Source of the DNA: Blastocystis sp. Blastoise
Lineage: Eukaryota; Protista; Bigyra: Opalinata
Length of the DNA stretch: 64,000 nt
Direction of reading: 5' to 3'
Assembly (NCBI GenBank): GCA_039096225.1
Contig: JBBPEB010000029.1
Coordinates: 926,928-990,927 of the forward strand
Shown here: one piece after another, positions 1-64,000 of the stretch
Position numbering within the stretch: position 1 is the first letter of the stretch
Layout of the letters: every line of letters starts with the position of its first letter
Made by a program: the position numbers and the translations under genes
Notes under the pieces: generated by a model
Database searches by the model: none
What the model saw: only the letters and a program-made list of their open reading frames with translations
Told to the model about the DNA's origin: nothing

Positions 1-1349
1 TTATCGTACGACTACTAAATCGGTTCCAAATCGATATATAAAAGTAATTTCAAAATCAAGTATTAGTAACCAAATACGTAGTTTATTTGATAAAAATATA
101 AAGAAATCTTCTTCTTCTTATAAGAATAATTTTAATAGTAATAATAATTTTAATAATAATAATAATAAGAATAATATTCCAGATAATAATAATAATAATA
201 TTCCAGATAATAATAATAATATATCAACTCCTCAAACTATAAAACCTGCCTTAAATACAAATAATATAGATTTATCTTCTACACCTTCTTATTCTATTAC
301 TTCTATTCCTCTTGTAGATGAACCTATAGATAATGAGAATGAATCCTTTAAAGTATCTTTATATTCATGGGAAAAAGCACCTTTCTGCACGATCTTACCT
401 CCCGTGGGAAATCTAGAAAAGAAAGGAACACAAATCCCTTCCTGTCTTCATGTCGATCGTCCTTATTCTTATGGTAATTTATTATTATTTTTATTTATAT
501 TGATTTTAATTGTTTTAGATATATATTATAAATACTGTTATTGTTTTATAATTATAATTATAGCATAATAATAATTGCTATATTTATTAGCAACTATTAT
601 CGAATCATTTTATTTACTTTATATTATTTTCTTCATTATATATAGATTCTATTAAAGTGAATATTGTTAAAACAAAAGAAGAAGATGACAAAGTATTTTT
701 TCTATTCTTTTATTTTCTATCTTATTATTCTTCTATATATATATATTTACTCTATATGAATACTCTATATATAGACATTTTTAGAATTATTACTATTACA
801 AGTTGTCAAACATATATCTATATTATTTATTCCCTTTTTTGAATCTTTTATACATTCTATTCAATTAAATAAAAACTCAAATTTATATTCAAATTCAGAT
901 TCTAATTCAAATTCAAATAATCAATCAATTGTATATTTAGAGGTTATATATATAAATTATTTATTAATATTTATTATATATATGATTTATTTTTAATATT
1001 ATATATAACTTATTTTAATATTATATATAATTTATAATATTCATTAAATATATAATTTATTTTAATATTATATATCATTTATTATATATTATATATAGTT
1101 AACTGATATAGCAATTGAAACACATGGTTTTTTAATTCTTGTTAAACAAAAAGAGTATTTTATATATATTTATTCATACTCTATAAATAATAATAATATA
1201 TATAGTGAATTATATAAATCTATTCAAGAACAATATACAAAGCTTCAAAATATTTATGATGTATGTTAATTTATTCATATTTTTTTATTTGTTTAGTAAC
1301 TATAAAATTATTTTTTATTTAGGATTTTTGTTTGAATTACGTAGATTAA
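1..1349 (+). CDS. 3' part of an intron-containing gene of unknown function (5' end lies outside the window)
   Basis: GT-AG exons join in frame (...EKAPFCTILPPVGNLEKKGTQIPSCLHVDRPYSY / DSIKVNIVKTKEEDDK / TFLELLLLQVVKH... / LTDIAIETHGFLILVKQKE / ... / DFCLNYVD*), with TAA at 1347-1349. No family recognised. Confidence 0.7.
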
Positions 1350-1678
1350 CTTATTTGTATGCCATGTAAACTAGTTGCTGATAAATAATTATTACTTTTC
1401 ATTTCTGTAAAAGTGTTTCTTCCTTTCATTATACGATTTTTCTTTTTTGTCATAAATGATTAATGTCTTCATTTATTGTTTTGTTCATTTTATATAGAAT
1501 AAACTAATTTATTATTATTATTGAATTGAATTTGAATATATTAAATAAAAAAATAGAATGATAATTAAGTTTCGTGGAAAAATCAAAATTTAAAACTAAA
1601 TCACATTCTTTTCCCAGAAATATTATCAAATTCAAAAAAAATTCTTTTTATCTCATAAACTTTTTTTCTAGATAGATA

Positions 1679-2927
1679 ATGGAATATTCATTACCTGAAA
1701 GAACAACAAGAGGTACAAGAAGTAAGGCTTTATCAGCAGAAGCTTTAGAAGCTGATCAAAATTTCTGGAATCAAGATTTCTTTCAAGAAAAGGATACAGA
1801 TGACAGTTTTACTGAATCAGGTATTTCAAAAAATTACAAAATCTTAAATAAAATTATTATTTTTTTTATAAAGATGAGACATCATCTGAATCTGATAGTA
1901 CTGATTCTGATATTGATCTTCCTGAAGATGAAGATGAAGTGATTCCTCAAGAACCTGTTGAGAAAAAAGTATGTATCTGATTAAAACAAAGATTTTATTG
2001 TTCATTTTTATTATTTTATTGTTTTTATTTTTTAATATTATTATATATAGGTAAAGCCAAAACGAACAGTATATTTAGATCCATCTAAAAGTAAAAGTCA
2101 AACACTAAAACGAGCCAAACTACGTTTACAAAAAAATAAAGAATTATTACAACAATTAAGAGCTAAAGAAGGCTGTATGTAGTTTATTTAGATGTGAATT
2201 ATCTATAATAAATATAATAAATATAATAATATAATAAATATAATAATATAATAAATATAATAAATATATTAAATATATTAAATATATTAAATATAATGAA
2301 TATAATAAATATAATGAATATAATAATATAATAAATATAATAAGTATAATAAATTATTATTATTGATATTCTTTATAGTATTAACATCATCAAAAGAAGC
2401 AAAAGAATTAAATATCAATAAAAAGGATACTTTTATAAATAATGAGAATAGTATTCCACCTTCTTCTCCGGTTTCCACAGTATCAAAACCATTATTATCT
2501 CCTCCTTCAACTCCTATTCCTGAAGATGAAAGTGATTTGAAATCCATGTCTGTGTCTCCTTCAGAAACACAATCATTAAAATCAACACAATCATTGTCTT
2601 CGTCACCTATAAAGAATAAAAAGAATATGAATAAAAAAGTACAAAAAGGAAAAGTTGTATCACCTGCTCGATTCCATGGTAGTATTATTGAAAATAGTAC
2701 AAGGGTATTAAGAAGAAGCACAATTCGTCAAACAGAAGAAATAGAAAAAGAAGATGGATATAGTAGTGAAGAATATGAAGATGTATATATCAATTATTTT
2801 ATTATTTATATATAGACTTATAAATATTTGTTTTGTTGAAAGTCATATATTTTTCTTCGTAATATAATAATTCTATTTTCAATTTTATTTTTAATATTAT
2901 AATAATTGTTTATTGTAGTTGTTTTTG

Positions 2928-2963
<36 letters not shown>

Positions 2964-5234
2964 CATCCTCAAAAGAATCGTCGTCCTCATGTTCTTCGTA
3001 GACCAACACAAAAACAAATGCTGAAATTAGTTGTAAAAAATGAAATTGTGAATACTATGAGTTTGAATAGAGTATTAGAAGAAGAAGCTTTAAAGAAAAA
3101 AATACCTGTGAAAAAACAAAAGTATAATGAAGATATATATATTAATATTATTATTTTTGTTAATACTAAAACATAGAAATTATAATAAACTTTTTAAAAT
3201 ATTTATTAATTTTATATTTTATTAATCATTATCTATAAATATATAGAGTATTAACAGATTTTATTCGTGTATATTCCAGTGAGAAATGCCCAAAAGTATA
3301 TACATATTCAAGAATGCTTTATTGTCCATTTATAACAAATAAACCTTTAGGTATATATATATATAATATTATTATTATATTATAATACGAATATATATAT
3401 ATAATATTATTATTATATTATAATACGACTATCTATATAGAATATAAGCCATTAATAAGTTGCATTTCAGGTTTTCCCGCCAAATATATAGATCCATTAA
3501 CATTAAAAGCATATACAACTGTAGAGGAATTTAAGAAGATTCGAGAACCGATTAATAAAAAGAAAACTACTGTACGATTCAATATGAAGAAAATCAGACA
3601 AGCTGTTGGTATGTTTATATACTATTGTTATTTTTATTGAAATTCAAAAATTATTCTTTTCAAAATAAAATTATATATATATAATGTTTATTTTATAATA
3701 TATTACACTATTGTTATTTTTATTGAAATTCAAAAATTATTCTTTTCAAAATGAAATTATATATATAATATTTATTTTAAAATATATTACATTATTATTT
3801 TTTTATTGAAATTCAAAAAATTATTTTTTTCAAAATAAATTATATATATAATATTTATTTTATAATATAACACTATTGTTATTTTTATTGAAATTCAAAA
3901 ATTATTTTTTTTTCAAAATAAAATTATATATATATTAATTATTTTCTATAGATCCGTCTGCTATTCCTGCGGGTATTGCTATAAAACCTACAAAAGCTGT
4001 GAAACAAAGTAAAACAAAGAAGAAGGAAACAGTATTAGAAAACAGTAAAAATTTGGGATTCAATAATTCTATAGTAATAGATTCAAATAAAATAATGAAT
4101 ACTTCTGCTACTCCAACTACTATCGTATCTTCTTCATCAGTATCTGAACTAGAACAAAAAGGAAAACAAGATAAACCAAAAAGAAAATATACAAAGAGAG
4201 CCAAAGTCGCAGCTGCTTCGTTATCAACACAATCTACAAATACAAATATACTTCCAACAAATATAATTTCTTCTTCATCTTCTCTTTCAATTAAAGATGA
4301 ATGTAGACAACAAAGTATAAATACATTAATTTCTCAAAATATTAATGTAAAACAAGAACATTCAAAGAAAAATTCATCACTTTATTCTTTATCCAATTCA
4401 ATTAACGATGATATTAATGATTATTTCAGAACTAAATCAAATCATAATAATTCAATGAATAATTCAATGAATCCTGTTTCTTCATCTCTTTCTATACAAC
4501 AAATGAATTCAGCTTTAAATAATGTATCTACTCCTCTTTCTTCTACTTCTATATCTACAAAGAAACATATAAAATCTACATTTAAAGCATCAACAGCATT
4601 AGCGAATTCTTTAAATAATCAACTTAATTCTTCTTATCCTTCTTCTATTGTAATTGATGCTAATAAATTTGTTAAAGATCCATTAAGTATTCAAGGAATA
4701 ACCAAAGTTAATTCAATTCCTTCTTCTTCTTCTTTATCATCTATTGACCAAAACTCTGTTATGAATAATAAAAATACAAATATAAATCAATTCAATTCAT
4801 TAACAAATATACATATTCCAGAAGAACCTAAAAAACGTAAATATTCAAAGCCAAAGAAACAATCTTCTTCAAAAGTTACAGTATCAGCGTCAAATCCAAT
4901 AATATATGATACTATACAACAATCCTCATCAGTCTCAAATATAAAAAATAATAATGATTTTAGTAATATATTATCTACAAAAACGAACGGTTTGACATCT
5001 ACATTGAAATCTAAAGAAATAATGAATAATACGACAAATACAAAAACAAAAGGAAAAACAGGAAAAAGAAAAACAACTTCAAATAATAATTATCTAACAT
5101 CTTCAGATATTCATATTGATCTATCACAATTAACATTAAACAAAAATAAATATACTAAACAAAATACTACTTTAGGAAATTCTAATGCTAGTACTAATAC
5201 ATTATTATATCCTTCTTTATCTGATCCTAAATAA
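1679..5234 (+). CDS. VPS72: Vps72/YL1 (Swc2) subunit of SWR1/SRCAP, multi-exon, with a long low-complexity C-terminal extension
   Basis: YL1 N-terminus (LPERTTRGTRSKAL..EADQNFWNQDFFQEKDTDDSF), central TQKQMLKLVVKNEIVNTMSL motif (~3000-3065) and YL1_C motif CISGFPAKYIDPLTLKAYTTVEEFKKIRE (~3460-3547). The last exon is the ORF ending at 5234. Confidence 0.88.
3620..3935. repeat. Intronic tandem repeat, about 4 copies of ~84 bp
   Basis: The unit 'actattgttattttttattgaaattcaaaaattattcttttcaaaa...' recurs at about 3621, 3707, 3790 and 3872 inside the VPS72 intron 3609-3951. Confidence 0.8.
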
Positions 5235-5868
5235 TATTTTTTTTAAAGATATTCTTATGAAATAAATATTCTCTTCTTTTTGATTTTGTATTTTAAATAA
5301 ATTTTATTTTATTCACTACATTTTAGTTTCTTTATTTTTCATCATTTTTTTTGTATATTATGTTATTCTTGTATTTTTTTTGAAATTTTACATTTTTTCT
5401 ACAATTTTTCATTAGTCAAGACATATTATGTTATAGGAGAATTATGATTTTTGTTGATTTCGAAAGTTTTTTGTAATTGTTTTGAATAAATATTGGAAAT
5501 CACATTCTGTAAATGAATCTATTAATGTTGAGACATAAAGTGTAGATAAACGAAATGAAAATCCCATTTTATAATAATGTTTTAATAATTATGTTAAAAA
5601 AACTACATATTATTTACTTATTCAGATACTCAATAACATTATTAAGTATATAAAATTATATATCTAAGAAGAAAGCATATATCTAAAGATAATCCAAGAA
5701 ATGAATCGTTTCAGAATAAACCAAGTTTATTTAAAAAAACAAACTTTATTTAAAAAAATAATCAAGATTATATTTCTTGTTTTCAAAACATAAAACTGTT
5801 TTTGTATTCTAATTAAATTTGCATATAATTACGTTTATAGATAACCTTTCATAAAGATTCTTTATTAA

Positions 5869-9083
<3,215 letters not shown>

Positions 9084-9506
9084 TCATTTTATTATTAATC
9101 ATTTTTCTTTCTTTTTCACAAGTGTTTTTAAATACTATTTTTCTGTTTTTCTTCTTTTAATTTTTTTTTTCAAAATTATTTAAAAAAACTATTATTTCTT
9201 TTGCATTATATTTATCTTGTTTTTTAAAGGTTTATACAGTTATCAGTTTATCGTATATAAAAAAATGTAAGCAAAAATATTTTATATACTTTTCCATTTA
9301 TATAATGAATGATTTATTTTATTATTATTATTCAGATCCATTGAATATATATTCAAAATATTATCGAAAACAAGATAAATTTATGTAAACAAAAAAAAAG
9401 GAAATAAAAATAATTTTTTTTTAAAGAAGAAAAAAGAGGAAAATATTAAAAAATATAAAAAATTTGATAAATAATTAACCGAAATAAAATATATAAATAC
9501 ATAACA

Positions 9507-10228
9507 TTAAGATGAATGTTCATTAGTATTATTTTCATTATTTTGAGTATTACCAAGTAATTGATTTTCAATCATAGATTGAATCGAAAAATGTGTTTTT
9601 GTTGAAGGAGAATTATTACCTATATATTTATTTTGATTTTTTTCTTGATTCTTTTTAGATAATACTTTTCTTAAATAATTACTTTGATATATATGAGTAT
9701 CATTATTTGGAGGCTTTATTTTTGATTCAAAATCATGTATAAGAGAGATATTATTATTATTATTATTATCAGAGATAGTATTATCAGAGATATTATTATT
9801 ATTATCTGAGATATTATTATCAGAGATATTATTATTATTATCAGAGATAGTATTATTATTATTATTATCAGAGATAGTATTATTATTATTAGAGATATTA
9901 TAATAATTATTATTATCAGAGATATTATTATTATTATTACTATTACATATAGAATTTGATTTAGAAGATATAGGTATTTGATTAATTATACTTGGAATAG
10001 TATTTATAGTAGTAACAGAAGGTTTAGATGTATGTGTCCATTGAGATTTATATTGATTTAATTTCATTAATAGATTATCTGCAGTATCTAACGAAGGAAT
10101 AAATGATGATAAGAACAGAGAAGCATTACTACTAGTAGTATTAGTAGTAGTAGTATTATTTATAGTATCATTTCTTGTTCCTATAGAGTCTGAAAGAATA
10201 GGAATACTTTCTTTGATATTCTCTTCTC

Positions 10229-10261
<33 letters not shown>

Positions 10262-13200
10262 CAATATTATTATTATTATTATTATCAATATTATTATTAT
10301 TATCTGAAATATTATTATCTTCTGCTTCGTTTTCTTCCATTATTATCATTGGATCTTCAAAAATCATTCGTTTCTTGACTTTATCTTCTTCAATTCTCTT
10401 TAATAATTCTTTATTTTTATCTTCTATACTAGTAAATATATCATAAAATTGTTTTGTTCGTTGTTTTTCATGAGGAGTAATAATAGGTAAGGATGTTGAT
10501 TGCTTATTCTTCTTATTATTATTATTATTATTAGAAGAAGAAGCGAAAGGGAAATAATGACTCAAAGATGATTCTAATAATGACAATGGAGAGGAATGCA
10601 ATGAATCTAATAAACTATTATTATTATTATTATCATTATTTGATATATTTTGTTCATTTATTGATACTGATGGATCTATATCTATATATATATCTCTATT
10701 GCTATCTTTATCAATATCTATATCTATACTCTTATTACTATCTCTATTGCTTTCTTTATCAATATCAATATCTATACTCTTATTACTATCTCTATCTTCT
10801 TCTATATCTATATCTATACTCTTATTACTATCTCTATCTTCTTCTATATCTATATCTATACTCTTATTACTATCTCTATTGCTATAGAATGTACTATCTA
10901 TATTATTATCTTTAATAATATCTATAGTATCATCATTATGACGAATACTAGATTCGATAACACTATTATGTTCATTATTTATATTATTTGTTACTAGAAG
11001 ATCATTCGATATATTATTTGGTAATGATTGATTATTATCAGAAATCAACGATGTAATATCATTCTTATATAATATTTCTTTATCATTAATATTAATACCT
11101 ACTTCCATTAATGATTGTCGTTGAATATCGTTAAGGTTTTCTACTAATAATTCATCATTCATCGTATCACATAAATCAGATAGAATTGTATTACGAACAG
11201 AAGAACATTGTTCTAAGGAGAATCGATCTGATGATAGAATAGTATTACGATGATGAGGGTCTTCCATGTGATCTAAAGTATCTCTTTTATCTATTTGTTC
11301 TTTTATTTCTTTTGGTATACATGATTTTGATTTTGTTTTAATAATAATATTATTGTCTGAAATCTCATTTGTATCTTTAGATTTTATATCATTTGTATTA
11401 TGTATAGATATAGGAGATAATACTGTATTTTCTATATTCTTTGAACTATCTGTTGTAGATTGACTTAATGAATTAACACTTATTAACTCTGATTGGAAAT
11501 CTACAGATCGATTACTCAAAGGAGATTCTATTAGAGTAAGAGGAATAGATGTAGTAGTAGAAGTAGTAGAAGTAGGAAGAGAATCATTAGTATTAGTATT
11601 AGTATTAGTATTAGTAGGAAGAGAATCATTAACATTAGTATTATTTGAATCATTAATAGTATTATTAGTATTAATATTATTTGAAAGAGAATATTCTAAA
11701 GTTAGATGTTTGATAGAATTCGAATCTATTTCACTATTGACATTAGAATACGTAGGTGACATATTCGAATTGAAATTAGTATTGTTCATAGTATCTCTAT
11801 CAGATGGTAAAATAGAAAGAAGAGAAGAAGAAGGAATCATAGTTGCTTTAGGAGACTCGCTAGGGAAATTAATTGGTTGAATATCTATTAAAGTCTTTTC
11901 ATCAGATTTATTCTCTGAATTATCTTGAATACTATTAAATGAATCATTATGGCTATTTACTATATTATTTTTGTTTATATTATCATTATTATTCTCTTGA
12001 TTCTCTATATTGGTAGTTTTAATATCATTATTATCCATATATGTATTTTTAGTAATATTATTATTTTCAATAATATTATTCTCAATAATATTATTATTTT
12101 CAATAATAATATTATTATTTTCAATAATATTATTCTCAATGATATTATTATTTTCAATATTATTATTTTCAATATTATTATTTTCAATATTATTATTTTC
12201 AATATTATTATTTTCAATATTATTATTTTCTACATCTCTAATATCATTCATACATTGATTATTATCATCTGCAATAGTATTTATCATTTCTTTATCTATA
12301 TCAATTAGGTTTGCATTATCAATAATTTCATTTTTATCAATAATTTCATTATTATCAATAATATTCTCTTTATTATTAATAATTTCATTATTATTGATAA
12401 TATTCTCTTTATTATTAATAATTTCATTATTATTAATAATTTCATTATTATTGATAATATTCTCTTTATTATTAATAATTTCATTATTATTAATAATTTC
12501 ATTATTATTAATAATTTCATTATTATTGATAATATTCTCTTTATTATTAATAATTTCATTATTATTAATAATAATGAAATTATGATTATTCTCAATTTCC
12601 ATATTATTATCTATAATATTATTATCCTTATCAATATCCATATTTACTTCAATTTCAATATCACGATTATCAATACCATTATTAATAATAACATTATTAC
12701 TATTATCATTATTAATATCATTATTATTATTATTCAAAATATTTACATTATTCATATTTATACTATTTTCATTTGTAGGTATGTCACTATAAATTATTGA
12801 ATTATTCTTCTTATTTATAGAAATATCAGAGATAATACTGGAAATATCATCTATATGAGAATCATGATTTATATCTTGATTACTATTCATCGCAAAAGAT
12901 ATATTTCTATTTCTATCTGTATTTTGAGAATTGCAAACATTTTCAGAATCAGATAAATGCGTCTGAATAGAATCTGTTGACATTGATGACTGTAAATATA
13001 TATCTTTTAGAGAAGATATAATATCATTTTGTATATCTGATTCTATATTAATAGTAGTAGAATGAATATTTGATGAATGCATATCTGCTATATTTTCTTG
13101 TTGAGAATTATTTATAGAATATGAAGGTATATTATTTAGAGGAGAAACAGAATTAGAAGGATTATAATAACTATTATCTTCTTGTGTTTCTATATTATCT

Positions 13201-16045
13201 ATTTCTACTTGAGTTATTTCTTCTTTATTAGTTGTAGAATTCTTTTCAATGTCTTTCTCTACTGATACTTCATTCTGTGTAATTATATTGTTCTTCATAA
13301 TAGAATTATCATTTTCATGCATAGATTTATCTATAGAATGATTTAATGAAGAAGAAGAGGATGATATAGAAATAGAGGAATCAGTGGGTGAATATGTATT
13401 CGTAGATAGTTGAAGAGAAGAAGGAAGTAAATCTTTATGAATAGTATTATTAAGAATATGAGTATCATTATTATTATTTATATTTATAGAATTATCTTGA
13501 TCTTTAGTATCTGTTTCTATGTCCATAGAATTAGTATTTAGTGATATTCTATTTGTAGAATATACAGAAATAGGAGTATTCTCAGAAGATATAATTGAAT
13601 TATTATTTGTATTTAGTATAGGATCATTAGAAATAACAGTATCTACAGATAAAGAAAGAGATGGATATGCAGTATTATTATTAATAGTATCTTTATATAA
13701 AGATATATCTTGAGTAGAATTAGCTGAAATAGTCTCGTTAATACTCGTGTTATTAATATTAGTGATATTATTATTGTTATTATAACTATTATTAGTAGGT
13801 GTATCAGTAGAGATATTATTCATATCGATGTCAATACTATTATTGTTACTATTACTAATATTATCATCATCAATAGTATTACTATTTATAATTGGTTCTT
13901 CTTCATGTATATCACATGGTAATTCTCTTGTTAACTGTAGTTGAGAACCCGGAATTGGAAGCGCGGGATAATTAGAATGAATGGATGTATCTTGAATAGA
14001 AGAAATACTATCTTTTATATTAAGTAAATTAATAGAATCAGAATTAGAAATAATATTTTCTACAGTGTTAGTCTCAATCTTACGATTATTATTATTATTA
14101 TCGATATTATTATTATTTGTATTAATAAATATTTGATTATATTCCACATTAGTATTATTTTCAGTATTTATAGATGATTCTTCCATAGCTATATTATTAT
14201 TAGTATTTATAGATTTATTTTCTTCTATAGGTATATTATTATTATTATTATTTATAGATGATTCTTCTTTAGCTATATTATTATTATTATTTATAGATTT
14301 ATTTTCTTCTATAGCTATATTATTATTATTAGTATTTATAGATGATTCTTTTTTAGCTATATTATTATTATTATTTATAGATTCATTTTCTTTAATAGAT
14401 AAATCACTATTATTAATTACAAATGCATTTTTATCATCTTCTTTTTCGTTTTCTATTTCCATTACATTATCTTTAATAGATTCGTTATTTATATACATTA
14501 TTTCATCATTATGTGTAATATTCATATTGATATCTGAAGCAATTTTCTCTTCTTTATTATTATTCATTGATTTATCTTCATTCTCTATGTTCATTTTAGA
14601 TACTACATTCGAAATATCTATAGATGAAGAAGGTAGATCTATAATACTATTATTACTATTATTGTCTTTATTTTCGTTGATATTTATAGAATTTACATTT
14701 ATATTTGAATCTTCTAATGGATTAATATTTGATTCTTCATTTAGTTCTGTAGAATTAGAAAGAATTTCATTTTTATTGTTTTTATCAATATCATTACTAC
14801 TAGTAGAAATAGTATGTATATTATTATTATCATGAGTATTAATAATAGATTCTACGTTAGAATTGATAGTATTAATAGAAGATATAGGATTATTAGATTG
14901 TATACTTGTATTATTATTATTAGGTTCTTGTTGAATAGAATTAGATGTAGAATTACTAGTTTCTAAAGAGAATTCTTGATTTAATTCATTATTATTATTA
15001 CTTGTAGGAGATGAAATAATCGTGGGAATAAGAGATTGCTTAGAAGATGGAGAAGAAACAATAGTAGAAGGAGGTGAAATAGTATTCATTTGTGTATCTA
15101 TACTATTCATTTGTGAATCTATACTATTCATTTGTGAATCTATACCATTCATTTGTGTATCTATACCATTCATTTGTGAATCTATACTATTCATTTGTGA
15201 ATCTATACTATTCATTTGTGAATCTATACCATTCATTTGTGTATCTATACTATTCATTTGTGTATCTATACCATTCATTTGTGTATCTATACTATTCATT
15301 GATAAACCATTTGCATTGATCGAAGTTCTATTAGAAATATTTGATACACTATCTCTATTTGTTACTTGTTCTATTTGCATAATATTATGTTTCATTTCTT
15401 CATTCATTGGAGGTAAAGAGATACGTGGAATAGATATACTATTATTACTACTAATAGTACTTGATATATCTTCTTGGGTCTCTTTTGGAATATTATTTAT
15501 ATCTATATTCATAGACATTCTATTGTTTTCTATGGAAATACTATTTATATCTATATTTGTAGTTTCATTTGATACCATTGGTAAAGACTGTGTTTGTCTG
15601 AAATGTTCTGATTCGTTCTGAATATCTAAAATTTTAATATCCGGTTCAATTTCCATAGAAGATGAAATAGTATTTCTTGTTAAATTATTAGATTGATTAT
15701 GGTTAGAATCATGAGATATTGACTTTGTTGGTAGGGGAACAAAAGAATGAGGTTTAGTTATTGTATGACTCTTTCGAGATGGTATAGAAGTATGAAATAC
15801 AGGTATATTACTTGATCTATATAAATTATTTTTATTTTATATATATAAATTATTTTTATTTTATATATATAAATTATTTTTATTTTATATATAAATTATT
15901 TTTATTTTATATATAAATTATTTTTATTTTATATATATAAATTATTTTTATTTTATATATATATTATATATATATATTACTTTGATGAAATTCCTGTAGA
16001 AGTTAGAGGAGGTCGTATCTATATGTATATATATATATAATAATG

Positions 16046-16077
<32 letters not shown>

Positions 16078-16803
16078 TACTTTAGATTCATAAGATTTTC
16101 GTGGGCTATAAAAATATGTTATAAATAAAAATTTAAAAAAAAATATTTATATATAAATATGAATAGAGATAAATTGAATGAGTAGAACTGGAATATTTAA
16201 AGATCATATATATATACGCCTATATAAATAAATAAATAAGTATAATAAACATAAAATTAATATATATATTTATATACAGGTGTTTTGAATTCTGTTAAAC
16301 GATCCGTTTTTGTTGTATGTAATCTCTGAGGTGTAAATACAGTTGAAGGATATTTACTTGGAGTTATGGCGGGTCTTTTTATTGAATGTCTTCGTGTAGG
16401 ACTATTTATAGTATATATAGAATATATATAATACAAAGTACCTTTTAGGAACAGGGATTTTACTTTTCTAAAAGTATAAAAATGATGAATAATAATAAAT
16501 GAGAGAATATATAGAGAAATACATTTGCAGTTGAAACATATTCATTTTTACGATTCTGAATTAATATTTTTAAATCCTCAGGCCTATTCAGTATAAGTAT
16601 ATCAATCATAAGACAAATTGAAAGACAAAATACATGGTGGTATCACTTAATTCTCTAGCCTTATTATATTTCTTCCATAGAAGTTGCTAGAAAAATATGT
16701 TTATAAGAATATGATAAAATAAATACAATATCTGGCTTGAATTTTGAGTTGGGTTGTGATGAATCCTATTCAAAGTTTAAAAATTTCAAGAAATATATAC
16801 CAT
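9507..16803 (-). CDS. Very large (>2200 aa) Asn/Ile/Ser-rich low-complexity protein of unknown function
   Basis: A 2049-aa open ORF extends upstream in frame to an acceptor at ~15817. Several small basic upstream exons follow (SPTRRHSIKRPAITPSKYPSTVFTPQRLH...), with a candidate ATG at 16803. Internal repeats include IDSQMNS, ENNNI and DRDSNKSIDIDIEE. The 5' exon structure is approximate. Confidence 0.75.
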
Positions 16804-17218
16804 TGTCTTGTGTAGAATAATCTATCAATGATTTTTTCTATAAAATGATGAAATTGAATGAAATTAAAAGAAAATGAAAATAAAGAATTTTTGAGTATAT
16901 TTTTTTCTCTTTTTGGGGAATTTTTTTGTGATTTTCGTGATTATGTTTCGTTTAACATTATATTGTTTCTTCTTATTTTTATATATCATAATTAATTTGT
17001 ATTTTTAGATTATTTATGTATATAAATATTAGAAAACATATATTAAAAAATAAAACAAAAAAAAAAAGTTTAAAATAGTATTACGTAATAACAAGAAACA
17101 TAAGTAGGTACAAATATTAAAAAAAAACATAAGAAATGTATCCTAAGATAATTCATTTTTAAAAGATATTCTTATAAGAATCTATTTAAATGAATGATAA
17201 ATAAATTATACAAATTTA

Positions 17219-18395
17219 TTAACCCATAATTTTTTTAGTTTGTTCAACAAATAAGAAACAAGCAGCATTAGCAGGAATAGAACGAAGCATACAAGGAACA
17301 AATCCTTTAAAGAAACCTTTCATACCTTGAGTATTCCAACTATAATATATATATATAAATAAATATAAATATATACATTTTAAAGAATAGATATATAAAT
17401 ATAAATATAAATATATACATTTTAAAGAATATATATATAAATAAATATAAATATATACATTTTCTTTGTAATATCCATCATTCCTTTATATGTACGTTCA
17501 CTCTTAGCAATAGAATCACATTGTAAAGTAGATTTAATAACATCAAGAGGATAAATACCAATCCAATAGAAGAAGCCAGCAATACCTCCGGCTAAGAATT
17601 GAATCCAAGGACCTTGCTTATCAATATCTTCTAATGATTGACCAGGTTTTCTATAAGCTCTACGTACCCATTCATAAGAACCAAAATAAAGAGAAACAGC
17701 GATAGTATCTCTATATAAAGTAGGAAGGAAACCTTGGAAAACACCTAAAAGACCATTAGTCTTAAATACTTGTTTAGCACAATCAGCTACACCTTTAAAT
17801 TGAGGTTTATATTCAGGATTGGATTGAGCTTTTACGGCCTATAATAATATTTATTTATATATAATTATTATTAAAAAAATATTAAATAATAATTATATAA
17901 AAAAAAAATAATAATATTTGAAAAAAATATTAAATAATAATAAAAATAAAATCGTAAAAACTATAATAATTATAAAAAATTTACTTGAACTTGAATTTGA
18001 GATTTTAAGAAATCCATAGGACATTCAACAAAAGTTACAGCAACACCCGTAACAGCACCAGCAACAAGAGATTCTTTTATAGAAAGTCTAGGACCATGAA
18101 TCATAGCTTGTTTAACTTGACCAAAAGCAAGGAATTGAACAGCATTATAAAAGATTTGTCCAACTAAAGGAGAAGCACAACCTTTATAGAAACCTTTTAA
18201 ACCTTCAAGCTTTTGAGTTTTACGAACACAATCTAAAGTACCCTTGTAAATTGGGTTATCAGCAGGTTGGGTTTGAATACGAACTTTGATAGTATCAAAG
18301 GGATGACCAACAGCAACAAGACCAATACCACCAATACCTCCTGCAACAGTATCTTTAAAGGCATACCAAAGCTTAGATTCAGATTCCTCAGGCAT
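17219..18395 (-). CDS. Mitochondrial carrier (SLC25), carnitine/acylcarnitine or basic amino-acid carrier-like, 3 exons
   Basis: Three Px[DE]xxK signatures (HPFDTIKVR, CPMDFLKSQ, YPLDVIKST), GFYKGCASPLVG, and a C-terminal GFVPCMLRSIPANAACF. ATG at 18395, TAA at 17219. Confidence 0.93.
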
Positions 18396-19101
18396 TCTCA
18401 CTTCTTAAACTAACAAACAAGGTGTGTTCATAAAGCCAATTTGACACAACAATCCATTCATAAAAAGAGAAGAAAACCACCAGTTCTTTTTCCTTCGATT
18501 CTATTGGATGAACTAGATTCTTACACAGATTATTTGATGAATCAATTACTTATCCAATAATCAATGGTTAACAGAGAACCAATCATTTTCCCCTTTCTTT
18601 GCTTCATTTTTTATTTTTTAATCAATTGTTCCATCATTAAATAAACCGTGAATTATTATTGATTGTATAGTAGAAAAACAAAAATAACCTTGATTATTTT
18701 TTGATATAGAGAGAAACAACCGTTGAATGTTTTCCCTTTGATTTTGTTTCCCCGAAAATCAGAATCATTCTTAGATTTTTTGGACTTTGAAAACAATTGA
18801 CATAAATAATATATTTTCATATATATATATTTTGAATTATTTTCTAAAAAATTCAGTATAACGATGTTTTTTCGTTGTTTTTTAGGAATTAAAAAAATGA
18901 AGATAAACAAGAAAATGTGTGTTTTTAATTTTTCTGTATATCTTCTTGAGTATTCAATATATTATGTTCAATTTTGTATGATATAAACAAGACAATACGT
19001 TTAATACTATAGATAATTATTTAATATTTTAGATCCTAAAATGAAAACAAAATATATACAATAAAAAATGATTTTTCCATAAAAAATCGTAAAGTTGTCT
19101 A

Positions 19102-19540
19102 CAGCCCCTTCCCTGTCACTGGACGAAATTGCCACGTGGCAATTGTCACAAAATTTTCTGACAAAAAAGTGACGATTGCTTATAACTTTTTTGGTTTTCA
19201 TTTTAAAAATATAAAAAAAATATTTTCAAACTCAGCTCATCAAGACACGTCGATTTACACACTTTTCATGAAAAAAGGACCGGGTGACATAAAAAAGACA
19301 ATTCATTCATTGACTATTTTATTATGACATGACAGTTTTTGGCTCAAAACATAATATTTTGGTATAGAATGTATAATTATTTTTAAATAAGTCAAATAAA
19401 ATGTTTTTTGTGACACATGTTGTGACAGATACATGACTGAAAAGGTTATAACTCATTAAATAGCAACAAGCATGAGTTTAATATGTGACTATTTGTGTTA
19501 AGTTGGGTGACAAATAAAAATTATTTTGTGACAAAAGTCA
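19102..19540. repeat. Left TIR and subterminal motif cluster of the hAT element
   Basis: TIR at 19102-19136, perfect 18-bp palindrome AATTGCCACGTGGCAATT at 19127-19144, and about 8 TGTCAC/GTGACA-type motifs up to ~19535. Confidence 0.85.
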
Positions 19541-20023
19541 ATTGCTAAATATATTTTGTTGTAGGTTATGTTAAAGAGTTTTATTTATGTTTATAATGAA
19601 TAATATTGTCAATAAACTCTAAAATAATATTATAAAAAATAATAATGTAATTAAAAAGTTTTTATTTTTGTTAAATATCATGAAGAAGTCTTGTAGGGAC
19701 TCTACAGATATACCCTGACTAGTAATAAAAATTAAATAAACAAAAAACATATTAAAATAATTTTTTTCAAAAACCAAACAAAAAACAACAATATGAACAA
19801 AAGTTGGATTTGAAAAAACAATACCTCCAACAAAATGATTTTTAATAGTCTTATAAAATGGTTTTAAAATGTATTTTATATGAAGAATAAGTCACATAAC
19901 ACAGTTATAATATTTATATTATAAAATATATTGTTTTTATGTTAAAAAGAGAAAAATAAAAAAACGATTAGTAGTCACTTGTTTTATAATTATTGTATCA
20001 CTAAATGGCAAATTAAATAAAGG

Positions 20024-20095
20024 AGTTATTTGGTCGAATGGTTAGTGCTTATAAAATTTTTACATGGTCGACGGATCGATGCTTACAAGGAACTA
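20024..20095 (+). pseudogene. Degenerate tRNA-derived sequence (A box, B box, T-run)
   Basis: TGGTCGAATGGTTA (A-box-like) and GGATCGATGC (B-box-like), weak acceptor pairing AGTTATTT/AAGGAACT, followed by T7. Arms pair poorly. Confidence 0.5.
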
Positions 20096-20989
20096 TTTTT
20101 TTAAACTTTTTTTAGAACTGCTATTTACTAATGATTTAATTTAAAAACAGCTTTGTTTCATTTTTATTATTTTTAACTAATTATTTATGTCATTGATGTG
20201 TGCTTTTTAGTTTAGAATCAACACATCAATAGACAATTTCTTTTCAAAAATTAGTAAATTTTATTTTAAAGCGATTCTAAATATTTGTGGAATGCTATAA
20301 GCGTAATAAAAGGCCATAAATATTAAAATTGAGGATTTCAACTATATTCAAGCCTATTATGTACATCATTACTATTATAAAGCAAATAGGCAAAAAAATT
20401 CCCATTGGTCAGTTTTTGGAAAATGTATTTGATTGGCTAAGGTATACTATAGTTTGTACCCACAACTCCTCTAAACTTACGGGAAGTTAACTTTTGGTTG
20501 AAACACAGTTCAATAGGATATAACATGTAGTTGTGCACCGTATATTTGGTTAAGCGATATTGTTTATAATTAAAAAGTTATTAATAAAAGAACAGAAAAC
20601 ATGATTTTTGAGTCGTTTTTGATTGGCTCTTTGGGATGACCCCTATAAAAATTGTTGACCAGACAATTGAAAAATAAACATGGGGTAAACTTGATTTTTT
20701 CTCAATCCCACAATATACGTTATCCGTGTTTATTCTTTATATTTATCTATTTTTTAATACTTTTTCATATTGAACACGTGAGGCCTTAACGGTCAAATTT
20801 AGATTGTCAATTTGACATGATATTCTGATTCAGGAGGTCAAAAAACCTAGGTGTAGCGATTTTGAGCTCCTGAGGACGATTTTTGAGTGATCGATATTTT
20901 CATCGATCTTCTTATAATCAACTAATATTGTAGAATTGTAATCAATAGGTCATTAAACTACTATAGTAGAAACAGAGTCTTAAAATAAC

Positions 20990-21980
20990 AAGTTTGAGTG
21001 TCACAATTTTGAAAAATGTGAATTAAGTGGTCTTAGAGTAAGAGATTCAATAGAATGACTTTTATTTAGTAAACTAGACTTATAACTCTATACTATGTTA
21101 AAAGAAGATTAAAAATTATGAAGGTCAAAGTGTATGACCAAATGACAAAATGTGTCTTAAAAAGTAAAATGGCTTCTATATGTGTTTAGAATCATATATT
21201 AAGTCTATTCTATGAATAAGAGCTTTAAATAAATAGTTTAAGGTTGTCAAATTTAAAAGAATGTGTAAAACATAGTCTTAAACTATGAATAAAAAATTTA
21301 GAGATATTAATTAGTGTACAGCTGTAGTAGCTCTACAACATATCAAAAGTACAGTTAAAATAATTTTTAGAGAGTGGATGTGTGAAGGGTTGTGACTATT
21401 ATTTAAAATTTATTTTTACTTCAGTTTGAGCAAAATCGTGAATTTCGTGCACTGTAGAAAAATTGAGTCAAAAAAACAACTCTAAGGGTCTTAAATTTAA
21501 AAAAATGTAAAAACGAGTGACTTAGAGGACGAGATTCAATATTTGAGTGTTTATTCATTAAACTAGATTGTATGACCTATATTATGTCAAAAGGAGGGAC
21601 GAAAATATGTTGATCAAAGTGTATGACCAAATGGTAAAGTGTCTTTAAAAGTGTTATGGTGATGCCAGTTGTGTTTAAGGAGTAAATCAAGTTTACTCTT
21701 AAAATATCAGCTTTAAATAACCAGTTAAAGGTTGTCTATTTATCAAAATGTTTTAAAGACTGTCTTAAACAAAGGGATTCAAGAAGTTGACTTTTATTTT
21801 ATACATAACATGTATATATAAACACTTTACTAAAAGAACTTTGGAAAATATTGTGGATGAGTGTTTTGTCAAATGGCAAAGTTGTATCTAGAGTTGATTG
21901 TTTCCATTCATTTTTGTTTAAATCAATGTTTTATGTCTACTCTATAAGAATAACCTTTTAATACTGAGTTTAACGTTTAA
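20990..21980. repeat. Diverged ~244-bp tandem array A (about 4 units)
   Basis: Unit starts of the form '(aag)gttgtc.aattt..aaaatgt....gtctta....agagattcaa' at about 20996, 21240, 21485 and 21729. AAAGTGTATGACCAAATG occurs in alternate units (~21127, ~21616). Confidence 0.75.
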
Positions 21981-22306
21981 AAGTCAACATGTGTGTTTGG
22001 TTTGTTTACTTTTAATTATTAAAATTGAGTTTAAATTGATAAATTATGTCAGACACGTCTATATTGATTGATTCAAACAGTTTTGAGATGACTTAGTTGC
22101 TCGAGTTAAAATGGATTTTGTTCTCATTCTGACTGTTGTTGAGAAGAGGAAGTCTAAAAAAAACTATAAAAAGTTAGATATATGTATGCAATGTCAAAAT
22201 TGAAAAGTATAAAGTAAAATGGATTAAAATGAATTTAAAAAAGAGAATATATATATATAATAATAATATGTAAAAAAAAATATTAAAAAACAGGAGAAAA
22301 ATAACA

Positions 22307-22373
22307 CTTCATGTCAGGAATTGAACCTGAAAACAATCTATAATGATTGCTTCTCTCCTTCTAGAGCATAAAG
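22307..22373 (-). ncRNA. Compact tRNA-like cloverleaf, copy 1
   Basis: Minus strand reads CTTTATG-CTCT agaagg AGAG-aa-GCAATC attata GATTGT-tt-TCAGG ttcaatt CCTGA-CATGAAG, followed by TGTTATTTTT. Transcription is not demonstrated. Confidence 0.65.
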
Positions 22374-22398
22374 GGAGTTTATAAATAATAATAATAAT

Positions 22399-22401
<3 letters not shown>

Positions 22402-22462
<61 letters not shown>
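22402..22462. repeat. (AT)n microsatellite
   Basis: Direct read. Confidence 0.95.
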
Positions 22463-22472
<10 letters not shown>

Positions 22473-22475
22473 ATA

Positions 22476-23170
22476 GGAATGAAGGAAGTAGGAAGAAAGA
22501 AGTAGGAAGTAGGAAGAAAGAAGTAGGAAGTAGGAAGAAAGAAGAAGGAAGAGGAAGAAGAAAGAATGAAGAATGAGGAAGAATGAAGTAGGAAGGATGA
22601 GGAAGGATGAGGAAGAAGGAAGAATGAGGAAGGATGTAAAAGTAGGAATGATGAGGAAGAAGGAAGAATGAGGAAGAAGAAGGAAAAAACAAGGAAGAAT
22701 GATGAGGAAGAAAGAAGTATGAGGAAGTAGGAAGGATGAGGAAGAAGTAAGTATGAAGAATGACGGATGAGGAAGAAGGAAGAATGATGAGGAAGAAGGA
22801 AGAAGGAAGGATGGGAAAGAAGAAAGAAGGAAGCAGGAAGAAGGAAATGATGCATGATGAAGCAGGAAGAAGTAGGAAGAAGTAGGAAGAATGCCAGATG
22901 AGGAAGAAGGAAGTAGGAAGAATAAGGAAGACGGAAGAAGGATGAGAAAGAAGGATGAGAAAGAAGGAAGAAGTAAGTAGGATGAGGAAGAAGGAAGAAT
23001 AAGGAAGGAAGAATGACGGATGAGGAAGGAAGGAAGAAAGAAGTAGGAAGGATAAGAAAGACGGAAGAAGAAAGAAGGAAGAAAGAAGGAAGAAAGAAGT
23101 AGGAAGGATAAGGAAGAAGTAAGAAGTAAAATGAAGAAGAAAGAAGGAAGAAAGAAGAAAAAAGAACAAG
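22476..23170. repeat. ~700-bp polypurine tract (AGGAAG/GAAGAA/GATGAG-based)
   Basis: The plus strand is almost entirely A/G. This explains the Phe/Leu/Ser-rich ORFs on the minus strand. Confidence 0.9.
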
Positions 23171-23850
23171 AAGACTATAAAACCTATATATAATAGAAAA
23201 CCTATAAAAATAAATAAATAATAAATAAATAATAAATAAATAAATATAATAAATAAATAAATAAATAAATATAATAAATAAATAAATATAATAAATAAAT
23301 ATAATAAATATAATAAATAAATAAATAAATATAATAAATAAATAAATAAAAAACATAAATAAATAAAATAAAAAACATAAATAATAAATAATAAAAATGA
23401 AAATAATAAATAAAATATAAATATATACCTAATAGATTAATCTGAAACCACAGACTAAAGAAGAATGACATGAAAAAACGAAGACGACAACACATCAACA
23501 ACATTTTCTTTCCTATAGAATAAAAATAATTAAAAACTATTTAATAAATGATATAAAAAGACAAAATAAATAATATAGATAACAAAAATATAAAATAAAA
23601 CAAAGTAATGAGAGAATTAAAAAACAAATACTATAAAAATAAATATATATTATATACCTGACACAAAGTAATCCAATTCACATAGCCGTGACCACTTCAA
23701 GAACTCTTTACTACAACAACCAAGACAAATACAAGAGAATCCTATAAAAAAGTGTATTATTTTGAATAAATAAATAACTATATAGATAGATAGATATAAT
23801 GCAATATAAAACAATATCAAATAAATAAATAAAACATACTCAGTCAATCA
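23170..23850 (-). other. Spliced unit with two 84-nt phase-1 exons running into the pyrimidine tract; function unknown
   Basis: Exons 23658-23741 (GFSCICLGCCSKEFLKWSRLCELDYFVSG) and 23429-23512 (GKKMLLMCCRLRFFMSFFFSLWFQINLLG), each flanked by TAG and GTATAT. A further acceptor lies at ~23183-23202. Confidence 0.5.
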
Positions 23851-24099
23851 ATATAATCAAATATATAAAAAATGTAAAAAACTATGTTTTTTGGGTACCC
23901 AAAATAATTTTAAATATAAATGACCCATTTATTACTTTTGTAAATAAATCAATGAAAACTCAAGGGTTCTTATGATTTCTATTAAGTTTTAAGAAGCATA
24001 TTTTAAAAAAAGACCCTTTTCTTTAAAAGTGGAAATATAAACACAATTTTATATTAAGAGAGAATACTTATTTTTTATAATTAAATTGATATCTAAGAT

Positions 24100-25290
24100 G
24101 CCTCAGAAGGCATGATGCTATCAAGATTGAAGTGTGTAGATGGAAAAATATACTTTTTTTCAAAAATTTCAGGTTCTTCTACTCAATAGGATCCAGTTGT
24201 GTATGTTCTTAGTCTTGGTGTTACTTGCTCTGATGGTCTTAAAGGTATATATTTTCGATTTCTTTTTTTTTAATTATTTATTATATTGTTTTAGGTTCTT
24301 CTATGTTATTTGTATCATACGGAGGCTGTGGTGTTGCCTGTTATGCTAACTGTGAAGGTATGTTGTCAATGATTTGTTTTTATTTTTTTATTTTTTCTTA
24401 TATATAGGTTCTTCTGTTGTTTTAAATGATGGTAATGGTTCTAATGATGCAGATGTAGGTTCTTCTTGCTTTATAGATGGTATGTTACCAATCATTTGTT
24501 TTTTTTTTTTATATTTTATTATTATTTTTTTATTATTTCTCTCTATATATAGGTTCTTCTGATGCTTTCAATACTGCTGTTGATGTTATTGGTGATCAGA
24601 CAGACTGCTCCTATGGTATTAAAGGTATATATATATTGTCATTCATTTATTATTATTTTTTATTGATTTATTATTTGTCTATTACTGTTTCTTTATAGGT
24701 TCTTTTATTGATGTGGGTATGGTTGTTGAAGATGATAATAATTAAGGTATGCTATTTTTAAATTTAATTTAGTTTATTATTGTTTTTTATTTATATATAG
24801 GTCCTTCTATTCTTATGGAGTCTTCTATTATAGGTAATGATACAGGTATATTCTTATTTCTTCCTTTCTTTTTTTTTAATTTATTAATTATCTTATCATT
24901 ATATATAGGTTCTTCAAGTCAGTTAAGATATCATGGTTATTCTTCTGTTCCTTCTTTAGAAGGTATATATATTTTTATTGTTTATATATTTTTTATTATT
25001 ATATTATATATAGGTGTCTTTTCTAATAGGGGATCTTATCACCCTAATGTTAGCTTTCATTTTAATAATAAAAATGTATCTAAAGGTATATATATATATA
25101 TATAACAAATATTTATAATATTTCTTTTAATATATCTATATCTTATATCTATATAGTGATGGTGTGAATAGTTTTTAATACTGAAGGTATATATATATAT
25201 GTTAGATATATTTATTATACTATCTCTTATTATATATATATATCTTTTATCTATATAGGTTCTCTTAGTGTTATGGTTATGTTTAGATTT
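24100..25290 (+). pseudogene. Array of at least 9 symmetric phase-1 micro-exons, mostly starting G-S-S; three exons carry in-frame stops
   Basis: Exons at 24173-24244, 24295-24357, 24408-24479, 24553-24624, 24699-24746, 24801-24845, 24909-24962, 25014-25085 and 25157-25186 (72, 63, 72, 72, 48, 45, 54, 72, 30 nt), all bounded by AG and G|GTAT. Stops: TAG at 24187, TAA at 24743, TGA in the 30-nt exon. Confidence 0.65.
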
Positions 25291-25689
25291 TTTTTTTTCT
25301 TTTGCTTATTATTATTATTATTTTTCACATTTAATAGCTTTCTATTATCTGCTTTCTTTATATTATTTATTTATTTATGCTGTTGTTATCGTTTTAGCTA
25401 CTCTATATTTAAATGTTTTCTTTTGTTCTATTTTTGTTTTGTTCTTTTTCTTTTTTTTTATTTAAATTGTGTCGACTATTAAGATAATTCTTCAATTACT
25501 TAATATATTAAATAGTGTCAAGTTTTTAAATGTTTGGATTCAATTTAATTTAAAATATCTATTGTCCACTTTTAACTTTATTTAGTATAACTGATTTAAT
25601 ACTGTCAATGATTGAGATATTTAAGTTTTGTTTTTCTCCACTAATTCATCTTGCATATACATATTATTGAGTAAATACAAAATCATAAA

Positions 25690-26430
25690 AGTAAGTTTAA
25701 GGTTTTAAAATTTAAAAAATTGTAAAAAAGGTTCTTAAACTAAGAGATTCGAAATTCTAAAAATGATTTAATATACACTAAGCTAAATTCTACAACATAC
25801 TAAAAATTAAGAGAATTTCATTTTTGAAAAGTTAATTAACAATGTGTTTGAGTTGTCTAGAAATTTTAAAGAGTTAGCTTCTTTGTTTAAAATTGTGTTT
25901 TTATTATACTATGAAAATTTTGACTTTTAAAAACAAGTTTAAAGGGGTTTATTTTTTTAAATGTAGAAATAAGTTACTCAACGGACGAGATTCAATATAA
26001 AACATTTTATTTGTCAAACTATGATTTATAGTCTAAATTATATTAAAAGAAGTGACAAAAATACTCTTGAAAAAGTGTATGACCAAATGTAAAATATTTA
26101 TAAAGGGTGTTAAAATGGTAACTAATGTATTGATAGAGTTATGTTGAGTATAGTGTTTAAATATTAGAGTTTTAAATTAACTATAAGTGTGTCAATTTTT
26201 CAAAATGTATTAAAAAGCGTCATGAGGTCAGAGATTCAAGACATTAAACTATAATTAATAAATAATACAATGAGATCTATACTGTGTGAAAGTTATGTCT
26301 AAAACGATTTTGATACAGTGGATATCGAAATGGTAAAGTCTCTCTAAAAGCGATATTGTTGATACTTTAAGTATAAAAATTCTATTTAGATTGATTTCAT
26401 TAATATTAATTCTAAAGCTATGTGTTTAAG
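25690..26430. repeat. Diverged ~244-bp tandem array B (about 3 units), same family as array A
   Basis: Unit starts at about 25699, 25942 and 26186. Shares GGACGAGATTCAATA and AAAGTGTATGACCAAATG (~26072) with array A. Confidence 0.75.
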
Positions 26431-26757
26431 TCGTTAATGTGAAAATAAATGTTGATATTGTTGTGTTAAATTTGTTTTAGTTTTATGAAATGGTTAAAAA
26501 TAGTTTAAACTACTTTATTCTAATCTATTTAAATTAATTTAATAAAATAAAAATATTTTTCAATACTTCACATTGTGACCCATTTCGAGATTTATTAGCT
26601 TTAGAAATTCCATAATGATTAAAAAAGTAACTAAACTATTTATAAATACAAAATATATTTAAAAAATAATAAATAACAAATATAATGAATCAAACAAGAA
26701 TTTATATATTTTTTTTTGTTTTTAGTTTTTCAGATATTATTTAAATAATCTATTTAG

Positions 26758-26827
26758 TTCTTATATCAGGAATTGAACCTGATTACAATCAATAAATGAT
26801 TGCTACTCTCCATATAGAGTATAAGAA
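26758..26827 (-). ncRNA. Compact tRNA-like cloverleaf, copy 2
   Basis: Minus strand reads TTCTTATA-CTCT atatgg AGAG-ta-GCAATCA tttat TGATTGT-aa-TCAGG ttcaatt CCTGA-TATAAGAA. Confidence 0.65.
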
Positions 26828-26995
26828 GTGTTATTAAAATAATATATATAATATATAATATATAATATATAATAAGTAACATATTATAGATAATATTTAA
26901 TAAATAATATATATTATATAATATATAATATATAATATATAATAGATAAAAAGGAAAGAAAGTAAATAAAAACCAAACAGTTATTATTCATTGCA

Positions 26996-27042
26996 GCCGC
27001 GGTCCGGTGCCGTTAGGCCCCGGACCTGCGGCGTGACCCTAG
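26996..27042 (+). mobile_element. Helitron-type 3' terminus (GC-rich hairpin followed by CTAG|T)
   Basis: Hairpin GCCGC-GGTCCGG-t-GCC gtta GGC-c-CCGGACC-t-GCGGC at 26996-27032, a 6-nt spacer, CTAG at 27039-27042, then T. The 5' TC end was not located. Confidence 0.65.
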
Positions 27043-27067
27043 TTTTAGTAAGAAATAAAATTGAGAA

Positions 27068-27140
27068 AATAGTTGGTATAGTTGACCAGCGGTGCAACTA
27101 TTGAATTGGGTGTCGCTGGATCGAATCTCATGTAGGGCAT
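27068..27140 (+). pseudogene. Degenerate tRNA-derived sequence upstream of the transposase
   Basis: TAGTTGGTATAG (D-loop-like), GTCGCTGGATCGAATC (variable loop and B-box-like), then T-runs. Also an 8-bp stem AATAGTTG/CAACTATT. Confidence 0.4.
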
Positions 27141-27580
27141 TTTTATTTTTACAGTCATTTTTATTGATTTTAATATTTACGTTTTTTAAATTTTATATTT
27201 GACTTTCTAGACATAAAAGTATGTTAGACAGATGAGCCAATATGTATTCATTTAATTATTAAAATAAGGGACGATTCTAAAATTTTGAAGTTAATTGCCA
27301 TTCATCGCTCATCCATTACCTTCAAAAAAATGAAAGTATCACCAATCGATAGAGCGCATGTTTTACACCCTAGCTGGACAAATGAGACCTATTAAAGAGG
27401 AATTAAGCAGTTCAAACGCCGTTTTAAAACAAAAAACGGTCATTGAAATAAGATTGTTTTAATTTTTTTAAAAGTTTTTTTACACTTTTATTTTTTCAGT
27501 AAAAATATAAATATTACCGTGAATTTTAAAAGTTATTTTAATATATTTTTTTTATATATATTTATTTCTCCATTATAAAA

Positions 27581-30500
27581 ATGATATCAGCGTCATTTAT
27601 TATATTTTCATTACCGATATATGTTAGACTATATATTGGTCAAACAAAAGAGGAATATTATGAAGATACAAATGGTAAGTATTCAATAGATGATCTTATT
27701 CCTCATTTTAAGGTATGTTTATTATTCTTTATTCTTTATTATTATATAGAATGGAAGATCAATGAAATGTAAAGAATATAAGCATTTCATTGACTCTTTA
27801 AAAAATTCAAATTTTAATATTCCTTATGTGATAGAAGGTATGTACATATTATTCATTTATTATTATTTAGAAATTGAAAAGCAACAAGATTCCTTTGCTA
27901 CTAAAAAGAATAAACATTTTTCGGTAATATGTTCAGGTATATTTTTATAGTTTATATTTCAATATTATAGATAACTTGTCGCTTACTAATAGAATTGAAA
28001 AGACTATTACAGACTCTAATATGCTTCCAGTTGATGCTACTATTATTAAATGTAGTAATGATGGAATTATTAATGGTATATATAAATATATAAGTATATA
28101 TATATTTATATAGTATCAACTAAGCCAGAAAGGTCAATAATTGATAAATTTATTACTGGTAATGGTTATAGACTACATTATATGTATTGACATATAATAT
28201 TTTATAGATGGAAGTAATAATAGTGATCATTTGAATCCAGATATACAAAACAAAAATATTCAAAATAATGATATACTAAGTATTAATGGAATATCTACTG
28301 GTATATAATTTTTTTTAAATATATTTATGTATTTATATCATTATATTTGTATATAGTTAGTGATAAGTCAAAAGTAAAGCAGACAGATGAATTACAAAAA
28401 CAAACGTCAATTACATCATTCTTCAGTATGTTGCATTATTATATATGCTAATAGTATTAATTATTATTTATGAATAACTATCTTCTTATAGATAGTGATA
28501 TTGCTCAATCTACTTATCAAAAACATACAGCAAACTTATCATCAATAACAGTTCAAAAACTTTGTACTCTATCTCGATTTGTTTCAGATGGTTTCTCTTC
28601 TTTAGCATCATCCTCTCTTTCATTAGTAACAGATATAGATAAATTATATAGCCTTCTTCCAGAACAGTATCATTTTGAGCAGAATAATAGTATTGATTGT
28701 ATTCCTGTAACAAAATCTGTAAACAAATCATCAAATCAAAATACAATTTCATCAGGTATAGCTTCTTCTTCAGCTGCATTTAGTTATGATATATCGATAA
28801 TACAAGGAATAATAGATAATAATGGCATATTTTTAAAGATTATAAAAGACATTATTGAACAGAGTTATGATGCAAATATATGTATGAAAGATATTATACA
28901 AAGATGGAGATGTTACGTAGATATTCATTTACCTGAATTAATAAAACTTATTTCCTATATAACTGATGATCATCTCTTCCTTGATGTGGAAATGTGTAAA
29001 TGTCCAATCCTCAAAAGTCTACTGAAACATAATGATACCTATAATAAATTTATCATGTATAATACTGATAATCAAAAGTGGTATTGTGTATCTTGTTTGC
29101 TTTTTTCAAATGAGCCTAATCTTCTTGGAGAGATATATTCAGCATCTAATATTAATAATCATAAGAATTTGAAGTTTCATAAAGATTCGATGAAAAGCTT
29201 TAAGTCTTTATTGAATAACCTACAAAACAATCAATCACTTCTTATCACTAATAATCATTCTGTATCTACAAGTAATAAAAAAGTTTGGAAGTTTTTCTTA
29301 TTAAAAGTGTTCAACTGTATATGTTTATGTCTCTCGAGTATCCACTCGATATATGGAAATACTACTAAGATTTATTCTCCTCATTCTGGTATATTTTTGA
29401 AACTATTACTCCTTACAGCGAAGAATGATTCTTTATTTAAACAATTTATTGAAGAAAATAAAAATATATATCAATCGGTTAGATCTACACAGAAATGGAT
29501 AAGAATAATTTCAGATAATCTTTCATTAACACTTAGAAATAAGGTAGGAGATAGAATATATAGCATTACTACTGATGGAACTACATGCCAAAATATTGAA
29601 CAAATGATTATAACAATTAGATACTGCGACGATACGTTTGCTATACATCAATACTTCTTGAGCCTTATGGAAGAAACTTCTTCATCTGGAATTGAGCTTG
29701 CTAAAAGTATCAAATTCTGTTTAAAAAAAAAATGTTTAAATGTCAGTGATTTATGTTCAGTATCTTTTGATAATTGTATATCTAATACGAGTAGTACATA
29801 TGGAATTATTTCTGGTCTAGAGCTTCCTTCTGGAACCGTTTTAGGTTATGGATGTCGTGCACATCTTCTAAACTTAGCTTTGGTTGACTTGCAAAATAAT
29901 GTTGTTGACTCAACTAGGTATATTTCACTAATTAATGATATTGCAGTATCTTGGTCAAGGTGTTCCCGTCTACGAGTATTAATAAAAGGTAATAATTTTA
30001 ACTTGTATACTCTTCCTCAAGTATCTCAAACTAGATTCATAGCAAGATACTTCTCTATACTTCCATATATAGCTCATCCAAAACAAACTCTATGTAAGAT
30101 TTTCCTACTTTATTTCTATTCATACAATAAAAAAAGTGTTTGTTATAGCAATGCTGAGGCAATGCTTAAATCATTAGGTGAGATATCGTTTCATTTGTTT
30201 TTAGAATGCTGGTTTAGAATATTGTCTGTAGTGAATCATGCATCTTCTTTGCTACAATCTGAGTCACTTACTGTAAAGGATTCAGTGAAAATAATAATGG
30301 AATTATATGACAATATTTCGTGTCTATCATCTTCCAATAATATTAAAGAAATTTATTTAAATGCAATACAAAGACGCGAATACATTTATGGTCTTCTAAG
30401 TGATTTGGTTGATTGCTTTCAACAGAATAAGTATGATAATACTAGTGATATTTCTATTGGTAGAATATTAATTATTATGAAGAAATTTCCTGAATATTCT

Positions 30501-32150
30501 AGTGAATATAATAAATTATCTGTTGATGAATGGAAACTAAATTATAAAGAAATGAAAAGATATGACAATGAAGAAGAAAATGGTATGTTGACGCATAATG
30601 ATGTAATTGAATCTATTGACACTATTGACTGTACAACTTCTTTGCATTCTTCTTATTCAATTAAGGAGTCTATTAGATCGATTCTCAACTACAGAGATGA
30701 ATCTGATAAAGAGAATTTCTCTAGTATGTGTAAACATAATGGAATTGACATTCCAAAAAGAAAAAAGTATATATTTTATAGATATTATTTATAATTTAAA
30801 GTTTTATTAGCTTTTATATTTAATATATCAATAGAGTTAGACAAGATGTATTAATTAATAATGATAATAATCCTAAAGTGGCTCCTGTGATAGAAAATAG
30901 AGAAAGAATTGCTTCCGAATTTGCAAAAAATAATCGAGTAGTGTCAAGCCTCAATTTATTTACATCAAAACAATTAGTTGATGCTATTATAAGTGATAAA
31001 ATAAAGAAAGAAGATATTAGGAACGTTGATAATACAAATATGAGCGCCATTCCTGATAATGAATTTCCTGAAATTTTTCAAATAAACGAAAATGATATCA
31101 ATATTCTTTATAGTTCTCTTATTTCCTCTCAAAATCAAACAGAATGTATTAATTCATCATGTCCAAAGAAAATGAAAGTGAATCAATTTCAGTCAACAGA
31201 TCAGAATCAAACCAACTTGATACTAGGAGTTGCTCAACAAAAAAGAAGTCGTGGTAGACCCAAAAAGACTCTAACTGGTGCAGATTCAAGTGTTAACAGT
31301 CCAAAAAGAATTGTAGAAAATGAAAATAGTGGTTTCAAAAGAAATACAGACTATCATGATGATAATACTTGTAACAGATCTTTAATGGACCAGAATTTGA
31401 ACACCCAAGATGATGATAAAGGCGAAGTATCAACAGATGAGAAACGTAAAAAAGTTATTTCAATTATTTTATCTCAGAAATACACGTATGTATTATATTA
31501 TTACAATATTTAATATCTGTAGTATTTTTTTAGAAAATGAGAAAAACAATCTGTATCGCTTCTCGTCAAATTTCAACTTAATGATTCTTCAGCTGAGACA
31601 AAATATTGTTGATCGTCTTTTTAAATCAATTATACAAGATCTTTCACTTTCTTATTTCGTTACACCATCATTAATTATTGAAACAGAAGTTCCTTGCCAA
31701 AGATTATTTATTGATACATTTTTCAAGCTATTTTCTTCTAGATTTCAGCCTAATTATTGTTTTGAAATGTCGAATATCATGCAATATCTAAAAAGAATGA
31801 TTAACTTATCGTCTTCAGTCACTTCACTAGTAGATCTTGTAAAAATGGAGTTCCACGAGTTTTCTCTTTACTACGAAATGACTGTTAGTTTATGTCTTAC
31901 AGTCAACCCTACTAGTATTAAGAGTGAGACTTCTTTCAGTACGTTAAAAAGAGTAAAATCTTATTTACAGAATGGAATGAAGGGTGATTTATTGGACGCT
32001 TATATGTCGTCTACCTGTAATGAAGTTTTAATGGATTCTCTAGATTCTTCTGCAATCGTAGATGAGTTTATGAAGAATTTGCACTTGGTACCTTTAAGTA
32101 ATTCGCTGATCCAAAAGGTTTTAAATATGGAACTTGTTAAAAGTTTATGA
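27581..32150 (+). CDS. hAT transposase (ZMYM1/Tip100-like type), intron-containing, apparently intact
   Basis: Zn-finger-like WYCVSC...H...H, first catalytic D in YSITTDGTT...EQMIITIRY, second D in VSFDNC, CxxH motif GCRAHLLNL, SQTRF, and a C-terminal dimerisation domain PTSIKSETSFSTLKRVKSYLQNGM containing the catalytic E. Several short 5' introns plus introns at ~30768-30834 and ~31486-31533. The start codon is approximate. Confidence 0.92.
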
Positions 32151-32652
32151 ATTTATGTTATCATTATTATTTACTTAATTATTAAGTCTTTATTATATTT
32201 ATATGATCGATATTATGTATAAATTATTTCTATTATTTAAATTTATTTCAATATAATTTCCTTCTTTTTTCAATAAATGTTTTACCTAGGATTCTTTATA
32301 AAGAATCAACGATATTCAATAATTATATACCAAATAAAATGATAAATAAACTAAAAATATAACGATAGAATCATTATGTATGAATATAATGTAAAAAAGT
32401 TATCTTTACAAATAAATAATCAATTTATAATGTTGAGATATGCAAAAATAAATGATTACATGAATTATGACAGTGAAATTTTTTTTAAAGTTGTTCCTTT
32501 TGAATGAATTACTGACAAAAGTATCTCAAAATTATGAACATATCTTTTTTTTCACCAATTTAAAAACCTAAATATAATTAAATATTAAAACATAATATAT
32601 AATAAATAAATTAGAAAGAGTTTATATTATAATAATATAATATCATATTTCT

Positions 32653-32717
32653 TTCAAGTCAGGAGTCGAACCTGATATAAATCCAAATAGGATTCTAAAT
32701 CTCCATCAGATCTTGAA
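32653..32717 (-). ncRNA. Compact tRNA-like cloverleaf, copy 3 (diverged sequence, same fold)
   Basis: Minus strand reads TTCAAG-ATCT gatgg AGAT-tta-GAATCC tattt GGATTT-ata-TCAGG ttcgact CCTGA-CTTGAA, with a canonical B box GGTTCGACTCC. Confidence 0.65.
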
Positions 32718-35368
32718 CACAAATTTATATAACATAAATATTTATCTTTAGGGAATGAATCACAGTATTTTCAAGAGAAATAGAATTTGTTCGTGATACA
32801 TCATTTAAGGAAATAGAATGACTATCATCATGTAAAAAGATTTTCGGAAATAATAAATAATAATAAAAGAATCGAATTAAAGTAGTTAGCAAGTATAATA
32901 TGGTATATATGGAAAACGTGCAATTAGTAATATTATATACAAATATCCATATTGAAATAATACTTAATTCCTTTGAATATAGTAAAACATATAAAAGCTA
33001 ATAGGAAAAGAAGTAACTGTGTTAATAATAAAAGAAAACGCCAAACATAGAATATAAGATAGAAAAAGATGCAATATATGCTAAAATACAGTTATATATA
33101 GAAACAATTAGGTAGAATTAAAAACAAAATATAAAAGTACATAGTATGTACAAAAATAAACATGAACATCTAATAATGGAGACAAAATGAGTTGTATTAA
33201 ACATATCCATGTTTTCTAAAAGACAATAATAGAAATAAATAAAAATAAGGATAATCAGAAGATTAAGTACACCGAAATGAAATTTAAATAATAGTTAGGT
33301 GTACTATCAGAATATAATATTTAATTCATGAGAAATGTAGAAGTAAGTGAATAGAAAGGAAAGAAACAAGTGGATAAAACATCGATAGTAAGAAAGGTAT
33401 GATATATAGGAAAGATTCGAGAGTATTACAGTAGATAGAAACTATTAGTAGAAATAAAACTATTTTAATAGATTGTACAATTCATATTAGTAGATAGATA
33501 AATAATAATACAGAAGTAGGTTAAGGAAGCTAGAAAATAATGAAATGAAAGAAAACATAACAAACAGTTACATATTAAATCGACATTTAACAATAACATA
33601 AAAAGTTGTATAAGGATAATCAAATGAACAATAGATACAATCGGCGATATAATAAGAAGAGATATATGAAGAAAAAAAATAAGTGTTGATGAATGAAGTA
33701 AGATGGATCTCAATTACATTTAAATTAGTAGAAGGAAATCAGAAAAGAATAAAAAGAATTTAAGATGAAGTTTAATAAAAACAGGCATAATAAACTTAAT
33801 ATTAAAATAATAAATCGTGCTTTTTCAATAATAAAATCAGATAGATTAGACATATATGGCAGAATAAGATTCATAATAATAGAGAAACAGAGAAGAAGAA
33901 TTAGCTCTCATTGAATTAATCAATGAATACGAGACTTTAGTCAATGAATAGTTAAAAGCAGAAGTATAGTAGGAAATATAATTCGTACAATTCAAAATGA
34001 AGAACAAACAAAAGCACAACCAGGACACCATAATAAAAGGAATATGAACAAAATCAGGGATGAATAGACATAATTATCATCAAAAGGAGAATACTGATTG
34101 AATAAAGTATTATTAATATGAATATATTAATAAGGAAGATAAGAACGACTAAAAGAAACAAATTCACATCATTAGATAATAGAAGATCAAGTTCTAATGA
34201 ATAATTAGTTTGAATAAAGAAAGAAGCCAGGAGTGTATCAGTCACTATGTAAAAGAAATGAGTAAGATTTAAGGTAATAAAAACCAAAACAATGTTCATA
34301 TATTAGAAATATTTGAGATGAGAATCTAAAACGAAAAATAATATATAAATCATATATAAAGTGGTAAAAATTTAAAGGATATAGCGATATTTATTATAGA
34401 AATCATTATCAAATGAAATATCATGATAAAGACAAAGAAACTTAGAGAATGCTAAATACATTTTTTCTCCTAAAAGATTTATGACACCAAATCAAAATAA
34501 TAAATAGGAAACAATTGAATAAATATTAGTTTGTATAATATTTAAGAAGAATATATGATCATATATACATATGCAAAGAATATTCCAATTCTATTTCATC
34601 CCATTAATCAATATTATCTATATGAATCAAATGTATTTGATAGACCTATAAAAAAATTATATAGCAACTAAAAGTACAAGGAATGAATCAATTGTAATAA
34701 GTATTAATATAACTAAAAGAATTACATATATAGTTTAACCTAAAATCAATACAGAAGTAATAATTATATTCTTGAAGTATATCAATAGAAAATATCTTAT
34801 TGAGAAAATGCTAAAACAGATTGGTATTAATATTTTGTAGTGATTTAAAAAAAATTCTCATGAATTTCTATAAACATTTTTTATTGAATTATCAGCTAGA
34901 CGATCATATTTGTATAAGTTATTATGATAAAACATTCAATACAAATATACTCTATTCATTTCATATAAGAAAGTAACTAATTTGTGGATTGATGTGTATT
35001 CAAACTAAATCAAGATATAAAGACATTCATTGATTAGGTGTTTCCACAGAATTAATTGCAAGGAATTAAACTAGGGAGTCTTGTAAAGTTTGTCATTGTT
35101 GAGTATTTCTGAAAGTATTATTAAACATTTTAAAGAATCATTGTCTGTTATCATATTTTCAAATACTTTCATTATCAAAGTCATATTAAGCAAAGAAATC
35201 AATGTAGTCACAAATCATGTCATGATTCTTGACATTTTTTTCCTTTTGTTGTTAAGTACGTTATTATTATCTTTAGAATTCTTACAATATAACAAGTATT
35301 CAATTTCATAGAAATCACTTACGGCTTCAGTTTATCTGAATTCAGCATTATTAAGTTAGGCTGAAAAA

Positions 35369-35420
35369 GTGTCACAAAAAAATAGCGTGGCAATTGTCAC
35401 AAAAGTCAGGGAAGGCTCTG
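35369..35420. repeat. Right TIR and subterminal motifs of the hAT element
   Basis: GTGTCACAAAA and CGTGGCAATTGTCACAAAAGTCAGGGAAGGCTCTG, followed directly by the TSD. Confidence 0.85.
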
Positions 35421-35650
35421 GTTGTCTATAAGAAATTATTTTTTTTAATAATTGTGAGAATATTGATTTTACAAGATAATTATTATTATTTCTCGTGATT
35501 TATTTTTTAGGCAGGTCATTTTTCTTGTAAAACTTTTCTTGTTTGAGAATTCTTCCAATTTAAAAGCAAGTTGGTATTTTTATACTATTAAATATTATGA
35601 TAAGAATGATCTTAATCTAATTATTGTAGAATTATAGCCAAATTGAGAAA

Positions 35651-38600
35651 ATGTCAGCTACAAAGTGTCAATTAACTGAAGAAAAATGTATTTAAGTCTA
35701 ATTACAAACGATTTATATGATTTTAGATTTGTTTACATTTCAAGATGAGACACAATTATGGATTCCTAGAAAATTTATTGAGAAATATCCTCAATTACCT
35801 TTTCATGATATTATAAAACACTCAGAGAAATATGAGGATGGCAGTCATTATATAGATATGCTTCCATTTCATATAAAAAAAGTGATTTCGTTTTTTATGG
35901 ACAAAAACCAAGATATTTCTTCTTTAAATCTACGAGATAGTTACGATATATATAGAACACTTCTTGAATATTCAGTTACACTTGATAAAGAAATTCAAAG
36001 TGATTTATTATTTCATATTGAAGAATTATTTATTGACTATTTGAATGCGAATAATTATACTTTTTTTAAATATTTGCAATATGATTATTGTCAAATAAAC
36101 ATACCTATGGAATTATTCGATTTAGAAAAGAAAGAAATGCATATACAAGGTAATTCTATATTATAATACAATTTATATATTGAATAGGATTATTTTCACC
36201 TCAACGGAAAGATGAATTATTCTATTATTCGATTCTAATTAAAATGATGAATATTACTGAAGTTGAAATAACATGTATATATATATATTAGTATATAAAT
36301 AATATATAGATGATTATGCCTCAAATATTCCAATAGAATATATATGTCCATCGTGTATTAAAGATCTGTTTACATCATTAGAGAAATTAGCAATTTCTGG
36401 TATATAAATATATATCTAATAAATGCTAATATAAATAGTGACTTCAAATTATAAGAAAAGTAAAATAGTATTAAATCCAAATAGTGATGAATATAAAATG
36501 GAATATAATCGGTTATTTAATAGTGATGAATATAAAACTAAAAATTTTGAAAATTATGATCATTATGCGGAATCTGAAATGTATGAATATAATAAGGTTT
36601 ATTTAGATGTGAAAACAATCGATTCCAATAAATTGGTTACTTCCATTAATGGAAAAAGAAGAATGAAGGAATTACCTAAATTGTATAAGTATATTCCTGA
36701 TGATGCTATATATACAAATGATTATTCAGAAGTAGAAATAAGTCAAATGAATGATAAAGATAAAGAAGAAGAAGATAGAGTTAACATTTATTATCGTCGT
36801 ATATACTATTTATAATTATATAATTTACTGTTCTATATAGATTATAGAAAAGAATCAACATTCACGTATTTAAGTATATTCTTTTGTATTATGAATTGTA
36901 TATAACATATAATAGTATTGACAAATTCTCTTCAGAATGGGGTATATCTCAATTATTACGTCTGTTTTCATATTTGAATGTTTCTACAATTGAAAGAGGT
37001 CATTGTAAATGAATATATGAATAAAATAAAATATTTCTTTTTAGATAATGAGTCAGAATATAAGGCTAGAATTATTCTGAAAATATTAGAAGAAGGTGTA
37101 TTTGATTCATTAAGTATATTAAGTGTGAAATGGAGTATTTTTTATTATCATTATCAATATTTACAATATATTATAGTTAGAACATTAACTGAAAGAATTG
37201 ATTATAGTTTGCTTATGAAAGTAATGACAACTCATATATTTCCAAATGTTACTGAACTCATCTATGATGATGGTAAAGATATATAATAAATAAAAGTATA
37301 TATTATATATAGAATCCTTCCCATTATCTTCAATAAAGAAAGAATGTTTTCCGAAATTACATATTATCAATTATAATGTTGAAATAAGTAAAATATATAT
37401 TAATATATAACTATTATTTTTAATCTAGCTTATGAGAATTTTGAGTACCTGTTTCCTATGGATTTAATGTCTATAATCGATACTATTACAATAATTAGTA
37501 TTGAAGATAATCATAATAAGGAAATAGCTAATCTTTTTGATAACCTAGTTTATACTCATTCAATTCATATTAATGTAGCTTTTATAGACTCTGTTAGCAT
37601 ATATATATTTATTTTTATATGACTTTTATATAATTACATTTCTTTGTTTTTTATATAGATAAATTGATTTATAATTTACCACATTCAAAAGAATTATTAG
37701 AGAAAGATCTTATTTCTATTTATGAACTTAAAAGTAATATTTTTTTTATTTAATATATTATTATATTGTTATATTATATATATATTCATATACTATAAGT
37801 TGATACTTCTAATGGTGAAATTATAAAAAAATTAGATTATTTTGAAAATTATAAACATAATATTGATCGTTTAGATATTCAATTCAATGGTATTCATTCT
37901 ATTTATATATTATATATTTAATATATAATATTAATACTTATAGATAATATGAAAGATAATGGGAGAAATTCTTTAGAAAGATTTTTAAAGAGTAGTTTAT
38001 TACAACATTTGAAAGAATTAAATATTTCATGTATACTCTTTATTATCTATATATTATTATTATATTTTGTATAATGATTATAGTTGAAGAAACTATAAGT
38101 TTAGAATATTTAACATGGATATCAAGTGTTTTTAATGGAAACAAAATTAATTTTATTGATGAACTAATGATTAATTGTATATTGTATTATTAAATGTATG
38201 AATATATATAGTAAGTTGTATCCAGAAAGACTCATCTTCTGAATATTTAACAGTATTCGAAGACATAATGGCAAACATAATTCCAAAAGCTTCTATTGTA
38301 ACAATAGATGGTATTTATTATTGATATATATATATAACTATATTTTTATGGATTTTAATAATTATTTAATTGATTTTTATTTTTTAATTAGATTGCTCTA
38401 TAACTGTTATAAATCGATTAATAGGCAAAGGCTGTTTCCATAATACAACTGAATTATCATTATGTATGTATATATTTTAATTATAATATTATATATATAT
38501 ATTAATATTTTATATAAATATTATTCTAGTTATTAATGATATACCAGATGAAAGCTTTTATGAACTATATACTATAGATAATTTTCCTAAATTAAAATCT

Positions 38601-39375
38601 ATCATATTTAGTATATATTAATGATAATAATACATAGTATATTATAAATTATGAATTTTTGTGTATTCTTTCTTTATTATATATTTTATTTTATTCAATA
38701 TTATATATATTAATAGGAACATTTAGAGAGAGAGATTGGTGGAATGATTTTATCCAAAAATTATGTACATATATTAATCATGGCAATTTTCCATTATCAA
38801 GTATTATTCAATTAACTGGTGTGTTACTAATAATAATATTATTCATATTCATTAATATTATATTTCTATAGATGATTGTTATAATAAAAACTTTTTTTTG
38901 ATTCTAACACTTCAATTCTTCGATGTAAACAGGATACTCATTCATTTATGGAAACAATTACATGTATAAATGGTATATATCTGTAACTAATATAATATAT
39001 ATTTATATATATGTAGATAAAACAATAAATGAATATGAAATAGAGACATTATTTGATTGTATAAATGAAAACAAAACTAAAAGTTTAAAAAGTTTAGAAA
39101 TATGTATACATATATATAAATATTTTAAATTATATTTTTTTTATAGATATTTATAATGAGGAACACCTATCAAAATTGATCAATTTTATAACTGCAAGAA
39201 GAATTCCTAGATTGAAAGAATTTGTCATTCATATCGGTATATTTACAGATATATATTATCTATAATGTTTTGTATAGATGAATATATTCCAGATGAACAC
39301 ATTAATTCATATAAACAACAATTGATTGATTCTATGTTTATTCAAGAAAATCATGTGTATTATAAATTCGATTAA
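35651..39375 (+). CDS. Intron-rich protein with an N-terminal BTB/POZ-like region and degenerate leucine-rich repeats, likely from a lineage-expanded family; one apparent frameshift
   Basis: About 20 short exons. N-terminus LFTFQDETQLWIPRKFIEKYPQLPF...YEDGSHYIDM; repeated FPxLxxLxI-type units (FPNVTELIY, FPKLHII, FPKLKSIIF, IPRLKEFVI). The frame breaks at the T8 run 38892-38899. Confidence 0.7.
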
Positions 39376-41195
39376 ATTAAGTAAATTCTTTTATATTTGC
39401 TTTTTTTTGTTGCTTTATATATAATATATTTTTTTCTTATTTAAAAAAAAGAATATTTAAATTTCTATTAATTATATATATATATATATATTTATTATTT
39501 TATTTGAAAATAATGGAATAAAAATAATCAGTATATATGTTAGCTGTTGTTTTCAGTATTTGATATTCTTTAAATAATATATTATTGTTTACTATGAATT
39601 CATTGTTTTATTGTGCTTATTAGGTATTCATTTAAAACTATAAATGTTTCTAAAGATTTATTCTTATACAAAAATAATTTGAAATAATTTTTGGTAAAAA
39701 ATGTTTAATGACTGTTAACTACTATATATGAAGTATTAAAAACCAAAAAGACTGTTTTGGATCTACTTTTTTAAAAGAATTACAAATTCTTCATATTTAA
39801 AAAAATATTTGTTTTAGGGTTTCTTATGTAGTTATATAATGTTTGTTTAACAGTTTATAAAAGAAGTTTCAAAGAAAGCTGTAGAAGAATAGAGTAAATG
39901 TGTTGTTTATATAAGAATCTCTTTTCATGCTTAATATATAAAATACCAAATAGTTTTTTGTATATATATAATTAAATATCATATAGAGACTTTGATATAA
40001 AATAGATTAATATATAGTATACCATTTAATAGAATTATACATGTTTATAAATATTGAAAAAAATATGTTTTTATGATTCATTATAAATGTAAAATATATT
40101 TAAAAATTACAGTTATTAAATGTATATATATGAATTGTTATACTTGAAATCATTTTATATGCTATTATATCAGAATTTAATTATTTATTATATAATTGAT
40201 ATTGTTTAAATAAGATAATGAATAAGAAACGTTCTGTACTGGGAGCTAATCATATTTGATCTATAGATGAATATGGTAAATATATATAAGTTAAGTATCT
40301 TAGATAATAATTTTTTGTTGAATAGTATACAAAAAAGTGATAATCATTGTTTGGATGGAGATAATATACTCATTTACATGACAATTATAAGGAGTATTAA
40401 ATATATTATGATTAATTATTATAAAGAATAAAAATAGAAAAAAATAATGATTTTTTAATTAACTAGAAGGATATTGAAATTGAAAGAAATAAAATAATTT
40501 GAATGGGTAGAGAATTATATTATGAATGTAATAAATATATAAAAATATTAAATCGAGGATAGAATTGGAATGATTAGCTAAAGAAACATCATAATTATGA
40601 TTTAGATCAGTGATTCATGTAGTTCATTGCTATTTAAATAATATTAAATATATATTTATGTTCAAATAGATCCTATGAAGAAGATAAAAACCAAATTGTG
40701 AATAAATGATAATTCTTACAAATAATGAATAGTAATTTATAATTATTAGAACACTCTAATTAAGAATTAATATAGAATTGACTTGCTACCGTAGCTAATG
40801 GAATGAAGAATGACAGTTATTTGTTTATTTTGATCTATTTTAATGTTTTTCTTGTAGATTACATGATTTATAAATAACAAAATAAAATATTTTTCATTAT
40901 AAATGCAATTTAAATGAATAATATAGAGATTTAAAAAATGAATAAAAAAATTGAAAATAATCTGTATTTATTTTAAAATAAAAGTCAATGAATCACAAAT
41001 AATCGTGAATTGGTGAAAACCTAGTTTTTCATCAATATTTACGATTATTATTATTTTTAAGGCATAAAAAAAAATTTGTTTTCATTCAGTTTATTAACTA
41101 GAATTCTGAATTAGAGAAACAAGTTTCTCTTTATAGGATAGAAAAATAGTTTTTAAAAAGTTTTCATTTTTCTTTTATTCCTTATATTATTAAGA

Positions 41196-42761
41196 ATGGT
41201 GAAAGAGAAGGTAGAATTTGATGCGAATAAGATTGGTGATATTCAGAAGGATGTAATTCATTTTGAAAGACTGATTGGTGATTTGATTGGTATTTTAAGT
41301 AAGTCAATAAGTTTCTGTATTCATTCAGGTGAGTCCGTGAATGAATTAGTGAATCGATTAACAAGAAATTGTGAAGGAATGAATGATAAGAATGGTGATG
41401 ATCCACATATAATTATCCAAGAATCATCTTTTCTGAATGAAAATGATTTAAATATGAATAATAATGATAATGGAATTGATTATATTCGATTCACTAATAA
41501 TGGTCCAGTTTATTCTCTTCCTAAAAGAGTAACAAATAGTTTAGTGGGTAGTTATTTATATGAACAATGTCAAGAAGAAAAAAGAACTATTTATGGTGAA
41601 GTTTATTTGGATTATCGTGGTGATGAAACAGTAGCTCCTTTATTAATTGATTCTTTAATGAATAAGAAAGTGAATATTGATAAATTGAAATTTGGAGATC
41701 AAATTGATTTATTAAATCTATTTGAATATTGTGAATTACCTATTCCTGAAGAATTAATGAAAGTTTATTACCAAAGAGATCACAATATTAAGAAATATGA
41801 AGAAGATGATGATGTTATTCTTTATATAAATGAAAAGAAAGATGATATATTAAGAGATTATTGGAAGAAGAATGAATTATGGAATAATATAGTAAATGAA
41901 TATGCTGATGGATACGTATATTTTGATGAAAAGAATAATGAAATGTATATGAAGAAGGATTATAAATATATTGATCATATATATGAATATGTTCAATATA
42001 ATTGTATTTATGTTTCTGAAGAAGAAGCAAAAAATATAAATAGAGAATTATTAGAGAATGAAATGTATAAATTATTTGGTGATAAGGGAAAAGAAAAGGT
42101 AAAAGAAGGAATGATAACTCCTCAATGTTTTGTTGGCACAAAAATAATAATGAATTATTCAATGGAAATTCAACTAGTTAATTGGCTTGGTAAAGAAAAG
42201 AAATGGAAATTATTATTTAGATATTTATTTTTTAATATTATATCATTATATATAGAGCAAGTGAGCATAATTATTCAAAAGACGAATTCCATAAATATTG
42301 TGATAATCAAGGAGAAACAGTAACTATAATCAAATATATAGGTCATAATAATCATATTAATATATTTGGAGGATATACAGATCAAAGTTGGACTGGTTCA
42401 GGTGGTATATTTATTTATGTAATTATTCAATATAATTTATATAGGTTATAAATCTTATTCTAAAGAATTTCTATTTACTTTAAGTAATGAACATGGTATT
42501 TCTCCTACTAAATATGATTATACACAAAGTGATAGAAGATATGGTATATATTGTTCTTCTTCTTATGGTCCAACATTTGGAGGTGGTTTTGATATCTATA
42601 TATCTGATCAATGTCATAGTAATACTAATTCTTCTTGTAAAGCATCTTCTTATTCTCAAGTGAATACTCCTCAAAAATCATCCTTATTTGTAAATACTAA
42701 TGATGCTAATTCTAGAAATCAATTTACAGTAGAAGATTATGAAGTATGGGGAAGAGCATAA
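41196..42761 (+). CDS. TLDc-domain protein with BTB-like N-terminal regions; first intron has a non-canonical donor
   Basis: WLGKEKKWKLLFR/ASEHNYSKDEFHKYCDNQGETVTIIK...IFGGYTDQSW / ...FLFTLSNEHGISPTKY...GPTFGGGFDIYISD...FTVEDYEVWGRA* is a classic TLDc motif set. Confidence 0.88.

Positions 42762-64000: not shown

Follow-up and report, generated by a model that had tools for sequence, protein, structure and literature searches.

The element at positions 19094-35428 is very probably an autonomous-type hAT transposon of approximately 9.6 kb, belonging to a Blastocystis family with oversized members and interrupted in its left arm by an inserted 6.7-kb Helitron. It lies in the window, a 64,000-nucleotide stretch at a contig end of Blastocystis sp. 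Blastoise from tortoise gut; coordinates are positions in the window, on the forward strand unless stated otherwise. The transposons of this stramenopile were only tabulated in the Blastocystis genome paper (PMC10690189). The window and all loci used for comparison belong to one assembly; copies of the family were sampled only via called transposase genes, and one family locus (WA158_003501) was left out. A metagenome scan with the transposase yielded 33 loci of 20-27% identity, which were excluded because host DNA of animal, possibly human, origin may be among them.

As claimed in the preliminary description, the element is enclosed by a perfect 8-bp target site duplication (TSD), GTTGTCTA, found at both 19094-19101 and 35421-35428; the same octamer occurs twice more inside the Helitron repeats, with no adjacent terminal inverted repeat (TIR). 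Between the two duplications lie the 16,319 bp of the hAT proper (19102-35420). Its ends form the imperfect TIRs described earlier (19102-19136 and, on the reverse strand, 35386-35420), in which 12 of the first 14 nucleotides and all 10 at nucleotides 26-35 are identical in a shared register. Of the subterminal TGTCAC clusters also described, the left one was borne out, with eight TGTCAY/RTGACA motifs in the first 430 nt, while the right one is weaker, with four in 600 nt and two TGTCAC motifs no more than 50 nt from the end; outside, the frequency is 0.31 per 600 nt. The cluster is therefore mainly left-sided.

The left arm consists of two parts, 19102-20365, which contains the subterminal motifs and is 86-93% identical to six other copies, and 27043-27580, which is presumed to include the transposase promoter. 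The right arm (32730-35330) is A-rich, apparently non-coding and not alignable with those of other copies; a hidden second gene was sought there by a six-frame comparison against all loci, which returned low-complexity noise only. Typical hATs measure 2.5-5 kb (PMC3942097), and the element was correctly described as larger than usual. Even without the Helitron it measures 9.6 kb, owing to its long arms and to a transposase of 1,383 aa.

The transposase gene (WA158_004889) extends over 27581-32150 in ten exons (27581-27712, 27750-27837, 27871-27936, 27971-28075, 28114-28158, 28208-28300, 28357-28425, 28492-30766, 30835-31485 and 31523-32150), with nine GT-AG introns of 33-68 nt and a coding length of 4,152 nt that is free of stops throughout exons and split codons. 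In the public model, P0159, intron 2 is retained, giving 1,394 aa; this model was used for full-length protein queries, and exons were otherwise searched individually. The residues D572, D637, C665xxH668 and E1321 are present in P0159 and align with those of ZMYM1-like hATs; 684 residues separate the second D from the E, in a family whose transposases are approximately 1,300-1,420 aa long. The conserved Trp after TR is replaced by Phe in the Blastocystis hAT family, and an AT-hook-like RGRP motif is present in six of the seven transposase copies checked. Differences by codon position amounted to 47% at the third versus 12% at the second. The predicted fold matches the Hermes transposase (E 1e-7), and the top ten Foldseek hits are all Hermes; a PDB sequence search with the main exon and a profile gave no match, Hermes being reached by the fold search only. 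DUF4371 was matched by 9 of 11 aligned family members and the hAT dimerisation domain (PF05699) by 7 of 7 at E values up to 0.1, while the window's own exons scored below the Pfam cut-off (14.5 bits against 21.4 for PF05699). Outside Blastocystis, the proteins closest to the transposase are ZMYM1-like (22-23% identity), which we take to suggest the Tip-like hAT group.

The open ten-exon frame, the D, D, CxxH and E residues and the Hermes-like predicted fold agree with the intact transposase reported before, and TSD, ends and transposase residues all point to the same hAT identity. With the hAT superfamily, represented by Hermes and by ZMYM1-like DUF4371/TTF-type elements, the element has in common the 8-bp length of the TSD, TIRs that are short and imperfect, subterminal motifs, the D-D-CxxH-E signature, the predicted fold and probably a C-terminal dimerisation domain, the last with a sub-cut-off score in the window exon.

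Six further copies in the genome have the same paired ends, each with its own perfect 8-bp TSD, as the preliminary description had anticipated; the seven copies have seven different octamers, and chance is therefore no explanation for the boundaries of the family. A clean copy of 8,702 bp (L007) is 99% identical to L002/L008, and at this level of identity the pair shows a recent movement of another subfamily. No near-identical second copy of the window hAT was found among the copies read, the closest being 93% identical in the left arm and 59% in the protein, so that neither current activity nor a recent burst is supported for the window copy. Two members of a sister subfamily (L005 and L012), with different TSDs, are 18-19 kb long and carry a spliced, approximately 6-kb fragment of the host gene UTP20. 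It is these two, and not the window copy, that represent the real cargo-carrying giant. The sampled loci were also seen to be full of nested insertions.

The segment 20366-27042 (6,677 bp) is located between an A and a T, lacks a TSD, and begins with A|TC and ends with hairpin-CTAG|T, the GC-rich hairpin and terminal CTAG occupying 26991-27042 (hairpin z = -5.0). Its interior includes two sets of degenerate repeats of approximately 245 bp (20966-21977 and 25686-26359, the second marking the start of a downstream Helitron half), a simple-repeat tract of 85% purine (22475-23427), two RNA modules and a spliced fragment (24112-25260) of short, mostly phase-1 Ser/Gly-rich exons; this fragment contains in-frame stops, was called as a 161-aa gene and has no Pfam match. 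The segment also occurs separately in L003, L004, L005 and L010, and among the copies A|TC was observed at 5/5 5' ends and hairpin-CTAG|T at 4/4 3' ends. In L002, L003, L005, L007, L009 and L012 the left-arm sequence of 19102-20365 is joined directly to 27043, with the empty-site spacing restored exactly in the junctions compared. Neither the insert nor the loci read contain a RepHel ORF or partner, respectively, and the hairpin had no match in metagenomes. The layout shown by these data is that of a nested, non-autonomous composite Helitron, with a young 5' half, filler with the spliced fragment, and a second 3' half. Non-autonomous Helitrons likewise have a 5' TC, a 3' hairpin with CTAG, an AT target and no TSD, and the composite layout fits the terminator bypass to a downstream Helitron known from elements with captured fragments (PMC6431247); the filler would have been gained when the Helitron missed its first terminator and ended at the downstream one. 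A difference from known Helitrons is the presence of tRNA-shaped modules, which lie on the opposite strand.

The preliminary description regarded the whole 16.3 kb as a giant hAT, with non-coding modules and spliced genes as its cargo. A perfect TSD and an open transposase do enclose the entire unit, and L005 and L012 show that members of 18-19 kb, host-gene fragment included, are mobile in this family. The 11.7 kb outside the transposase was measured correctly and the structured non-coding modules within it are real, but 6,677 bp of it (57%) is the nested Helitron. The six related left arms that could be aligned over the site, that of the closest relative included, all lack this insert, which has Helitron ends and free-standing relatives; the remaining 5.1 kb is the hAT's own arms. 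The "spliced genes" amount to the fragment inside the Helitron, with its in-frame stops. Among the copies read the insert is private to this locus, rather than present in at least two copies with different TSDs, and for this family large private insertions are normal, measuring 25.3 kb in L002, 18.0 kb in L009/L001, and 4.5 kb in L004 and L012. Taken together, these data make the cargo reading very unlikely. The hAT may have jumped to its present site already carrying the Helitron; a search for the empty allele with the flanking 2,049-aa ORF gave no match. For genome scans the warning is that an interior of 16 kb is not cargo just because a perfect TSD encloses it.

Two Pol III-type units, each with an A-box, a B-box and an oligo-T run, have fixed positions in the left arms of the family. 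In the window, unit 1 (20031-20102) has a T7 run and unit 2 (27074-27144), whose first box is A-box-like, a T5 run; in the four copies for which the distance was determined, 966-972 nt separate the left end from the B-box of unit 1. A cloverleaf was also considered for these units, and no supported or conserved fold was obtained. Such a fold of approximately 68 nt does occur elsewhere in the element, on the reverse strand: once in the hAT right arm (32651-32718), 0.5 kb past the transposase stop codon, and twice in the Helitron (22306-22373 and 26758-26827, the latter 215 nt from the Helitron 3' end). It was found in the hAT, in Helitrons and in a Mutator-like element, and none was found in the 46 kb of window sequence that surround the hAT. 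Its four arms, D-loop GG and canonical T-loop are kept by covariation (95% of cells paired; 9 of 16 pairs changed on both sides), compared to 0/500 shuffles and 33-48% pairing in slid controls; RNAalifold returned the identical fold. ARAGORN reported no tRNA, and Rfam no relevant match at E values up to 10. The module is missing from the right arm of L005/L012, and is therefore dispensable for transposition.

By analogy with hAT biochemistry, the transposase would bind the TIRs and subterminal motifs, excise the element and insert it with an 8-bp duplication. Less certain than this, the arms could constitute the element's own regulatory kit, in which the left-arm units would act as Pol III/TFIIIC sites holding the transposase promoter open, and the right-arm cloverleaf as a tRNA mimic that RNase P/Z would cleave. 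That hAT, Helitron and Mutator-like elements all adopted such a mimic and Pol III units as a shield against read-in or antisense transcription and silencing is a scenario we put forward tentatively, at somewhat less than an even chance; that cutting at the cloverleaf terminates antisense transcripts before they enter the transposase gene is more tentative still.

A different possibility is that the cloverleafs are not cut sites but Pol III genes, whose small tRNA-like RNA serves as a silencing barrier or decoy. In nearly all modules a perfect B-box is found at the usual spacing from a degenerate stretch resembling an A-box, and in a 2.7-kb Helitron the module is preceded by only approximately 213 nt of element sequence. 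The third A-box position, however, is usually C instead of G, the oligo-T terminator is not conserved, unlike in the left-arm units, and the GG and T-loop are explained equally well by a tRNA elbow; we consider this explanation somewhat unlikely. The modules could also be mere passengers, old tRNA-derived SINE heads or tRNA pseudogenes of no use to the elements, as would suit their presence in three unrelated element types, their absence from one subfamily and the abundance of nested insertions in the sampled loci. Their flanks, though, are alignable only within one Helitron family and non-homologous between host elements, with no SINE body or tail found 3' of the tRNA-like head; in the hAT lineages position and strand are fixed and the four arms remain paired despite 58-68% identity, and the rest of the window is devoid of modules. 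A passenger origin is accordingly improbable.

The preferred reading, a tRNA mimic that is cut, has a parallel in mascRNA and menRNA of MALAT1 and NEAT1, in which a tRNA mimic ends a longer non-coding stretch and is cut by RNase P/Z, a route known for no other lncRNAs (PMC12941219). The cloverleaf differs from these in having no Rfam match and in residing in protist DNA transposons; by eye, no obvious triple-helix motif was seen upstream of it. Its layout, in which the acceptor stem is followed immediately by the D arm and the third loop is variable, presumably resembles that of mascRNA. A literature search of incomplete coverage for tRNA-like or B-box modules in DNA transposons gave nothing relevant, and a cloverleaf common to unrelated DNA transposons had no counterpart there or in Rfam. 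If the reading is true, it would extend MALAT1-like processing signals beyond the vertebrates and add a new class to the known cis elements of transposons; cutting by RNase P would make the module a compact self-protection device and a further natural case of tRNA-mimic processing.

Compared to typical hATs, the Blastocystis family is distinguished by the Pol III-type and tRNA-shaped modules in its arms and by its length: free of inserts, the elements measure 8.7-9.6 kb, and those of the sister subfamily reach 18-19 kb. It extends the size of hATs to a basic 9 kb, and to 18-19 kb where the UTP20 fragment has moved with the element as a unit. In ToxhAT, a 14-kb fungal hAT with ToxA, and in Pack-MULEs, a TIR element and host DNA are likewise moved as a unit (PMC9594970, PMC6431247); L005 and L012 fit this pattern, whereas the additional DNA of the window copy is a nested element. 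The gene carried by ToxhAT is adaptive, while the UTP20 of L005 and L012 is a truncated housekeeping gene.

The target-site duplication (TSD), the imperfect terminal inverted repeats (TIRs) and the left-sided motif cluster of the hAT element at 19102-35420 are as the preliminary description had them. Its transposase gene (27581-32150; WA158_004889) has 1,383 codons spread over ten exons; the exon phases are consistent and no stop interrupts them. The sole difference from the public model is that the latter retains the 33-nt second intron. Searches were run with individual exons as queries; the catalytic D, D, CxxH and E could be aligned with those of ZMYM1-like hAT transposases and were found in all complete family members checked, while Pfam scores for the exons of this transposase itself were weak. 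The predicted core fold matches that of Hermes, and the codon positions show a pattern indicative of purifying selection. The element lies between host genes that are arranged head to head, one for a mitochondrial carrier and one of 783 aa. The window forms the end of JBBPEB010000029.1, a contig of the tortoise-gut stramenopile Blastocystis sp. Blastoise, of which it covers the final 64 kb. TTAGGG telomere repeats, with TTAGG variants frequent in their inner part, close the window (62220-64000) and are preceded by degenerate subtelomeric repeats. This placement rests on locus L011, which is identical to the window across 24,570 bp, and on the transposase being WA158_004889.

Protein searches identified eleven transposase loci in the Blastoise genome (40-66% identity to the window protein); outside this genome they returned no relative closer than ~25% over the transposase core. 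All related loci compared came from the same assembly as the window, GCA_039096225.1. Six further copies possess both ends, each with its own perfect 8-bp TSD: L007 (8,702 bp), L002/L008 (33,958 bp) and L009/L001 (31,212 bp), paired loci forming one copy each, L005 (18,978 bp), L012 (23,637 bp) and a 193-bp miniature. L007 and L002/L008 are 99% identical apart from a 25.3-kb insert, showing recent movement within the family. The window lineage has no twin, its nearest copy sharing 93% identity in the left arm and 59% in the protein. The window element is a genuine member of an oversized hAT family, and its extra size here comes from a Helitron nested in it.

This Helitron, a composite non-autonomous element of 6,677 bp, occupies 20366-27042. 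In L002, L003, L005, L007, L009 and L012 the left arm joins the equivalent of 20365 directly to that of 27043, and deleting the segment from the window yields spacing exactly as in these relatives. Helitrons characteristically start with TC after an A, end in a 3' hairpin and CTAG before a T, and lack a TSD. The segment begins with TC preceded by A, ends with a 33-kcal hairpin and CTAG followed by T, and has no TSD around it; free-standing relatives with the same ends are present in L003, L004, L005 and L010. A relative of 2,709 bp in L005 consists of the 5' 1.4 kb (~90% identity) joined to a 3' half (70-73%), between which the window copy carries an additional 3.9 kb. This extra DNA comprises a diverged 3' region that lacks a terminator, a tract rich in purines, and a spliced fragment with short Ser/Gly-rich exons and in-frame stops. 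Such a layout would be expected if a Helitron bypassed its own terminator and ended at that of another Helitron downstream (PMC6431247), which is the origin we infer here. With 20366-27042 a nested Helitron, the 11,749 non-transposase bases of the hAT therefore divide into 6,677 of Helitron, 1,802 of left arm and 3,270 of right arm. Nesting is general in these loci and even reciprocal, the hAT of L003 being inserted in the same Helitron family, 140 bp inside the Helitron 3' end. The TSD 8-mer of the window hAT recurs at 21731 and 25852, inside 245-bp repeats of the Helitron; neither site has an adjoining TIR, and the recurrence was taken as coincidence.

The window copy had been described as a giant hAT transporting about 11.7 kb of structured cargo, a claim that is weakened here: it holds for the family but not for this copy, since the true cargo-carrying giants are L005 and L012, which resemble ToxhAT or Pack-MULE elements. 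These two (L005 1433-20410; L012 1009-24645) lie on separate contigs with unlike flanks and unlike TSDs, are 91-99% identical over their whole length, and measure ~18.3 kb and ~19.1 kb, respectively, once private inserts are removed. Each contains ~6 kb of intron-rich DNA, called as a UTP20_N gene, and this spliced cargo is a fragment of host UTP20. The long exon of this fragment reaches 83.6 bits, where the cut-off is 27.6; it is open in each of the two copies and differs between them at six synonymous and three non-synonymous sites over 230 codons. At 43660-45256 of the window, a decayed hAT-family end of L006 type lies beside a decayed spliced fragment with 70-82% identity to this cargo.

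What sustains interest is this sister subfamily together with a shared tRNA mimic. On the minus strand, 0.5-0.9 kb past the stop codon of the transposase, the window, L001, L006 and L007/L008 share a ~68-nt cloverleaf that is absent from L005 and L012. Two copies lie in the window Helitron, and in three Helitron copies the module is 212-215 nt from the 3' end; two more lie in a Mutator-like insert of 18,030 bp (L009 11595 to L001 10007), which is bounded by a 9-bp TSD and also bears long purine/pyrimidine tracts. The structure itself is demonstrated: a 7-bp acceptor stem, a 4-bp D stem directly after it, a D loop with a final GG, a third arm of 7-8 bp whose loop is variable, and lastly a canonical T arm. 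In a plain alignment 95% of cells are paired and both sides change at 9 of 16 pairs, more than in any shuffle or slid control, and RNAalifold, unaided, produced the same fold; an alignment fitted to the model, and hence biased towards it, gave both-side changes at 17 of 24. Copies across hAT lineages share 58-68% identity, with flanks that cannot be aligned. The module was not recognised by ARAGORN or Rfam. Most copies are preceded, in the direction of their own strand, by 1-2.7 kb of DNA that is purine-rich on the plus strand.

Left arms carry two plus-strand units, ~970 and ~1,340 nt from the left end with the Helitron removed, each with an A-box, a B-box and, 11-13 nt on, a T-run; the left arm of L004 has the second only. 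Strict B-boxes number four in the element and none in 46 kb outside (0.18 expected), for a pattern picked after the sites were seen. A conserved fold was sought in these units and none was kept, which points to selection on a Pol III promoter rather than on RNA shape. All three modules in the hAT point inward, to the transposase gene. hATs move by a known cut-and-paste route, which the window element would share. As to the modules, whose functions are putative, we tentatively favour left-arm units acting as Pol III/TFIIIC sites and a right-arm cloverleaf that would be cut by RNase P/Z, as in the analogous mascRNA (PMC12941219), so ending antisense transcripts ahead of their overlap with the transposase mRNA. 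A reading in which the modules give a Pol III small RNA or form a barrier is only slightly less probable, that of a passenger relic is less probable again, and other roles take the remaining share. No tRNA genes lie near the other hAT copies, and a real tRNA-Leu gene (L001 20347-20430) sits 330 bp beyond the right end of one.

Several other insertions were observed in and near the hAT copies. The 25.3-kb insert (L002 14326 to L008 10078) has long inverted ends, splits a transposase and holds ~15 mostly intronless genes without Pfam matches; its target seems to have lost 5 bp rather than been duplicated, and it may represent a Polinton-like or virus-like element belonging to this protist. A second repeat family of ~4.5 kb, 86-99% identical among copies, has inserted repeatedly in or beside these hATs (L004 13495-18050, L006 17494-21626, the L007 flanks, L010, L012 17461-21985); its ~245-bp internal repeats have a short motif in common with the Helitron repeats. 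Two more small TIR elements are nested in hAT copies or close to them, one of ~0.67 kb (L005 19637-20300) and one of ~0.52 kb (L003 1836-2357, L006 12921-13445, L010 near 5750).

Follow-up and report, generated by a model that had tools for sequence, protein, structure and literature searches.

The window, a 64-kb stretch of Blastocystis DNA, contains a large DNA transposon, and the features discussed here are listed in Table 1. The TIRs of the transposon are 14 bp long and identical at 12 of the 14 positions, and the 8-bp TSD is identical at both ends (chance 1.4e-5). Short TIRs together with an 8-bp TSD place the element in the hAT class.

Table 1. Features of the hAT transposon and of the three tRNA-like elements (E1, E2 and E3) within it; positions are those of the window.
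Feature	Position	Strand	Remarks
hAT DNA transposon	19102..35420		16.3 kb, encloses E1, E2 and E3
Left TSD (8 bp) and left TIR	19094..19115	+	
Right TIR and right TSD (8 bp)	35407..35428	-	
Internal 1.2-kb duplication, copy 1	21230..22420		ca. 244-bp repeats, spacer, E1, AT repeat
E1, compact tRNA-like cloverleaf	22307..22373	-	7-bp acceptor stem, no 8-9 linker, perfect B box
Predicted spliced unit running into E1	22379..23741	-	two 84-nt exons, pyrimidine-rich repeat exon, (AT)n
Cargo gene	24173..25480	+	ten mini-exons, nine with a length divisible by 3; in-frame stops
Internal 1.2-kb duplication, copy 2	25690..26880		ca. 244-bp repeats, spacer, E2, AT repeat
E2, compact tRNA-like cloverleaf	26758..26827	-	paralogue of E1 via the block duplication
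Two GC-rich hairpins	26993..27119		165-290 nt 5' of E2; z near -3.6 for either strand
Spliced hAT transposase gene	27581..32150	+	1394 aa per protein-database annotation; intact
E3, more diverged cloverleaf	32653..32717	-	500 nt downstream of the transposase stop, facing the transposase
Pyrimidine-rich region 5' of E3	32725..34400	-	last ORF stops 7 nt before E3

The TTDG, FDN, CxxH and SETSFS motifs, which we take to be signature motifs of hAT transposases, were all found in the product of the long plus-strand gene. Its domain matches (DUF4371, E 0.005; Dimer_Tnp_hAT, E 0.03) both fall under the curated cut-offs, and DUF4371 is a precomputed assignment in 8 of the 8 protein-search matches. 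Judged by its predicted catalytic motifs and C-terminal dimerisation region, the gene is a hAT transposase. The protein search returned 8 paralogue clusters labelled Blastocystis and one distant match, every close match being labelled Blastocystis; the organism has further copies of the transposon, with at least 7 other transposase clusters of this hAT family that are 59-75% identical. An alignment of the transposase against viral contigs gave no locus.

The minus strand of the transposon has two gene-like regions. The unit that runs into E1 has two GT-AG introns (23657-23513 and 23428-23202), and we infer its transcription from these splice sites and from the strand skew. Its pyrimidine excess ceases at 22474, 100 nt before E1, and a sense-strand T excess of the same kind is seen in the known introns of the window. 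Near E3 the excess ceases at 32806 (support 32746-32992), which is 30-275 nt before the element. This second region is probably a decayed membrane-protein gene that lacks introns. A single recoded ORF was ruled out here, as there is no constant reading phase. The same strand-skew analysis found neither a skew change nor a gene-like unit upstream of E2. Splice sites and skew would fit a location of E1 and E3, and not of E2, at the 3' ends of minus-strand gene-like units and putative longer Pol II transcripts. The ORF pieces near E1 and E3 gave one weak, sub-cut-off match in Pfam (18 pieces), none in NCBIfam (8 pieces) and no homologue in a homologue search; the best ESM Atlas value, 0.89, is a lead only. 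As for the two GC-rich hairpins, Rfam had no match of note, and an HDV-like ribozyme, an H/ACA snoRNA and a plus-strand tRNA all fitted poorly when their consensus features were compared by eye.

An initial annotation had described a family of three tRNA-mimic cloverleaves inside a transposon. The three elements, with the stems that were quoted for them, are present on the minus strand, each adopts the common four-arm fold when folded alone, and all three lie between the TIRs of a real, TSD-flanked hAT element. E2 is situated about 750 nt upstream of the transposase and faces away from it. The fold, the coordinates and the lack of chance matches uphold the description of a family; its members are not independent, because E1 and E2 go back to a single block duplication. 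Compared with shuffled sequences, the folds have z values of -3.4 (E1), -4.1 (E2) and -1.55 (E3), and the fold of E3 is by itself not significant, as 15 of 200 shuffles were equally good. In all three elements, the minus strand folds more stably than the plus strand. When 40-100 nt of flanking sequence is included, E1 and E3 lose their acceptor stem in the MFE structure, but E2 does not.

The elements stand out clearly from the rest of the window. The B-box pattern GGTTCRANYCC has exactly three matches, which are precisely E1, E2 and E3. A structural descriptor, composed after the elements had been seen, also finds these three only and has no match in 100 block-wise dinucleotide shuffles. Built on E1 and E2 without E3, a covariance model recovers E3 with 47.8 bits (E 6.6e-9), and the three-copy model detects no fourth copy in the 64 kb, intact or broken, and none outside the transposon. 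The D-loop GG, the T-loop positions U55, C56, R57 and A58, an acceptor-plus-T stack of 12 positions and the orientation are common to all three.

Several of these features are those of a canonical tRNA, namely the 7+5 bp acceptor/T stack, the D-loop GG and the TTCRA T loop, with a G-A mismatch at the first acceptor position of E3. Nonetheless, as the initial annotation had stated, the elements are not normal tRNAs: the 2-nt connector, the 5-bp anticodon stem with a 7-nt loop, U33 and purine 37 of a decoding tRNA are not found together. The loops at the anticodon position vary from 6 nt in E1 to 5-7 nt in E2 and 5 nt in E3, with no common anticodon and no purine 37. The distance from the GG to the B box is 29-30 nt, versus 31-36 nt in 36 of 38 ordinary tRNAs. 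ARAGORN at default settings called no tRNA at E1, E2 or E3, and an Rfam check on the window gave no match at E up to 1. Weak local Rfam matches, e.g., Plastid-ycf2 on the plus strand, turned out to be the T arm read backwards.

The elements could be decoding or suppressor tRNAs of an unusual kind, working for recoded cargo genes, and E2 is readable with the anticodon UUA. ARAGORN at a lowered threshold does call E2 a tRNA-Stop(tta), TAG, TAA and TGA codons interrupt the frame of the cargo gene on the plus strand, and tRNA-Pyl and some mitochondrial tRNAs also have short connectors and a 6-bp anticodon stem. However, the variable loops and the blank default searches speak against this explanation, and read-through would not open the region upstream of E3, since no reading phase is constant there. 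We consider it highly improbable.

The history of the elements is informative. The duplication that produced E1 and E2 is old, with flanks that are 67% identical (678/1014). Their acceptor stems share only 7 of 14 bases, and yet all seven pairs are kept, three of them by double changes; an exact calculation gives this a chance of 0.002-0.02 under neutral substitution, depending on the transition bias. In the three-copy alignment, 66 of 69 cells are paired and both sides have changed in 8 of 23 pairs, a covariation that rests on three sequences, two of them from one duplication, and on a fold defined on those same sequences. The acceptor stem holds five of the eight double changes, whereas the T stem is invariant and therefore contributes nothing. 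The acceptor covariation between E1 and E3 is by itself not significant (0.06-0.24). The core, consisting of the D, anticodon and T arms, is identical at 47 of 53 positions between E1 and E2, well above the flanks; for G/C columns the figures are 18/19 in the core versus 109/328 in the flanks (p 8e-8).

The compensated acceptor stem and the conserved core support the earlier proposal that the RNA structure is under selection and that the elements are not simply decaying pseudogenes. Every acceptor pair was kept while the flanks diverged by a third, which implies that selection lasted for most of the time that E1 and E2 have spent in this arrangement. Decayed tRNA pseudogenes or SINE heads, in which the covariation would result from small numbers, the choice of fold or template-switch repair of inverted repeats, consequently appear very unlikely. 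There are, to be sure, only three copies, and the covariance model of the elements gives ordinary tRNAs 20-30 bits, so a tRNA ancestry is plausible. Besides the neutral probabilities given above, however, there is no common body or tail behind the elements and no broken fourth copy in 64 kb. The B-box consensus is known from tRNA-derived SINE heads and extra TFIIIC sites, which the elements resemble in having a B box within a tRNA-related context. They differ in that two of the three lack a terminator and in the compensated acceptor stem, and the common body and tail and the dispersed, TSD-flanked copies of a tRNA-derived SINE are not seen in the 64-kb window.

Another explanation is that the mimics once functioned elsewhere, at a host locus or in a different mobile element, and that the transposon took them up as cargo and now carries them passively. 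The adjacent cargo does look decayed, with in-frame stops and frameshifts, the transposon has old internal duplications, and relatives were not found elsewhere. Pattern scans of viral contigs gave 7, 0 and 8 loci and two patterns each gave no match in GTDB genomes and JGI metagenomes, these being exact, narrow patterns run on collections none of which is a eukaryote genome set. The 15 viral loci were rejected as relatives: in 12 the match coincides with a tRNA called by ARAGORN, and the remaining three (L006, L007 and L014) are without the linker-less fold. Against passive relics are the full set of acceptor pairs kept in E1 and E2 and an E3 that is intact next to a decayed ORF, and we regard this origin as unlikely.

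The main rival to the explanation that we prefer is that the elements are stand-alone Pol III genes. A B box and a weak A box would recruit TFIIIC, and RNase P and RNase Z would trim a short precursor to a small non-decoding RNA with a decoy or regulatory role. The bound sites may also form chromatin barriers flanking the transposase. The B box is perfect in 3 of 3 elements, A boxes are recognisable with 1, 2 and 3 mismatches, the AT microsatellites that precede E1 and E2 could function as TATA elements, a T5 run lies 6 nt downstream of E1, E2 and E3 flank the transposase, and the core arms are conserved in sequence. On the other hand, the A box of E3 is poor, and the A-to-B spacing of 29-30 nt is under the ordinary range. 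The first T4 runs occur at +92 (E2) and +63 (E3), thus with none within 60 nt behind either, and since the background median is 49 nt, the three elements together show no terminator enrichment. A barrier acting as DNA only would leave the compensated acceptor stem unaccounted for. On balance, we think that Pol III genes are a rather doubtful explanation.

A decoding tRNA, a SINE head, a neutral pseudogene and a full MALAT1 module all fit the elements poorly. Our preferred explanation, to which we would give slightly less than an even chance, is that the mimics are substrates of the RNase P (PRORP) and the RNase Z of the host, by which minus-strand transcripts of the transposon would be cut and ended. 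Transcription would pass through each element on the minus strand, PRORP would cut at its 5' edge and RNase Z at its 3' edge. The upstream RNA would acquire its 3' end there, and a non-decoding RNA of 65-70 nt, which may receive CCA, would be freed. Speculatively, cuts at E3 and E2 could keep antisense transcription out of the convergent transposase and cargo genes, and a cut at E1 could stop transcription heading for the left end of the transposon. PRORP is described as reading G18-U55, G19-C56 and the distance from elbow to acceptor, and stramenopiles reportedly rely on it in every compartment (PMC10941002). The features kept in the elements (D-loop GG, T loop and stem length) match what PRORP reads, which counts in favor of cut signals, as do the variable length (5-7 nt) of the loop at the anticodon position and the short distance from the GG to the B box. 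The initial annotation had offered three roles, namely processing signals, small RNAs and TFIIIC barrier elements; the first of these also fits the predicted location of E1 and E3 and the lack of a terminator near E2 and E3.

Some observations do not agree with cut signals. The D and anticodon arms are more conserved in sequence than RNase P or RNase Z should need, and what precedes E1 and E3 looks non-coding or decayed, without an obvious gain from cutting it. The T5 run behind E1 resembles that of a Pol III gene, and all three B boxes are perfect. Finally, there is the missing skew change and unit at E2, the opening of the acceptor stem with flanks in E1 and E3, and the lack of an A-rich tract that could form a protective triple helix. 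The idea is cheap to test, and its predicted cut sites are exact to the nucleotide.

How do the elements compare with known systems? No tRNA mimic borne by a DNA transposon came up in searches of the literature. Rice TWIFB1 and other hAT elements are reported to carry an ENE/dENE motif that is tied to transcript 3' ends (PMC13541005), and E1-E3 likewise are structured RNA motifs borne by a hAT element. In that description, however, an ENE lies on the sense transposase mRNA and is a U-rich internal loop to which poly(A) binds, whereas E1-E3 are cloverleaves on the opposite strand. The t-elements of plant mitochondria and mitochondrial tRNA punctuation are described as PRORP-cut, tRNA-like structures at mRNA ends (PMC10941002). 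E3 resembles a t-element in beginning 7 nt past the stop of an intron-less ORF, but it is nuclear and transposon-borne, and the ORF upstream of it is decayed and without a recognised homologue.

The mascRNA and menRNA of MALAT1 and NEAT1 are reported to form the 3' end of longer RNAs, from which RNase P and RNase Z release them (PMC12941219, bioRxiv 10.64898/2026.01.19.700226), and are described from vertebrates (PMC12941219, PMC10869381). In small windows around the elements, even E values up to 10 give no match to the mascRNA/menRNA model of Rfam, the longest A run in the 40 nt upstream of them is 2-3 nt, so that a MALAT1-type A-rich triple-helix tract is absent, and the upstream folds have, by eye, no U-rich internal loop of the MALAT1 kind. 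The elements also differ in lying in a stramenopile DNA transposon and in their longer anticodon arm. They resemble mascRNA and menRNA, as these are described (PMC12941219, bioRxiv 10.64898/2026.01.19.700226), in being compact non-decoding cloverleaves with the T arm best conserved. It is possible, although we lean against it, that a large hAT family evolved its own tRNA punctuation, with mimics around the transposase and cargo genes that recruit the PRORP and RNase Z of the host, which would then cut up antisense transcripts and those of the cargo; this would be the first transposon-borne mascRNA-like module outside the vertebrate MALAT1/NEAT1 loci. If true, the elements would be natural minimal PRORP substrates without an 8-9 connector and a class overlooked by both ARAGORN and Rfam, and mobile elements, here a protist DNA transposon, would convergently have co-opted RNase P and RNase Z to manage their own transcripts.

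The three minus-strand elements of the initial annotation, the compact tRNA-like cloverleaves E1, E2 and E3, are present as it described them, and each folds alone into a minus-strand cloverleaf (z = -3.4, -4.1 and -1.55, respectively). Adding the AU-rich flanks opens the acceptor stems of E1 and E3 in the computed minimum free energy structure. The fold bears out the compact geometry that had been claimed, with no 8-9 linker and a long anticodon-position stem. The acceptor stem joins a 4-bp D stem directly, the D loop of 5-6 nt has GG at its end, the anticodon-position arm consists of a 6-7-bp stem and a 5-7-nt loop, the variable region is 1-3 nt and the T arm has a 5-bp stem and a canonical 7-nt loop. 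A decoding tRNA is disfavoured because the length of the anticodon-position loop varies among the three.

Features in and around the transposon that carries E1-E3
Feature	Position	Strand	Remarks
Mitochondrial carrier gene (host)	17422-18404		just left of insertion site
hAT transposon	19102-35420		16.3 kb; 14-bp inverted-repeat ends, identical 8-mer on both sides
Degenerate ~244-bp tandem repeats	20960-22000, 25680-26370		short motifs conserved; downstream of E1 and E2 only
E1	22307-22373	-
Low-complexity array	22475-23174		700 bp, purine-rich on plus strand; directly upstream of (AT)n tract and E1
Predicted spliced unit upstream of E1	23741-23658, 23512-23429	-	84-nt exons, then pyrimidine-rich repeat and (AT)n
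Perfect palindrome	23889-23904		between this unit and the divergent cargo gene
Cargo gene	24173-25480		ten mini-exons of 30-72 nt; hydrophobic end, three in-frame stops
E2	26758-26827	-
Two GC-rich hairpins	26993-27140		z ~ -3.6 on both strands; within 20% GC DNA
P0004 N-terminus match	27358-27456		upstream of transposase
Spliced gene (transposase)	27581-32150	+	weak DUF4371 and hAT dimerisation matches, catalytic-type motifs
E3	32653-32717	-
TLDc-domain gene (host)	41196-42761		right of transposon
Telomere-type array	62215-64000		TTAGGG and TTAGG units mixed; ~27 kb from transposon

An exact B-box pattern has three matches in the window, all within E1-E3, and a structural descriptor has three matches in the window versus none in 100 shuffles. 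A covariance model built from E1 and E2 recovers E3 at E 6.6e-9, and the three-copy model that had been proposed recovers E1-E3 and no further copy in the window; ordinary tRNAs score 20-30 bits on it (14 matches in 15 loci). Neither ARAGORN nor Rfam calls the elements at default settings, and small windows on them gave no Rfam match to tRNA or mascRNA up to E 10, in agreement with the claim that they are not normal tRNAs.

In the three-row alignment, 66 of the 69 cells are paired, compared with at most 48% when the partners are slid along it, and eight of the 23 pairs are changed on both sides (five acceptor, one D, two anticodon-position, no T). Shuffles of the alignment, a control that ignores relatedness, reached four of five measures in 0/500 cases and the fifth in 9/500. 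E1 and E2 are copies of one 1.2-kb duplication whose flanks are identical at 678 of 1014 positions, and comparing the two is a cleaner test of selection. Between E1 and E2, seven of the 14 acceptor bases are alike, which does not exceed the level of the flanks, yet all seven pairs are formed (probability under neutral substitution, 0.002-0.02). The D, anticodon and T arms are alike at 47 of 53 bases, and their G/C columns are kept in 18 of 19 cases, compared with 109 of 328 flank columns (p 8e-8). The corresponding probability for E2 versus E3 is 2e-5 to 4e-3 over all stems; the evidence from E1 versus E3 is weaker (all stems, 9e-4 to 0.04; acceptor by itself, 0.06-0.24). Since the acceptor pairs are held at flank-level identity and the core arms are conserved, comparison of the copies indicates that structure is preserved in the acceptor stem and sequence in the core, the tests being limited to three sequences and to a fold defined on those same three. 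E1-E3 are real tRNA mimics, under selection and unannotated, that a large hAT transposon carries.

The inverted repeats of this transposon are identical at 12 of 14 bp, and the identical flanking 8-mer has a chance probability of 1.4e-5. The DUF4371 and hAT dimerisation matches of the transposase fall under curated cut-offs; the gene also contains the TTDG, FDN, CxxH and SETSFS motifs of the hAT catalytic set. A 337-aa query from it found eight protein clusters (59-100% identity), all source-labelled Blastocystis sp. Blastoise, and one distant unnamed protein. The intact target-site duplication and reading frame suggest that the whole 16.3 kb was inserted recently. The predicted N-terminus of P0004, a transposase paralogue, agrees with the stretch at 27358-27456 at 94% across 33 codons, whereas the transposase core reaches only 54-65%; the matched stretch is a candidate conserved promoter or other signal, and hints that other transposon copies may share the region beside E2. 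The window has ~20% G+C and telomere-type repeats at its right end. Its low G+C and the long introns fit the description of tortoise Blastocystis in PMC10690189, whose passages on this mention neither tRNA nor hAT.

E1-E3 all point leftwards, and no A-rich tract precedes any of them. The strand skew of the unit upstream of E1 stops at 22474. Upstream of E3, pyrimidine-rich sequence extends for 1.7 kb, and its skew stops at 32806 (support 32746-32992). Hydrophobic ORF pieces tile this region with 14 frame switches, versus 20.1 +/- 2.8 in shuffles (P 0.024), and three-base periodicity is local with shifting phase; it is probably a decayed membrane-protein gene. Protein-family, homologue and structure-atlas searches found no homologues of the pieces. 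The last ORF stop lies 7 nt before E3, a nearness that is not rare in AT-rich DNA. The skew does not change upstream of E2, and nothing gene-like lies there, only an AT repeat and the two GC-rich hairpins, a candidate structured RNA without an Rfam match. The first hairpin is followed by CTAG and then T, a Helitron-end-like arrangement, and the second by a plus-strand T run. The ~244-bp repeats start ~400 nt downstream of E1 and of E2. Most of the cargo mini-exons begin with Gly-Ser-Ser codons and have a length divisible by three.

E1-E3 may function as tRNA-type processing substrates. According to PMC10941002, the features that RNase P recognises are the elbow (G18-U55 and G19-C56) and how far it lies from the end of the acceptor. 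The same paper states that stramenopiles rely on PRORP (protein RNase P) throughout and that the plant enzyme cleaves tRNA-like structures at mitochondrial mRNA ends. The conserved features of E1-E3 match the elbow and acceptor-distance reading points. The elements may be excised from longer minus-strand transcripts by RNase P-type processing, and the layout suggests that such cuts could keep antisense transcription across the transposase and cargo genes in check. Excision is a tentative reading, preferred to stand-alone Pol III genes because two of the three elements lie at the end of predicted minus-strand units, two of the three lack a nearby terminator, the A boxes are weak and the spacing is short (29-30 nt versus 31-36 in 36 of 38 ordinary tRNAs). 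The first T4 run comes at +6 (E1), +92 (E2) and +63 (E3), with a background median of 49. The E1 terminator, the perfect B boxes and D and anticodon arms that are conserved in sequence would fit Pol III genes, which we consider rather unlikely; the balance tilts towards excision. On either reading the same 65-70-nt RNA is expected.

Viral, prokaryote and metagenome scans found no relatives of E1-E3 with narrow exact patterns, a result with little bearing on eukaryote genomes. Three viral-contig loci (L003-L005, 983-1056) are phage tRNAs that are nearly identical to one another; two contigs have the anticodon TCG and the remaining one has TCA, possibly an opal suppressor arisen by one change. 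Two others (L006 and L007, 1001-1040) match at a phage T-arm-like hairpin inside a non-tRNA fold without an ARAGORN call.

In searches of mainly open literature, which may have passed over a repeat library or an earlier description, no report of tRNA-like structures in hAT or other DNA transposons was found, nor a relevant one on TFIIIC in protist transposons or on Blastocystis. The only papers on tRNA-like structures that these searches gave concern MALAT1 and RNase P, among them PMC12941219, PMC10869381, PMC11286949 and bioRxiv 10.64898/2026.01.19.700226. hAT elements are known to bear ENE motifs (PMC13541005), which differ in structure from E1-E3. In their working, E1-E3 would be closest to mascRNA/menRNA, the 3' tRNA-like structures of MALAT1/NEAT1, and to the t-elements of plant mitochondria; having neither an Rfam match nor a triple-helix tract, they are not members of the mascRNA/menRNA group.
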